Source of the DNA: Terriglobia bacterium
Lineage (GTDB): Bacteria > Acidobacteriota > Terriglobia > Bryobacterales > Bryobacteraceae
Direction: 5' to 3'
Length of the DNA stretch: 64,000 nt
Assembly: GCA_963832905.1 (NCBI GenBank)
Contig: CAWHVO010000002.1
Coordinates: forward strand, 506,547 to 570,546
The notes beneath the pieces were generated by a model, which had not been told where the DNA came from, did no database searches, and saw nothing but the letters and a program-made list of their open reading frames with translations. Both the position numbers and the translations under genes were made by a program. Within the stretch, counting starts at the first letter, position 1, and every line of letters begins with the position of its first letter. Shown one piece after another: positions 1 to 64,000 of the stretch.

Positions 1-329
1 TAGATCTGCAGCACAGTGCCGGTCGTCGATTCCCGCGCGAAAGCGACAATCTTTCTTTCGACAATCTGCAGACACAGGATGAGTTCATGCAGGGGGACGG
101 ACTCATCGAAGCGGGCGCGGCCCAGCGGTTCCAACTGGCCCTGAATCTCCGCCTCGCGGGCGGCAAGCCAGTGGCCGAAGTTCTCCGTCAGATGCCGTGC
201 ACGGCCGAGAATCTCGTGGTCGCCCAGCACATGCGTCGCCGGCAGCCGATGATCGCCCCGGATCTCTTCGGCGATCTGTGCGGCGTTCGCCTCGATCTTA
301 TGCACGAGTGTAAACGAGAACATCGGCAT
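1..329 (-). CDS. hypothetical protein, N-terminal part only (runs off the window start)
   Basis: Open minus-strand frame from ATG 329-327 (AGGA about 8 nt upstream) to the window edge: MPMFSFTLVHKIEANAAQIAEEIRGDHRLPATHVLGDHEILGRARHLTENFGHW... It is absent from the ORF track because it has no stop in the window. Confidence 0.5.
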   Translation of the reverse strand, partial: MPMFSFTLVHKIEANAAQIAEEIRGDHRLPATHVLGDHEILGRARHLTENFGHWLAAREAEIQGQLEPLGRARFDESVPLHELILCLQIVERKIVAFARESTTGTVLQI

Positions 330-485
330 TTTGGAATCCTGAATCTGGCGGGGGCGCCGGCGCGGGGAGCCGGAGGAAGCTTTCGCCCCCAACGTCAATT
401 CAGGCCCGCAGGCCCGCCACGGGAATACGGTGAGCCATGGAATTAACCGCGAATGCGCCTGTAGTTGCTTCCGGCGGGTGCGGTT

Positions 486-1088
486 CTATCCTGCGTAGCC
501 GTTCTTCGCCGAACGTTTTCCCCCCGCCCGGTGTGCTTCATCCGACAGCGCATGCACGCCGCTCGCATCGATCCAGCGGTTGAAAAAATTGAACAGCGCG
601 CACGCCCCGATGGCGAAGTAGATCGCCTCGTCGTCCCAGCCCACGGCGTACAGCGGCGTCATGTCGTCCGCTGTGATGCGCGGCGAATCGCGGTTCACCT
701 TATCCACAAACCGGAACAGCGCCTTGTGCTTCTCATCCAGCGCGGAGCTTTCGAGATCCCGCAGCACACCCCACACCAGTTCCTCGCTCTCCAGCAGTTC
801 CGCCGCGACCGCGGCGTGCGACTTCAGTCAGAACGGACAGTCGTTTCGGTACGACGTGTACGCCGCAATCAACTCGCGGATGCCCGGGCTGAGCGGCGCC
901 GGTCCGCGCATGATCTCCTGCGTGAATCGCGCCAGATGCTCGGTAGCGTTCGGCAGAAACGCGAACAGGTGCCAGATCTGCGGATACTCGATGCCGCTCT
1001 TCTGCGCCATCGCGATCATGTCCGCATAACGGCCGGGCTTCGGATTGCGCTCCACGCCCGGCAGAAACATCGGCTTCATTTCGTTCAT
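486..1088 (-). CDS. AhpD-like / carboxymuconolactone-decarboxylase-family peroxidase-related protein, predicted selenoprotein (UGA 830-828 read as Sec)
   Basis: The tail of track ORF 828..1940 (MNEMKPMFLPG...AAYTSYRNDCPF) and ORF 486..776 are in the same frame, separated only by TGA: ...NDCPF-TGA-LKSHAAVAAELLESEELVWGVLRDLES... The TGA sits at the second Cys of the family C-x-x-C-x-x-x-H motif (C-P-F-U-L-K-S-H). ATG 1088-1086 lies 2 nt after the MFS stop. A SECIS-like hairpin follows. Confidence 0.75.
801..816 (-). promoter_or_regulatory. candidate bacterial SECIS hairpin (recoding signal)
   Basis: mRNA reads UGA-CUGAAGUCGCA-CGCCGC-GGUC-GCGGCG. A 6-bp GC stem starts 11 nt after the UGA. The apical loop GGUC is the same tetraloop as in the E. 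coli fdhF SECIS, with the loop G and U at +22/+23 from the U of UGA (fdhF: +23/+24). Confidence 0.65.
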
Positions 1089-1090
1089 CG

Positions 1091-2326
1091 TTAAACTCCC
1101 GCTGTCAGAAATTCCTCGCGCGCTGCCCGCACAGGATAGCGCGGCAGCGACGCCAGCACCGCCGCGCCGACGAACATCGCCGCTGCCAGACCCGCCAGCA
1201 CGATCGAATAGGAGTGCAGCCGATCGTATCCCCAGCCCATCAGCAAAGGTCCCAGCGCGCCCGCGAATGCATAGGCGGTGAACGTGTAGCCGTAGATTTC
1301 GGAGAACGCGCGCAGCCCGAAATAGCGCGACACCAGATACGGCATCACATCCGCCTCCGCGCCCATGCCGAGCCCGATCAGCCCCGCGCCCGCAAAGCCC
1401 ATGGTCACTGTGCGCGCCTGGCTCAACACAGCCACGCCGACGCCCGCGATCGCGAAAAAGATTCCCGTGACGCGCGATCCCGCGAATCGGTCCAGCAGCG
1501 CGCCTGTCAACAATCGTCCACCAAGCGTCAGCACGCCCATCATGCTCGCCGCCAGCGCCGCCGTTTCGCTGCCGATGCCGCGGTCGGTCAGCACCGGGAT
1601 CAGATGCGCCACCGATCCGTTCACGCTCACCGAAAACAGAAAGAATCCCGTCAGCAGCATCCAGAACACCGGCGTGCGCGCGGCTTCCATTCCGCGCATG
1701 CCTGCCTCGACCGGCGTCGCCTCCTGCGATCGCTGCACCGCATCCGGCGGCGTCTCTCGCAACCACAGCCCCGCGGGAATCAGTCCGAGGACGAAGACAC
1801 TCAGGCCGAGCACCAGATACGCCTCGCGCCATCCGTAGATTTCGATCAGCCGCGTCGCCAGCGGCGGAATGCCGATCGCGCCTGCGCCAACCCCCGCCAT
1901 CATGGTTGCCAGCGCAATACCGCGCCGCTTGTCGAACCACACCGAGATCACGCGCGCATAGCAGAGCTGCGTGGTTCCGTTGCCCACCACGCCGAGCAGC
2001 GCGTAGATCGCATAGAACTGCGCGAGCGACTTGACCGCCCCCAGCCCGCAGAACGCCGCGCCATAAATCGCCACACAGGGCAGCAGAACTTTGCGCGCGC
2101 CGATGCGATCCACGATGCGCCCGATTGCGGGCGAAAAAACCGCGACCATCAGCGCGGTCAGCGTGAATGCCAGCGAAATCTGCGTGCGGCTCCAGCCGAA
2201 CTCATCGCCCAGCGGCTTGATGAATACGCTGAACGCGAAGATCACCAGCGAGCCGAAGCTCACTGCAATCCCCATCACGGCTGTCATCACGATGACCCAC
2301 CCGCGCGTCACGCGGTTGGCAAACAT
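1091..2326 (-). CDS. MFS transporter
   Basis: 411 aa from ATG 2326 with about 12 hydrophobic segments and an MFS loop motif, GRIVDRIGARK. The rest of the 890-aa track ORF (to 3763) is antisense shadow of the TonB receptor. Confidence 0.9.
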   Translation of the reverse strand: MFANRVTRGWVIVMTAVMGIAVSFGSLVIFAFSVFIKPLGDEFGWSRTQISLAFTLTALMVAVFSPAIGRIVDRIGARKVLLPCVAIYGAAFCGLGAVKSLAQFYAIYALLGVVGNGTTQLCYARVISVWFDKRRGIALATMMAGVGAGAIGIPPLATRLIEIYGWREAYLVLGLSVFVLGLIPAGLWLRETPPDAVQRSQEATPVEAGMRGMEAARTPVFWMLLTGFFLFSVSVNGSVAHLIPVLTDRGIGSETAALAASMMGVLTLGGRLLTGALLDRFAGSRVTGIFFAIAGVGVAVLSQARTVTMGFAGAGLIGLGMGAEADVMPYLVSRYFGLRAFSEIYGYTFTAYAFAGALGPLLMGWGYDRLHSYSIVLAGLAAAMFVGAAVLASLPRYPVRAAREEFLTAGV

Positions 2327-2455
2327 TCTTCTATCCTGCCCGTGCGCCGCGAATCGCCGCCATAGTGTTTTTCGATTATTCAAAAGAAAACGTAATGCGT
2401 TCGCGCTATTGTCAACGGCCGCGCCGCACAAATAACATCTCTGAACAGTCTCGTT

Positions 2456-5400
2456 ATGCTCAGGAAGCCTCTCGTCACTTTTCTGTTTATTTTTGCTTGC
2501 ATCCCTGCCTTTGCGCAGGATCCCATCGGAACCATCGAAGGAACCGTCACTGATCCTTCGTCTGCCGTTGTTCCCGGTGCCAAGGCGAACGTCAGAGACG
2601 CGCAGACCGGCCTCACACGCCAGGCTGTTAGTGCAGGTGACGGCATATTTCACATCTCGAATCTTCCCGTCGGCATCTATAACCTTTCCGTCAATGCGAA
2701 GGGTTTCGCACCGTTCGCAGTAACGGGCATTCGCGTTGACATCGGACAGGTAGTGAAATACCCGGTGCGGCTGGCGGTCGGAGGTGACCAAATCACAATA
2801 AACGTGCAGGACACGTTGCTCGACACCAGCCAGGCGATCGGCAGCACGATTCACGCCGCCGAAGCTAACGACCTTCCGCTCAACGGCCGCGACATCACGC
2901 AGCTTGGCCTTCTGCAACCAGGTGTCGCTCCCATGACACCGGGCCTCTCCACGGCCGGCGGCATCGCGCGCGCCGGTCAGGCCTTCGCCGTGAACGGCAC
3001 CACTCCCGAGCAGAACAACTATCTGCTTGATGGCGCCACTAATATCGACAGCGTCAATGGCGGCTACGCCATCCGCGTTCCGGTCGACGCCGTCGCCGAG
3101 TTCCGCATCCTCAGTCTCAATGCACCCGCCGAATACGGTCAAACCGCCGGTGCCACCACATCGGTGGTCACGAAATCCGGCTCCAACTCCATTCATGGCG
3201 ATGTCTACGATTTCTTCCGCAACAACTATCTCGACGCGCGGAACTTCTTCGCGCCGACCGCCGATCCGCTGCATCGCAACCAGTACGGCGCCACGCTCGG
3301 CGGGCCCCTCCGCAAAGACAAGGACTTCTTCTTCGTCTATTACGAAGGCCAGCGCGATGCCGCCGGCGTCACCCAGGGCGCCATCGTTCCCACGGCCGCG
3401 GAACATACCGGCAACTACGCCGGCCAGGCGCCGCTCATCAACGAATTCTCCGGGCAGCAGTTTCCCGGCAACATGATTCCGCCGTCGCTGATCAGCCCCG
3501 TTTCTGCCGCCGCCGCTAACCTTTATCCGCTGCCCAACGCGCCCAACCAGGTTTTCGAGACCACCCGGATCGGCATCAACAACTACGATCAGGGCGGCTT
3601 CCGGCTCGATCACTACTTCGGCGAAAAGGATCAGCTTTTCCTGCGCTACTCCGGATCGGGCACCCACGCCTTCGATCCGCTGCCCATCGCGGGCGCGGGC
3701 GTGCCCGGATTTCCTGTAACCGACGACCTCACAACCAACTCCTTCACCATCTCCAACGTTCACCTCACTTCGCCGCAGATCGTGCAGACGTTCCGCGCGT
3801 CATTTTTTCGGAACGTTTTCTTAAATGGCCAGGCGGTGAATCACACGCCGGGCAGCAGCCTCGGATTCGACTATCAGCCCACTCTCGGGCTCAACGAAGG
3901 CGTGCCCTATCTGATCGTCTCGGGCTATGCGTCGCTGGGCAATCCCATCGTCGGCCCGCAGGACACTTATCAGAACGACTTTCAGGGAGGGTACTCGATC
4001 GCCATGACGCGCGGCCGCCACAGCCTGAAATTCGGCGCCGAGCTCGACCGCCAGCAGATTAATGTAGACTTCGGCATTGCCACCAACGGCTTCTTTGTAT
4101 TCGCGCCGTTTCCCGCCAGCGATTCCTTTGCGAGCTTTCTGCTTGGCCAGTCCGTGCAATTTTTCCAGGGCGGCGGCCAGTTCGACCGCGGCCTGCGCAA
4201 GTGGATCGTCGGCAGCTACGCGCAGGATGAATGGCGCGTCACGCCGCACTTCACGCTCAATCTCGGGCTGCGCTGGGACGTCAACACGCCCTACACCGAA
4301 ATCCGCAACCGCCTGAACGTCTTTGAGCCGGGGCGCCAGTCGATCGTGTTTCCGGATGCGCCGGAAGGCCTTCTGTTCCCCGGCGATCCCGGTGTGCCCG
4401 CCGGTATCGCGCCGGTTAACTACAAGGAGTTCATGCCGCGCGTCGGCCTCGCATGGGATCCGTTCGGCAACGCGCAGACCATGATCCGCGCCGGCTACGG
4501 CATCTTCTATGACGGCTTCACCAACGGCACCGGAGGGCCTATTCAGGCCGCTATCAGCGCCTTGCCATATACGCAGGCCTATCAGCTTGCCGGACCCGGA
4601 TTCAACATCGCGAACCCGTACGGCAACGGCCCCCTGCCTTTCGGAGTGAACAATTTCGTCCAGCCCGCGACCGTGCTCACGGTTGCGACCGGCATGCGTC
4701 CGCCGTATTCGCAGAACTGGAATTTCACCATCGAGCGAGTGATCGCGAAGGACTACAAACTCGACATCAGCTACGTCGGCAACAAAGGCACGCACCTGCC
4801 GCGCTTCGTCGAAGCCAATCCGACTGTCTTCGCCAACAACAACCAGCGCGAATACTCGACCTGCAACGCGGCGGGGCTTTGCAACTACGGCTCCGTCGGT
4901 CTTCTCACGGACATCGCCAACTCAACCTACAACGCGCTGCAGGTCGAATTCTCCCGGCAGTTTTCGCACGGCCTGCGCTTTACCGCTTCGTACTGGTATT
5001 CGAAGAGCCTCGACGACATCTCGACCCTCAACGTCGCCGGCTCCGCGCCTACGCTGGTTGCCGGTGAAAACGATCTCGGGCAGAATCCATTCGATCTCGC
5101 CGCCGAGCATGGCCCGTCTCTCTTCGACGCCACCCATCGTTTTGTGTTCAGCGGGACATATGCGCTGCCGCAGTGGAAAGGCGCTTCGAAAGCCGCGGCG
5201 CTGTTAGTCAACGGCTGGCAGGCCAACGTCATCTCGACGCTTTCCACCGGCACGCCTTTCACGGTCTACGACAGCGCCGACGTGTCGCAGCAGGGAAGCG
5301 CGCCCGAGATCACCGGCTTCTATTCGAGCAAGCCGGACCTCATCTCGAACCCGAACCAGAACCAGCCGCACAACGCGAGCCAATGGATCACGCGCGCGCC

Positions 5401-5680
5401 GTTCCAGCAGCTCAACCCGGTGACGCAGGCCGGCCAGTTCGGCAACGAAGGACGCAACGCGGTGCGCGGACCCGGCATCGAAGACGTTGACCTGTCGATG
5501 TTCAAGATATTCAGCATCACAGAACGGACGCGCCTGCAGTTCCGCGCCGAGATTTTCAATCTCTTCAACCACGCGAACCTGGGCCTGCCGGAGAACGACC
5601 TCCAGTCGCCCGCCTTCGGACAGATACTGACAGCGGGTCCGGCGCGCCAACTGCAGCTGGCGATGAAGCTGATGTTCTGA
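2456..5680 (+). CDS. TonB-dependent receptor with N-terminal carboxypeptidase-regulatory-like domain
   Basis: 1074 aa. Signal peptide ends ...IPAFAQ. The N-terminus GTIEGTVTDPSSAVVPGAKANV...GIYNLSV is CarboxypepD_reg-like. There is a plug region (LNGRDITQL) and a long beta-barrel ending in the terminal aromatic ...LAMKLMF. Confidence 0.93.
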   Translation: MLRKPLVTFLFIFACIPAFAQDPIGTIEGTVTDPSSAVVPGAKANVRDAQTGLTRQAVSAGDGIFHISNLPVGIYNLSVNAKGFAPFAVTGIRVDIGQVVKYPVRLAVGGDQITINVQDTLLDTSQAIGSTIHAAEANDLPLNGRDITQLGLLQPGVAPMTPGLSTAGGIARAGQAFAVNGTTPEQNNYLLDGATNIDSVNGGYAIRVPVDAVAEFRILSLNAPAEYGQTAGATTSVVTKSGSNSIHGDVYDFFRNNYLDARNFFAPTADPLHRNQYGATLGGPLRKDKDFFFVYYEGQRDAAGVTQGAIVPTAAEHTGNYAGQAPLINEFSGQQFPGNMIPPSLISPVSAAAANLYPLPNAPNQVFETTRIGINNYDQGGFRLDHYFGEKDQLFLRYSGSGTHAFDPLPIAGAGVPGFPVTDDLTTNSFTISNVHLTSPQIVQTFRASFFRNVFLNGQAVNHTPGSSLGFDYQPTLGLNEGVPYLIVSGYASLGNPIVGPQDTYQNDFQGGYSIAMTRGRHSLKFGAELDRQQINVDFGIATNGFFVFAPFPASDSFASFLLGQSVQFFQGGGQFDRGLRKWIVGSYAQDEWRVTPHFTLNLGLRWDVNTPYTEIRNRLNVFEPGRQSIVFPDAPEGLLFPGDPGVPAGIAPVNYKEFMPRVGLAWDPFGNAQTMIRAGYGIFYDGFTNGTGGPIQAAISALPYTQAYQLAGPGFNIANPYGNGPLPFGVNNFVQPATVLTVATGMRPPYSQNWNFTIERVIAKDYKLDISYVGNKGTHLPRFVEANPTVFANNNQREYSTCNAAGLCNYGSVGLLTDIANSTYNALQVEFSRQFSHGLRFTASYWYSKSLDDISTLNVAGSAPTLVAGENDLGQNPFDLAAEHGPSLFDATHRFVFSGTYALPQWKGASKAAALLVNGWQANVISTLSTGTPFTVYDSADVSQQGSAPEITGFYSSKPDLISNPNQNQPHNASQWITRAPFQQLNPVTQAGQFGNEGRNAVRGPGIEDVDLSMFKIFSITERTRLQFRAEIFNLFNHANLGLPENDLQSPAFGQILTAGPARQLQLAMKLMF

Positions 5681-5691
5681 TACATGGGGAG

Positions 5692-6436
5692 TCACCGGGG
5701 GTTGATTGCTGTGTGCGGCGATGCGGCTGCAATCGCGGCGTGGTCGGCGGCGAGGATGGCGGCCAACGCGCCTTCGTCGATTCCCTCGTCTGAAAAAACG
5801 AAGCCATTTGCAGGGTTAATCGCTGTCGATCCAGGCGGTTGGATCACCGCGCTCGGGGCTTTCGCTTTCTCGGGAGCGGGTTGGACGGGAGTAGTCTTCT
5901 GCGCCTTCTCGGCCTTTTCGGCTTCGGCGCGGCGGGCGGCCTGAAGTTCGCGCAGCTGCTTCAGATCAGACTGGGCTTTGCGGTGGAGACGCATCTCGTA
6001 AGTCGTCAGAAGATGGAAGCGCTTCGGGTCGCTGGTGAAGGAGCGCACCTGGGCGCGGGCGCGGGAGACGTCTATTGTAGTCGGATTCCTGGCCAAGCTG
6101 GGCGGCCATTTTGACGACCTGGTTCTCTTCGGCCCAGGCTTCATGAGCGAAGATGTTCTCTTCGATGGCCACGGCGCGATTGATGCGCCAATGGGTGTCG
6201 GCGACGGAGCGGGCAAGTTGCGCTTCCATGGCGCCAGCGGGGCGAAGGTCGTCAACCATGGAGGTGATGAAGCGCTCGCGGGCCTCGGCCTGTTCTTCGG
6301 TCATGATAAGGGTCTGGCCGGTGAGGCCGTGCTTGTACGCGTTGAGGCTGGAGGCGCTGCGGCCGGCCGCCGTGCGCGGTCCGGTGGACTTCCGGGCGTT
6401 AAGACGATTCGCTTCGATCTGTTTGGCTGTGGCCAT
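5692..6436 (-). pseudogene. conserved hypothetical protein, apparently frameshifted
   Basis: ATG 6436 with AGGAG 8 nt upstream. MATAKQIEANRLNARKSTGPRTAAGRSASSLNAYKHGLTG... reads to about 6095. The protein-like sequence then continues in another frame (...NPTTIDVSRARAQVRSFTSDPKRFHLLTTYEMRLHRKAQSDLKQLRELQ...) to the stop at 5692. Confidence 0.55.
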
Positions 6437-6723
6437 GGTTGGGATCTCCTTTTCGAGACCAGCAATAGCATGGCGGGGCGGAAAACAGGGGTGGGTGAGT
6501 GAGTGCGGGAGCCTCGGGTTCCGACGTACCGCTATGAATGTGCGAGGGTTGTGGCACAGGGAGAATATTTTCAAATTTTGTGAATGTAAATGATCCCTCC
6601 GGCTTTGCGGCGGAAAAAAGTCGCGGGCGCGATGTGGGCCGAGGGCGCAAACTGCAGGGAATGCCGAACAGCATGCCACACTCACCGTGGTTTCCGCTTG
6701 AATAGCTGGCAAACGGTGGGGCG

Positions 6724-6784
6724 TCCTCAGCCGGTTCCGGCTATTAACCGAAGGTTGTAGGTTCGAATCCTACCTGAGGAGCCA
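6724..6784 (+). other. tRNA-like remnant: 7-bp acceptor, canonical T-arm, discriminator G and CCA, but no D-arm (61 nt)
   Basis: tcctcag...gtagg-ttcgaat-cctac-ctgagga-g-cca. The T-loop TTCGAAT and the 7-bp acceptor pairing are perfect. Only 26 nt lie between the acceptor and the T-stem, so no full cloverleaf folds by eye. Confidence 0.4.
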
Positions 6785-8335
6785 AATTTCAATATCGGTC
6801 ATAGATCCGCCTTTCTCCTTTTCTTTTCTAAGACTTTCAGAGTTCGAATGCCGCAATACGTCGAACGGTTCGAACAGGGTTGCCCGCAACTCACCGCCCT
6901 TCCAGGCGGCGTCCTTAATCAGAGTCTGGAGCAACCGGCGCTGCTCCAGGGCAGGCTGTCGCATGAATAGCTGGCAAGCCCGGCTCGTCAGCCGCAACAT
7001 GTTCACGGCCTGATCGATGGGCGCGGGGGCTGCCCGCTGAATATCCTGGATTTTCCGCTGGATGCCTTCCTGCTCGCGTTTCCATTGAGTGGCATACTCA
7101 TCGTATTCCTGCACGCCGATGCGGCCATCCAGCTTGTCCATGTACATGGTTTCGATTCGCTTTTTGATCTGGTCAGACTGGGCGCGTAGCCGCTCGACAG
7201 TCTTCTCGCGGGCAGCCTGCTCCGTCCTGTCTGACTCAAGTACGGCATCCCCGAGCCATTCGAGAACAGGTTCGGGAATTACGAGATCCCGCAGGATGCC
7301 GGCGAACTCGCCCGTCAACACATCTTGCGGTGTATAGGGCTCTGGACACTTTCCGCGGTTCTTAGTGCAGTGGTAGTAAACGTAACGCCCCTTCTTGATC
7401 TCGCCGACCATCAGGCAGCCGCAATGGCCGCAACGCACCAGTCCTGTGAAAGCGAAGTCGTGCTTCACCTTTCGCGTCTTATTGTCGGCCCGAGCATCCA
7501 GCAGTTGCTGCACGCGATTCCAGCATTCACGGGTGACCAGCGGCGCGTGGACGCCCTGGTACGTCGTCCCAGCGAAGTCGAAGTCGCCCATGTATATTCC
7601 CTTGCGCAGGATCTGGTGTACCAGGCTGCTGTTCAGCGCCCGGCCGCGGGGTTTTACGCCTTCGTTCTGAAAGGCGGCGGCGAGCCTCTTGACGGAGTAT
7701 TCGCCCGTCGAAAAGCGCGCGAACATCTCCGCGATGGTGGGCGCGGTGTTGGGATCAGAAACGATGATCCGCTTGCCATTGGGACCATCGACGTTAAGGT
7801 AACCGATCGGGGCGTAACTGGGATAAATACCAGCTCGCGCTTTTTCAGTCATGCCTTTGATCGTTTCTTCGCCAAGATTCTGACTGTAGTTCCGCGCCAC
7901 CAGGACTTTGATGCCGTGAACGAACTGCTCTGAGGACTTCGAGTCCGGGCCGATAATCTGGTTTTCCTTGACCAGATGGATCGTGACGCCGAGCTCGTCA
8001 AGGGTTGCATAGTCGGGAAGGTTCCTGTACAGACGGTCCGTCTTCTCCACAAGAACGACTGGACAGTTGGTCCGATGCTTTCTGAGATAGGCCAGCATCT
8101 CACCGAATTTGGTTCGGCCGCCCGCCCTGGCGGTTTCAACATCGGTGAACTCCTCCGCGATCTTGAGGTCCTGCCGATCGGCGTACTCGCGGAGAAGGCG
8201 AAGTTGCGCATCGAGGGAGAATCCCTCCTCCTCTTGTTCTTTGCTGGACACTCGCGCGTACAGGACAGCCCGAGTCGGCTGATGCGGTGTTGTGGCTCGC
8301 GCTGGTCGTTTCATGGTTAAGGTTCTGGCTGGCAT
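6770..8335 (-). CDS. large serine recombinase (resolvase domain, recombinase domain and zinc ribbon)
   Basis: 521 aa. AVLYARVSSKEQ catalytic-Ser motif. VRCGHCGCLMVG...YYHC zinc ribbon. Coiled-coil C-terminus. An alternative start is at 8314. Confidence 0.92.
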   Translation of the reverse strand: MPARTLTMKRPARATTPHQPTRAVLYARVSSKEQEEEGFSLDAQLRLLREYADRQDLKIAEEFTDVETARAGGRTKFGEMLAYLRKHRTNCPVVLVEKTDRLYRNLPDYATLDELGVTIHLVKENQIIGPDSKSSEQFVHGIKVLVARNYSQNLGEETIKGMTEKARAGIYPSYAPIGYLNVDGPNGKRIIVSDPNTAPTIAEMFARFSTGEYSVKRLAAAFQNEGVKPRGRALNSSLVHQILRKGIYMGDFDFAGTTYQGVHAPLVTRECWNRVQQLLDARADNKTRKVKHDFAFTGLVRCGHCGCLMVGEIKKGRYVYYHCTKNRGKCPEPYTPQDVLTGEFAGILRDLVIPEPVLEWLGDAVLESDRTEQAAREKTVERLRAQSDQIKKRIETMYMDKLDGRIGVQEYDEYATQWKREQEGIQRKIQDIQRAAPAPIDQAVNMLRLTSRACQLFMRQPALEQRRLLQTLIKDAAWKGGELRATLFEPFDVLRHSNSESLRKEKEKGGSMTDIEIWLLR

Positions 8336-8550
8336 AGCACCTCAACATTACCTCTCCGAGACGCGATGGCCTGTCGGTCCCAGCCGCACAGGATGCTCGC
8401 GAATTCCAGGAGTCTGGTGCGTGCGGCCGCCCATTCCGCCTCTGTCAGCGGCCGTCCGGCTCGCGCCCCAATCTCCGCGCGTGCGTTCCCCTCTGACGCG
8501 GGCTTCGGTGCATCGCGATGCACTGAGGTGACCTTTGCTCGGGCGGACAT
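8317..8550 (-). CDS. hypothetical small protein
   Basis: 77-aa ORF overlapping the recombinase start, co-directional with it. No recognisable motif. Confidence 0.3.
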   Translation of the reverse strand: MSARAKVTSVHRDAPKPASEGNARAEIGARAGRPLTEAEWAAARTRLLEFASILCGWDRQAIASRRGNVEVLCQPEP

Positions 8551-8685
8551 GATGACCGTGCTGGATTTTGATTGAGTAGCGGCAAGCCGCGTGGCCCGAC
8601 AGCCAAGACTTGGATACCGCTTAATACCGCTTGGGTAGTTTTAATGGGTTAATCGAGAGTAAGCCGGCGTTGGCGAGAGCGACGT

Positions 8686-8943
8686 TTACTGCACGCCGTC
8701 TGGTCCCAAAGACGGGACCGAAAATCCGGGGACGAGGATCGAGAGCGCCGCGCGCAGCCGTTGCACTTCCGCGGCCTGAAGCATACCCATGACCGGGTCC
8801 TCAGCGGCGACGGCCGCCGCGTGCTGCTCAGCCTGTTCTATGGCGATTTGCGCGGCTTGCTGCAGCAACCCTTCATCTTCGATGGTAGCAACCGAAAGCG
8901 GTCGCTGGCCCCGTGCCTGGTACGTGATGGTCAGAGATCCCAT
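8686..8943 (-). CDS. hypothetical protein
   Basis: 85-aa ORF with protein-like composition (MGSLTITYQARGQRPLSVATIEDEGLLQQAAQIAIEQAEQ...). Confidence 0.45.
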   Translation of the reverse strand: MGSLTITYQARGQRPLSVATIEDEGLLQQAAQIAIEQAEQHAAAVAAEDPVMGMLQAAEVQRLRAALSILVPGFSVPSLGPDGVQ

Positions 8944-9030
8944 GAAAAAGCCCTCTATTATAACTGCGCAAGGCTTAGGACAAGTTTTCCCGTAAACAAC
9001 TGATTCAAAAAGAAAAAGAAATTTTCGCCT

Positions 9031-9999
9031 TCAGATCGACCCGAGCAATCTTCGAGCCTCTATCGATATTTCAGGCCGCTTTCTGTAGATCGCCTTCCAG
9101 GCAGTTGGATTATCTTTTTGCTTCGCGTCGTCGTGAATCATTCGCACTCCGAAACTCGCGTGCTTTGGCTTTACTCCAGCCCGGAGGAAGAGTTGCCTTG
9201 TTGCTTCACGCGTGAACGCGCCTTTCATGGGGGATAAGAAGTCGTGCCGCTTGACGCTAGGAAGAATCTGGAGGAATGCGGCCTCATCAATCGGCTTATG
9301 GTGCGGCTCACCCAGCGAAAACATCGGAGCTATTTGCTCCTCTCGCCCCAGCGGCTCTATCTGCTGCTGCGCCTTGGTAAGCGGATCGAGGCGGCCGCGC
9401 GTATTGTACAGCCCGTCCTTTTCGTGCAGCCGCCAACTGCGGAGGGTCTGCTCGCGGGTAACTGCCGCCGGCATCTGATCGCCTGGTACATTCCATTTTC
9501 CTTCCCACAACGCTTGCATGAAATCACTCTGCTCCGGTCGAAGCGATTTAGGAAGGTCATCCATTTGTGGGTAGATCATGCGCCGGTACCCAGCCAAACT
9601 CGCGGGGTCTGCATGTAAGGCCATGTAGGCGTGCGCGTGCGTAAGGCGGTCGAGCAAACGTGGCTGCGACATGAGAGCGGGGTTGTCGGCGTTGATAGCC
9701 ATGGTTATTGCGTCCCGGACCTCCCGGAACACATTGACGGCATTCGCCTCGATGTCGTCGCACTCTCTCGGGGATTTTGCGCCCGTTTTCTCCAGCCAGC
9801 GGCGGTACCCTGGCCACTCATCCACAGCGACTGAAAGATACACGAACAGATTCGCGATGATCTCGTTGTCATCGCTGCTCTCCGGTGACGGGAAGTAATG
9901 AAAGCCGGCTTCCGGCAGGTGGTTCCCGCGGGCGGCGTCGGGTTTTCGGGCAGATGCGCGCGGCTGTCTGGCACTGTTAATTTGCTTTCCTGAACTCAT
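9031..9999 (-). CDS. hypothetical protein
   Basis: 322-aa ORF with balanced composition. No domain recognised. Confidence 0.6.
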   Translation of the reverse strand: MSSGKQINSARQPRASARKPDAARGNHLPEAGFHYFPSPESSDDNEIIANLFVYLSVAVDEWPGYRRWLEKTGAKSPRECDDIEANAVNVFREVRDAITMAINADNPALMSQPRLLDRLTHAHAYMALHADPASLAGYRRMIYPQMDDLPKSLRPEQSDFMQALWEGKWNVPGDQMPAAVTREQTLRSWRLHEKDGLYNTRGRLDPLTKAQQQIEPLGREEQIAPMFSLGEPHHKPIDEAAFLQILPSVKRHDFLSPMKGAFTREATRQLFLRAGVKPKHASFGVRMIHDDAKQKDNPTAWKAIYRKRPEISIEARRLLGSI

Positions 10000-10143
10000 A
10001 CCAATCCGTACCCGCCAGCGTCGTCACGGCCAGTGCCTCAGCCAACGCAAGCGATTTACTCAAAACATATCATGACCGCGATGTTCTCGGAACGATGTCG
10101 CCCGGTTTGCGGAAATCGCAGATTACTTGGTGAACGGGCGCTG

Positions 10144-10178
10144 CCGGGATTTGAATGCGGAACCCCGGCCTGCAGCCA
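10144..10178. repeat. 35-bp direct repeat, copy A (hairpin CCGGG(A/G)-N13-CCCCGG plus CCTGCAGCCA)
   Basis: ccgggatttgaatgcggaaccccggcctgcagcca matches 14218-14252 at 34 of 35 positions. Confidence 0.8.
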
Positions 10179-10455
10179 GCGGCAACGCGCGGTAAGTGTT
10201 TGATTCCACGCCGTGGTCCCAGGCCCGTCTGGCAACCAGAGGCAACGCCAACCGCTGCCGGCGGCTGCACGTTGGCTGCGTGGAGCGGCTCGGTCACGAG
10301 ACCAGGACAGCGGCGGACGCAACGGCAACCGGGGCGCGTCGAGAGGCCCGGCGAAAACCCGCTAGCACCTTGAAAGCTCGTTCCTGTAGCTCAGAAACGA
10401 ATTTCAGCTTTAAAGGCAGGACGAAATTACTAATGTTTCCCAGGAGGTCGGAAAC

Positions 10456-10656
10456 GTGACCGGTGATGAACTTGAACGAGACGATTACGAGCTGAGGGAA
10501 GCAGCGCTGGCGCGCAAAGCGGAATACGAAGGTTGGAAATGTAGACTCTGCGGGGAAGCCCCCCTGTTGGGCGAAGTAGAGATTTACCTCGATTCCGAAG
10601 AAGGACTCTGCGCGGATTGTCAGAGTGCGTATGAGCGATTTATGAAAGAACACTGA
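10456..10656 (+). CDS. small zinc-ribbon-like protein
   Basis: 66 aa, GTG start after AGGAGG. Two CxxC pairs (CRLC...CADC). Confidence 0.45.
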   Translation: MTGDELERDDYELREAALARKAEYEGWKCRLCGEAPLLGEVEIYLDSEEGLCADCQSAYERFMKEH

Positions 10657-10939
10657 ACACCAGACGTATCCCGCTGAGTTCAGGCGCGGGCCTGGGCTCA
10701 ACGTGAGTCTTCCGTTGATACATGCACGGGCACCCGTGCAGGATTCAAGTGCACTTTTGAGCGGGTTCACCGGGTGCTTGCCAAGCAGGCGGCTTGACGA
10801 ATGCAAAGTCTCGGGAGTTGAGTGTACACCTCGGCTTGGGGTCGGGCGAGCCGAGGGCAAGCCATTGATTTCACTGATCATTTACGGTGGGTGCACTCGA
10901 AGAGAGTGACAATCTAACATCCAAGGGAGGGCCCTCGGT

Positions 10940-11551
10940 TCACGTTCGCGGTATTGTGAGTTCCGCATAATCGGTAGCGAGCACGACCAATTGCTTGAAT
11001 ACGCGAGCCTCGAAGAGGGACTTGGCACCTGCCGACCTCATAATTAGCGGTGAGGCGGTCTTGATATGGCGGTAAATCTTGTTCATGTGTCTGAGTTCCG
11101 GGTTGTGCCTGCTCTTCACGAGAGCATTGCTCAATTCGCGGAAAACTCCTCTCACCGTCCCATCGTGAATCAGCGGATCTGTTCCGTCTAGGTCACTTAG
11201 CGATTTCGGCAGCCGGCGCCTCACAGACTCAAACACAACCCAAGTGTGACGTGGCTTCCTCGTCTTCTGCCACCCCAGAAGCAGCCCCAGTTCAAAAGGC
11301 ATATTGAATCGGGGCGTGCGTGGGGCATTGAGATCGAGCTGAACGCGCGATAGATCGTGAAACGAATACTTGCAGCCGGTCATCAGGTTGAAAATGCGAT
11401 CCAAACGCCGTTCCCCCGTTGCGATCTCGAGGGTCGCCCTAGGTTCTAAACCGAAGGCACACAGCCCCCCAATGAATGCAAAGTAGAGGTTCGCGTACTT
11501 ATCGTCGTATGGAATGTTCAGGAAGGCGCTGTCGCGGAAGGAGCCCCGCAT
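10940..11551 (-). CDS. hypothetical protein (operonic with the HU-like gene)
   Basis: 203 aa, 7 nt downstream of the HU-like stop. FLNIPYDDKY...YSFHDLSRV...PRFNMPFELG. I cannot name the family. Confidence 0.65.
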   Translation of the reverse strand: MRGSFRDSAFLNIPYDDKYANLYFAFIGGLCAFGLEPRATLEIATGERRLDRIFNLMTGCKYSFHDLSRVQLDLNAPRTPRFNMPFELGLLLGWQKTRKPRHTWVVFESVRRRLPKSLSDLDGTDPLIHDGTVRGVFRELSNALVKSRHNPELRHMNKIYRHIKTASPLIMRSAGAKSLFEARVFKQLVVLATDYAELTIPRT

Positions 11552-11558
11552 CTCTGGT

Positions 11559-11891
11559 TTACTTTTTCTTTGGAGGCTCCATCGCCTTCTTTGCGGCCTT
11601 GGCGATTCTAGGCGTCAACGCGTACTTCGGGTCCTTGGCGACGCGAAACGCGACCGTTTTCTTCGCCGGTACCTTGATCGATTCTCCGGTCGAAGGGTTG
11701 CGACCTAGACGCGCCTTCCGATCTACGCGAACCAGCCTTCCGACTCCTGGCAACACGAAAACCCCTGTCCTCAGCGACCGCTCGGCCAATAAGGATAGAT
11801 TCCTCGCAACTTTTTTGGAAACGCCGAGGCTCTTGGCTGTCTTCTCAGCGGACGGAAACCCTGCGGCAATTTTGACTGGAGCACGCATCAC
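11559..11891 (-). CDS. HU/IHF-family DNA-binding protein with Lys-rich tail
   Basis: LPGVGRLVRVDRKARLGRNPSTGESIKVPAKKTVAFRVAK matches the HU beta-arm signature (R-x-G-R-N-P-x-T-G). The C-terminus is AKAAKKAMEPPKKK. Confidence 0.85.
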   Translation of the reverse strand: MMRAPVKIAAGFPSAEKTAKSLGVSKKVARNLSLLAERSLRTGVFVLPGVGRLVRVDRKARLGRNPSTGESIKVPAKKTVAFRVAKDPKYALTPRIAKAAKKAMEPPKKK

Positions 11892-12008
11892 GCTGACTCA
11901 GAATAACATAGATGCCACGGATTCCCGCCCCTGCGGCAGGCGGCGCGGTCCGCTGGATTGCCTCACCACCGCGACATCATGCAACATTTGCCCCGTTTAT
12001 CCCTTGAT

Positions 12009-12386
12009 TCAACCTTCTGCTAGGGACTCGACGCAATAGACCACTTGTATCCCAGCCCTATTGAGGCGGGATTCGCACGACATGCTGTCGTCAATATTCT
12101 GAAATCTGCCCCACCGACTGAAGTCATATACGAGAACAACGCTGAAGTCCGCATTCCCCGATTCGGCAATTTGTAGCAGCTCCTTTAGGCCATCGCGATC
12201 GGCAAGGCTCAGACCGCTTTTGCCGCGATCCGCATATGTCCTCACGATCTCGATTGAATGGAAGCTAGCGTACTCCTGAATGACGGCAGACTGATTTTCG
12301 GTCGAGAAATGTTGATGTACGGTCGCCGTCCGTATGTATTGGGCTGCTTTCTTCAATCTGTTTTCCGTACCTCTCTTCATTTCCAT
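12009..12386 (-). pseudogene. serine recombinase, N-terminal catalytic-domain fragment
   Basis: 125 aa, paralogous to the N-terminus of 13154..14143 (YIRTATVHQHFSTENQ vs YVRMLTEHQQYSTENQ; VLVYDFSRWGRFQ vs ILVYDVSRWGRFQ). It stops where the paralog continues. Confidence 0.7.
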
Positions 12387-12610
12387 GGTGCAGCGCTGCT
12401 ACGGCGACTCGGTCAGAGGGTTGGCGGCCGCCATGATCGGTCCTTTCCGGGAACGAAATCGAAACAGATCAGCCAATTTTTTCCGTGAGCGCGAATAGTG
12501 TATTCCGACGAGCGACGGTTTGCAATACGAATCTCGGGAATCGGGAAGATCTATGCGAGCGAGAAGAAGCATTCTGACGTATGGCAGAAGGTTGAGGCCA
12601 AAGATCGCGC

Positions 12611-13090
12611 ATGCGTTCATGGGAAATGCTGCCGCGCACGTGCCCATACTGTCGTCAGGACTTCACGCCCTCGCGATTTCACCCTGATCAGATCGTCTGC
12701 AGCGCTGATCTCTGCCAGCGCCGCCGCCGCGCGGAGTACCACCAACGAAAAATCAGAGACGACCCTACATATCGGGAGACATGCCGCGACAGCCAACGAC
12801 TATGGCTGGAGCGGAACCCGAAGTACATGCGCGAATACGGGAAAAAGCGACGAAACGGGAGAATGCGGTTGGTCGAGCGGTTGTTTGACCTCGCAAAGAA
12901 CAACCCAGCGCTAGAAATAAGACGTTGCTCCGGTGAGGCTTGGGTTGCCGTCCCGGCGGCCGCGTCCGCAAAGAACACCTTTGCCTCGGCGGAAATGATC
13001 CTTTTTGAGTTAATTGCGCAAGCGATTCCGCACGGCACGCGCGAAAAGAACAACCTTTTGGCGGTTCCGGCCGAAAAACCTTATAAATAA
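12611..13090 (+). CDS. hypothetical zinc-ribbon protein
   Basis: 159 aa. CPYC...C..DLC cysteine cluster followed by a basic region. Confidence 0.5.
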   Translation: MRSWEMLPRTCPYCRQDFTPSRFHPDQIVCSADLCQRRRRAEYHQRKIRDDPTYRETCRDSQRLWLERNPKYMREYGKKRRNGRMRLVERLFDLAKNNPALEIRRCSGEAWVAVPAAASAKNTFASAEMILFELIAQAIPHGTREKNNLLAVPAEKPYK

Positions 13091-13153
13091 GGTTCAGCGC
13101 TGGCGCGGCGGCACTGGCGCAGGCGGTGCCAACGTTGTTCCGTCGTTAGAAAA

Positions 13154-14143
13154 GTGGCTACCTCGGAGGCACGCACGTCTGAAGTCCCCGCGGCGTCTGC
13201 CGTGCGCGCCGCGGAATACGTCCGCATGTTGACCGAGCATCAACAGTACTCCACCGAAAACCAAAGCGACGCGATACGGCGATACGCAGAAACGCATCGC
13301 ATGGAGATCGTGCGGACATACTCGGACGCCGGCAAGAGCGGCCTCAATATCAGAGGTCGAGATGCGCTTCTGCAACTGATCGAAGACGTGCAGGCGGCCC
13401 GCGCCGATTTTCAGGCGATTCTTGTGTATGACGTAAGTCGGTGGGGGCGCTTTCAGGACGCCGATGAGAGCGCGTATTACGAATACATCTGCAAGCGGGC
13501 GAACATCGCCGTACACTACTGTGCCGAACAGTTCGCCAACGATGGAAGCCTGCCTTCGACGCTCCTCAAAACCATCAAGCGGACGATGGCTGGGGAATAC
13601 AGCCGGGAACTTTCCGTCAAGGTTTTTGCTGGCCAGTGCCGCCTGATCGAACTCGGATTCACCACAGCGACATTTCACGTATTGCGCAAGATGAAGCCTG
13701 TTCGTCAGGTTGAGGCGGCGGAACTGATGTTGGCCGCCCACAACTACTCGGTTCGTTACGCCAAATTGCTTCTTGCCGGCACTGCCGCGAACATGCTTCT
13801 AGAACCAGAGAAACATCGTCCCACGCCGGGACTCTCGGCCGACCAGCAACGCACGATCGAACGCGAGATGGATGCCGTTTTAAGGGACCTGAAAACCGTG
13901 GAAGCGAACTATGGCGAGGACGTGGTGACACTGACGGTTTCGTGCCGGTACATCGCGCATCTCCTCACAAACTCCCGTGTTAACCGGTACCTGACGAAGA
14001 ATCACGCCGATCTGCTGGCTGAGATTCGGAGTCTGCTGGCTGCGATCGATCTGGAAAAATCGCCCCCGCCATCGGGGCCGGTGACTGCGGCATTGGTGAC
14101 AGCGCGGCAAAGCCAGCCGAACTCGCGCAGCGTCCACACGTGA
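13154..14143 (+). CDS. chimeric ORF: serine-recombinase catalytic domain fused to a RepB/ParB-type partition protein C-terminal fragment
   Basis: Residues 1 to about 170 are resolvase-like. From about 13660 onward, LRKMKPVRQVEAAELMLAAHNYSVRYAKLLLAG...VVTLTVSCRYIAHLLTNSRVNRYLTKNHADLLAEI resembles the plasmid RepB partition C-terminal domain. Confidence 0.6.
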   Translation: MATSEARTSEVPAASAVRAAEYVRMLTEHQQYSTENQSDAIRRYAETHRMEIVRTYSDAGKSGLNIRGRDALLQLIEDVQAARADFQAILVYDVSRWGRFQDADESAYYEYICKRANIAVHYCAEQFANDGSLPSTLLKTIKRTMAGEYSRELSVKVFAGQCRLIELGFTTATFHVLRKMKPVRQVEAAELMLAAHNYSVRYAKLLLAGTAANMLLEPEKHRPTPGLSADQQRTIEREMDAVLRDLKTVEANYGEDVVTLTVSCRYIAHLLTNSRVNRYLTKNHADLLAEIRSLLAAIDLEKSPPPSGPVTAALVTARQSQPNSRSVHT

Positions 14144-14217
14144 ATTTGCATGTTTCAACTGTACATTTGAGCGAGTCCACGGGGCGCTTTCACGCCAAGC
14201 GGCATGATATTAAGCCA

Positions 14218-14252
14218 CCGGGGTTTGAATGCGGAACCCCGGCCTGCAGCCA
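14218..14252. repeat. 35-bp direct repeat, copy B
   Basis: ccggggtttgaatgcggaaccccggcctgcagcca. This is the partner of 10144-10178. Confidence 0.8.
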
Positions 14253-14297
14253 CCCGCGCCAGCCCGACTCACGTCGTAGCGGATTCCGATCCGAGCT

Positions 14298-14540
14298 TCA
14301 GCATGCAGAGCGATTGCCGACGGCTGGCCGCCGCCCCCTCGCGCCCAGTTCGATCGCCTGCACGCCCGATATCTTCCCGGCTTCCACGGTAAATCGCAGC
14401 AGAGTGCGGACAAGGCGCCATCCATTGTGGCCGCAGGCGCCGGGATTCATGTGAACAAGGCCGAGCGCCTGGTCGCGCATGACTTTCAGGATGTGGGAGT
14501 GCCCGCAGATGAACAGTTTCGGCAGCACCGGGAAATGCAT
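14298..14540 (-). pseudogene. metallophosphoesterase (YfcE/MJ0936-like), C-terminal fragment
   Basis: LFICGHSHILKV...VHMNPGACG carries the GH(S/T)H motif that normally sits mid-protein. About 90 N-terminal residues are missing, and an unrelated gene starts at 14557. Confidence 0.6.
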
Positions 14541-14583
14541 CTAAAATGACTAGCAGGTGCCAATCCCGCCAAGGCGTTTGAAA

Positions 14584-15108
14584 ATGACCGGCAGACTGCA
14601 GCGAACCATCATGATCTCTTGTACCAATCCAGCTCTTCGCTCAGTCGTATACCTCCTTTTCATCGCATGCTGTTGCTGCCTAAGCGGCGCCGGCGCGATC
14701 AACAGCCCGGTCGCCGACGCCGCCATGAAGGGCGATACAGCCGCCTTGCGGATGCTCCTCCGGAAGAAAGTGGATATCAACGCTGTCCAGGCCGACGGGA
14801 CGACGGCCATCCAGTGGGCCGCCTATCGCAACGATCTCGAAATGGCGAACATTCTGATCGCCGCCGGCGCCAACGTGAATCTCGCCAACCGCGACGGCGC
14901 GACGCCGCTCTGGCTGGCAGCTGAAAATGGCAGCGCGCCGATGATCGGCAAACTCGTCGAAGGCGGCGCTGATCCGAACGGGCGAACCTCGAACGGCGAA
15001 ACCCCTCTTGCTCTTGCGGTTCTCGGTCAGCGCCGTCGAAAGCTGCGGGAGCTTCTGCAAGCTCCCCAGCTCATCGAACACGAACCACACGGGCCGCGCC
15101 GGTCCTGA
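14584..15108 (+). CDS. ankyrin-repeat protein with signal peptide, probably 3'-truncated near 15025
   Basis: Repeats DINAVQADGTTAIQWAAYRNDLEMANILIAAGANVNLANRDGATPLWLAAENG...GETPLALAV. The ankyrin periodicity is lost after about 15025, where the sequence becomes antisense of TraG. Confidence 0.65.
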   Translation: MTGRLQRTIMISCTNPALRSVVYLLFIACCCCLSGAGAINSPVADAAMKGDTAALRMLLRKKVDINAVQADGTTAIQWAAYRNDLEMANILIAAGANVNLANRDGATPLWLAAENGSAPMIGKLVEGGADPNGRTSNGETPLALAVLGQRRRKLRELLQAPQLIEHEPHGPRRS

Positions 15109-16458
15109 CTCCGTATTCATGAGCCTGAGCACCAGCAGATCGAGCCACACACTGAGCAACGGCTGCAGCGGCGCGCGCAGCTCCGGCGTACTCGTCAGAA
15201 AAATCCATCCCGTGCGTTTCGTCGCCCACTCGCGGGCCGTCCACGTTGTGCTGGCCTCCTCTTTCGTCTTCAGCAGCCGCAGCGCGTCGGCCACCAGATT
15301 CAGCGATGCCCGCACGCCTTCCCGCTGCGACGGCGCCGCCTGGCTGATCATCGACGCCATCTCCGTTCCTTCGACCAGACGATTGAGCGCATCGCCGTCG
15401 CACATGGTCTCGACCATCTGCCCGGCGTCCATGCCCGCCCTGAGCATCGCCGCAAAAATCTTGCGTGGCGTCTGCGTGAAGAACGGCGGCTCGTGCGGCT
15501 GATCCGGGAACACGCTCTCGGCGATGGTCCGCGCTTCCGCCTCATGGTCCAGCTCGTCGCCGGGATTCCAGTAAGGCGAACGCGCATCGAGCGGATTGAG
15601 GATGATGTCGCCGCGCTCGGGATTGTAGAAACGCTCGATGTACTCCCGCGCCGGGTCGTACACGATCGCCGTCTGCTGCTGGACCGTGAGCTGCCAGAGT
15701 ATCTGCCGCATCAGCGCGCTCTTGCCCGATCCCGTGTCGCCCATCAGCAGAAAATGCTTCGGCTCGTCCCATTCGGGAATCACGATCATCGGCCCGTACG
15801 GATACTTGATCCAGAGCTTCTCGCGCAGACTGGGCTTTTCGAGAGTTTTGAATCCGATCCCCAGGTTGTATTTGCGCCGCTGGTTGAACTCGTCGCGCGT
15901 CACCATCTCCGCGCCGCGCACGCGGCGGCCGTCCTCGAGAATGCGCCGTGCTTTCTTATCCGCGGGCCAGGCGAAGCACAGCCCGAAGACCATCACGGCG
16001 AAGCCCCACCCCATGCCGGGCTTTAAAAGCTGGCCCAGCGTCTCGCCGTCATAAACCCAGTTGCGCAGGAACTTCACGAAGAGTGCCTGATCGACCGCGA
16101 TCAGCGGATTGGCCAGGCGCACCGCGCCTGCCTGGATCGCGGCATCGGACAGCCGGAACGGAATCACGCCGCGCACCGGATGATCGAGATTTACCGGCAC
16201 GACTTCATCGGGGATCGTCGGATGCCATTTGCCCTTCCGGTCCACCGTGTGCAGCACCAGGTATTTGTGAATCAGTCCGGTGTTCGCCACCACGTAATGC
16301 GCCAGATAGTACTTCTGCATCCCGTCCCATTCGAACTGCCACTCAAACATCCACGCCGCGAACACCGCGACGAAGCCGAAGAAGATCGCCCCGGCGCGCT
16401 TCTGATACGCATGCCGCGGCCATCCCTTCGGACGCGACGACATCAGGATTCCGTCCAT
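15002..16458 (-). pseudogene. type IV secretion coupling protein (TraG/TraD/VirD4 family), C-terminally truncated
   Basis: N-terminal TM segments, Walker A LLMGDTGSGKS, FVFDELGSLQKLPQLSTALTENRKS. Family similarity ends near 15002; the remainder of track ORF 14680..16458 is antisense of the ankyrin gene. Confidence 0.8.
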
Positions 16459-16462
16459 AAAC

Positions 16463-16900
16463 TCACCTTCCGTTTTCTGTCGCGGATGAGTTTTCCTTCA
16501 GACGTTCGAGTGCTTTCTCGACCTTGCCCGCGTCGGCCTTCGCGATCAGCTCCCGCATCCGCTCGGGCGCGATCTCGTGGCCGTTGGCCTGGTCGTAAAT
16601 GATGTTGATGAGAATCGTCCTCAGCGCGAGGACTTCGGATAAAACCGTCTGCTCGGCGAGCGTCGCTTCCGCCGGTTTGCCGCCCGCAGTTTTTGGGAAT
16701 GCGGCGAGCACCAGCTCGCGCACCCACTCGCCCGGCGTCACGCCCTGGGCGGCGGCTAAGGATTCGAGCTGCGCGTATTCTTCGTCGCTGAGTTTGGTTC
16801 CGACCGATCGCGTGCGCCGCGACGACGCAGACGTATTCTGACTGGAACCCTGAGGAGTGGAACCGGAAGAGGAACCCGATGCTGGAACAGGCGAGGCCAT
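16463..16900 (-). CDS. ribbon-helix-helix (MobC-like) mobilisation accessory protein
   Basis: 145 aa, 4 nt upstream of TraG. KLSDEEYAQLESLAAAQGVTPGEWVRELVL is an RHH-type segment. Confidence 0.65.
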   Translation of the reverse strand: MASPVPASGSSSGSTPQGSSQNTSASSRRTRSVGTKLSDEEYAQLESLAAAQGVTPGEWVRELVLAAFPKTAGGKPAEATLAEQTVLSEVLALRTILINIIYDQANGHEIAPERMRELIAKADAGKVEKALERLKENSSATENGR

Positions 16901-16985
16901 CCGCCAACCTTCGTAGCCGAAACTAAACTTCGATTTTACCGCCGTTCGGGAGAACGGTTTTTCAACTGGTTACCCGCCGGTAACC

Positions 16986-18680
16986 GCACGGCTACCCTGC
17001 AGCACCCGCGCCGGGGTGATCGTATGAAAGCGCCGGGTTTAAACGGTGCGTTATACGGTCACAGTTATGAAACCAATCCTGGGCTGCGACGCCCACAAAC
17101 GTTATTCTGTCTTCGTTCGCTTACGCGAGAATGGGAAGTCCGATCCGCCCATCCGCGTCGAACATGATCGCGGGGCCTTCCGCTCCTTTCTCGATTCACT
17201 CGGCGAGTCCAGCGAGATCGCCATCGAATCCACCGGCCATTGGTACTGGCTGGTAGACGAGATTGAAAAAGCGGGCCATCACCCCCACCTGGTCCAGCCC
17301 CAGGCAGCAAAGCGGATGATGGGCAAGACTCATAAGACCGATGCCCTCGACGCCAGAGGCCTGGCGATTCTGTTACGCAACGGTACGCTTCCCGAGGTCT
17401 GGATCCCACCAGGCGAACTTCGCGATCAGCGCGAGATCCTGCGCACCCGTATGGCTCTCCGGGACCTGCGCACCATGCTCAAGCACCGCATCCACTCCGC
17501 TCTGGACCGCTACGGCATCTTCCATGTCGGCATCACGGATCTGTTCGGAACCGCCGGCCGCAACTTTCTGACCGCGGCGTTGCCACAACTGCCCGCTCAC
17601 ACCGCCGACATGCTGCAACAGCAGCTCATGGCCTTCGATGAACTGGGCGTTCGGGTACAGCTGATCGAGGAGAAGATTCGCCAAACCATCGCGCCCCATC
17701 CCATGGTCAAGCGACTGCAGACCGCGCCAGGCATCGGCGAAATCCTCGGTCCGGTAATCGCCCTGGAGATTGGAGACATCGCCCGTTTCCCCCGTGCCGA
17801 ACAACTGGCCGGTTACTGCGGGCTGGTCCCGCGCGTGTTCTCGTCCGGCGGCAAGACTCATCATTCCGGCTGCTCCCGATTCGTCAATCTCTACCTGAAG
17901 TGGGCCTTCGTGGAAGCCGCCGTTTGCGCCACTCACTTGCGCGGACCCCGATACCGTCATGTGCGCGATCTCTACACCCGCCTGCAACCGTCCAAGGGTC
18001 ATGGCCGCGCCGCTGTTGCCGTGGCGCGCCATCTCGCCGAGGCCGCCTTCTGGATGCTCACCAAACAACAGGACTACCGGCCTCCTCAACGACCTTGCTC
18101 TTCGTCCCCCGCGAGCGAACGAGCAGCACAGCCTTCCTGTTACCGGAAGGCATCGCGGCCTTCGTCCACCAACGGGTCAGCGCGAGACACGTCTGGCTGC
18201 TGAGAGCTTTCGCTCTCTTCCCCCCGCGGTACTCCACGCGGTGTGGGAACAAGCCTCGGGGTGAATGCGAAACCCGCGACGAAGATGCTCCTGCCGCACG
18301 ACGGCGAATATATGGCTTCTGACGAAATCGTCAGGTCGAGCGTTTGGACGAATTCTTTTTCCGACAGGAGGTGCAGCCGCAAACGGCAGTGCCGGGGTTT
18401 CACCCCGGACCCCAGGATTTTTCGCTTTCGCGCCGTGATGCTCATCCGGCAGACCGGGCCGTTGATCGGGCCCGGCCCATCACGGCCTCCGGCTCAGCGC
18501 TCAGGGTGCGTCCCCGCAGAGCCTTATCCTCTGGCCGGCTCAGGAAAAGTGTATCTCTTCATGCTCACGCTTCGTGACTCGCGTTCACAAAAGAACAAAA
18601 ATTTCGCCTTGACAGAGGCAGGCGCTTTCATACATGACGTGTCACCCCTTCACCCGATGCGTCAGCATCGTTTTCGGGTA
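16986..18680 (+). mobile_element. IS110-family insertion sequence (boundaries approximate)
   Basis: Single DEDD-type transposase. No terminal inverted repeats. A 12-bp direct repeat, CCGCCGGTAACC, is seen at 16974-16985 and 18682-18693, and the left copy is part of the perfect palindrome GGTTACC-CGCC-GGTAACC. There is a 477-nt non-coding 3' end. Confidence 0.5.
17067..18203 (+). CDS. IS110-family transposase
   Basis: ILGCDAHKRYSV...IESTGHWYW (DEDD N-domain). LQTAPGIGEILGPVIALEIGDIARFPRAEQLAGYCGLVPRVFSSGGK (Transposase_20 HhH domain). Confidence 0.92.
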   Translation: MKPILGCDAHKRYSVFVRLRENGKSDPPIRVEHDRGAFRSFLDSLGESSEIAIESTGHWYWLVDEIEKAGHHPHLVQPQAAKRMMGKTHKTDALDARGLAILLRNGTLPEVWIPPGELRDQREILRTRMALRDLRTMLKHRIHSALDRYGIFHVGITDLFGTAGRNFLTAALPQLPAHTADMLQQQLMAFDELGVRVQLIEEKIRQTIAPHPMVKRLQTAPGIGEILGPVIALEIGDIARFPRAEQLAGYCGLVPRVFSSGGKTHHSGCSRFVNLYLKWAFVEAAVCATHLRGPRYRHVRDLYTRLQPSKGHGRAAVAVARHLAEAAFWMLTKQQDYRPPQRPCSSSPASERAAQPSCYRKASRPSSTNGSARDTSGC

Positions 18681-18868
18681 ACCGCCGGTAACCACGATTT
18701 TCACCCGCAAAGTCGGCTCGAAGACGTACCGCCCATGCTGCTTCTCACGATAGCTGTCGAAGGTCGGAAGCCCGCGATCCACTCTGCGCAACCCTCCGTG
18801 ATACCGTTTTCGCTGGAATCCCGCAACGGCTAATCCGTGATAGCCGTTACATTCACGCAACCTTAACA

Positions 18869-19570
18869 ATGCATTCTGGCAGCGAACTGATCGAAACATG
18901 GATACCCGTCGGCGGCTTTAAACTCAAACGCCGGAGAGTCCGAACTCCGGACGGCGGCGCGACCTTTACCGAGTGCCTCGTCCCAAAGTGGGAGATCGAT
19001 GACCTGATAGCTGACCAGCCCTGTGCCCGGCAACCCTGTCTCCACCGGATTGTGGCCGAGTGCCCGCCGGAGCGAGACGCCATCCTCGATCTGGCCGGGC
19101 GCTTCGGCCTGCTCACGGTTTCGCTTTCGAGATTGCCCGCGCCGGGCAAGCCGGTTCCGTCCGTCCTCCGGCCGCCCGAACCGGTCGAAGTCTGGAAAAC
19201 GACGGTCCGCGAACTGCGCTCGGCGACGGAGTTGTGGACCGGATCGCCGCCGGGGAACGTGCGTGGCCGGGAGCTGTTTGAAAGAAAGCTGACCGCGAAT
19301 CTCGCCCGCGCGTCGTTTCACCTGACGGTTGTGGACGTCAACGGCGGACCCTTCCGACTCCGTTACCGCCCGCCCGATCTGCGCGCCGCCCTCTGGCAGC
19401 GCCTCGCTGGCGAAGCCGCCGGTCTCATCCCCTGCGCCAATTGCCCCGCGCCCTCCTGTGGGCGCTGGTTCCTCGCGGGCGGAGCCTCACGGAGCGATAA
19501 ACAGTTCTGCTCTGATAGGTGCCGGGTCAGAGCGTTCCGGCAAAAGAGCGGGAAGTCGCGGACCGTTTGA
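18869..19570 (+). CDS. hypothetical protein with C-terminal zinc-ribbon
   Basis: 233 aa. C-terminus CANCPAPSCGRWF...RSDKQFCSDRCRVRAFRQK. Confidence 0.6.
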   Translation: MHSGSELIETWIPVGGFKLKRRRVRTPDGGATFTECLVPKWEIDDLIADQPCARQPCLHRIVAECPPERDAILDLAGRFGLLTVSLSRLPAPGKPVPSVLRPPEPVEVWKTTVRELRSATELWTGSPPGNVRGRELFERKLTANLARASFHLTVVDVNGGPFRLRYRPPDLRAALWQRLAGEAAGLIPCANCPAPSCGRWFLAGGASRSDKQFCSDRCRVRAFRQKSGKSRTV

Positions 19571-19591
19571 GTAGAGAAGGGCGACTCTGCC

Positions 19592-20548
19592 CTATTCTTT
19601 GCACTCCATTTGGACTTTCGTCGCTGTCGCAGACCTGCGGCCTTGAGCCTCCGCTAATAGCTTTTCGCGAAGCGCGCGTATTTGGGGCGAATCAGGCGAC
19701 GTGTTCGGACCGACAACCCGGAGTCCTCCTGTCGCTACGTTCACTGCAAGAACAGTCAATGCTGGATCGGCGCTACACCCGCGCGCAACCACAAACCAGA
19801 CTTCGTCCGCAGTGTGCTGCGGATCCAGGCGAATATCTGCGCACTTTCCACTGGCAGATCCCAATGTATCCGCGTATGCAGCAGCCAGACGCCTGGCATC
19901 TTCTGGAGTTAGCCGAGCATCGGAATGAGATTCCGTAACATCTGTGCTGATCTGTTTGAACCCCGGAGAGCTGTAGGCCACTCCAGTTTTCAAGTCGGTC
20001 ACAGTCCCGATGAAGCGGTCTACGACAAGCTGCTGCGGAGTCCCGCCACAGCCACCCGCCGATGCAATGAAGCGGTTGTCTTCTTCACTGACAATCGTTG
20101 GAACACCACAGGCCTTTCCACCAGATGCGAGAGAACTGGCGACGCGCAACAGACACATCGCTTCACGCCGCGTGATGCGTGCACTCGCTCTGTCTGAGAA
20201 AAGCTTCTTGCGAAGCTCGGCGAGTTCCGGGCTCTCAATCTCCAATCCACTTCGCGTCCCGTTGTCCTTCGTAACGATCCCGGTTTTCGTATCGATGTAG
20301 ATTCCGACAATGTACCCGCTAACGTCGTGACCGCATCCGCTTCGGATGATAAACGTCGCAACGGAGCCATTGAGCGTGCCATCACTGATCTCTGGGCATT
20401 CGCCTGCCTTCACAGCTTCGATAAACGCGGGTGTGTGCTCAGCTATCACCTGAGCATCATGGAAACCCAGCGTGACAGCGCCCATAGCTGGAATCAGCAG
20501 GGAGAACCCCAGCGCGGACATTGTGGCTACGTACTTCACGACCATCAT
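19592..20548 (-). CDS. putative periplasmic immunity protein for the upstream RHS toxin tip
   Basis: ATG 20548-20546 overlaps the RHS stop (ATGA). Signal peptide MMVVKYVATMSALGFSLLIPAMGA. No known domain. Confidence 0.6.
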   Translation of the reverse strand: MMVVKYVATMSALGFSLLIPAMGAVTLGFHDAQVIAEHTPAFIEAVKAGECPEISDGTLNGSVATFIIRSGCGHDVSGYIVGIYIDTKTGIVTKDNGTRSGLEIESPELAELRKKLFSDRASARITRREAMCLLRVASSLASGGKACGVPTIVSEEDNRFIASAGGCGGTPQQLVVDRFIGTVTDLKTGVAYSSPGFKQISTDVTESHSDARLTPEDARRLAAAYADTLGSASGKCADIRLDPQHTADEVWFVVARGCSADPALTVLAVNVATGGLRVVGPNTSPDSPQIRALREKLLAEAQGRRSATATKVQMECKE

Positions 20549-21850
20549 TTCAGCGCTATCTGTGCGCCTTCCCAAGGGAACAGGCAATTGATTACAGGGA
20601 CCAATTCGTTGTAGTCCTGTAAAACCTGCTGACCGTAGCCCCCATTTAAACAATTCCCTTGCTGGCACCAGCCCGCATCTGCGATCGCTTGCGCAGTGGC
20701 CGAGATGCCACCCCCTTCGGCCCCGACTCCTGCGATGAGATATTTGCCGCCATGAGAGGCGAGAGCGGCTACGGCAGAACCGTAGAGATCGTTGCCTGAG
20801 AAACAGGCGAACCCCACGTTCGCACTGGCACTAACTTGCGCGCACGGGACTGCACCCTTCCACGGAGCCGCCTTATTCGGGTTGGTATTCGGAACACAGC
20901 CACCCGGGCTGTTGCAGTTAATAAGGAATTTCTCCCCAAAGAAATTATCATTGGTCTTGGATACGTTGGATGTACCGAATCCGGACTCCACTGCAGCCCA
21001 AGCCAGAATGAACTCTGGACTCAGTAGACCTTGTGCCGCCGTTGAGCTCACGGCATCTGCGGCGAGGAAATTGTTGGCTACGTAGCTCACATCGCGCGCG
21101 CTGAACTGGCCCTCACAGGGTGGAGACTGAGGCGGCGAGTCGGGGACCGAACCTGTCGGCAGATCGGGACCACAGCTCTCCTCCGAAGGCGGGCAGTATC
21201 CGTCACCACCGTCGTCGCCCCCACCGCCGCCGTCACCGATGCAGGTCAGGCAATCCATAAGGCCTCGCGGGTCGCGGCGGTTGACCGGGTCTCCACGGGT
21301 GTACGAATATCTGTTCCAACTTCCAGGATCGGCCGGATTGTTGACTGACTTAGCCGTAGCTCTGTACGGGTCCGCTGTCAAAAACCTCCCATACGTTGAT
21401 GCATAGAATCGCTGGTCCGCATAATCCAGCCCCGTATACGAATCCCGCGTATACGTCGCGAACTGCACGCTGTCCGTTCCCGCCGCCCCGTCGCCGTACG
21501 GGTAATACGTCTGGTAATATCCCCCCGTCGCCCGGTTCGTCCCCAGCCTGTCCTGATAGACCGGAGCCCCGCCCCCGCCCGCGTTCGTCGTCGCCACCAG
21601 CCGCCCCGCAAACCACACGTTCGTCACCTGCGCCTGAAAACACAATGGTGCCCCGCTCGGATAGCAGCCGCTCGCGATCCCATACCGGCCCAGCTTCTCC
21701 CCCTTCGCTCCGAAAAAGATAAACACTTCACCCAGCCGGGGATCCCGCTCATAAATCCGCTTGTTCGACGCGTCGTAACCGTAAAACGTCTCCCCGCCCG
21801 ACGTTCCAGTCACCGTCGTCACCCGGTTCGCCTCATCGTATCGCCTGCCG
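20545..21850 (-). pseudogene. RHS/YD-repeat protein, C-terminal core plus toxin tip only (5'-truncated orphan)
   Basis: YD repeats (RYDEANRVTTVTG, FYGYDASNKRIY). RHS core end: YADQRFYASTYGRFLTADPY...NRYSYTRGDPVNRRDPRGL (DPxGL). The tip contains FILAWAAVESGFGTSNVSKTNDNFFGEK, resembling the GH73/FlgJ-type N-acetylglucosaminidase motif. Confidence 0.75.
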
Positions 21851-21980
21851 CCTGCAAAATGCCGGACTGCACGCCCATATCGTTGGCCTGCCAGTCGGGC
21901 AAGACCCCAACAGCTACTTTGCCGCCGGCGCCACTGCCGCGGATTTCCTTACCTGCCTGAAGGAAGCGAAATCGTTATGA
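21845..21980 (+). pseudogene. Toprim/primase-like protein, C-terminal fragment
   Basis: ...LQNAGLHAHIVGLPVGQDPNSYFAAGATAADFLTCLKEAKSL, with its stop overlapping the next ATG (ATGA at 21977-21980). It abuts the RHS fragment on the opposite strand. Confidence 0.45.
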
Positions 21981-23014
21981 GCGTTTCTCTTATCCATAAA
22001 CCGGCCCTGCCCCTTAGTAGTTCTCCCTATCGTTTAGTCGATGACACGGGGCAGGACATCGCTTGGGCCAATGCCTTCCTCGATGCGCAGCGAATTCGCC
22101 AGCTTTCCCTCCGTTCCGTGCGTGTCTATGCCTATGATCTCCTGCACTTCGCGCGCTGGTTCCAACAACATCCTTCAGCCACGATTCCCGACATCGATGA
22201 ATCGACGTTGATCGATTACGTCCGCCATCAGCTCAGCCAGGAGCCTCAGCCGACTCCCCAAACCATCAACCATCGTCTGGGCGTGCTCCGCTCGCTGTAT
22301 CGCTTTCATTGCGGACAGCCAGTCCCCTCAGCCTCGTGCCACTTCCAACGTCCTCACGTCACACGATCCCCACTTGGCTACGGCCGCACCTATCGCGTGA
22401 TGGCCTCCGGGATTCGGCTCAGGCAACCACAGCGTGTCGTTATGCCGCTATCCAGCGATGAGGTTGCCAACTTCTGGAGTAGCTTTCACACCTTTCGGGA
22501 CCTCGCTCTGGTAGCCCTGATGTTGCTGGACGGTCTGCGCTCCCAGGAAACCCTCGATCTGCAACTCGAGGATCTACAACTGGCCGATGCCCAGATCCGT
22601 GTTCTCGGCAAAGGAAACCGGCAACGTCTCCTGCCGCTGCCTCCGGAGACGATCGAGGTGCTCCGGAATTATCTCCGGCTGGAACGACCTTTGACCAACT
22701 CGCCTGCGCTGTTCGTTTCCCTGAAAGGCCGCCACCGCGGACAGCCCCTGAGCATCGCCGGACTCCGCTCGCTTTTCCGGCATCACCGTTTGCGCAGTCA
22801 CGTACTCCGCGCCAATCCGCACCGCTTTCGACATACCTTTGGAACCGATATGGTCCGCGACGGGATCTCTTTGCCCGCCCTCCAGAAACTGATGGGACAT
22901 GCTCACATCCACACCACCATGCTTTACGTACAGCTGGCTCCCAGGGATGTCTGGCGCGAGTATGCGCGCGCGGTGCAGAACCGAACCCGTCTTTCGTTGC
23001 CGGCCCCTCTATGA
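21977..23014 (+). CDS. tyrosine recombinase (first of a tandem set)
   Basis: 345 aa. ...LDGLRSQETLDLQL..., HRFRHTFGTDMVRDGISLPALQKLMGHAHIHTTMLYV (R...HxxR...Y catalytic pattern). Confidence 0.88.
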   Translation: MSVSLIHKPALPLSSSPYRLVDDTGQDIAWANAFLDAQRIRQLSLRSVRVYAYDLLHFARWFQQHPSATIPDIDESTLIDYVRHQLSQEPQPTPQTINHRLGVLRSLYRFHCGQPVPSASCHFQRPHVTRSPLGYGRTYRVMASGIRLRQPQRVVMPLSSDEVANFWSSFHTFRDLALVALMLLDGLRSQETLDLQLEDLQLADAQIRVLGKGNRQRLLPLPPETIEVLRNYLRLERPLTNSPALFVSLKGRHRGQPLSIAGLRSLFRHHRLRSHVLRANPHRFRHTFGTDMVRDGISLPALQKLMGHAHIHTTMLYVQLAPRDVWREYARAVQNRTRLSLPAPL

Positions 23015-23566
23015 CGCCAGCGCCTGACCCCAAGCTGCACACGTTGGTGACCCGCGCTCGTGAACTTCAAAGTCGCCATCGCTATTATCGAATCGCCGTT
23101 CGACAGCTTCCTTTCCTGGCTCCACACCGACTTCCCAAAGGTGCGCCGGCTCTCGGAGTTGCGCCGCGATCCCCATCTGCTCGGCTGGATCTCGTGCCTT
23201 GCCAATCTACAACCCCCTCTGGCCGATGAAACGCGCCGCGTATACATCACCGTTCTTCGGCGCCTGCTCCGCGATCTTGCCTGGGAAAATCACTCTGCAT
23301 TGCCTGACCTCATTCTTCGCGGGGATTTCCCGCCCCGTCCCAGCCATCGCAAAGATCGTGCTCCCACTGCTCCACGCTCTCCTTTCCAAGACGTGTTTGA
23401 TGCCCATATCGGGATTCTCGCCACCACACTGCGCCCCGGTACCATGGCGGGCTATCGCCAAATCGCCAATCACTTCCTCTCCTGGCTTCGAACCCATTTC
23501 CCGGAGTTGCGTGAGCTCTCCGAATTACGCCGCGACCCCCATCTGTTGGGTTGGCTTCGTTGTCTC
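23011..23566 (+). pseudogene. second tandem tyrosine recombinase, N-terminal part only, with a frameshift
   Basis: ATG 23011 overlaps the previous stop. The protein-like sequence continues in the 23060 frame with two SAM-like N-domain modules (FLSWLHTDFPKVRRLSELRRDPHLLGW and FLSWLRTHFPELRELSELRRDPHLLGW). There is no catalytic domain. It ends at a junction near 23566. Confidence 0.55.
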
Positions 23567-23770
23567 CGGTCAATCTGCCATACCCTGCCGTCCCACCAGA
23601 GCCACTTCTTCCAGTCCGGGCAGTACACGATTTCGTCGCGGTACAGCGCGAGAATGCGCTCGGCATTACCGCTGTCTGTATAGGGATAGCGAAGCAGATC
23701 AGCCACGGGCGAGACCTCCGACCAGGGGCGGCGCCGTAAGAGAATCGGTAAAACTGCGTAGAGGCCGGAG
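23567..23770 (-). pseudogene. P4-type phage/plasmid primase, N-terminal fragment
   Basis: LLRYPYTDSGNAERILALYRDEIVYCPDWKKWLWWDGRVWQID matches the TD-x-GNA...W-x-W-DG motif of the primase N-terminal region. It is truncated where it meets the recombinase fragment. Confidence 0.5.
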
Positions 23771-23920
23771 CCCGGCGCTCGGCCTGAATGAAATTCCCAT
23801 AATGTCCTTTCGCGGCGCAGCATGTGCCGCACAATTGCAGTTTGCGGGGACTCACAGGCGAGGGCGCAAGCGAGGGGCGAGGGAATTCGACAGCGATCAG
23901 GCGGGCAGGACGCCCAGTTC

Positions 23921-25540
23921 GTAACAGTTCAGGCCTGTATAAGTCGCGATACGGAAATCTTTAAGAATCTGCCGTTTGGACCTGGATATTGGGTCCAAAA
24001 CCTGGCAGTGTATATGTTTGAGGGCATCGCATCGCCAGTCGCCGCGAGAACGACCGGTCAACCCGGAGCAATTGGAGCGTGAGAAGCGCTTAATCCGCGA
24101 GATCGAGAGGCTGCGCGAGGAATTGATCGAGCGCGATAAGAGGATCGCCGATGCGGAAAAGCAAATCGCCGATCTGGAACGTAAACTGGCGCTTCGACAG
24201 CAAAACTCCACGACATCATCCAAACCGCCCTCTTCAGATGGAATGGCGGGCGAGCAGCGGTCGCGGGGTAGTCGGCGAAAGAAGAGCCTGCGCAAGCCGG
24301 GCGGCCAGCCTGGACATCATGGACGCTGGCGCGGACTGGCGCCTTTGAGTCGCGTCGATGAATTGAAAAAGGTGTTCCCCACCAGGTGCCGCCATTGCGA
24401 TCACCGTTTGTCGTCGGGGATGCCCACCGAGGGCGACCCGCGTCGCCATCAGGTGACCGAACTGCCGCCGATTAAAGCTCATGTCACCGAGTATCAATGC
24501 CACCGCCTCGTCTGTCCGGAATGCGGCAAGGCAACCCAGGCCGAACTGCCACCGCAAGCACGGCGTCATTTCGGAGCGCAGTTGACCGCCCTCATTGCCT
24601 ATCTGACCGTGGTCTGTCGAATGCCGCGCCGCGTGGTGCATGAACTACTGGAACAGGTTCTGGGCATCCCACTCAGTCTGGGCAGTATTCAGAACAGTTG
24701 GGAAGAGGTCAGCGACGCGGTCGCCGACCCCTGTGCGGAACTGGAGCGGCAACTGCCCAACGAGCCGGTCGTCAACAGCGATGAAACCGGATACCGGACC
24801 AGCGGCGAAAAGCGCTGGCTGTGGGCTCTGGTGGCGACGAGCTTCGTCTTTTACAGGATCGCCGCATCGCGCGGAGCCGAGGTGCTGGTGCAATTACTGG
24901 GCGAAATATACGCCGGCATTCTCTGCAGCGACCGCTGTCCCACTTACCTGAAGTACCACAAAGGCGTCGGCCAGTTCTGTTGGGCTCATTTCAAACGAAA
25001 TATCCTCGGCGTACTGGAAATCGGCAAGACCAGCGACGCGGAACGCTTCTGCCGCGACGCTCTGGCCCTGCATGCCCGGTTGTTCCGGCTGTGGCATCGT
25101 TTCCGCGACGGACCTGGCGTTCGATACGGTCCCCTTACACGCGATCAGTTGATTGCAAAGTCGATTCCGCTGGAGAAGAAGTTCTTCGCCCTGGCGGACC
25201 GCTATCTTGATAGCCGCGACAAAGACGTGGCGAATCTCGCGCGGGCGCTGCTGCAGCACTTTGAAAGGTTTTTCGCCTTTCTACGCCATGAGGGTGTCGA
25301 GCCGACCAATAACGTCGCGGAGCGCGCGCTTCGATGCGCCGTGCAATGGCGCAAGATCAGTTTCGGTAGCCGCAGCCCTCAAGGCGAAATCGCGGTTGCG
25401 CGCCTGCTCACAGTGGCTCGCACCTGCCGCATGCAGAATCGAGTTCCGCTGCATTATCTTGCGACTGCGTTACGCTCATACCGAACAGGGCTGGCCGTCC
25501 CCTCACTGCTCAAACCAGCATCAACCACCTGAACTGTTAC
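23921..25540 (+). mobile_element. IS66-family IS (single-ORF type), copy 1
   Basis: 1620 bp, identical to 52123-53742 in inverted orientation. Perfect 13-bp terminal inverted repeats GTAACAGTTCAGG / CCTGAACTGTTAC. The flanks cccagttc and gaaaaatg do not match, so there is no target duplication. Confidence 0.9.
23976..25532 (+). CDS. IS66-family transposase
   Basis: 518 aa. N-terminal leucine-zipper/coiled coil (EIERLREELIERDKRIADAEKQIADLERKL), zinc-finger CRHCDH...CPECG, DDE region. Confidence 0.92.
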   Translation: MDLDIGSKTWQCICLRASHRQSPRERPVNPEQLEREKRLIREIERLREELIERDKRIADAEKQIADLERKLALRQQNSTTSSKPPSSDGMAGEQRSRGSRRKKSLRKPGGQPGHHGRWRGLAPLSRVDELKKVFPTRCRHCDHRLSSGMPTEGDPRRHQVTELPPIKAHVTEYQCHRLVCPECGKATQAELPPQARRHFGAQLTALIAYLTVVCRMPRRVVHELLEQVLGIPLSLGSIQNSWEEVSDAVADPCAELERQLPNEPVVNSDETGYRTSGEKRWLWALVATSFVFYRIAASRGAEVLVQLLGEIYAGILCSDRCPTYLKYHKGVGQFCWAHFKRNILGVLEIGKTSDAERFCRDALALHARLFRLWHRFRDGPGVRYGPLTRDQLIAKSIPLEKKFFALADRYLDSRDKDVANLARALLQHFERFFAFLRHEGVEPTNNVAERALRCAVQWRKISFGSRSPQGEIAVARLLTVARTCRMQNRVPLHYLATALRSYRTGLAVPSLLKPASTT

Positions 25541-25735
25541 GAAAAATGACACGCCGGCAGAAGGCATCGCGGCCCTGATGGGTGATCAAGCCCGTGCGCA
25601 ACAGCAGCTCAAACGGGTACCCCAGATCGGCCAGATGCCGGCGCAGATTACCACCGGGAGCATAGCCAAGGCCCAGTTCGGCAATCAGGTCCGGATCGTG
25701 CAGGCCTCGTTGTCGTATATGTACTGCGAGTCAGA
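25541..25735 (-). pseudogene. DnaG/Toprim-type primase, internal fragment cut by IS66 copy 1
   Basis: The minus frame reads RQRGLHDPDLIAELGLGYAPGGNLRRHLADLGYPFELLLRTGLITHQGRDAFCRRVIF and stops exactly at the IS end (25540). An upstream in-frame TGA lies near 25735. Confidence 0.5.
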
Positions 25736-26132
25736 CGCCAAATCGTATAAACGAGTTCAAGAGAGGATTGCAGAAATGACGGGTGCCGAGGTCCCGGAGG
25801 AGTTTCTGAGGCTTTACCTTACGATCATCGCGCCCGGCGGAGCGGGGACAGACGAGGAACGCTGCGCTACGTCGGGGATGCTCCAAAGGAAGGCGCCGCG
25901 AGCTGTCTGGACTAGTCTTAAGAAGATAAAGAGGATCTTCAAAGAATACAGAGACGCGGCTGGGATTGATGCCGGCCCATATATAAGGCGTGTGTTGTTC
26001 GAACTTGGCGGTTATGGCCAAGTGTGGGTCGGCGTTGACCACAACTTCCCGAGCGCCGGTTTCTTCACGACGACCAGTTTCACTCTGGAAGACGGCGAGG
26101 CGGCCGAAATGCGGTTTCGCTCGCACGAATGA
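25719..26132 (+). CDS. hypothetical protein
   Basis: ATG 25719 within track ORF 25578..26132. The second half is protein-like (...LKKIKRIFKEYRDAAGIDAGPYIRRVLFELGGYGQVWVGVDHNF...). Confidence 0.35.
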   Translation: MYCESDAKSYKRVQERIAEMTGAEVPEEFLRLYLTIIAPGGAGTDEERCATSGMLQRKAPRAVWTSLKKIKRIFKEYRDAAGIDAGPYIRRVLFELGGYGQVWVGVDHNFPSAGFFTTTSFTLEDGEAAEMRFRSHE

Positions 26133-26217
26133 GCCAGTAGTACCGACAGAGGCTTCGGTCGATTTGCGGACCTCAGTCGCGAGCAACCCGCTGTCCAACT
26201 CGGATACCTTAAGAGTA

Positions 26218-26775
26218 ATGGCCAAGCGATTAGCCGCGAGCTTTGTGACGCTGGTATACGAAACGACCCTCAAATCCTTCTGGCGCAGGACCGCCCTCTC
26301 TCGATTCCTTCGACAGGCCGGGATTGCGCAAAGCTTCATCAACAATTGGCCGGATCAGGAATCCAAGCGACAATTCCTCGATTCGCCTGAAGCGCATCGA
26401 AACCAAACTTCAGGAGCTCGGCTACTACACGTACATCATAAAAGAACAGCCTGACAAGGCGGGCGAGAGTGTCGTCCAGAAGGTTATGCGCTATGCGCTT
26501 TCGTCGAAATTCGTCGTTATCGAAAACACTGAGCGTCCGGGCATCTTTACGAAATCCCGCACGTGACCAAGGCCGCCGAATGCGTGACCGTAGTGCTGCA
26601 GGAGGAAGGCAAGGGTGCTACCTGGATGTTCGAGGACGCCTACGCGAAGCACAAACACTGGCACAAGCTCGTTTATCGAGACGACGAGCTGGAGCATGCT
26701 GTCGAACGGGCCGCCGCATGGGCAGAAGAGTTCGTCAAAGAGTTCAGCCGCTACCAGGCTGCAACGCTACCTTGA
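26218..26775 (+). pseudogene. hypothetical gene with two apparent frameshifts
   Basis: MAKRLAASFVTLVYETTLKSFWRRTALSRFLRQAGIAQSFINNWPDQESKRQFLDS, then a frame change to RLKRIETKLQELGYYTYIIKEQPDKAGESVVQKVMRYALSSKFVVIENTERPG, then a frame change to ...HVTKAAECVTVVLQEEGKGATWMFEDAYAKHKHWHKLVYRDDELEHAVERAAAWAEEF. Confidence 0.3.
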
Positions 26776-27109
26776 ACTCACGGCCGCGCAGGCGGAAGCG
26801 GGCAGATGCTTTGAGACGCTCCCGCAGCAGGTTATACTGGCGCCGCTTGGCCGGGTCGGACAGAACATCATAAGCTGCCCTGATGCGGAGGAAGGTCTCG
26901 ATGTCTCCGGAAGCGGGGTTATCGGGATGAAACCGGCTGGCGAGCGTGGCGTAAACGCGCTCGATTGTGTCTTCGTCGGCTTGGGGACCGAGCCGCAGGA
27001 TCTCGTAGTGATCGGTCGCGACGAGGTCTTCGCCGGGAGGCCTGGTGGACACAACGTCCAGCGTCAGGGCATCTTTTGGGGATCCGGGATCGAGACGGGA
27101 AGGATCCAT
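26744..27109 (-). CDS. J-domain (DnaJ-like) protein
   Basis: DHYEILRLGPQADEDTIERVYATLASRFHPDNPASGDIETFLRIRAAYDVLSDPAKRRQYN contains the HPD tripeptide. Confidence 0.85.
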   Translation of the reverse strand: MDPSRLDPGSPKDALTLDVVSTRPPGEDLVATDHYEILRLGPQADEDTIERVYATLASRFHPDNPASGDIETFLRIRAAYDVLSDPAKRRQYNLLRERLKASARFRLRGREFKVALQPGSG

Positions 27110-27312
27110 TGGATAGATCCAAGTTTGGATACATCAACGTTAACAACCGGGACGGCCTATTACCATGTTGCAAAAAGGCGCCATTGCGGCGGCTAACCAA
27201 TGGTGATGGTTAGCGGGTGAGGGTTTTGTCAGATCGTGCACGATTTTTGTTGTTTCTGCGTACCGTGTAATATACAGTGTATATAGCACGATATGTGGTG
27301 CACGGTACCTAG

Positions 27313-27669
27313 ATGATCAATCCGACCAGCGAGATGTTCGAAAATCTGCGCCTTGAATTGCGCCGTGGCTGCCTCGTTTTGGCCGTTCTCGCCCAGCTTC
27401 GCACCGAGCACTACGGCTACATATTGCGCAAGGCGCTGGCGGATCAGGCAATGACGATTGACGAAAACACCCTCTATCCCCTGTTGCGTCGCCTCGAGAG
27501 TCAGGGCTTGCTGACGAGCCAATGGCGCGAGGAAGACAAACGGCGCAAACGCTTTTACCGTCTTTCGCCGGAGGGCGAAGAGGTCCTGAGCCAACTGCTC
27601 GAGGAATGGCGGAGCTTGAACTCCTCGCTCGGGGGGATCGTCGCGTCGCAGGTGGCTGCAAGGAATTAA
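27313..27669 (+). CDS. PadR-family transcriptional regulator
   Basis: LAVLAQLRTEHYGYILRKAL...ENTLYPLLRRLESQGLLTSQWREEDKRRKRFYRLSPEGEEVL. Confidence 0.9.
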   Translation: MINPTSEMFENLRLELRRGCLVLAVLAQLRTEHYGYILRKALADQAMTIDENTLYPLLRRLESQGLLTSQWREEDKRRKRFYRLSPEGEEVLSQLLEEWRSLNSSLGGIVASQVAARN

Positions 27670-27682
27670 AGAAAGGAACGAT

Positions 27683-28705
27683 ATGGAACTGCTCGATCGC
27701 TATTTGTGCTCTGTCGGGAAACTGCTGCCGCGGAATCAGCAGGACGACCTTCTCGCCGAAATATCGGAAGACATCCGCTCGCAAATAGAGGAGGAAGAAA
27801 GCGAGCGGGGCCACAAGCTCGACGAATCCGAGATGGCTGCCCTGCTCATTCGCCGCGGCCACCCGGTCGCCGTGGCCGTCCGCTACATGCCGCAGCGGCA
27901 TCTGGTCGGGCCGATCCTGTTTCCGCACTGGCTTTTCCTGTTGAAGATGGTCCTGTCCTCGATTTTCGCGATCTATATCTTTCGTGTGATCCTTGCGCCA
28001 GTGCCGATCGACGGGGCTCTCGTTTTCCGGACGCTGGGAGGATTTATCCGGGCCTGCTGGGTTGCTCTCGGAGTCGTCACGCTCATCTTCGCGCTTTTTG
28101 AGCGCAGCCCGGCATACGCGAGGTTCAAAGTGCCGGAAGTGTGGGATCCGCGCGCTCTGCCTGTCTATACTCCTCCGTCGCCGGCTGCGCTGGAAGTCCC
28201 CATCATCGTGTCGGGAATCTTCTGGGCCGCGGTCTGGGTCTGGTTCTTTCAATTTCATCCGGGTTTCCGCTTCAGCGGCGGTGAAGTCTCGGCGACCCCG
28301 GCGTTCGCGGGATTTTTCTGGCCTTTTCTCCTGACCGTGCTCGCGAGCGTCGCTCTGGCTCTCGTCGCATTCCTGCGAAAGGCGCCGCCGGCGCGTCTGT
28401 TCGCGGCCATTCGTCTGGCAGTGGATGCCGCGGGCCTGATTGTGCTGTTCCTGCTGCTGAGAGCCGGTACGCCGATCGAAGCGGGCGGGCCGGTCTCACC
28501 CGCGGGACACATCGCGGGACATATCGGAGAAATCGCCGGGAAGATGAATGACGGAATCCGCGTCACTCTGATCGTCTGCGCGATACTCGTAGCCGGTCAC
28601 GCCTGGATCGAGGCCCGCCTGGCTTTTCGAAATACAGGCCGTCGAAGTACAGGCCGAGGTGGTCCGGCGCACCGCCCCGCCGCCAGCGGCCAGGCACTTT
28701 GGTAA
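27683..28705 (+). CDS. membrane protein partner of PadR
   Basis: 340 aa, 13 nt after padR. N-terminus MELLDRYLCSVGKLLP...DLLAEISEDIRSQIEE, followed by multiple TM segments. Confidence 0.8.
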   Translation: MELLDRYLCSVGKLLPRNQQDDLLAEISEDIRSQIEEEESERGHKLDESEMAALLIRRGHPVAVAVRYMPQRHLVGPILFPHWLFLLKMVLSSIFAIYIFRVILAPVPIDGALVFRTLGGFIRACWVALGVVTLIFALFERSPAYARFKVPEVWDPRALPVYTPPSPAALEVPIIVSGIFWAAVWVWFFQFHPGFRFSGGEVSATPAFAGFFWPFLLTVLASVALALVAFLRKAPPARLFAAIRLAVDAAGLIVLFLLLRAGTPIEAGGPVSPAGHIAGHIGEIAGKMNDGIRVTLIVCAILVAGHAWIEARLAFRNTGRRSTGRGGPAHRPAASGQALW

Positions 28706-28852
28706 CGGCATTGCGATTGCTCACACGGGATCGGCAAAGCTCAGCAAGAAAACTCAGGAAGTTGCGGCGGTTGCTTGTGACGCTGCCGCAATGATAATAT
28801 TCTCGCGGCCCGAGGAGCGTTTTCGGCGAACGCGAAGCGCGTCCGGCACGTA

Positions 28853-29684
28853 ATGTGGCTTGACCCCCGGCTTGTGTATACGTGCGCTTATTTTCCGGAA
28901 GCCTCGGTCACTCTCGAACGCGCGCAGACCGCCAAGATGGATTACATTTGCCGGAAACTGCGCCTGCAGCCTGGGGAAACGGTGGTCGAAGCGGGTTGCG
29001 GATGGGGCGCGCTCGCGTTGCACATGGCGCGCAACTACGGGGCGCGGGTAAAGGCGTTCAACATTTCCCGGGAGCAGCTGCGTCATGCCCGCGAGCGGGC
29101 GCGGGAAGAGCATCTCGACCATCTGGTGGAATTCATCGAAGACGATTACCGTAACGCGTCGGGCAAGTTCGATGCTTTCGTCTCGGTGGGAATGCTGGAG
29201 CATGTGGGCCGCGAGAATTACAGCCAGCTGGGCGGCGTGATTCACCGGCTGATCGGGGAAGGGGGCCGCGGACTGCTTCACTTCATCGGCCGGCGTGAGC
29301 CAGGCGAGTTCAGCCGCTGGATTCCGAAAGCGGATTTTCCCCGGGGCCCATGCGCCGACGCTTCGCGAGGCCATGCAGGTTCTGGAGCCGTTCGGGTATT
29401 TCGTGCGCGATGTGGAAGATCTGCGGTCTCACTACGCGAAGACGCTCAAGCACTGGCTGGACCAGTTCGACAAGGCGTCGGAAAAGGTGACCGCCATGTA
29501 CGGCGCCGAATTCGAAAGGGCGTGGAGGCTTTATCTGGCGGGATCGATCGCGGGATTCACGGTGGGCTCGCTGCAGTTGTTCCAGATTGTGTTTTCGGGC
29601 GAAGGATTCAGGTCGATGCCCTGGACGCGCGCCGAGCTCTATGGCGGCCGCGGCGAGAAGGAATGGACTGCTGCGACATCCTGA
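28853..29684 (+). pseudogene. cyclopropane-fatty-acyl-phospholipid synthase-like methyltransferase, N-truncated and frameshifted
   Basis: It starts at WLDPRLVYTCAYF, a motif that is normally about 100 aa into the protein. SAM motif VVEAGCGWG. A frameshift lies near 29328 (...GEFSRWI / RKRIFPGAHAPTLREAMQVLEP...), caused by one extra C. Confidence 0.65.
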
Positions 29685-30430
29685 TCGCCGGGGGCGGACC
29701 GGCGGGGTCATCTTGTGCGTGGGGGCTGCGGAATTCCGGTCTGGAAGTCGCAATTCTCGATAAACAACGTTTTCCGCGGGATAAGGTTTGCGGCGGGTGG
29801 ATCACCCCGCAGGTTCTGAAGGCGCTCAGAATCGACCCGGTGGCTTATGGCGCCGAGCGCACTCTGCAGCCGATCACCAGCTTCCGGACGGGGTCGATCG
29901 GCGGCGCCGCGCCGATCCATACGGATTACGGAAAGCCGGTCAGCTACGGGATTCGCCGATGCGAGTTCGACGAGTATCTGCTGCGGCGCTGCGGGGCCCG
30001 GGTTTTGGAGGGAGTTGGTCTTGCGAGCATCGAGCGCGACGGCGGCTCATGGATCGTCAACGGCAACCTGCGGGCGCGTCTGGTGGTGGGGGCGGGTGGG
30101 CACTTTTGTCCGGTGGCCCGGCACTTCGGCGCGAAGGCGACAGCCGCGGCGGTTGTCGCGCAGGAGACCGAGTTCGAAATGGACGAGCGCCAGCAGGCCC
30201 ATTGCCCGGTGCGCGCAATCACGCCCGAATTGTATTTCTGCCCCGATATGAAAGGCTATGGGTGGTGTTTCCGCAAAGGGAACTTCCTCAATATCGGGCT
30301 GGGGCGGGCGGATTCGCATGGACTTCCGGAGCAGGTCAACGGCTTCGTGCGATTCCTGGCGACGCTGGGAATGTCCGCGGAACTGCCCGCCATGCGCGGG
30401 CACGCCTATTTCCTCTATGGAACATCGCAG
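29663..30430 (+). pseudogene. FAD-dependent oxidoreductase (geranylgeranyl-reductase family), C-terminally truncated
   Basis: MDCCDILIAGGGPAGSSCAW (GxGxxG)...GGWITP...VVGAGGHFCPVAR...GYGWCFRKGNFLNIGLG. Family similarity stops near 30430. The 605-aa track ORF is a composite. Confidence 0.65.
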
Positions 30431-30632
30431 GCTGAAATAGCGACGAGCAACCGCCGCTTTATCACGGTGAAGTCTCCTAGGACCTGTCAGACCGTACTTG
30501 AAAGGAATTTCGTCGGGATCGTCTTTGGAGAAATCGTGCCAAATCGTGCCACCTACCGCGCAAATCATGCAATACGCGCAATCAGCGAAATCGCAAAATC
30601 AATAACTTGCGTGTTTTCAATGCTTACTGAAA

Positions 30633-30656
30633 GTTCGACTCCCCCCGCCTCCACCA
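30633..30656 (+). ncRNA. ssrA: tmRNA (ssrA) 3'-terminal fragment: T-loop, T-stem 3' strand, acceptor 3' strand and ACCA (att remnant, not a functional gene)
   Basis: gttcgact-ccccc-cgcctcc-acca. The acceptor strand CGCCUCC would give the G3:U70 pair typical of tmRNA. The 5' T-stem strand is absent (gaaag), so only the crossover segment is present. Confidence 0.65.
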
Positions 30657-30674
30657 ATTATCTGATTTAGATTT

Positions 30675-30710
30675 ATCGGTTTATGGGTGAAACCATAAAC
30701 CGATTTTTAT
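30675..30710 (+). terminator. rho-independent terminator (native ssrA terminator)
   Basis: Perfect 12-bp stem atcggtttatgg / ccataaaccgat, loop gtgaaa, followed by ttttta. It begins 18 nt after the ...CCACCA end. Confidence 0.75.
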
Positions 30711-31415
30711 ATAGTTGCAGTCAAATATTACATCCCAAGTCATTTAAGCTCGTGACCTTAGCAAAAGAGGTTTCGCTCCGCTTCAGCGCTCATCATAAAA
30801 GTTCAAGTTTCTTTGATCATTATGTGCGGGGATTGATCTCGCCCTCCGTCGAGACAAGGCCGCGTTAGCTGCGTAAGTCGGTACAGCGTCATCGTTACCC
30901 TTATTTGCGAGACATTGCAGGTGGTGACCAAGGAGCTCCATCTAAGGGAATGTAAAGAACTAATTTCTCTCATTGCCTTGAAACATGCCGTTGGATTCAG
31001 GGGTGTTTCGCTCAGTCTCATCCTTTCCTGTTCCAGTTTCGGCACAGCCAGCCATGAATTCAGACAGATGGCATGCCTGCGGAGAGAGTGAGGCCGGATT
31101 GATTTGTGCTGGGTTCGGAACAATCCTCATCAAAATCTTTTGTCGCTTGAGGCTCTTGTATCCGTCTTGATGACGCAAGATTCGCAATCTCCATCGTATC
31201 GGCGGCCCGAGGAAAATGGCCCGGTGGGTTCCGTCTTCCACCGTGCGCCTCCGCACGGCGCGATGGTGGACCGAACCGGCCAGTTGTCAAGAAGGCTTCG
31301 CCTGCTTCGCTCTGGTCGCTCGCCGGCGCCGTCCAGGCTGCCCGCGCGCGGCCTTCGTAGGTTCAGCGGGGCGCTCGTCCAGGAACACGAAGAGATCCCG
31401 AACTGGAAGCCGCAG

Positions 31416-31589
31416 TCAACCAGCGATCTGATCGATGGTCTCGAACGATGGTGCATTGATACCCCGCTCGATCAGGCTAAGAAAGTCCACGGAGATGCCG
31501 GTCAATTCCGCGAATTGTTCCTGCGTCAAATCGCGCTCGCGGCGGACATGTCGCAAACGACGGCCAAAACGCTCCCGGAGACTCAGCAT
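31416..31589 (-). CDS. XRE-family HTH protein, ended by an in-frame TGA (probable pseudogene)
   Basis: Found by hand; it is under 60 aa and so absent from the track. MLSLRERFGRRLRHVRRERDLTQEQFAELTGISVDFLSLIERGINAPSFETIDQIAG-TGA-LRLPVRDLFVFLDE... The HTH family signature continues past the stop. Confidence 0.55.
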   Translation of the reverse strand: MLSLRERFGRRLRHVRRERDLTQEQFAELTGISVDFLSLIERGINAPSFETIDQIAG

Positions 31590-31669
31590 TAAGGACTTGC
31601 GGTAAGCCCTTACATTGCCGTAACCTGACTACGAACAACACCGAACAATATTACGGATTTGGCAGCCTT

Positions 31670-32659
31670 ATGGAAATTTATCTGTTCTGCGCTGTTCTTC
31701 TGGGGTTAATACCTGCCTACATTGCCCAATCGAAAGGCTACGACTTCGGTACCTGGTGGCTTTATGGTGCGCTCCTCTTTATCGTCGCGCTTCCTCACGC
31801 GATGCTGCTTCAGCCACAACCCAAAGAAATCGAGCGCGCCCGGCTGGCAGCTGGAGATTCGAAAAAGTGCCGGTTCTGCGCGGAAATCGTGAAGCGCGAG
31901 GCGATCGTCTGCCGATACTGCGGTCGCGATCTTGAACCTGATGCGGCCCCAACTCAGGCAATCGAGCCCCAAGCGGAATCGCCGCAACCTCCACCGCCGC
32001 CACGGCGAAAGGGCGCGATTGTGTTTTGGGTCCTTGCGACGATGATTCCGCTTGTCGCCATAGGGTACGCATACTGGTACAACGTGATTGCGCCGTCCGG
32101 CGATCCTGGCAACATCAAGCGCGCCACCGAAGGCGACGCGCTGTTCAGGGAAGTCGAGCTTCTCCGAGGAGCGGTTGCTCCCGACCTTCCCGTTCTCGAT
32201 TGGAAGGATAACCGCACATTCGGTGGTTACATGGGAGACACCGGCGATCTGAGGATTCCCGGCACCAGCAATACGCTTTCCGCGACGATTGATTACTGCA
32301 TTTCGGGGTATGTTCAGGACCGGGTCGCAGAAGCCGCCATATCGGTGTTGGTCACGCGACCCGCCGATCTTCCCACCGCGAGGGCGAGGCTGAAAGCGGC
32401 CGCGGCAAAATGGTTCAGCTCTGCAAAGGTGGCTCCTCCTGCCGGTCTCTACAACGCGTTCGCTGTCGATGGAACTTTTGACGGCGATTCAGGCGGAGTC
32501 TCGGTTCAGTATTCAGTCAACTCGTGTGCCAATCATCCGATCAGGAGGGCCAGCGGCTTGTTATCCCACTGCACCCTGATGGAAGTCGTACTGAAGCCGA
32601 TTGAATCGAAATGGCCCGAGGCTCAATGGACGTGCCGCTACGGGATGAAACAACCTTAG
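31670..32659 (+). CDS. membrane protein with zinc-ribbon
   Basis: 329 aa. Two N-terminal TM segments, CRFCAEIVKREAIVCRYCG, a Pro-rich linker, a third TM segment and an extracytoplasmic domain. Confidence 0.7.
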   Translation: MEIYLFCAVLLGLIPAYIAQSKGYDFGTWWLYGALLFIVALPHAMLLQPQPKEIERARLAAGDSKKCRFCAEIVKREAIVCRYCGRDLEPDAAPTQAIEPQAESPQPPPPPRRKGAIVFWVLATMIPLVAIGYAYWYNVIAPSGDPGNIKRATEGDALFREVELLRGAVAPDLPVLDWKDNRTFGGYMGDTGDLRIPGTSNTLSATIDYCISGYVQDRVAEAAISVLVTRPADLPTARARLKAAAAKWFSSAKVAPPAGLYNAFAVDGTFDGDSGGVSVQYSVNSCANHPIRRASGLLSHCTLMEVVLKPIESKWPEAQWTCRYGMKQP

Positions 32660-32716
32660 AAAGGATTCCGTTCGCTTCGACGGGCAATGGCTGACCCGGG
32701 ATAACCGCTGGCGATA

Positions 32717-32857
32717 TCAGATCACGCTGATCTCATACGCTGGGTGCAGATAGATGATCTCCCGAGCGGGCTCGACCAAGTTTCTTCGCAGCAGCGCCTG
32801 CGTCATCGCATCCACCTGATCGTCCTGGGCTCCGTTGGAGAACGCGGCGCACGAACG
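32717..32857 (-). pseudogene. phage terminase large subunit, C-terminal fragment (second, diverged copy)
   Basis: The minus frame ...AAFSNGAQDDQVDAMTQALLRRNLVEPAREIIYLHPAYEISVI-stop parallels the end of 34777..36330 (ECAAFPNGAHDDQVDAMTQALLRWN...). The DNA is similar but not identical. Confidence 0.7.
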
Positions 32858-33109
32858 TCAACTGGTCTCGATTTCGCGTAACGCTGACAAGGCGCGTTCA
32901 ATGGCCGACTTCTGCTGTTCCAGACTGGCGATTACGCCGCTCAATCCCTCTGCCGCGCCAACTCCCATGGCGCCCCGCTGAGCGGACCGTCGGCTCCCGG
33001 ACCAGCCAGGATACTGCTGCGGATGCGCGCCGCGAATATGAGACGCAAGCCCCGTGCCACGAGACGACGTTTTCGGGCAAAACGGACATTGCAGGTTCTG
33101 TTTTGGCAT
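32858..33109 (-). CDS. C2H2-type zinc-finger plus coiled-coil small protein
   Basis: 83 aa. CPFCPKTSSRGTGLASHIRGAH (C-x2-C...H-x4-H), followed by LEQQKSAIERALSALREIE. Confidence 0.6.
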   Translation of the reverse strand: MPKQNLQCPFCPKTSSRGTGLASHIRGAHPQQYPGWSGSRRSAQRGAMGVGAAEGLSGVIASLEQQKSAIERALSALREIETS

Positions 33110-33160
33110 TTACAGGCTGTAGCGTAGCAGAACTGAAACTTCCTCGACTTGCGATCCAAA

Positions 33161-34621
33161 TCAGGTGGACTCTCGATAGGCCGTCCGTGGAACACGTTCG
33201 AACGTTGCGGGGTCGATCCGGTACGTTTCCCGATCATGGTCGTAGTTGGAACTTTGCGCCAGTGTGGCGTGCATGAGCGCGTCTCGAAAAGGTCGCGGCT
33301 TCCCGTCGAGGCGGCGCGGATTTTGTTCAGCAAATCGACCGAGCCCCCTACCCCATCTTTCGCCTTTGAGACTCCTATGTGTTTCAGACACGGACATGTA
33401 TTTCTTCTCGAAATCCTTGCCCGTCTTGATTCCATCCCAATCAGCCTCGCGAATAGGGTTCCCGGATAAGCCGTCACCTTCGTCAAGGGAGGCAGCGATG
33501 CTCATGAGCTCGTCGCGCGTGAAGTTTGCGAACTCGAAATCCGGGTCGTGTGCGAACACAGCACCGGTTATCAGGTCGGCCAACTTTCGTATGGTTCTTT
33601 GCGGCGGTGTATCCTCCTTGCCGTCCCTATCGAAAGTCACAATACTGAAGCGCTTCAAGTTCGCGTCCTCGATTAGCCAGCTCCGGAGATCAAGAGCGAT
33701 ATTGTCTTTGTCGGCCGAGATTCTCCCTTTCAAGTCAACCAGTTCAACTCCATATAGGTTTGGTTCGCCAAGCACCTCCAGAACTGCATAGTACTCTGTT
33801 GGACCTTCGACATACCACCTGACGGCACTGCCCGAGAATAAGCCGAATCGACGGGAAATGTGCCGTCTGGATTCGGCCGGCTTGTCGAGTAGCCGCTCTG
33901 AACCGAATACCCTTCGCCTCGCGGCTGCAAACGCCTGGTCCTCTTCAGGCCACTGCAGCCCCTGGGCCTCCTCGAACCCACGCCTGATGACTTCAGCGAT
34001 ATGCCGAATCCAAAGCGCTCCCGAGATTCTTCCGTCAAGCTTTTCGCGTTGTTGCCATTCGGACAAGCGCAGTAGCAAATACAGTTCGCGATTCGAATCT
34101 AAAAGGTGCGCGGTGTCGCATAACTCTCGGTGGTAGCGGCGCCAAATATCCGCATCCAGTGGCTTGATAATACTCAGAACCGCTATGCGCTGTTGCTCGC
34201 GAGCGATATTGTAGGTGGCTTGATCGATACAATCGTGAAGGCTGTAGCGCTCGGTTATGTGGGGCCAGTAGATAGGTTCCAACAAGATGGCGAGGTCAAC
34301 GACCTGATTGACCGCTGCATTGGATCCTGGTTTCTCCCCGGAGCCGCTCTGAAATAACGCGTACAGGCGGAATGGGTGGTACAACTTCCGCCCGTCATGG
34401 TCTATCTGATCCGGTAACGGCGAACGCTGGATCGTTGTCGTGCCCGCGTCATGCGTTTGCACGTAGCCGCACCGCTGGGCAAAGGAGTAGAAATCGCCTT
34501 CGCTCCGAAGGCGGTTCTGCCTAATCAAGTCAAGACGTTCTGCCCATGAACTGAGGTATCGTCTGAAATCGGATGCATCCATAGCCGCAGTCGGAAACGA
34601 AGTGGAGCCATTTTGACGCAT
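33161..34621 (-). CDS. hypothetical protein with C-terminal Toprim (RloB/OLD-type)-like domain
   Basis: 486 aa. In order: VRWYVEGPTEYYAV (EG-x-TE), IVTFDRDG (DxD), AHDPDFEFANF (compare the RloB NPCFE motif). The N-terminal domain of about 270 aa is unknown. Confidence 0.7.
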   Translation of the reverse strand: MRQNGSTSFPTAAMDASDFRRYLSSWAERLDLIRQNRLRSEGDFYSFAQRCGYVQTHDAGTTTIQRSPLPDQIDHDGRKLYHPFRLYALFQSGSGEKPGSNAAVNQVVDLAILLEPIYWPHITERYSLHDCIDQATYNIAREQQRIAVLSIIKPLDADIWRRYHRELCDTAHLLDSNRELYLLLRLSEWQQREKLDGRISGALWIRHIAEVIRRGFEEAQGLQWPEEDQAFAAARRRVFGSERLLDKPAESRRHISRRFGLFSGSAVRWYVEGPTEYYAVLEVLGEPNLYGVELVDLKGRISADKDNIALDLRSWLIEDANLKRFSIVTFDRDGKEDTPPQRTIRKLADLITGAVFAHDPDFEFANFTRDELMSIAASLDEGDGLSGNPIREADWDGIKTGKDFEKKYMSVSETHRSLKGERWGRGLGRFAEQNPRRLDGKPRPFRDALMHATLAQSSNYDHDRETYRIDPATFERVPRTAYREST

Positions 34622-34776
34622 TGAATAAGCTTCCGTCTGAACCTAATTGTAAAGCTCGCGCGCGGCCATAGCCTCTCGCAAGAGAGAGCGGGCCCGAAGT
34701 CCGGCATACTGGGACAACTTCACGCGGCCCTGCGGTTGATGCCTGTGGGATCGTAGTTGCTGCCGATCCGTTCATC

Positions 34777-36330
34777 TCAGATCGGGCTGATCTGGTACCC
34801 CCTCGGATAGTCCGGGAGATACAAGACCGTCTCCTGCGGGACTGCCATGTTCCAGCGCAGAAGCGCCTGCGTCATTGCATCCACCTGATCGTCGTGCGCG
34901 CCGTTCGGGAACGCGGCGCATTCTTCAACAAAGTCCGCCACCCACGGCGCGAACAGCGGGTGGGGCAGGTAGATGTTGCCGGCTTCGATCAGCGGGCTGA
35001 CGGCCATCGCACGGGCGATCTTGCCGCCCTCGGGATTCACCGGCAGGATGCCGGGAATGTGACTCGTGAGCATCTGAATCACCGCTGACCCGTTGGCTTT
35101 GTCCTCGATCAGTTTGGCGAGGCAGCGCGGCCATTTTGCCGTCAGTTGCAAGACCGCCTTGACCGTCGCGGGGCAGTCCATACGAGCCCGGATCTGATCG
35201 CCCAGCAGGTACATCGAGCCGACCCGGCCCCAGACCTGTCCGACCACGAAGTCCGAGGTGTCCAGATCCTTGAACGAGCAATCCCACGACTGGAGGCTTT
35301 CATCGACCCGCTGCGGTAATTCGATGGCGGTGATCGACATCTGCGACCCGTCCGGCAGCGAGACGATAACGGGAGGAAGGTTGTCTCCCCGCGGCTGCCA
35401 ATATCGAAACCAGTGCCGCTTGAACAGGCCTCCGCCAGCCGGTGAAGGACGCTGTTGGAGCTGGCCCGCAGCCGCGTAGCTTCCGAGGCTGCGCTTGAGC
35501 GATTCCAGTTCCTCCGGCCCGAAGCGCTCCGGCCACAGTAGTTCGCTCTGCTCCGTGCGCGGGTCAGACCAGCCAATCGAGGTCGTACAGCCCGGCTTCT
35601 CGTGCTCCGCAGGCAGGCACAGGTGCTCCCAACCGCCCTGTTCGAGCAGGTGCCCGCTCAGGTCCCGCTGGTGGCAACGCTGCATCACGACGACCTTCGC
35701 GGCGGTCCTGGGATCGTTCACCCGCGTTGACATCACGATGTCCCACCAGTCGAGCGTGGCTTTGCGGACCGAATCCGATTCGGCCTCCTGAACGTTATGC
35801 GGATCGTCGCAGACCACCCGGTCTCCTCCCTCGCCAGTGGCTGCTCCGCCCACAGACGTTGATAGACGGTAGCCGGAACGGTCGTTTTCGAACCGGCCCT
35901 TCGTGTTCTGGTCGCCGGTAAGCGCAAAACGGTCTCCCCAGCGTTCCTGATACCAGGGCGACTCGATAAGCCGCCTGCATTTCACCGAATCGCGGATGCT
36001 GAGCTGGGCGGCATAACTGCTGTAGAGAAACCGGCGCTCGGGCCAGCGAATCCACTCCCACGCGGGCCACAACACCGACACCAGCAGGCTCTTCATGTGC
36101 CGCGGCGGCACGTTGATCAGCAGGTTCCTGATCTGGCCGAGCGAGATGGCTTCGAGATGATCGATGATGGCGTCGATGTGCCAGCCGGGGACGAACGGCG
36201 TCGATGGCTCGATGATCGCGAAGGCCTGGCGGACGAACTCACGCAACCCGCGGGAGGCCCGCTCCTGGTCAATCTCGTCCAGGAGGCTTGGTCTTCTCAG
36301 CAATAGCGCGAAGCTGTTTGAGTTCATCAT
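34777..36330 (-). CDS. terL: phage terminase large subunit
   Basis: 517 aa. PPRHMKSLLVS (Walker A-like), VVCDDPHN (Walker B), nuclease C-domain AHDDQVDAMTQAL. Confidence 0.9.
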   Translation of the reverse strand: MMNSNSFALLLRRPSLLDEIDQERASRGLREFVRQAFAIIEPSTPFVPGWHIDAIIDHLEAISLGQIRNLLINVPPRHMKSLLVSVLWPAWEWIRWPERRFLYSSYAAQLSIRDSVKCRRLIESPWYQERWGDRFALTGDQNTKGRFENDRSGYRLSTSVGGAATGEGGDRVVCDDPHNVQEAESDSVRKATLDWWDIVMSTRVNDPRTAAKVVVMQRCHQRDLSGHLLEQGGWEHLCLPAEHEKPGCTTSIGWSDPRTEQSELLWPERFGPEELESLKRSLGSYAAAGQLQQRPSPAGGGLFKRHWFRYWQPRGDNLPPVIVSLPDGSQMSITAIELPQRVDESLQSWDCSFKDLDTSDFVVGQVWGRVGSMYLLGDQIRARMDCPATVKAVLQLTAKWPRCLAKLIEDKANGSAVIQMLTSHIPGILPVNPEGGKIARAMAVSPLIEAGNIYLPHPLFAPWVADFVEECAAFPNGAHDDQVDAMTQALLRWNMAVPQETVLYLPDYPRGYQISPI

Positions 36331-36682
36331 CGGTCAGTTTGGAATAATCCGGCTTGGCTGCGATCTGGATCGGACCTCCGGCCAGGCCCGTGTGTTCGGT
36401 GTTCACGACATCGCGGTAGCCGAGCAGGTTCTTCGAAAGGAAGATGGCGGCCGCGACGTTATCCTTGCCCGCCAACCGGAAAAGATGCCTGCGGACCGAT
36501 ATCCGGCCCTTTGCTTTCGCGCGATCCATGATGTCCCTGAACTTCGCTACTTTGCGGCGCCGCATGATGGTGCGCTTGTTGACTCCGAAGAACGCGGCGA
36601 TCTCTTCGTCCGTGCACTGCATGTTGCACAGCTTTTCGAGTTCAACCAGATCGATTTTGGCTTCAGGACGCGCCATGATCAT
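36269..36682 (-). CDS. terS: phage terminase small subunit
   Basis: 137 aa. HTH segment CTDEEIAAFFGVNKRTIMRR. Its 3' end overlaps terL. Confidence 0.8.
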   Translation of the reverse strand: MIMARPEAKIDLVELEKLCNMQCTDEEIAAFFGVNKRTIMRRRKVAKFRDIMDRAKAKGRISVRRHLFRLAGKDNVAAAIFLSKNLLGYRDVVNTEHTGLAGGPIQIAAKPDYSKLTDDELKQLRAIAEKTKPPGRD

Positions 36683-36812
36683 GCTCCTCCTTTTCGATCA
36701 GCCTCAGTTCCGCGCTCCAGTCCGCGAGCGCGAGGCACAGGCCATCGAGGTCCGGGTGCCCGGCCCGAATCTGCGATTCGATTTCCGCGATCTCGCGGCG
36801 GCAGCCTTCGAT

Positions 36813-38180
36813 TCATGCCGCCACCGCCATCCGTTCTGCTGTGATTTCTTCGAACGTCCGGCCGTCACCATCGAGGCGGGCCTCCTGGTTGCTCAGCCCC
36901 TGCCAGCGCAAGATCGACACGTCAACGTACTTCGGATCGAGTTCCATCCCGAAGCAGACGCGCCCGGTAATTTCCGCGGCCGCGAGTGTAGTGCCTGAGC
37001 CAATGAATGGCTCGTAAACCAGCTCGCCCTTCTTCGTGTGATTCAGGATCGGTTTCCGCATCAGCTCGACTGGCTTCTGTGTCGGGTGGTCGTATTTGTC
37101 CTCCTTTGAGCTGTTCATGATGAATTTTGGCGACGGGACACTCCAGATCGTGGAGTTCTCGCCGGGCTTGCCGTACCACGGCGCGTTCTTCTTGCGGACG
37201 AACCACGCCGGCTCGTGCTGAAACCAGTACAGCGTTCGCGTGAGCACCGTGCGCTGCTTGTCCCAAATGATCTGCTGGTGGTGAACGAAGCCGATGCGCA
37301 GGAGGCCGGCGAGGACTTCGGAAGTGAACCTGGACGCGTGCCACACGTAGGCCACCTGCAGGCTGGGCACAAGCTCGAACGCCCCGCTCCAGTCGGCTCT
37401 GGTGTCTCCGCTGATGCTCGTTTCATGATGGCCCGCGGTGCGGTGCCTCATGTAGCTCGGTTCGGCGGGCGCGGTGTTGTGTTTCTTCGTGTGCTCTTTC
37501 GACATCGCGGTTCGTTTCGCGCCAGGCACGCCGCCGTTGAGTCCGGCGCGGTCTCTCCATTCGGAATCGAGCTCGATGCCGTACGGTGGGTCAGTGACCA
37601 TCAGCAGCGGTTTGCGTCCGTCGAGGAGGCGCGATACCGCGTCGGCGCTGGTGGCATCCGCGCACAGAATGCGATGCTGATTCCGGCCGGTACCGCAGAG
37701 CCACAGGTCACCAGGGACAGTAACCGGGTTCGCGGGGACATCGGGGATTACGTTGGCCTGGTCGATAAGGTCCGGGTCGGCGAGCAGGTCTTCGAGTTCG
37801 CGCTCGTCGAAGCCCGTCAACGACAGATCGAACTCCAGCCCTTGCAGCTCCTCCAGCTCCGGGCCCAACAGTTCGAGATCCCAATCGGTCTCCTGATGGC
37901 TTCGGTTGTCCATAAGCCGGTACGCCTTCACCTGTGCCGGGGTCAAATTCTCGGCGACGTGAACCGGCACTTCGCGGAGGCCCAGCTTCTTCGCTGCCAG
38001 CCACCTGGTGTGACCGCAGACGATGACGCCGTCTTTATCGACGACGATGCATTGCCGGAATCCAAACTCGTGAATTGACGCGGCGACCTTGTCGATGGCC
38101 CGTTGGGGGATCTTCCTGCTATTTCGCGCGTAGGGGATGGGTCGTTCGATCGGCCACCACACCACTAAGAATTCGCTCAT
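36813..38180 (-). CDS. ParB-like nuclease domain fused to N4/N6 DNA methyltransferase
   Basis: 455 aa. ParB-N segment VVDKDGVIVCGHTRWLAAKKLG, followed by LMVTDPPYGI (DPPY) and the C-terminal SAM motif VYEPFIGSGTT. Confidence 0.9.
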   Translation of the reverse strand: MSEFLVVWWPIERPIPYARNSRKIPQRAIDKVAASIHEFGFRQCIVVDKDGVIVCGHTRWLAAKKLGLREVPVHVAENLTPAQVKAYRLMDNRSHQETDWDLELLGPELEELQGLEFDLSLTGFDERELEDLLADPDLIDQANVIPDVPANPVTVPGDLWLCGTGRNQHRILCADATSADAVSRLLDGRKPLLMVTDPPYGIELDSEWRDRAGLNGGVPGAKRTAMSKEHTKKHNTAPAEPSYMRHRTAGHHETSISGDTRADWSGAFELVPSLQVAYVWHASRFTSEVLAGLLRIGFVHHQQIIWDKQRTVLTRTLYWFQHEPAWFVRKKNAPWYGKPGENSTIWSVPSPKFIMNSSKEDKYDHPTQKPVELMRKPILNHTKKGELVYEPFIGSGTTLAAAEITGRVCFGMELDPKYVDVSILRWQGLSNQEARLDGDGRTFEEITAERMAVAA

Positions 38181-38322
38181 CCACGTACCTCATGCTGGAT
38201 TTGCGGATCTTTCGGTGGGTGCGCTTTGCGCTGGCCAGACGAACCGAGCCGGTATCTCCTTTATACACGATTCTCGTGGCGTTTTGGTACAAACATCCGT
38301 GTATTACTCTTGAGACTGTTCG

Positions 38323-39192
38323 GTGGATGTCATGAGGCCCATTGCTGAAGTGCTGGGGGGAATTCGCGACTCGATTGGTGAAGCGGAAAAAGCGTTCGGC
38401 AATTTCTACAGTGCATACGATAAGAGAGCTTCGGACTATCGCGACGAACAGAGCGGGATCGTCGAATATTTCCTTAATCGGGCATTTTTGGAGCTGAAGC
38501 TCTTCCTCGAGGCCAAGGGGACTCTGCAGATGCTCAAGGATGTAGCGGCTGACCACGTGAGAGCTGCGGCAGAATTCATGAAAGCGGAATTCACTCCGTG
38601 GGGGGACCCCTATTCCTTCTGGGCCGCGCATCTCAATAATTACGTGAAAGCAGTTGACACCACCTTCGGGCAGGCGTCACCCTCGGCGGTAACAAAGGAA
38701 CTCGTCGATATCCTGCGCGCGACCCAATATTCGATCACCGACCCAAAGTGCTTTCCGTCCCTACCTGCGGCCGAGGACGAGGTTCATGTCCGCATCGAGG
38801 CGGTTCTCCGTTGCGTCTTCCCTGACCTTCGCCACAAGCCACCGGTCGGAAAGCCGATCAAAAACTTTGAGCCAGACACAGGTCTTCCGTCGCTTCAGAC
38901 GCTCATCGAATACAAGTTTATCGCCACGGAGATTGATGTAAAGCGAGTCGCTGACGAAGTGCTTGCTGATACTCGGGGATACGTCTCCAGAGACTGGGAC
39001 AAATTTATCTATGTCATCTACGAAACCCGGCGTCTAAAGCCCGAAATCCAATGGAAGGAACTGCTGCGGTTAAGTGGCGTCGGCGAGAATACCCAGATTC
39101 TTGTGATCTCCGGGGAGCCAGGATCGGCGCGAACAACAAAGACAAAGACGCCAAGAAAGAGTCGGCCAGCCAAGAAGCCACAGACGCAATAG
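38323..39192 (+). CDS. hypothetical protein with C-terminal PD-(D/E)xK nuclease-like motifs
   Basis: 289 aa. EDEVHVRIEAVL ... NFEPDTGLPSLQTLIEYKF (D-x10-E-x-K) ... FIYVIYE, with a basic tail. It is divergent from the methylase across a 142-bp spacer. Confidence 0.65.
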   Translation: MDVMRPIAEVLGGIRDSIGEAEKAFGNFYSAYDKRASDYRDEQSGIVEYFLNRAFLELKLFLEAKGTLQMLKDVAADHVRAAAEFMKAEFTPWGDPYSFWAAHLNNYVKAVDTTFGQASPSAVTKELVDILRATQYSITDPKCFPSLPAAEDEVHVRIEAVLRCVFPDLRHKPPVGKPIKNFEPDTGLPSLQTLIEYKFIATEIDVKRVADEVLADTRGYVSRDWDKFIYVIYETRRLKPEIQWKELLRLSGVGENTQILVISGEPGSARTTKTKTPRKSRPAKKPQTQ

Positions 39193-39214
39193 TTGTTAGG
39201 CGGGGATCGACTAA

Positions 39215-39345
39215 ACCGCCAGCTATCTCACGCTCGCCCGCGGCCCGCGCGTGCAGATAACGGATGGTGGTAGCCACCAAGCGGTGCCTGAGTGTCGCCT
39301 GCACCAAGTGAATCGGTGCGCCGCGCGGGTCGAGCGCTTGGGCTG
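39215..39345 (-). pseudogene. tyrosine integrase, C-terminal fragment (paralog of 42476..43360)
   Basis: ...RGAPIHLVQATLRHRLVATTIRYLHARAAGE compares with GAPIHLVQATLGHRSVATTSRYLHARPGE in the intact copy. DNA similarity is visible at cgcgtgcagata..gg.tggt.gccacc. Confidence 0.7.
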
Positions 39346-39510
39346 CTCTGTCGAACCGAGCCGGTATTTATAACCGATTCAGGATTCAGGCGGTCTTTGC
39401 ATACGAGAACCTCAGCCTGCACGCCACGGGATACGATTGAGGAATTCGGACGTTCAAGGCCCGCGATTATGCCGCGCCGGACGGGACCTCCGACGGCAGG
39501 AGCGGATTCA

Positions 39511-39879
39511 ATGACTTGGGTGGATACATATTTTGCGGCTCTGTGCAGAAAGGTGCCCGACGCATCCGAAAGGGTTTCCTTTCTGGAAGTGCGTTTCGAC
39601 GACGGGTCCCAGCCGACGCGAAACAAGTGCCATGAGAATGTTGATCGATGGGTCAAGAATAACCCGCAATACTGGGCTGTAAGAGGATGGGCAGTCAATG
39701 GCAACGGCGGGTACTATCTGCTCGACGCGCACTCGGTGGTCTGTGACGAGCGTGGGGCCCTCTGGGATATAACTTTCCCGGATTTGGCTGCACACGGGTT
39801 GCTGTTCATCCGCCATTGGGGCGCCGCCGACGAATTCACCAGGGTGAGGGCGCAGCGCGAACAACACATCTGCCTTTGA
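39511..39879 (+). CDS. hypothetical protein
   Basis: ATG 39511 inside track ORF 39292..39879. MTWVDTYFAALCRKVPDASERVSFLEVRFDDGSQPTRNKCHENVDRWV... Confidence 0.5.
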   Translation: MTWVDTYFAALCRKVPDASERVSFLEVRFDDGSQPTRNKCHENVDRWVKNNPQYWAVRGWAVNGNGGYYLLDAHSVVCDERGALWDITFPDLAAHGLLFIRHWGAADEFTRVRAQREQHICL

Positions 39880-40083
39880 GCTTTCCACGCGACTGTTGCA
39901 GGAACCGGACCGCCAACATCGCCGGAACCGGGCCGCGAATGGCACGAAGTGAGCATTCCCGAAGGTTGTATGTCAAAGATGAATCTTGCGAGTCGCCCCC
40001 GGTCCCCGACAGGATTCAAGTATGGGCGATCTCCGACGCGGCTTTCCCTGTCGATTCATTGCCCCTCCATCCGCACTCTGCGG

Positions 40084-41535
40084 ATGGGGAGAAGACGGTC
40101 AACCGCAGGAGGAAAGAGCTTGAAGAAGACAAGAATTCTCTGGACGCTGATCGCCTTCGCCGTCATATCTTCGGCCCAGCCGGTCATGACCAACCAGACC
40201 GTTGAAGCCATGCTCAGGGGTGGCGTTGCCGTACCAACGATCCTCACCGCTATCAAGACGGCCGCATACATCCAACTCTTCACATCGAAGGAATTTTATG
40301 ATCGCCTGCTAAACGCGGGGGCTACTCCGAGCGTTGCCGATCAAATCGTGCAGGCCATGCATGACCGCACTTACAAGGGTGCTGTGCGTCCCGAGGATGC
40401 TAGACCGGTTCCGGTCGCGGTGGCCCTCGCTCGCCCGTCCGTTGTGCCGACCGCAATCGCTCAGCCTGTCGAGACCCCTGCTCCTGTGGTGCCGCCGCCT
40501 CCACCGGTCGTGGTGCCGGCACCTGCCCTCATCGCCCCGGTTCTTCATACGATGACTCTGGAAGACGGAACTCCCGTGAGGCTGCGCATTTCCCACAACC
40601 TTTCGTCCGCCGATGCCACTACAAACGAAACGGTCGACTTTGAAGTTCTTGAGGAAGTCAAAGTTGGGGACCGGATTGTGATTCCGAAAGCCTCGATTGC
40701 GTGGGGAACCGTCACGGATGCGGAAGCCAAGAGGCGCATGGGCAGAGCCGGGAAACTCAACGTCACGATAGATGCCGTTCGCCTTGCCGATGGAGAAAAG
40801 CTTGCACTGCGCGGGATCAAAGATGTGAAAGGCGGCGGGCATGTGGGAGCGATGACAACGGGGATTGTTCTAACCAGTCTTGTGGTTTGGCCCGCCGCAC
40901 CGTTGTTTCTGCTGATGCATGGGAAAGACGTCACGATTCCGAAAGGGACGGAGATCACGGCATACACGAATGGCAACATGACGCTCAATAGCGAGAAGTT
41001 TTCTCGTTCGAGCACGTCTTCTGTCGCAGATCCATCGCCGCAGAGCGTCCAGCCTGGCGTTAGCGCGCAGGAGCCAGAGTTCGCCGAGGTATTTTTTGGG
41101 CTGGCTGGCACAAACCTGGTTCCGCTGCAACGTCAGGCGGTTACGACTCAAGTCAACGTAACGGGATTCCTGGTAGTGAATGGAAAGGGGGTTCTGGCGT
41201 TCCCAGGCGCGGCTTCCCCCGTGCGGTTCCGGTCTGGCGAACTCGTGTTTGTGGTGCGCTCGCTTTCCGCGACGACCGCGGCCGATCCGACGGACCTTTA
41301 CCATCTCCGCAAACTTACGCCAGAGAAAGACGAGCGCGAGACCATCATGTCGACGGTTCACGTTTCGCCGCTGGGGGCGTCCGCATCGAACACGCGTTCC
41401 GACGGGGTTTTTCCTGTTCGGTTTTCGCGATATGGAGCGTCGCCCTACAAGGTCACGGTCAACGCGCTGCCGCCTGGTGAATATGCCCTCGGGCGAGCTG
41501 GGGAACACACGGCCTTCTGCTTCGGCGTCGATTAG
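40084..41535 (+). CDS. exported hypothetical protein
   Basis: Signal peptide KKTRILWTLIAFAVISSAQP, a Pro-rich linker and beta-rich domains. The start is uncertain (the track ORF begins at 39949). Confidence 0.7.
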   Translation: MGRRRSTAGGKSLKKTRILWTLIAFAVISSAQPVMTNQTVEAMLRGGVAVPTILTAIKTAAYIQLFTSKEFYDRLLNAGATPSVADQIVQAMHDRTYKGAVRPEDARPVPVAVALARPSVVPTAIAQPVETPAPVVPPPPPVVVPAPALIAPVLHTMTLEDGTPVRLRISHNLSSADATTNETVDFEVLEEVKVGDRIVIPKASIAWGTVTDAEAKRRMGRAGKLNVTIDAVRLADGEKLALRGIKDVKGGGHVGAMTTGIVLTSLVVWPAAPLFLLMHGKDVTIPKGTEITAYTNGNMTLNSEKFSRSSTSSVADPSPQSVQPGVSAQEPEFAEVFFGLAGTNLVPLQRQAVTTQVNVTGFLVVNGKGVLAFPGAASPVRFRSGELVFVVRSLSATTAADPTDLYHLRKLTPEKDERETIMSTVHVSPLGASASNTRSDGVFPVRFSRYGASPYKVTVNALPPGEYALGRAGEHTAFCFGVD

Positions 41536-41727
41536 CCAGTTCGCACATTCGTCTCGGCCCGTGGGAAAGATGGACTCCCTGCGTTAATGACCGCGAATGG
41601 GATTCCCTGCGGGGTACTACAGAGGCCACATATCGCGCCGACCCGGTCCGAGGCACGTGAACGGACATGATGACGAGCCTCCCTGTGTTTTCGTGAATCA
41701 GCCGGTTTCAGCGATGATAAGAGCACC

Positions 41728-42376
41728 ATGGCTCCAGTTCTGCTCGCGCTCATCACCACGGCTAGTGGACTGATCGGTGTGGTGCTCGGCGGGTGGCTCA
41801 CGTCCCGCAATCAGAAGCGGGAGCGCCAGATCAGGTTCTTCCACGAACAGCTTGGCGAATTCTACGGCCCTCCTGCTGGCAATGCGCGCGGAAGTGCTTG
41901 CGAAAGCGGAGCTTCGGTTGAAAATTAGCGGCGCGGCAGCCGCCGAATGGCACCAACTAATTGGAGATGCCAGGCGGGGTGGCGGCATTGACCCGGTCCG
42001 CGAGGTGAGGGAAGCGAGCTCCCCAGTTTTCCAAGAGATTATCAAGTACAACAATCGTCAGTTCGCCGAAGAGATCATGCCCATCTACCGAAAAATGGTC
42101 CAGCGCTTCCTGGACAAAATTCAGCTCGCCGACGCCTCGACCCGCGGGTATCTGCAAGAGCTAATCTATTTCGTTGAAATCTGGGATCGATGGCTCACCG
42201 AGTCGATCCCCGCCGAGGTTGTGGAACGCCTTGGGCATTCGGAGGAGAAGCTCTTCCCGTTCTACCGTGACGTGGCTTCGAATTTCTCGGCGCTTCAGGC
42301 GGAGGTGAAAGAAGCGCACCAGCCGTCGCGCCGTCGCGGGCCGTCCGAGCCTGTCAAGGTTGTTCCGTCACGATAA
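41728..42376 (+). pseudogene. membrane-anchored hypothetical protein with one frameshift (about 41868)
   Basis: MAPVLLALITTASGLIGVVLGGWLTSRNQKRERQIRFFHEQLGEFYGP, then a frame change to LLLAMRAEVLAKAELRLKIS...FYRDVASNFSALQAEVKE. Confidence 0.5.
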
Positions 42377-42475
42377 GACTCGGAGATTTCGAAGCGGCAG
42401 GCTTTGCTACTCGCCGCCACATGGCCATCTAACGCGTGATCCGTGGAAGTGGCAACCGGACTTGGTGGGGCAGAT

Positions 42476-43360
42476 TTAGAAAGCGAGGTATCGGGCGCTT
42501 GACTCGCCCGGCCGCGCGTGCAGATACCGGCTGGTAGTGGCCACCGACCGATGCCCGAGGGTGGCCTGAACCAGATGAATCGGCGCACCCCGGTCGAGCG
42601 CGTGGGAAGCGTGCGCGTGCCGGAGCCAGTGCGTGCTGACGTTGGCGGCAATCCCGGCCCGCAAGCTGGCTTCCCGCACGATCCGGGTGACCCGCGACCG
42701 TTCCAGCGGCTTGCCCGAACGTGACGCGAACACTGGCGCGTCCGCGCCCGCTGTGGCCCTCAGGCCGAGGAGTTGGCCCCACACGCCAACCGGCAAGAAA
42801 ACGACGCGCGTGCGCCCGCCCTTACCGTGAATCAGGATCTGGCCAGCCTCGCTGCGGGTCTGAAGATTCCGCCAGCGCAGACCACACGCTTCGGAGACGC
42901 GCAGGCCGGCGGCGTAGAGCACGGCGAGGAGGACCCGGTTGCGTTCATCCGGTTCCAGCGCGATCATCCGGCCCACGTCTTCCTCGGGGATTATCCGCTC
43001 GGAGAGAGCCGTTTCGGATCGAGGCAGTTCCAGCCCTGCCGCCACGTTGCGAGAGTACCCGATGCGCTCCGCGAAACGGAAGAAGCTGCGGATCGCGGCG
43101 AGTGTCCGCCCTTGGGAGATAGGCGCCAGCCCCGTCCCGGCCAGCGCCTCGGCGAATTGCTCCAGATCGAGCGGGTCAGTTTCCGCGAGGGTTTTGTCCG
43201 ACCAGGTACCCAAACGGGCCATGTCGCGTCGGTAGACGCTCCGGGTCGCTGGACTGCGCTGTCGGCGCAGCCAAAGCTCGACCATTTCGGAGTCGCTCAA
43301 ACTGTTGGGGCCATGGGGTTTGCTGATCCTCATAACTGTCCTTATGTAGCGTTGGGGCAT
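42476..43360 (-). CDS. tyrosine recombinase/integrase (XerC/D-like)
   Basis: 294 aa. AGLRVSEACGLRW, HWLRHAHASHAL, LGHRSVATTSRYLH (R...HxxR...Y). Confidence 0.92.
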   Translation of the reverse strand: MPQRYIRTVMRISKPHGPNSLSDSEMVELWLRRQRSPATRSVYRRDMARLGTWSDKTLAETDPLDLEQFAEALAGTGLAPISQGRTLAAIRSFFRFAERIGYSRNVAAGLELPRSETALSERIIPEEDVGRMIALEPDERNRVLLAVLYAAGLRVSEACGLRWRNLQTRSEAGQILIHGKGGRTRVVFLPVGVWGQLLGLRATAGADAPVFASRSGKPLERSRVTRIVREASLRAGIAANVSTHWLRHAHASHALDRGAPIHLVQATLGHRSVATTSRYLHARPGESSARYLAF

Positions 43361-43541
43361 GTCTATACATTCGCTCTGAACGGGACAAAATGCGAGTGCG
43401 GTTTATCGCCAGCAGCCCTGTGTTTCGATTCGGAAAATCGACGTGAGAAGTCGAGCAAGTAGGGGCAACGCAAAGGCTAAAGTCGTAGCTGGGTTCGCTG
43501 CGGTTCGATCTCTACGGTTAAGTTCTCATTCCGAAGGACAC

Positions 43542-44651
43542 CTACTTGAAGCCGAACTTCTGTCTTTCGCTGCTCGACAGCAGACGCGCGAGCGAATCTC
43601 TCTCGATTCCAGGAATCTCACGCCTTATGCGGCGGGCGAGGTCGAAGGCGCCGCGCCCAAATAACGATGGCCCGAACTCATTCAAGAGTGAGGGTACGGA
43701 CCGAGCCGCTTGACCAACGCCACCGGTGATCGCCCCAATCACCGGCTTTCCACCTGACATGGCGGTTATTAACGCGCCAGCGGCAATTCCGGCTGTGATA
43801 TCCCAGAACACCCGAATCGGGCGGGTCTGGAACTGGTTCTGCTGCGGGACAAATAGCCTGGAAGCCTGCGCCAGTTCATCCCTGATTTCGATTCCTTGAG
43901 CCAGTGTGCTGCATTTCCTAAGCGCCTCCAGCAGTTCCCATACTTTTCGTCGCGCGCTGGACCACTCCTGCCTCAGGTCTGCCAATACAGCAGGAATGGC
44001 GTCGCGTCTCGCGCAGCGAGCGGTCAGAATCCCCAGGACAGGAGGCACCAAAAGACCAAAACCATCATTAGCGGACGCTCGCGCGTACTCTTGCCACGCG
44101 GTGTCAAGATCACCGAATAGCGCTTCAGGACCGTGCCCTCCGTCCTCATCGTTCGCCGTGGTGCCGTTCGAAATCAACACGCTACCGCCAGCCACCAGAT
44201 AGCCAGCGGATAAACCAGCACCGAACGCCACAGCAATCAGGTTCGGCAGTAACCGGTCGATTCCCTCTACGGTAACCTCGTGGTCCTCTTTCTGAGCGAG
44301 TGAAGCCTCGGTGGCCACGATTGCTGCTCGGAATAATTCACCGACATTGGGCATGGGGATTGTGTCTGCCGCGTAGCGACGGAGCAATCCGTATTCATTC
44401 AACTCTGGTGGGGCAATATGACACTCGGCTTCACCACCATCGACGATCGTAATCGTAATGTCTGGTTTGAGAAGAGCGCTATCGTGAAGGACAATTGCTC
44501 TCACGAATCGCTCAACAAGAGGGAGATCGTCTGGCTCCAGTGGCCCCTCGATCAGTCGCCTAAATGGCTGGAATGACTCCGAATCGCAAAGCAGACTTCT
44601 CACGTCAATCGTCATTTTACTCGGTGTGGATTCGCGTCGAATCGAATACAT
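43542..44651 (-). CDS. hypothetical protein
   Basis: 369 aa with protein-like composition. Gly-rich hydrophobic segment ITAGIAAGALITAMSGGKPVIGAITGG. No domain recognised. Confidence 0.65.
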   Translation of the reverse strand: MYSIRRESTPSKMTIDVRSLLCDSESFQPFRRLIEGPLEPDDLPLVERFVRAIVLHDSALLKPDITITIVDGGEAECHIAPPELNEYGLLRRYAADTIPMPNVGELFRAAIVATEASLAQKEDHEVTVEGIDRLLPNLIAVAFGAGLSAGYLVAGGSVLISNGTTANDEDGGHGPEALFGDLDTAWQEYARASANDGFGLLVPPVLGILTARCARRDAIPAVLADLRQEWSSARRKVWELLEALRKCSTLAQGIEIRDELAQASRLFVPQQNQFQTRPIRVFWDITAGIAAGALITAMSGGKPVIGAITGGVGQAARSVPSLLNEFGPSLFGRGAFDLARRIRREIPGIERDSLARLLSSSERQKFGFK

Positions 44652-44778
44652 TTGCCCGCCAGGGGATCTTCGAAGAAGTTGCTTGAACGCTGTAGTAATC
44701 CAGAGAATTCGTCCAGGTGACGCAGTAAAGCCGCCGGGATTGAATCCGGCGGCTGGAAGGAAGCGGGGTGGCGGTTGC

Positions 44779-45357
44779 TCAGCCCCTGATTGAATAGCGG
44801 CGTTCGTCGGCGACCTTCTCGCTGATTACGGTCAGCCCGTGTTTTTTCGCCAGGGAGCCTCCGGCGCTCATGAGGGCCCGCGTCGTGTGCGGCAACCAGC
44901 CGAACTTCGTGCAGATTTGATCGAGCGTCGCGCCGCCGGCCCTCTTGAGCATCTCGATGAGCTGGGCAGTCTTGCTGGTCGCGCGGGGTCCGTTCCCCGC
45001 GGGCTTCGCGGCCTTTTTGGCTGGTTTGGGTGCTTTCTTCGCGCGGCTGGCCTTCTTCTTCGCGGGGGCCTCCTCGGGCGCGGCGTCGGCGCTTTGTGCC
45101 GCCTCCGGGTCGCCCAGCTTCTGGAGTTCCGCCCAGATCCGGGCCACGGCCTTCTTGCGGTCCGCGAACTTCTTGACCGGGGTCACACCGGTCAGGCTGT
45201 TGAAGATTTCCACCAGGCGGCTGGCGGGCCACGCGGCCGCGAGTTCCGCGAGCGCGTCCTGGCTGGTGAAAAGCTCGGTCCCTTCCGCTTTCGGGGCGGC
45301 CTTGGTCGAAGCGTAGACCACGATGTTATTCTCTGCGTTGATGCTAAATATTTTCAT
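44779..45357 (-). CDS. DUF3489-like protein with Lys/Ala-rich linker
   Basis: C-terminus SKTAQLIEMLKRAGGATLDQICTKFGWLPHTTRALMSAGGSLAKKHGLTVISEK. Confidence 0.75.
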   Translation of the reverse strand: MKIFSINAENNIVVYASTKAAPKAEGTELFTSQDALAELAAAWPASRLVEIFNSLTGVTPVKKFADRKKAVARIWAELQKLGDPEAAQSADAAPEEAPAKKKASRAKKAPKPAKKAAKPAGNGPRATSKTAQLIEMLKRAGGATLDQICTKFGWLPHTTRALMSAGGSLAKKHGLTVISEKVADERRYSIRG

Positions 45358-45763
45358 TTCAATCTCCTATGGGCAGCGTCTGCTGCGTCACCACATGAAT
45401 CGCTCTGGTTGGAGAACACATGCAAGTGGATTCTGCGAGGTGGCTGAAGAAATCTTGGGACGCCCGATGTAATCGGCGAAACGGCGGGTGAGGGGCTTTT
45501 TATGGGGGGACAAAACGAGCGCCGCAACAGGCCGCCGAACATGCAATCGATACGTTTGGGCCAACTGAATCCGGCTGTCTCGAAGTCGCTTTCTATAACG
45601 GGGGTGGCGGGGCCAAGATGGGTTTTGCGCGGGCAATCGCGGCGACCGCATACGGAGTGAATGTGGGCGGCCCGGTTACAAGGAAAACTGGCCGCGACAA
45701 CGCGTACCGCGCGCTGCTCGGCTACCGACACGCAACTCGCGCCGTCGATTGCATGGTCGTCTA

Positions 45764-46153
45764 TTACCTCTGGGACAGGTTCGGCAAGTGATCACTCAGG
45801 GCCGTCGTTTCGAGCAGAAACGGCAGCCCATGCCGAAACTCAAGCCGCACAATGTAGCCGTCCCGGAGCCTCTCTATCTCGGCGAGCAGATCCCATATCG
45901 TCTTTTTCAGTTCGGGATCATCCGAGACTGGCACTTTCAGTCCGCCGTCTTTGCTGCCAAGTAGCGCAGTGCGGATGACGCTCAGCCGCTCATCTGGCGC
46001 CGGCTGCCCGCCCTCAATGCGCAGATTCTCGATCCGGCCGAACTGGTACTCAAACATGATCTGGACGAGCCAGTGCTGGGCGGGGTTCAGATCGCCCCTT
46101 GTGCGATGCGGACGTGATGCGGGGAGCGATGAAGTTGTTGGAGTCATTGACAT
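45764..46153 (-). CDS. hypothetical protein
   Basis: 129-aa ORF: ...WLVQIMFEYQFGRIENLRIEGGQP...IWDLLAEIERLRDGYIVRLEFRHGLPFLLE. Confidence 0.6.
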   Translation of the reverse strand: MSMTPTTSSLPASRPHRTRGDLNPAQHWLVQIMFEYQFGRIENLRIEGGQPAPDERLSVIRTALLGSKDGGLKVPVSDDPELKKTIWDLLAEIERLRDGYIVRLEFRHGLPFLLETTALSDHLPNLSQR

Positions 46154-46223
46154 AGAGTTGTCTCAGGAATCGTCATTGTGCTTGGTATCGAGAACTGCCT
46201 GCGCACGTCACGGACGACCAATC

Positions 46224-47666
46224 TCATGCTGCTCGGCTCCGATTCTCGCGCATGTAGAACAGGCTGAGCCGCGGCAGACCAACCCGCTCGAATAGTAGCT
46301 TCGAATAGTTCTGGCGTTCGAGCATGTCGATTTGCGCTGCCGTCATCTTGGCGCGGAACCTGGCAAGGTTCGCATTGATCTCCCCCTGGATCTGCGAAGT
46401 GTCTTCCGCACTCAGGCGAGCTTGCGCAAGCTCAGTCATGCGTTCTTCGAGCGCGCTCAGGCGCTGTTCCAGCGGTTCGAGGTCAACATCGGCATTAGCC
46501 GCCAGGGCGTCGAGTTCCATCGCAATTTCTTCGTAGCCTTCAGGCTGTCGCAGTTGCTTCGCGCAGCCCGCCAAGTAAGACCGCACATCGCTGGCAACGT
46601 TCCCGGCATTCACGGCGGAGGTGCCCCGCTCCTCCTCGAAGAACGAAGCGCTCCGTCGGGCGCGTCTTGCCCAATGGTTAAGGTCGGCGGGGTCGCTGAT
46701 GGCATTGATCAGCAACTGGACGCTGTAGACCGGATCGCTTTGGTTCCGCTTGTCGATGAGTTTTTCCACAACGAACCCGATGATGCCCACGGTCGTCAAG
46801 CCCTGTTTCCGGCCAGCCGCAATCAACTGCCGAACCTGGTTGGGCCGGTGCCTGACGCAGTATTGCTTCAGTAAATCCCGAAGCTCCGAGGCACCCTCTA
46901 AATCAGCACCGCCTCCGGGCGCAGCAACGCCATCAACGACAGCGGCGGCGGCGGGCGGGGCGACGGCCCCGACGGCACCACCATCGAGGCGCGGAGGGGA
47001 GCACTGTGTCGCTTGGCGGACGCTCTTCCTCGAAGGAGCGGAGGCCATTGGTTTGCGCCTGCCGCACTCAGGGGTTTTCGTCTCGGTTGGCGAATGGGCA
47101 GCAGCTTGCTGCTTGCTTATTTCCTTTTTAGAGCTTTCATATAAAGGATGCAACCGCAAACGGGTTGCATTGGTGTGACCTTTTTGGGTTGCATGGTTGC
47201 AACTCTTTTCAAAACATTGGCGCAATTCCGGTAGCAGGGATGCGACCCTTTCGTGATCGGTCCAGACTTCGTCATCCCATACCGGTGACCAAGAAAATAT
47301 CAGCAGTGTCGCGCTGGCCTTAAAGGGGTTTGGCCGACGTTTTGCGAACCCGAGCGCCGTCCACTGCTCGTAATCGCGCGTGATCGTCGTCTTGTGCACA
47401 TGCCAGCGAGCCGCCCAACTCGTCCGCTTCCACCACACATGCCCGTTCTTCCAGCCCTTACGGATTGCGTCAATCAAGCGTAGGGCTGATCCGTTGCTTA
47501 TCCGTTCGCCGGCGGCGGCAGCGAGAACGTCGCCGACCAGGCTATGCTGCCGGCAGAGGCGATGCTCCTTCGATCCCGTAACACTTGGGCGACTTGGTGC
47601 GGGCGATGGAGAAAACGGGTTAGGCACGGAGGCCCTCCGTCCCCGGGGAAACGGTGCCGACGCCAT
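46224..47666 (-). CDS. putative replication/HTH protein of an integrative element
   Basis: 480 aa. N-terminal winged-helix-like segment (WAARWHVHKTTITRDYEQWTALGFAKR), an Ala/Gly-rich linker and a helical C-domain. Confidence 0.6.
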   Translation of the reverse strand: MASAPFPRGRRASVPNPFSPSPAPSRPSVTGSKEHRLCRQHSLVGDVLAAAAGERISNGSALRLIDAIRKGWKNGHVWWKRTSWAARWHVHKTTITRDYEQWTALGFAKRRPNPFKASATLLIFSWSPVWDDEVWTDHERVASLLPELRQCFEKSCNHATQKGHTNATRLRLHPLYESSKKEISKQQAAAHSPTETKTPECGRRKPMASAPSRKSVRQATQCSPPRLDGGAVGAVAPPAAAAVVDGVAAPGGGADLEGASELRDLLKQYCVRHRPNQVRQLIAAGRKQGLTTVGIIGFVVEKLIDKRNQSDPVYSVQLLINAISDPADLNHWARRARRSASFFEEERGTSAVNAGNVASDVRSYLAGCAKQLRQPEGYEEIAMELDALAANADVDLEPLEQRLSALEERMTELAQARLSAEDTSQIQGEINANLARFRAKMTAAQIDMLERQNYSKLLFERVGLPRLSLFYMRENRSRAA

Positions 47667-47712
47667 GCGCTAGGTTATTCAGGGGCTGTAAGTTGCTGAA
47701 ATCACTGAAATG

Positions 47713-47744
47713 AGTTCGAAACGTGTCCAGTGTGGGGAGCCAAA
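47713..47744. repeat. 32-bp perfect direct repeat, copy 1
   Basis: agttcgaaacgtgtccagtgtggggagccaaa is identical to 50132-50163. The flanking sequences are unrelated. Confidence 0.95.
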
Positions 47745-47872
47745 TAAAATCGCTATTTGCGCAGTTCGCCCTTTGTCTTCTTGAGCTTGCCAGTTCGAGC
47801 GCTCGATGACACCCCAGTGGGGACTCGAACTCCTCAGGACTCGGCGGCCATCTTGTCCTGCGGAGCCTACAT

Positions 47873-48319
47873 CTACGGGCGCACCGCGACGCGAAGTAAC
47901 GGCAGCATTTCCGTGGGGAAGCCCATTCGCGATGCTAAAGCCTGCACCGTCTCCCGAATGTAGGGCCATGCCGCAATCGCTGGATAGCTCTTTGAAAAGG
48001 CGCTGAGTTCGGTCTTCGACGCAGACTTGGCCAGATCGAAAAACCGGTAGCGAACCAGAAATGTCGTTTGAATATGAAAGGTCAGTTCATCTTCGCAGGC
48101 AACTCGCAGCGTTACCGTGAAATCTATGTCAGAGCCGTTCACGTGGGACACTTCGGAATCCAGGTCTGCGGTGAGGGGAACCGGGTCGACCGCAGCATTG
48201 GGTGGGCCCGCGCCTTTCGCTTCGCACTCGTATAGTGCGATGTCCTTCAAGTGCAGCCGTGCCTGAAGAGCCTCGGCTTGCTTTGCTTCGCGCGTGCTTA
48301 ATTGTATTGTGAAGTTCAT
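47873..48319 (-). CDS. SecB-like chaperone (third gene of a TAC module)
   Basis: 148 aa from ATG 48319, 4 nt after the antitoxin stop. DFTVTLRVACEDELTFHIQTTFLVRYRF...YPAIAAWPYIRETVQALASRMGFP lines up with E. coli SecB YEVVLRVTV...AFLCEVQQGGIF...[23 protein letters not shown]. Confidence 0.7.
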   Translation of the reverse strand: MNFTIQLSTREAKQAEALQARLHLKDIALYECEAKGAGPPNAAVDPVPLTADLDSEVSHVNGSDIDFTVTLRVACEDELTFHIQTTFLVRYRFFDLAKSASKTELSAFSKSYPAIAAWPYIRETVQALASRMGFPTEMLPLLRVAVRP

Positions 48320-48323
48320 GGCA

Positions 48324-48716
48324 TTACGCCGCCTTGAGTTGTGCGCCCGGCACGGGCTGATCCTTTGCGTACCGACCCCAACACCAGCCTCTACCCGATT
48401 GCAGGCGCTGTTCGGTGAGCAGGTGGGCGGAAGCGCGAGGTATCGTCGCAAAGCTGACGATCAAACGCGATCCGGTCGCTTTCGCGAGCCGATGCAGCGT
48501 GCGCATCGACGGGCGCGCTCGCCCGCCTTCCAGTCGGGCGACTACGGGCTGCGTCGTCCCCATCTTTCGGGCCAGTGCTTCCTGGGTAAGGCCGGCGCGG
48601 CTCCGGAGATCCATCGCCGCCGAAGCCAGGACGAACTCTTCCTCAAGCGCCACGTATGCTTTCCGGTACCCCGGCTCCCTCATCCACTTTTTGTGCAAGT
48701 CAGATATGCGTGCCAT
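48324..48716 (-). CDS. higA: HigA-type XRE antitoxin with C-terminal extension
   Basis: HTH segment LTQEALARKMGTTQPVVARLEGG, plus a tail of about 35 aa beyond the HTH domain. Confidence 0.8.
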   Translation of the reverse strand: MARISDLHKKWMREPGYRKAYVALEEEFVLASAAMDLRSRAGLTQEALARKMGTTQPVVARLEGGRARPSMRTLHRLAKATGSRLIVSFATIPRASAHLLTEQRLQSGRGWCWGRYAKDQPVPGAQLKAA

Positions 48717-48730
48717 TTGTTAAACCTCCA

Positions 48731-49054
48731 TCATTGAATCGACTTCGCGCGGGACAAGGCCAGACTGATCTCGCTCCGCGGCGTTTTCTGCGTCTTCTTC
48801 ACGAATACCCGCACGATCACCACGCGCCAACCCGAGGCTGTCACGTATAGCGCGCGCGAAACTCCGCTGCGGCCTTTCAGCCGCATCTCCCACAGACGAC
48901 CTTCCAAATGCTTAACATGCGGATCTCCCACACGCTCCAAACCTTTTTCCTCGATGAGCTTCGCTATACGCGCGAGCCTCGCCCGCATGTCTTCGGGCAA
49001 AGCCCCGACCTCCTTCTCGACGGTTTCATCCAGGGTCTCGACCGCCCAGCCCAT
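48731..49054 (-). CDS. higB: HigB / Gp49-like (RelE superfamily) toxin
   Basis: 107 aa from ATG 49054. HLEGRLWEMRLKGRSGVSRALYVTASGWRVVIVRVFVKKTQKTPRSEISLA is the Gp49/DUF891 signature. Confidence 0.8.
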   Translation of the reverse strand: MGWAVETLDETVEKEVGALPEDMRARLARIAKLIEEKGLERVGDPHVKHLEGRLWEMRLKGRSGVSRALYVTASGWRVVIVRVFVKKTQKTPRSEISLALSRAKSIQ

Positions 49055-49157
49055 TGTGTTCACTATACCAAAAAAGGTATTACCGGAAGGTACCCCCCAG
49101 ACCAGTCTGGCGAGCAAGGCCAACTGAGCGTATGTAATCACCGATGGCCTTATAATT

Positions 49158-49985
49158 GTGGTCGGCCTTAAAAGCAAACGTTGTAAGCCCGAGGACGAAG
49201 TGGTGACGAACGATCAAACGAAGAACTTTGGCGAGACCGCCAAGTCGCTGGCACGTAATCCGCTCGGCATCATCGCCCTATTCATCGTTATGGTCTACGG
49301 GTTCGCCTCGCTTGTCACCGCGTTTGCGGGAACGTTCACGGCAGGGGAGCGGCTTCCTCTTATCTACTTCCTGATCTGTTTTCCTGTCCTCGTGCTCTGC
49401 GTATTCGCGTGGCTCGTCAGCAGACACAGTGGCAAGCTCTTCGCCCCGAGCGATTTTAGGAACGAGGACAATTACGTCAAGATGCAGATGTCTGTCGTCG
49501 CGTCGCTCACCGCAGCAACTGCCAAGAGCGACACTCCGGCATCTGAAGCGGAGCTGCACAGAATTGTCGAGGTGGTTCGAGCTGCCAGTCAGGCGACGGC
49601 CGGCGGCGACGGGTGGAGAAACCAAATTCTCTGGGTTGATGATCGCCCAGCAAACAATGGGTATGAAAGACAAGCTTTCGAAGGCGTGGGCCTCCGCTTT
49701 ACCTTGGCGCTGTCTACCGACGAGGCGTTCGAGCGGCTCTCACAGAACAAGTATGCAGCGATCATATCGGACATGGGGCGCCGTGAGGGGCCGAGAGAAG
49801 GGTACGCGTTGCTCGACCGTTTGCGGCGGCAAGGGGACCGTACGCCGCTGTTTTTCTATGCCTCTTCCAACGCGCCCGAGCATAAGCGGGAGACCCAAGA
49901 GCACGGCGGGCAAGGCTGCACCAATAACGCTCAAGAACTGTTCGAGATGGTCACCAGAGCTGTTATTGGGAGACAAATCGCATGA
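49158..49985 (+). CDS. membrane-anchored receiver (REC)-like domain protein
   Basis: Two TM segments, then ILWVDDRPANNGYERQAFEGVGLRFTLALSTDEAFERLSQNKYAAIISDMGR...GYALLDRLRRQGDRTPLFFY (DD...D pattern of CheY-like receivers). GTG start; the start is uncertain. Confidence 0.65.
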   Translation: MVGLKSKRCKPEDEVVTNDQTKNFGETAKSLARNPLGIIALFIVMVYGFASLVTAFAGTFTAGERLPLIYFLICFPVLVLCVFAWLVSRHSGKLFAPSDFRNEDNYVKMQMSVVASLTAATAKSDTPASEAELHRIVEVVRAASQATAGGDGWRNQILWVDDRPANNGYERQAFEGVGLRFTLALSTDEAFERLSQNKYAAIISDMGRREGPREGYALLDRLRRQGDRTPLFFYASSNAPEHKRETQEHGGQGCTNNAQELFEMVTRAVIGRQIA

Positions 49986-50131
49986 CGGCGGTCGCTGGTT
50001 CATGAAAATGACGGGTTCGAGACGTATCCGATCTGGGTCCCTGTAACGGACGATGATCGGTGTTCGGCGGCTATCCTCCTGAAAACACTGCCCGCTGAGA
50101 GGTTCGATCACAGTGCCAGTTGGCCTGCGAA

Positions 50132-50163
50132 AGTTCGAAACGTGTCCAGTGTGGGGAGCCAAA
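50132..50163. repeat. 32-bp perfect direct repeat, copy 2
   Basis: Identical to 47713-47744. Confidence 0.95.
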
Positions 50164-50295
50164 CGATTCCGACATCGCGTTTCTCTGCGGTCTTCCGATT
50201 TACATGGAATGCGGCGTCCTATTGGTGAAAATGAGCCATACTACATTGCTTGATTCTTAGTGGACCTGTAGGTCGGCTTTGTCAGAGAAGCCCTC

Positions 50296-50559
50296 GTGTC
50301 CATGATGATTGGCGAGATCAATTGCAAGAGGCCTTCCGCTGCCGTTGATCCGCGGCTGCCGCCGCCGGGAACATACCTGGAGCGGGAGTACAAGGGACGC
50401 CGGGTCATCGTAAAGGTCCTTGCTAAAGGGTTCGAATTCGAAAGCGAGATCTACCGCTCCCTCAGTGCAATCGCCCACAAGGTGACCGGAACGAAGTGGA
50501 ACGGCTTCCTCTTCTTCAACCTGACGTCCACGGAGGAAAAGGCAAATGGCAAAGCGTAG
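50296..50559 (+). CDS. DUF2924-like recombinase accessory protein, probably 5'-truncated
   Basis: PPPGTYLEREYKGRRVIVKVLAKGFEFESEIYRSLSAIAHKVTGTKWNGFLFFNL is the C-terminal DUF2924 signature. The usual N-terminal half is missing. Confidence 0.65.
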   Translation: MSMMIGEINCKRPSAAVDPRLPPPGTYLEREYKGRRVIVKVLAKGFEFESEIYRSLSAIAHKVTGTKWNGFLFFNLTSTEEKANGKA

Positions 50560-51298
50560 CGTGTCGCGGGCTCCAGCGAAAACTCAGGACGGGCAGGGCG
50601 GCGCGAAGACCGTTCGCCGCGCAATCTACACGCGTAAATCGACGGAAGAGGGACTCGATCAGGAGTTCAACTCCCTGGATGCCCAGCGGGAAGCATCCGA
50701 AGCCTTCATCGAGAGCCAGAAGCACGAAGGCTGGCAGGTGATCGCCGACCATTTCTACGACGGCGGCTACACGGGCGGCAATATGGATCGCCCGGCGCTG
50801 ACGCGGCTGCTGGCAGCCGTCGAGGCGGGGGGCATCGACTGCATCGTTGTATATAAGGTGGACCGGCTCAGTCGCTCCCTGCTCGACTTCGCTAGGATCA
50901 TCGAGATCCTCGATCAGAACGGCGTGAGCTTCGTGTCCGTGACTCAGCAATTCAATACGACGAGTTCAGTCGGCCGCCTAACGTTGAACATGCTTCTGTC
51001 GTTCGCGCAGTTCGAGCGCGAGATCATTTCGGAGCGCACACGCGACAGGATGTCGGCGGCGCGGCGGAAGGGCAAGTGGATCGGCGGGCACCCGGTGCTC
51101 GGGTACGACATCGATTCCAAGGGCGGGCGGATCGTCGTTAATCCCGCCGAAGCCGAGCAGGTCCGAACCATCTTTGGGCTGTACATGAAGAAGGGATCGA
51201 CACTGCCGGTTCTTCAGGAAACCCAGCGGATCGGTCTCGTGAGCAAACACTGGACCACCGAGGACGGCATGCGTCGAGAAAGCGGGCCTTATCCTTGA
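50546..51298 (+). pseudogene. large serine recombinase, truncated after about 250 aa
   Basis: AIYTRKSTEEGLDQEFNSLDAQ, VVYKVDRLSRS, and the start of the recombinase domain. The zinc ribbon and coiled coil are missing. It collides with the hsdM 3' end near 51270-51295. Confidence 0.8.
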
Positions 51299-52122
51299 CG
51301 GTCATTTCGTAACGCAGCCGTAGTGGCCGCTCGACGGTCACGCGGGTGTAGCCGAAGTCCGAGTTTCTGAAGATCTTCGACGTGGGGGCATCGCTGAAGC
51401 GGCCGTAAAGCTTCACGACGTCAGCGATTTGGTCCGGTTCGCCGTCCTTGCCCTCCCCAATCTTTCGCCGCTTATCTCCGAGACTGCGGCGCAATGGGAC
51501 ATAGCACTCGCGGACATCGATGAGATGGATCTTGCTCTTGCGGCGCTTCTCCTTCCGGTTGGTAACGATCCAGACGTAGGTTCCGATGCCGGTGTTGTAG
51601 AACATCTGTTCGGGGAGGGCGATGACAGCCTCCAGCCAGTCGTTCTCAATGATCCACTTGCGGATGTCACTTTCACCAGAGCCCGCGCCGCCGGTAAACA
51701 GGGGTGAGCCACTGAAGACGATGGCGAGGCGCGAACCGTACTTCTGATGTTCAGGCGCGACCCGTTCAAACTTGCTGATCATGTGCTGGAGAAACAGAAG
51801 CGAACCGTCGTTAACGCGCGGAAGTCCGGCACCGAAGCGTCCGTCAAAGCCTCGCTTGTCATGCTCCTGCTGGATTTCCTTTTGCTGCTTCTTCCAATCC
51901 ACGCCGAAGGGGGGATTGGAAAGAAAGTAGTCGAACGTTTCTCCCTGAAATCGATCCTCGGTGAAGCTGTCGCCCAGGCGGACATTGTCGCCACTTCCGT
52001 TGTGGTCCACTTGTTTGATGAGCATGTCCGAGGCAGCGGTAGCGAAGGCCCGCTTGTTGTAGTCCTGTCCATAAGCGTAGAGTTTTGCTTCGGGATGGTG
52101 CTCTCGTAGGTAGCGCTGCGCC
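51270..52122 (-). pseudogene. hsdM: type I R-M methyltransferase HsdM, 3' portion (split by IS66 copy 2, also 3'-truncated)
   Basis: ...YLREHHPEAKLYAYGQDYNKRAFATAASDMLIK...FDYFLSNPPFGVDW (NPPF)...LFLQHMISKF. Confidence 0.85.
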
Positions 52123-53742
52123 GTAACAGTTCAGGTGGTTGATGCTGGTTTGAGCAGTGAGGGGACGGCCAGCCCTGTTCGGTATGAGCGTAACGCAGTC
52201 GCAAGATAATGCAGCGGAACTCGATTCTGCATGCGGCAGGTGCGAGCCACTGTGAGCAGGCGCGCAACCGCGATTTCGCCTTGAGGGCTGCGGCTACCGA
52301 AACTGATCTTGCGCCATTGCACGGCGCATCGAAGCGCGCGCTCCGCGACGTTATTGGTCGGCTCGACACCCTCATGGCGTAGAAAGGCGAAAAACCTTTC
52401 AAAGTGCTGCAGCAGCGCCCGCGCGAGATTCGCCACGTCTTTGTCGCGGCTATCAAGATAGCGGTCCGCCAGGGCGAAGAACTTCTTCTCCAGCGGAATC
52501 GACTTTGCAATCAACTGATCGCGTGTAAGGGGACCGTATCGAACGCCAGGTCCGTCGCGGAAACGATGCCACAGCCGGAACAACCGGGCATGCAGGGCCA
52601 GAGCGTCGCGGCAGAAGCGTTCCGCGTCGCTGGTCTTGCCGATTTCCAGTACGCCGAGGATATTTCGTTTGAAATGAGCCCAACAGAACTGGCCGACGCC
52701 TTTGTGGTACTTCAGGTAAGTGGGACAGCGGTCGCTGCAGAGAATGCCGGCGTATATTTCGCCCAGTAATTGCACCAGCACCTCGGCTCCGCGCGATGCG
52801 GCGATCCTGTAAAAGACGAAGCTCGTCGCCACCAGAGCCCACAGCCAGCGCTTTTCGCCGCTGGTCCGGTATCCGGTTTCATCGCTGTTGACGACCGGCT
52901 CGTTGGGCAGTTGCCGCTCCAGTTCCGCACAGGGGTCGGCGACCGCGTCGCTGACCTCTTCCCAACTGTTCTGAATACTGCCCAGACTGAGTGGGATGCC
53001 CAGAACCTGTTCCAGTAGTTCATGCACCACGCGGCGCGGCATTCGACAGACCACGGTCAGATAGGCAATGAGGGCGGTCAACTGCGCTCCGAAATGACGC
53101 CGTGCTTGCGGTGGCAGTTCGGCCTGGGTTGCCTTGCCGCATTCCGGACAGACGAGGCGGTGGCATTGATACTCGGTGACATGAGCTTTAATCGGCGGCA
53201 GTTCGGTCACCTGATGGCGACGCGGGTCGCCCTCGGTGGGCATCCCCGACGACAAACGGTGATCGCAATGGCGGCACCTGGTGGGGAACACCTTTTTCAA
53301 TTCATCGACGCGACTCAAAGGCGCCAGTCCGCGCCAGCGTCCATGATGTCCAGGCTGGCCGCCCGGCTTGCGCAGGCTCTTCTTTCGCCGACTACCCCGC
53401 GACCGCTGCTCGCCCGCCATTCCATCTGAAGAGGGCGGTTTGGATGATGTCGTGGAGTTTTGCTGTCGAAGCGCCAGTTTACGTTCCAGATCGGCGATTT
53501 GCTTTTCCGCATCGGCGATCCTCTTATCGCGCTCGATCAATTCCTCGCGCAGCCTCTCGATCTCGCGGATTAAGCGCTTCTCACGCTCCAATTGCTCCGG
53601 GTTGACCGGTCGTTCTCGCGGCGACTGGCGATGCGATGCCCTCAAACATATACACTGCCAGGTTTTGGACCCAATATCCAGGTCCAAACGGCAGATTCTT
53701 AAAGATTTCCGTATCGCGACTTATACAGGCCTGAACTGTTAC
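52123..53742 (-). mobile_element. IS66-family IS, copy 2 (inverted relative to copy 1)
   Basis: Identical 1620 bp, flanked by a perfect 8-bp target duplication GCTGCGCC (52115-52122 and 53743-53750). Confidence 0.95.
52131..53687 (-). CDS. IS66-family transposase
   Basis: The 518-aa product is identical to 23976..25532. Confidence 0.92.
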   Translation of the reverse strand: MDLDIGSKTWQCICLRASHRQSPRERPVNPEQLEREKRLIREIERLREELIERDKRIADAEKQIADLERKLALRQQNSTTSSKPPSSDGMAGEQRSRGSRRKKSLRKPGGQPGHHGRWRGLAPLSRVDELKKVFPTRCRHCDHRLSSGMPTEGDPRRHQVTELPPIKAHVTEYQCHRLVCPECGKATQAELPPQARRHFGAQLTALIAYLTVVCRMPRRVVHELLEQVLGIPLSLGSIQNSWEEVSDAVADPCAELERQLPNEPVVNSDETGYRTSGEKRWLWALVATSFVFYRIAASRGAEVLVQLLGEIYAGILCSDRCPTYLKYHKGVGQFCWAHFKRNILGVLEIGKTSDAERFCRDALALHARLFRLWHRFRDGPGVRYGPLTRDQLIAKSIPLEKKFFALADRYLDSRDKDVANLARALLQHFERFFAFLRHEGVEPTNNVAERALRCAVQWRKISFGSRSPQGEIAVARLLTVARTCRMQNRVPLHYLATALRSYRTGLAVPSLLKPASTT

Positions 53743-54418
53743 GCTGCGCCTCAGCCAGCATCCCGCCTGTACCGCAAGCGGGGTCCAACAGCTTGCGCAC
53801 AGTTCCGGGAGTGGCCAGCAGCTTGTCATCGTGGATAAAAAGGATGTGGACCATCAGCCGGATGACCTCGCGCGGAGTGAAGTGGTCCCCAGCCGTCTCA
53901 TTGGCCAATTCGTTGAATCGCCGAATGAGATTCTCGAATATCAGCCCCATTTCCTCGTTCGGCACCATGTCAGGGTGGAGGTTCACATCGCAAAACTTGG
54001 AAACAACGAGGTAGAGGATGTTGGCCTCGCGCATTTTTTCGATCTCCGTCTCGAACTCGAAGAAATCGAAGATGGTGCGAACGTTGGCAGAGAACCCTTT
54101 GATGTAGCTGACGATATGCTTCTCGATGTTGTCTGGGTCGCCTTTCAGCTTCTCGAACGTCAGGGGGGAATGATTATGGAATCGCTGTCCGGCCGCCTTG
54201 TTCAGTACCCTGTCCAGCGCGTCGTCGCTGAGTTTCCCGGCCTTTCGCTTCTCGTGCTCGGTGAGGACCTTTGCTTTGGTCGGGGCAAGCACGCAGTCGA
54301 AACGGCGCAGCACCGTCATCGGCAGCATCACCCGCTCGTACTGTGGAGGGCGGTACGGCCCGCGGAGAAGGTCGGCGATCTGCCAAATGAGGTTGGCGTG
54401 TTCCTGGTGGTTCGGCAT
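53743..54418 (-). pseudogene. hsdM: HsdM, 5' portion
   Basis: MPNHQEHANLIWQIADLLRGPYRPPQYERVMLPMTVLRRFD (HsdM N-domain)...FTPREVIRLMV...LLDPACGTGGMLAEAQR. Removing the IS and one TSD copy restores the frame (AEAQR-YLREHH). Confidence 0.9.
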
Positions 54419-54744
54419 GGGTCAGATCGCAAAACCTTATCGGCGCTGGCGCGGCGTGTTCAAGGTTGAGTATACCGTTGAATACCATCGACTTAACGGT
54501 CGGGGCCCTTCCGGCCACGGGGGCGATCAGACCTTCTGTGGGACTCGCCACGACCGAATCGGTCGAAACAGCGCTGCAATGTTCTGTTTTGAGATTCTGC
54601 AAGGAAGACGGGCGAGCATCGCGGCTTCGCAAATCCTGCACAGTTCTGGATGCCTGGACTCCCCAAACCGCTCGCCTTCTCGCGCGACACACGAAGCCTG
54701 AACGCCTGAACGGCAAGAGGGCTTTGTCGAATATAATGGAGTAG

Positions 54745-54936
54745 ATGCCTCCTGTCGAGACGCCGACGTTGCGGGTACCCCGGACCGATCCCCACTTGTC
54801 CGGGGCTGGCGAGCGCGTCAGAGAGGCGGCTGCGGAGTTGGAGAGGCTCGGCATCGCCAATCCCGACGGGACCAGAATCCGCACAGATCTGCCCAAAGAT
54901 ATGCAGCCAGACGCGGATCGCGACTTCGGCGGGTAG
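54745..54936 (+). CDS. putative antitoxin for the downstream P-loop kinase
   Basis: 63 aa, 65 nt upstream of the kinase-like gene. The assignment is by position only. Confidence 0.35.
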   Translation: MPPVETPTLRVPRTDPHLSGAGERVREAAAELERLGIANPDGTRIRTDLPKDMQPDADRDFGG

Positions 54937-55001
54937 CTTTTAGGCGTGCCACCTGACGCCGAACTTCACGGGAACCTCTTCCCCCTTTGCGTGTTCTCTC
55001 T

Positions 55002-55583
55002 ATGCCGCCCAAGATGTTCATCGTCGCCGGTCCGCCCGGCAGCGGAAAATCGACAGCGTTTCCGGTGGCGGCCTTCGGCGTCAACTATTTCAATGCCGAC
55101 GATCACGCCGCAGCGCTGAACAATGGTTCGTATTGCGACATTCCTCGTGACGTCCGGTCCCGCGTGAACGTTCTCTTCGAAGCTTTCGTGCTCGAACACA
55201 TCGACGCGCGAAGCAGCTTCGCGCTTGAAACGACGCTGAGGAGCGCGGTGACGTTCGAGCAGGCTGCATTGGCCCGGCGCGCCGGTTTCGCCGTCGAAAT
55301 GCGCTACCTCTGCCTGCCGAACTTCGAGATTCACCTGGAAAGGATTAAGATGCGGGCGGACCGGGGCGGCCACAGCGCGCCGGAGCCGGTCCTGCGCGGT
55401 ATCTACGAATCCAGCATTGCCAATCTACCCCGCGCCATCCGCGAGATGGATCTGATCTACGTCTATGAGAACGGCGAATGGGGCAAGACTCCAGTGATTC
55501 TGTTGCAGGCCGAGCATGGGGAGGTTGTGTACCGGGCAGAACGTATCCCGCACTGGCTTGCCGGAAGTCTGGCGCGGCTGTGA
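55002..55583 (+). CDS. zeta-toxin-like / COG4185-type P-loop kinase
   Basis: FIVAGPPGSGKST (Walker A)...YFNADD...FALETTLRS...RIKMRADRGGHSAPEPVLRGIY. Confidence 0.75.
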   Translation: MPPKMFIVAGPPGSGKSTAFPVAAFGVNYFNADDHAAALNNGSYCDIPRDVRSRVNVLFEAFVLEHIDARSSFALETTLRSAVTFEQAALARRAGFAVEMRYLCLPNFEIHLERIKMRADRGGHSAPEPVLRGIYESSIANLPRAIREMDLIYVYENGEWGKTPVILLQAEHGEVVYRAERIPHWLAGSLARL

Positions 55584-56710
55584 CGCTCGTCGAGCCGGGG
55601 CCAGAACAATTCTTCCTCCCAGCGTTTTTTGATAAGATGCAGTATAGAGAGGCCTTTGCACCTTCAATGGGCGGCGGGGGTCAGATCGGCACTATAATCC
55701 GTGGCGGCTCCTCTCATTGAAGGGGCTGAATTCTCATGGCCACGAGCTACAGTCCGAAGCATTTCCTCCGCCAGGTACCGAACCCTTTTCTCTGAACGCT
55801 TTCGTGTTCCAGTGCCATCGGACACTTCTTTTGAAGTTAAGCTCGAAGGAACGCCAATCACCGTTGAAGCCAGATTTGGCCTGAAGGTAACGATCATTAC
55901 TCGCCCGTACGGTCATTAGGCGGTGTTTTAGATTTGTACCAAGCCGCGCTGGGGCTGGCGTAGATTTCTTCGGCGTCCCGGTACGATAGCGCGCTGGAGA
56001 AAATCACGCCATGGTCATTCTCCAAACGCGTGTTCGGATCTGCGTCGCGCTCGCGGAGCCAAACTGTTTCCCTCCGAACGCCACCTGCCCGTTGGTTGAC
56101 ACCATCGCGCCGCCGCACCATCGCGGAATATCCCCAATAAAACCAGCCGCTGCCCGGACTTTCAACTCTCTGTTTCTACCGGTGGAGAGTCGCCGTAGAC
56201 GGTCCGGCGCTCGCACGGTGCGCCGAATTTGCCCGCATTCTCCGTTTCTCCAGAGCGCGGGCAAGCGGTTAACGCGGTCGGCGTCTTGGTCTACACCTTT
56301 CGAATTCCCTGCGCGGGTTTACAGCGCTGCATTCGTTAGGGTATTTCAGACTGGCAGAGGCGTTGAACGCGATTCTCGCCGATCTTCAGCAAGAGCACGC
56401 CCAATTGAATGAAGCCATCGCCGCTATCGAACGGCTGGCCGCCGGACCATCCAAGTGACGATGCCGATCACGACCAATCCGCTCGCGATGCTTGTCTCGC
56501 AATCTGGTTTTTCCGTTTCTGGCATTTTGCGCTCTATTCAGTTTAACGGGAACGTTTTCAGACACCCATTGCGCGTACGCGAGCGGCCGTGCGGTCCGTC
56601 ATTTATGAATCCGCCTCTCGAAAAGTGAAGATCGACTCGGTCAAGCCACCTGATGGCGCTGCTCGTGAGCCTGCGCTTTCCAGCGGTAATATAGTGAGAA
56701 GAAGCTTGGA

Positions 56711-56977
56711 GTGAACATCGCCATCGACATTCCGGACGATATCGGACAGGTGCTCGCCGCCCAGGCGGGTGGGGCCTCGCGCGCAGTCGTGGAAGCGGTC
56801 GCCATCGAAGCATATCGGTCCGGAGCAATTACTCCTGCGCAAGTGCAGCAGATGCTCGGACTGCGCTCCCGGTGGGAGACAGAATCCTTCCTCCGGCGAG
56901 CCGAGGCCTTCCACGACTACACGATGGATGACCTTGAACGGGATATCGCCGCGATTCGTGACGCCTCGCGTCAATGA
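56711..56977 (+). CDS. UPF0175-family antitoxin
   Basis: 88 aa, GTG start. AVAIEAYRSGAITPAQVQQMLGL. Its 3' end overlaps the next gene by 4 nt. Confidence 0.65.
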   Translation: MNIAIDIPDDIGQVLAAQAGGASRAVVEAVAIEAYRSGAITPAQVQQMLGLRSRWETESFLRRAEAFHDYTMDDLERDIAAIRDASRQ

Positions 56978-57451
56978 TCGCCGTCGCGGATGCGTCACCG
57001 CTTTGCTTCCTCGTCGTGATCGGTGAGATCGATCTTCTCCCTGAGCTCTTTCTTCGGGTGGCCGTGCCGCAGGCTGTGATTGCCGAACTGCTGCACGAGG
57101 ACGCTCCAGAGGCGGTTCGGAATTGGGTGTCAAATCTGCCGGCTTGGATCTGCGCCGAAGCGACCCCTGACGTCATATTCCCCGGCATGGAGAAACTTCA
57201 GGCGGGAGCGCGCGTCAATCTTTTTGGCTGAGTCCATTAAGGCTGACATCGTCCTGCTCGATGAGAAGGCCGCGCGTCGTGTTGCCGCCAATCGTGGCCT
57301 GCGGGTCACTGGGCTCCTCGGGGTGCTGGGCGAGGCTGCCACCCGGCGACGGGTTGAACTGGCGCCCGCGATTGACAGCCTCAGGATGACGAGCTTCAAA
57401 TCCTCCCCAGCTCTGCTGAAGGCGACTCTGGACCGCTTCGGGAAACGGTAA
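56974..57451 (+). pseudogene. DUF3368 (PIN-like) toxin with one frameshift near 57205
   Basis: MIAVADASPLCFLVVIGEIDLLPELF...MEKLQAG, then a frame change to ERASIFLAESIKADIVLLDEKAARRVAANRGLRVTGLLGVLGEA. Confidence 0.6.
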
Positions 57452-57466
57452 TCCACTCGGCCTGTT

Positions 57467-58090
57467 ATGCTCTCAAGGGCTATGGATCGAGTCGAGCGCG
57501 GACGAACGCAACAAATCCACTGTGCCAATTGCGGCCAATTCACACCGGGCTACGATATCGTCAGCTACGGTTCCATTGAGAAGGGCTATCGTCAGCTTTG
57601 CAGCCAATGCTTCAATGCCGAGGTTGCCAAATCGGATGGTCTGGAAAAGTTTGAACACGTCAGATTCGAGCCCGTGGAGCTTGCCGACTGCACAGGTAAG
57701 ACCCATGTGTTTCATTTCCGGACCCGTTTGTTCGGTCCAGGCGTTGCTCTGGATGCGTTCGAGCTTCGCGACGCACGTCCGGCGGGCTATCAATTTCAGG
57801 TGATTGGTGATCCAAAGGATGATCTGCTGGTGCTGCTCGGGCGATTAATCGAGAAGATCCGGCGTGCCTTGTCCGTCGTGCACATCGGAGACGGGGAGTT
57901 GGGTTTGCAGATCGCGGATCACCGGGTTGTGCGAGGCATGATCGACTGGGATGAAGCCCAGGAGGGTCGTGTACCGCTGCTCACGATCGACGGCCGGGAG
58001 GTCGCCTGGGACGAACTCGGCCGCATGTTGATGACGTATGAGGGCTGGCAGTTCAAGTTGGAGATCAGAGATAAAAGCGAAGAGTGTTGA
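57467..58090 (+). CDS. hypothetical protein with N-terminal zinc-ribbon
   Basis: 207 aa. CANCGQ...CSQC. Confidence 0.6.
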   Translation: MLSRAMDRVERGRTQQIHCANCGQFTPGYDIVSYGSIEKGYRQLCSQCFNAEVAKSDGLEKFEHVRFEPVELADCTGKTHVFHFRTRLFGPGVALDAFELRDARPAGYQFQVIGDPKDDLLVLLGRLIEKIRRALSVVHIGDGELGLQIADHRVVRGMIDWDEAQEGRVPLLTIDGREVAWDELGRMLMTYEGWQFKLEIRDKSEEC

Positions 58091-58196
58091 CGCGCGAATC
58101 GTACCCGAGGAGCCAGAGAAACGGTCAACCCGTAGTTTGCCGAAGACCGATTCTCACCCCCGATCGACCCAATGAAAGGGCCTGGCGTCCGGGAGT

Positions 58197-58622
58197 TCAG
58201 TACGGAACGCGCTCGATGCCGGTAACGAACGTAACGCCGGAGACGACCACCCCTGAGAGCCTGTTGTCGTTGGTCACGAACAAATCGGTCCTCGCCGCGG
58301 AAGCGCAGGCCAACTGGATCGCGTCGGCCGGCCGAATGCGTTCCCGGCTTCGAATGTCGCCATAGCGCTGGGCTGCGTCCAGGCTGAAGCCAACCAATTC
58401 CACGGAACCACCCGAGAAAAAGTTGAGGTAACTCCTTTCGAGCATGGCGTTGTTCAGTTGTTTTGGCTTGGTGATTACCTCGCCGACAGTAAGGTAGCTC
58501 GTCAGCAATTCATCGCCACGGGCCAACATACTTCGACGTGGTTCGATTACGCGGGGTGACCACTCAGCATTCTTCTCGAACAGATAAATGAAGAGATTGG
58601 TGTCCCAAAAAACTCTCGCCAT
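58197..58622 (-). CDS. vapC: PIN-domain toxin VapC
   Basis: VFWDTNLFIY...TVGEV...DAIQLA...FVTNDNRL (the four acidic PIN positions). Confidence 0.88.
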   Translation of the reverse strand: MARVFWDTNLFIYLFEKNAEWSPRVIEPRRSMLARGDELLTSYLTVGEVITKPKQLNNAMLERSYLNFFSGGSVELVGFSLDAAQRYGDIRSRERIRPADAIQLACASAARTDLFVTNDNRLSGVVVSGVTFVTGIERVPY

Positions 58623-58626
58623 CCGA

Positions 58627-59106
58627 TCACCACTCCTGGCCCCGTATTCGTCTGTCGTTCAGCACGGCGAATACGTATGGGTAGTCCATCAGGTCACTGA
58701 TCTCGGTCGTGCGCGCCAGCGGACAACGGGACAGGGCCACTTCAAACTGCGTCCGCGTCAACTTACGATTGACGCGCTTGCCTTCGCGGAAAAACCAAAT
58801 CCCGGCCCCTTCCACTTCGAAGGTAAACGGGAGTCCTCTCACAGTTCGAAACTGCTCTCCCTGGCGACTGACAATGCGTTGCCAAATTGCCTCCGGCAGA
58901 TTCCGCGCGGGGCCGGGGGACAAATTCATCGCCGCCGGAACGGGCAGATCCTCCGACCTGAGGCGTTCCACAAATTTGTCTCCCGGCTCCAGTTCCCATA
59001 GTTGCCGCCCGACTCCAAGCATCGCCAGAACCGGGTCGTCGGCCACCGTGGCTTGATCCTTACCCTGTTCTCTATGCGATGAGAGAATTTTATGTTTTGC
59101 GGCCAC
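58627..59106 (-). CDS. putative VapC partner, atypically long (159 aa)
   Basis: It ends 4 nt before vapC. The N-terminal region of about 50 aa is antitoxin-like, and an extra C-terminal domain (FRTVRGLPFTFEVEGAGIWFFREGKRVNRKLTRTQFEVAL) follows. Confidence 0.6.
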   Translation of the reverse strand: MAAKHKILSSHREQGKDQATVADDPVLAMLGVGRQLWELEPGDKFVERLRSEDLPVPAAMNLSPGPARNLPEAIWQRIVSRQGEQFRTVRGLPFTFEVEGAGIWFFREGKRVNRKLTRTQFEVALSRCPLARTTEISDLMDYPYVFAVLNDRRIRGQEW

Positions 59107-59238
59107 CTCTTTAATCTCTCTATAAATTTATAATATCCCGGGAGAAAATCTGATCCGACGCCAGGGATTTGTGATTCCGGCGCCACTTCGGGACTCCCGA
59201 TCAGGCGGCCGCAGAACCTGAAATGCTATTTTCCTGAT

Positions 59239-60159
59239 GTGAACGAGGCGCACCGGCTAAGCGAAATCGTGCTGACCTCGCTCGACCGGGAACAGGATGC
59301 CGGCGGCCTCGCGCGCGAAGCCTGGCGAAGCCGGACCCAGTTTTACCGCGTGTTCCGGGCGATGGTCGAGGAGACGCCGGTGGGTATGCGGCGCAGGCTG
59401 CTTCTGGAGAGAGCGGCATGGCAGTTGTCGCGCACCCGGCTCTCCGTCACAGACATCGGACTCAACGCGGGGTACGGATCGCTCGAAGCGTTTACCCGGG
59501 CGTTCCGGAAGGCCTTCGCCGTTTCACCGAGCCTCTATCGCCGCATGGGGGCGACCAATACGCACCTGTACACCACTAACGGCATTCATCACCATTCCGG
59601 TACGACCGACACGAAAGGAACCGCTCGAACTATGGATCTCTTTGATCTCTTCTCCGGCCAGGAGTCCTGGCACACACAACGTCTTCTCAGTCTGGCGAAG
59701 CCGCTGACCGATGAGCAGCTGGATCGCCCATTGACAAATCAGGTAGAGGTCTTTCCATGGGACGATCCGGATGAGAGTCTACGCCAGGTTCTGGACCGGA
59801 TGGTGCTGACCAAGGAAGTCTGGGCCGCCGCGCTTACGGGAAGCGGCATGCCTCTGATGGAAGACGCGCCGCCGGAGCATCGAACTCCTTCGGCCATGCT
59901 GGCGCGCGTGGAGAAAGCGGATGCCGCGTTCAACAGCGTTCTTGCGGACGTTCGGAATCGAAGCGCCTGGGAAGACACGTTTGTCGATGCGCTTTGCGAG
60001 CCGCCGGAGACCTTTACCTTTGGCGGCACGTTCGCCCATGTGATTACTTTCAACTTCTATCGGCGCATGGTCGCTATCGACGCGCTGCGACGGCTCGGCG
60101 TAAAGGTGGAAGGGTTCGGCTGCCCGGAGGAGTACCTTGCCGGCGTCGCGCATCCGTGA
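59239..60159 (+). CDS. AraC-family regulator fused to a DinB-like domain
   Basis: SRTQFYRVFRAMVEETPVGMRRRLLLERAAWQL...VTDIGLNAGYGSLEAFTRAFRKAFAVSPSLYR. GTG start. Confidence 0.85.
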   Translation: MNEAHRLSEIVLTSLDREQDAGGLAREAWRSRTQFYRVFRAMVEETPVGMRRRLLLERAAWQLSRTRLSVTDIGLNAGYGSLEAFTRAFRKAFAVSPSLYRRMGATNTHLYTTNGIHHHSGTTDTKGTARTMDLFDLFSGQESWHTQRLLSLAKPLTDEQLDRPLTNQVEVFPWDDPDESLRQVLDRMVLTKEVWAAALTGSGMPLMEDAPPEHRTPSAMLARVEKADAAFNSVLADVRNRSAWEDTFVDALCEPPETFTFGGTFAHVITFNFYRRMVAIDALRRLGVKVEGFGCPEEYLAGVAHP

Positions 60160-60206
60160 GGCCAAACGAGCAGCGTGGGGCAGGCCATCGTCGTTTGTGG
60201 CCTGCG

Positions 60207-60611
60207 TTAAGCCAGAAACGCCATCCAGACCAGGGCCGGAGAGAGCACGGTCGTCAGCAGGCAGTAGAAGCAATACGCGCCGAATCTCGACATGTCGAAG
60301 ACCCCGAGAATATTGGCCAGCGTGGCAATGACCGCAAGCGTGCGGACCGAATAGCGAGCCCACACCGAGTCCGCGCCAAGCAGCGCGACCAAAATGAGGA
60401 GACCATAGAGTCCGGCTGCGATCAGCCCGTCCGGAATGCCGAATGGCCGGGCGAACGGCGCATCGGCCACCGCCTCACATCCGTGCTTCAGAAGAGGACA
60501 GCTCATGTGCTCAACCATCCGTGTCTGGTACGCGCCCACATAGAGCATCGCTGCTGCGCTGACAGCGGAAATGACGATCGACAGAAGCCGCGCCGTCCCC
60601 GTTGAGATCAT
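60207..60611 (-). CDS. VKOR-like integral membrane thiol oxidoreductase
   Basis: 134 aa, 4 TM segments, loop cysteines CPLLKHGC and a TM CFYC (CxxC). ATGA overlap with the upstream gene. Confidence 0.7.
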   Translation of the reverse strand: MISTGTARLLSIVISAVSAAAMLYVGAYQTRMVEHMSCPLLKHGCEAVADAPFARPFGIPDGLIAAGLYGLLILVALLGADSVWARYSVRTLAVIATLANILGVFDMSRFGAYCFYCLLTTVLSPALVWMAFLA

Positions 60612-61414
60612 CGCGAGCCCTCTCCTCCGGGGTTCAAGCTTGCCACGATCAGGCTGTAGCCGAAGGCGCCGTCCTGAATCGCCTTCATCGCTGCGCGTGC
60701 GAACTGCTTCGCCTGCGTCATATCCACCTCGGGCAGATCCAGCTGCTTCAGACCCGCCAGCAGTTCGAGTCCGAGAAGCCGGCCCTGCACATCGCGCGCC
60801 ATCTGCAGCAGGCAGTTGTCATGCGCCTCGACGGTGGTCACCTCGAAGGACGCCCCTTCCAGCGCGGCTCTGTATTCGGAAACCGGCAGCGCGTCCGCGA
60901 TACAGGCGATCCACGAGATCAGCCCGATGAGGTCCGCCGGAAGCGGCCCGCGCCGCGTCAGGTCGCTGAGGCCGATTCGTCCGCCGCCACCAAGCACCCG
61001 GGCGATTTCCCGTGCGGCGGCCGGTTTATCGGGGAAGGTGCAGAAGGCGCATTCGCAGATGGCGCAGTCGAAGCTCGCATCGGGGAGGTTTGTCCGTTCG
61101 GCGTCCCGTTCCAGAAACGTGACAAGGTGCGCCACACCGGATTCGGCAGCCCGTGCATTTGCCTCTTCCACGTTGCGGCTACCGAAGTCGATTCCGGTGA
61201 CTTCGCAGCCAAACTCCTTCGCGAGGAAAATGGCGCTCTCGCCCTTACCGCTCGCCACATCGAGAACGCGCACGCCGGGCCGCAGTTCGAGCAGATGGCC
61301 GAGACGCCGCGTCAGATCGAGTCCGCCGGGATGGAAATTCCCCCCCAGCAGCATGCGCGCGAAGTCACTCTCATAGGCGCGCGCGCAGCACGATTTCAAG
61401 GTCTCAGACTTCAT
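60608..61414 (-). CDS. class I SAM-dependent methyltransferase, ArsM-like Cys pattern
   Basis: N-terminal KSCCARAYESDFARMLLGGNFHPGG. VLDVASGKGE (motif I). DCAICECAFCTFPDK. It overlaps the radical-SAM gene by 11 nt. Confidence 0.85.
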   Translation of the reverse strand: MKSETLKSCCARAYESDFARMLLGGNFHPGGLDLTRRLGHLLELRPGVRVLDVASGKGESAIFLAKEFGCEVTGIDFGSRNVEEANARAAESGVAHLVTFLERDAERTNLPDASFDCAICECAFCTFPDKPAAAREIARVLGGGGRIGLSDLTRRGPLPADLIGLISWIACIADALPVSEYRAALEGASFEVTTVEAHDNCLLQMARDVQGRLLGLELLAGLKQLDLPEVDMTQAKQFARAAMKAIQDGAFGYSLIVASLNPGGEGSR

Positions 61415-62945
61415 CCTGAATTGCCACCAGACCGTTGTGGAGCGAGAAAGTCACCGGCCGGACTTCATATCGTGTGCCGGCCTGCCGCGCAGCGCGCCGA
61501 TGTTTCTCCTGTGCCACCAGCTGCGCGCGCGCCTGTTCGCGGTAGCCCACGGAATTGTATGCGCAGAAGGGAATCTGCGCGCCGCCGGGCAGCAGAAATT
61601 CCTTGCAGCACTTCATCAGGTTCTTCTGGTTGAATGTCCACGGGTCCATGAAATCCTGCAGCATGATCATGAAGATGAACTTCGAAAGACCCTTGAGGTC
61701 GAGCCGCCCATCGGGCAGACCACAGGCCGAGCAGGAGAACGCAAACTCACTCGCCACCTTTTCCGATCCCAGCACGGCCGACGATGACCAAAGCCCCTCA
61801 AGTGCGCGCCGCAGTTCAGCTCCCAGATCGGGCATGACGCGGTTCGAAATGTAGTCGAGGTAATCGTTCACATTCAGGATGCGCGGCAGCGGGGTGACTG
61901 CGCCGTTCTCGCCGAGATATGCGTATGTGACCGAATTGCAGGTCGGGAAGCAGCACGGCACCGGCACAAAATCGGACTTCACAAAAATCCCCTCGGTCTG
62001 CGCCTCGATCAGCGCGATGATATCGGGATTGGTCATGCGGCGCATCGGGTCATGCGATGCATGGCGTCCGGCGTGGAATGCCGGCTGAAAATTGATTCCC
62101 CTGACAGCCGGATGTTCGATGCCGAAGCGTACGATCCTGCCGATCTCATGCTCGTTGACGCCGCATTCGACCGCCGGAACCAGGATGACGGTACAGCCGA
62201 TTTCAGCGAGCCGGTCGAGTGCGCGCAGCTTCGTGGGAAGAATGTCCGGTTCGCCGCGGATAATGCGCCAGGTCTCCGATTCGAAGCCGTCGAACTGAAA
62301 ATAAATGTTGGGGCGCACGTCGGCAAGTTCGGCGAGGAAGCGGTCGTCTGTGGCGATCCGTTTGCCGTTGGTGTTCAGCATCACGTTCGGAATGCCGCGC
62401 TGCTGAGCCGCCCGCATCATCGGGACGATCTGCGGATGAATGGAAGGCTCGCCGCCGGAGAACTGAACAACCTGCGGATTGCCCTCCGCGGCCACCAGGC
62501 GATCCAGAATATCTTCGACTTCTTCGAGAGCCAGGTTGAAACCAGGGCCGGCCTCCGCAAAACACAGCGGGCAGGCCATGTCGCAGGCGCTGTTCACTTC
62601 GATGATGCCGAGGCAGGTGTGCTGCTGGTGGTCGGGGCACAGGCCGCAATCGTGCGGGCAGCCGTGGTTTGCGGCGGAGTGAAACGCCAGGGGTATGGTG
62701 CCGGGCTTATTGAATTTCGACGAATTTGTGTAGAGCTCAGCGTCGCCGTAAACCAGCGCTTCGATCTCGCCATGATCGGGGCAGCGTCTGCGCAGGTAAA
62801 CTTTACCGGCGCGGATGAGAACGTGACCATCGAGAATCCTCCGGCATACGGGACACATCGTCCGCGTCAGCTCATAGAAGACGTAATCCGCGTCTTTCTT
62901 CGTGTCTCCCGGAGCGGACGGGATTACAGGATGGGTCACGATCAA
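61404..62945 (-). CDS. radical SAM enzyme with GDGT/MAS (Tes)-type architecture
   Basis: 513 aa. Rubredoxin-like CPVC...CPDHG, extra cluster CPHDCGLCPDHQQHTC, radical-SAM CDMACPLC (Cx3Cx2C), C-terminal ...MLQDFMDPWTF...KCCKEFLLPGGAQIPFCAYN. Confidence 0.85.
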   Translation of the reverse strand: MIVTHPVIPSAPGDTKKDADYVFYELTRTMCPVCRRILDGHVLIRAGKVYLRRRCPDHGEIEALVYGDAELYTNSSKFNKPGTIPLAFHSAANHGCPHDCGLCPDHQQHTCLGIIEVNSACDMACPLCFAEAGPGFNLALEEVEDILDRLVAAEGNPQVVQFSGGEPSIHPQIVPMMRAAQQRGIPNVMLNTNGKRIATDDRFLAELADVRPNIYFQFDGFESETWRIIRGEPDILPTKLRALDRLAEIGCTVILVPAVECGVNEHEIGRIVRFGIEHPAVRGINFQPAFHAGRHASHDPMRRMTNPDIIALIEAQTEGIFVKSDFVPVPCCFPTCNSVTYAYLGENGAVTPLPRILNVNDYLDYISNRVMPDLGAELRRALEGLWSSSAVLGSEKVASEFAFSCSACGLPDGRLDLKGLSKFIFMIMLQDFMDPWTFNQKNLMKCCKEFLLPGGAQIPFCAYNSVGYREQARAQLVAQEKHRRAARQAGTRYEVRPVTFSLHNGLVAIQDEV

Positions 62946-63147
62946 TAGTAACTTCGTTCGGTCCAGCCAGTGGGTTACGCTTTCGCATTACTGGTTTCCA
63001 GGAAAGTCGCTGGATCGTAAAACCGCAGGGCATAGAACAGGTCCATCGTCTCCGGACTGCCTACGGGCTGGCTGTTCCCGAATAATCGGCAGTTTGTTGT
63101 CCCGTTTTTGGAGATTGTTGCGCTATCCAATACGAGGAGAAACGAAC

Positions 63148-63645
63148 ATGCCTTTTGATCCACCAATCGGCTCCATAACAGCATTTGCGGGTTCTCCGGA
63201 AAACTTTCCGGCCAACTACAGGCTTTGCGATGGTTCCGCCGTCAGCAGGACCGATCCGGCCTTCACTGCACTGTTCAACGTCATCGGTACTTCCTGGGGC
63301 GGGGACGGGGTAACTCATTTCAACCTTCCCGATCTGCGCGGAATGTTCCTTCGCGGAGTCAGCCAGGGATCGGGACGCGATCCGGATGCCGGCCAACGAG
63401 GCGCCATCAGCCCCGGAGGCCACGCCGGGAATGACGTGGGCAGTGTGCAGCTATCTGCCTTCGGGTCGCACACGCACAGCTACGTTGGGAAGTTCCTCGA
63501 AGCAGACGGCGGCGGCGGGTTCACCGGGCACGGTTTTGACTCTAATTCCCGCCAGAGCGATGCGCTGTTCTCGATGAACCCCGCCGGCGGCAGCGAAACT
63601 CGTCCCATTAACGTGAACGTATTCTGGATCATCCGCATCGGATAG
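63148..63645 (+). CDS. phage tail-collar domain protein (MdpB-like)
   Basis: AGGAGA 7 nt upstream. MPFDPPIGSITAFAG...YRLCDGSAVSRTDPAFTALFNVIGTSWGGDGVTHFNLPDLRGMFLRG is the Collar-domain signature. Confidence 0.88.
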   Translation: MPFDPPIGSITAFAGSPENFPANYRLCDGSAVSRTDPAFTALFNVIGTSWGGDGVTHFNLPDLRGMFLRGVSQGSGRDPDAGQRGAISPGGHAGNDVGSVQLSAFGSHTHSYVGKFLEADGGGGFTGHGFDSNSRQSDALFSMNPAGGSETRPINVNVFWIIRIG

Positions 63646-64000
63646 ATTCTCGTCTCGCACGAAGCCTGACCTTCGGCTGATCAAGGCCCGCGTTGCTGAA
63701 TCCGGCGCGGGCAGGCCGTAGAACACGTCCATCGTCTCCGGACTCCCCAGTGCGGTGTGCAGAGCCATGACAGTGCGCAAGCACCGGCCGCGCCACACGC
63801 GATTCCGGCCGGCACGCGCCCGCTACCGGGTAAGGCCGTTCTTCGATACCTCCTTCGAAGGCACTAATCCTCCCGACTCCGCGCGCGAGAGCTGCTTCTA
63901 TTCCTGGACCCATCAGCGGAAACCTCCGGCCGCCGCCTCGGCTCTGGGCAACTGAACGCCCAGGATTCCACGATGCGGTAAGGTTAACTTTGACTGAATT

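Follow-up and report, generated by a model that had tools for sequence, protein, structure and literature searches.

The gene on the minus strand at positions 486–1088 of the window, by which we mean the whole 64,000-nucleotide stretch of DNA analyzed here, very probably encodes, in a soil acidobacterium, a 200-residue AhpD-like selenoprotein, a predicted thiol/selenol oxidoreductase that carries selenocysteine (Sec) in place of its second, nucleophilic cysteine. This AhpD-like, peroxidase-related gene comprises 200 codons including Sec87, starting with the ATG at 1088–1086 and ending with the TAG at 488–486. Translation of the frame revealed a single in-frame TGA, which is codon 87 (830–828, minus strand), is embedded in the residues ...YRNDCPF-TGA-LKSHAAVAAE... 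and is read here as selenocysteine. The list of open reading frames (ORFs) cuts the gene in two at this TGA, and in a public gene call for an identical contig the gene likewise ends at this codon, giving an 86-aa product. The original prediction, according to which two ORF pieces share one frame and are separated only by the TGA, was thus borne out by the translation and the ORF list, and all of its coordinates and details are present in the sequence as described there. Gene callers split the gene because the in-frame TGA is misread as a stop. Seven nucleotides 5′ of the ATG, within the end of the upstream transporter gene, the sequence reads GGGAG (1096–1100, minus strand), a Shine-Dalgarno-like motif that may function as such.

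The 200-aa product was scored against protein family profiles with U written as C. It reached 85.5 bits against TIGR01926 ("peroxidase-related enzyme"; curated cut-off 81.8 bits), with residues 27–175 aligned to positions 22–170 of the 178 profile positions in an alignment that runs across the TGA, and 30.6 bits against the Pfam family CMD (PF02627; cut-off 23). The product is an AhpD-like member of TIGR01926 and of the CMD superfamily. A database search with the read-through product returned 1730 homologs; the best 120 of them typically had a length of about 200 aa, and with few exceptions they covered 96–99% of the product. Homologs therefore span both halves of the gene, as expected if these form one coding sequence. 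Two further profiles, NF041238 (AhpD_rel_CFYUT) and NF053654 (YciW-related), gave 27.1 bits against a cut-off of 175 and 17.3 bits against a cut-off of 310, respectively; they describe distant kin within the CMD superfamily that have Sec-containing members, and the present protein belongs to neither.

The proton relay of Mycobacterium tuberculosis AhpD consists of Glu118, Cys130, Cys133, and His137, and the catalytic residues of PA0269 are Glu36, Cys48, Cys51, and His55 (PMC3141380). All four residues of the corresponding signature, Glu-x11-Cys-x-x-Cys(Sec)-x3-His, are present in the active-site segment of our product (816–875, minus strand), namely as Glu72 (875–873), Cys84 (839–837), Sec87, and His91 (818–816), and their 12/3/4 spacing is the same as in both enzymes. 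In the alignment of homologs, Glu72 is invariant and Cys84 and His91 are at least 90% conserved. The product also matched solved AhpD-like chains, with E values of 1.3e-12 for 2oyo and 3.4e-11 for 6k40, the AhpD of Deinococcus radiodurans; 2pfx, 3c1l, and 2prr were matched as well. The CxxC motifs of 2oyo and 6k40 align with Cys84 and codon 87, so that the TGA column corresponds to the second cysteine. Aligned homologs and both structures agree in this respect with the original prediction, which had placed the TGA at the second Cys of the AhpD/CMD motif (C-x-x-U-x-x-x-H). With Sec in this place, the catalytic motif would read Glu72 ... Cys84-Pro-Phe-Sec87 ... His91.

For the comparison of orthologs, one genome per species was scanned, and the best 80 loci together with the gene in the window gave a set of 81 sequences. 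The 80 loci showed 75–91% amino-acid identity to the product, and the pairwise nucleotide identity among the 81 orthologs went down to 69%. According to their labels, nearly all loci belong to Bryobacterales, Bryobacteraceae, Solibacteraceae, or other metagenome-assembled genomes (MAGs) of Terriglobia and Acidobacteriota; one is labeled Chthoniobacterales. The TGA was kept in the codon 87 column at each of the 80 loci and thus in 81 of 81 sequences. Another 11 genes of the TGA type were found among metagenome loci retrieved with a Cys-type query. Homologs at approximately 60–73% identity carry cysteine (TGC or TGT; C-x-F-C) in the TGA column. The expectation that homologs have Cys at this position therefore holds for this range of identity, and the closer homologs carry TGA. 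In a neighbor-joining tree, 111 Sec-type tips fell into one clade that contained only four non-Sec tips, which suggests a single change from Cys to Sec followed by rare reversions. Judged from these sequences, the Sec-type gene appears to be fixed across the order Bryobacterales, abundant Acidobacteriota of soil and peat.

A hairpin immediately downstream of the TGA is the candidate selenocysteine insertion sequence (SECIS) element. Its stem begins 11 nt past the TGA and consists of six G+C base pairs closed by a 4-nt loop (CGCCGC-GGUC-GCGGCG; 801–816, minus strand), with the loop GGUC at 810–807 and the tip formed by G809 and U808. The stem and loop were hence found where the original prediction had put them. 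The consensus of the orthologs is CGCCGC-RGUY-GCGGCG. On both strands of the 64-kb window, this 16-nt consensus occurred once, compared to 0.07 occurrences expected from shuffled sequences, and a scan for an in-frame TGA within a long frame followed by a hairpin with a GU loop returned this site only. The folding energy was not distinct from that of shuffled sequences in this G+C-rich DNA (z = 0.64). Support for the hairpin thus rests on its conservation and not on its stability.

This conservation was pronounced. Pairing of nucleotides 12–17 after the UGA with nucleotides 27–22 was observed in 99.3% of the cells of an alignment of 78 distinct sequences. The basal pair 12:27 was C-G in 71, U-A in two, and U-G in one of them, with two double changes from C-G to U-A. 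The pair that closes the loop, 18:21, was A-U in 44, G-C in 36, and G-U in one of all 81 sequences, without a single A-C combination; in the 78 distinct sequences the counts were 42, 35, and 1, respectively. About half of the orthologs have the loop AGUU rather than GGUC, and the GU at the loop tip is kept in 78 of 81. None of 500 shuffled alignments reached the covariation score, and sliding the pairing partner abolished the pairing. RNAalifold predicted the same 6-bp stem and 4-nt loop, with no conserved lower stem reaching back to the UGA. Conservation of the hairpin in the orthologous genes, on which the original prediction depended, was accordingly found in 81 of 81 sequences and accompanied by covariation.

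The codons that overlap this region are constrained as well. Across the 81 orthologs, synonymous variation collapsed at codons –1 to +10 relative to the TGA: Ala+5 was GCC in 80 and Ala+8 GCG in all 81 sequences, Glu+10 was GAA in 76, and other alanine codons of the gene showed entropies of 1.2–1.7 bits. Cys-type genes encode the near-identical peptide SHAAIAAEL, but their alanine codons vary. Moreover, position +7 is Ile (AUY) in Cys-type genes and Val (GUY) in Sec-type genes, which indicates that the RNA element even dictates a residue of the protein. Neither a conserved hairpin nor a GU loop was found in the Cys-type genes, and the stem is broken in P0013, the most similar Cys form (73% identity). 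Taken at the level of sequence comparison, the hairpin is a conserved and constrained RNA element.

Bacterial SECIS elements have in common a small apical loop that contains a G (PMC1088965), and a conserved stem-loop with a G in its small apical loop is what was found here just past the UGA. The closest point of reference is the SECIS element of fdhF from Escherichia coli MG1655. There, the GGUC occupies nucleotides 19–22 after UGA140, and here nucleotides 18–21, which confirms that the loop is the same and lies at almost the same distance from the UGA. The G-U tip is correspondingly found at nucleotides 20–21 in fdhF and 19–20 here, and both upper stems start 11 nt past the UGA. In contrast to the fdhF element, which has a bulged U, the 6-bp G+C helix is perfect and has no bulge. 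The covariance-model check gave no support: with the Rfam models, no match was obtained for the whole window at the gathering threshold, and a search of positions 300–1300 at E ≤ 10 returned only unrelated weak matches and no SECIS. Because short bacterial SECIS elements may not be represented among the Rfam models, this negative result weighs little against the proposed reading.

The original prediction implied that the organism carries the machinery for Sec insertion. A search of the 64-kb window and of the sequences flanking the 80 related loci detected neither a tRNA-Sec (ARAGORN) nor selA, selB, or selD (tblastn with the E. coli proteins). Solibacter usitatus is a Sec-decoding acidobacterium for which SelA, SelB, and FdhA selenoprotein sequences have been given (Zhang et al., 2006; PMC1794560 supplement). 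With S. usitatus SelB as the query, we retrieved at least 120 full-length SelB proteins that were 75–100% identical and contained the SelB winged-helix domains; Candidatus Solibacter, Bryobacteraceae, and Sulfopaludibacter SbA4 were among the names of the matches. The SelB of SbA4 is encoded on OMOG01000772.1 (assembly GCA_900290305.1), and OMOG01000026.1, "Peat soil MAG SbA4" with the same WGS prefix (OMOG01), is one of our 80 loci (L010) and carries the TGA gene. One relative is thus shown to possess both SelB and the TGA gene; for the organism of the window we infer the same combination, and Sec insertion there would presumably depend on SelB. A simple pattern scan of approximately 1.6 Mb, comprising the window and the loci, revealed no other selenoprotein genes; the candidates it produced were rejected as off-frame, low-complexity ORFs. 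Likewise, a 94-nt "tRNA-Pro" at one locus (L079) was discarded as an artefact of GGTTCGG repeats.

Standard ORF finding and the public gene call treat the TGA as a true stop, and the Sec machinery was not found within the window. One could therefore argue that the locus is a pseudogene, or that it encodes an 86-aa N-terminal piece and a separate 96-aa piece starting from the GTG at 776. We consider this extremely improbable. All 81 orthologs, which come from different species, retain the TGA, and the sequence on either side of it is under purifying selection in a single frame: the mean entropy at codon positions 1, 2, and 3 was 0.38, 0.21, and 1.23 bits upstream and 0.36, 0.29, and 1.22 bits downstream of the TGA (81 sequences). 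The same periodicity was seen at codons +11 to +17 (0.66, 0.29, and 1.02 bits), which precede the internal GTG that the two-gene model needs. Selection hence extends to the 17 codons between TGA and GTG, including that of the catalytic His91. Equal periodicity on both sides and within this interval excludes the pseudogene and two-gene readings, and the codon statistics indicate that the two halves are translated as one continuous frame. Furthermore, the TGA lies within the family domain and within the active site, and neither a covarying hairpin nor suppressed synonymous change is expected of a pseudogene. The nearest database homologs pose a different question, as all of them are JGI metagenome proteins that show W in the TGA column. 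Among the 120 best homologs, 21 had W in this column; every one of these came from JGI, and their contigs were almost without exception approximately 1 kb long. Taken literally, these translations would imply a genetic code in which TGA specifies Trp (table 4 or 25). The DNA beneath one W-type protein (P0001), however, has TGA at this position, and translation with table 11 does not reproduce the protein. This identifies the W as an artefact of translation and the W-type proteins as further TGA-bearing orthologs; most simply, the artefact would have arisen in gene calling on short contigs. Of the 33 long open frames of the window, 18 end in TGA, the commonest terminator, and the organism thus uses the standard code. 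In addition, all other homologs have Cys at this position, and Trp would eliminate the catalytic residue. The probability of a reassigned code is, in our view, practically negligible.

A recoded UGA might also be read not, or not only, as Sec, but as Cys by a tRNA(Sec)-like tRNA(Cys) together with a SelB-type factor, or as Trp or Cys by near-cognate decoding, with the hairpin acting as a general stimulator. The UGA is followed by C in 64 of the 81 sequences, a weak termination context. One locus (L057) encodes, approximately 100 nt upstream of the gene, a 93-nt tRNA-Cys(GCA) with a long variable arm. This tRNA is the hint that UGA may possibly be served by a non-canonical tRNA in some relatives; its anticodon is, however, GCA and not UCA, and it occurs at only one of the 80 loci. 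Non-canonical allo-tRNAs have been reported in Acidobacteria, and opal suppressors of the tRNA(Cys) type that mimic tRNA(Sec) in other phyla, yet the published selC* tRNAs come from anaerobes of those other phyla and not from Acidobacteria (PMC5389517). Canonical SelB with winged-helix SECIS-binding domains is abundant in the lineage, and the hairpin displays the G-containing small apical loop typical of bacterial SECIS elements (PMC1088965). It would also be costly and pointless to maintain a UGA and a hairpin throughout a clade merely for Cys, with TGC one mutation away. We regard decoding as an amino acid other than Sec as very unlikely, and Sec as the best explanation for codon 87.

A selenoprotein at this locus could be produced and act in the following way. 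The gene would probably be transcribed together with the upstream gene for a transporter of the MFS type. If decoding proceeds as in E. coli fdhF, the hairpin 11 nt downstream would present its apical G-U while the ribosome stands at UGA87, and the complex of SelB, GTP, and Sec-tRNA(Sec) would bind the G-U and deliver Sec to the A site, so that translation does not stop. In the folded enzyme, as may be expected from the family, the selenolate would attack a peroxide or a disulfide/sulfenic substrate, Cys84 would then form a selenenyl-sulfide that resolves the intermediate, and the enzyme would be regenerated by a thiol reductant of the cell. The substrate of the enzyme and its functional tie to the transporter are both what we infer.

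The MFS transporter gene (1091–2326, minus strand; 411 aa) lies upstream of the selenoprotein gene and resembles oxalate/formate antiporters and SfMCT. Its stop codon TAA (1093–1091) precedes the selenoprotein ATG by 2 nt, exactly the gap given in the original prediction, and owing to this short distance the two genes are probably co-transcribed. The transporter scored 208.7 bits against NF049980 and 147 bits against TIGR00890, below the respective cut-offs of 320 and 374.85 bits; the public gene call assigns it to PF07690 (MFS_1). Such an MFS gene adjoins the Sec gene at 38 of the 80 related loci, upstream in one case (L001) and directly downstream in 37. In the 37 downstream cases, the MFS proteins are approximately 50% identical and their genes lie on the same strand as the Sec gene. 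The linkage is thus recurrent and not universal, the gene order varies, and functional coupling is possible. That the Sec gene and the MFS gene constitute not a generic antioxidant system but a dedicated selenium-dependent module, for instance one that detoxifies or processes an organic acid or peroxide carried by the transporter, seems to us an unlikely, speculative extension.

AhpD-like selenoproteins with a C-x-x-U motif were described as a family in 2005 on the basis of 27 sequences from the Sargasso Sea metagenome (PMC1088965). In the GOS survey, "AhpD-like 1" was among the most abundant selenoproteins, with 299 sequences (PMC2398784), and the AhpD-like selenoprotein of Alkaliphilus metalliredigenes contains the segment ...NDCGYULSSH... 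(PMC1794560 supplement). A review from 2026 places the AhpD-like CxxU selenoproteins under TIGR01926 (PMC13188914). These reports confirm that the family is a known one, as the original prediction had assumed, and with CxxU members published since 2005 the present gene is a further member of it. What it has in common with the family (COG2128/TIGR01926) is the domain, the C-x-x-U motif in which Sec replaces the second Cys and x-x-S-H comes next, a hairpin past the UGA whose small apical loop contains a G, and the widespread occurrence of Cys homologs. It differs in that it belongs to a clade of its own within soil and peat Acidobacteriota (Bryobacterales and Solibacteraceae) and is often adjacent to an MFS gene. 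In the searchable literature on selenoproteins in Solibacter, Bryobacter, and Acidobacteriota, we found no specific mention of the present gene or its clade. Compared to M. tuberculosis AhpD, the product has Sec instead of the second Cys and Phe86 where the mycobacterial enzyme has His132, and a gene for the AhpC partner is not adjacent here.

The finding leaves the knowledge of selenoprotein chemistry and decoding unchanged, and its value lies in annotation. Standard gene callers convert the gene into an 86-aa fragment and an orphan ORF. Such split calls, together with public proteins that have Trp at the catalytic position, contaminate family profiles and functional inference for this widespread soil lineage. 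The alignment of 81 orthologs provides a compact minimal bacterial SECIS element backed by covariation, which can be used for training selenoprotein predictors. Finally, the gene identifies Bryobacterales and Solibacteraceae as lineages that consistently use selenocysteine, which bears on the selenium demand of microbial communities in peat and soil.

Among the 120 best of the 1730 database matches to the read-through product, 21 homologs have Trp in the Sec column (CPFWLKSH): P0001-P0012, P0014-P0017, P0022, P0023, P0030, P0047, and P0056. All 21 originate from JGI, and nearly all are encoded on contigs of approximately 1 kb; the DNA locus entered with these Trp-bearing proteins is L131:376-972. 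The coding DNA of P0001 contains TGA at the position of the Trp codon. Therefore, mistranslated selenoproteins are present in public protein sets. We infer that the Trp residues in the JGI proteins are probably caused by a gene caller that picks the code-4 model for short contigs. Two further database proteins within the Sec clade of the neighbour-joining tree have atypical active-site motifs. P0018 carries T-x-x-C (NNTQFC), in which the first Cys is gone and the second is Cys. In P0031, the Sec column is occupied by Glu (CIFE). Both may represent reversions or degenerate copies.

The oxalate/formate-antiporter-like MFS transporter gene of the window (1091-2326, minus strand) is located 5' of the Sec gene, as is the corresponding gene in the related locus L001. 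Directly downstream of the Sec gene, an MFS gene of approximately 50% identity was observed in 37 other loci (L004:10626-11798 and 36 more). The linkage of the two genes is recurrent, and their order varies. Past the 3' end of the selenoprotein gene, after approximately 150 nt, a further minus-strand gene begins (window 1-330; MPMFSFTLVHKIEANAAQIAEE...). It continues beyond the window edge and does not encode an MFS transporter. Divergent from the MFS gene, across a gap of approximately 130 bp, lies a 1074-aa ORF on the plus strand (window 2456-5680). The selB locus of the peat soil MAG SbA4 contains a 976-aa gene (L133:8667-11597) with Pfam matches to CarboxypepD_reg and TonB-dependent-receptor, approximately 0.8 kb from selB. 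No link to selenium is implied for either gene.

In the related locus L057, an unusual 93-nt tRNA-Cys(GCA) is encoded on the minus strand (L057:9809-9901), with approximately 100 nt separating it from the TGA gene downstream. Both its variable arm and its D-stem are long, and the discriminator base is U; reading the sequence by hand revealed a normal 7/5 acceptor/T arrangement. A tRNA-Cys(GCA) of this type occurred in only one of the 80 related loci. Non-canonical tRNAs have been reported in Acidobacteria (PMC5389517), to which the L057 tRNA may be related. The 94-nt "tRNA-Pro(CGG)" called by ARAGORN at L079:12915-13008 is a false positive, which actually represents a GGTTCGG-type repeat run.

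At window positions 809-807 (minus strand; columns 31-33 of alignment A2), codon +7 relative to the TGA encodes Val (GUY) in the Sec-type genes, except for three with Gly (GGU), and the G-U at the tip of the hairpin comes from this codon. In close Cys-type genes, whose products share 54-96% identity with the database homolog P0034, the codon is mostly Ile (AUY). At this codon, the protein sequence appears to be constrained by the RNA element.
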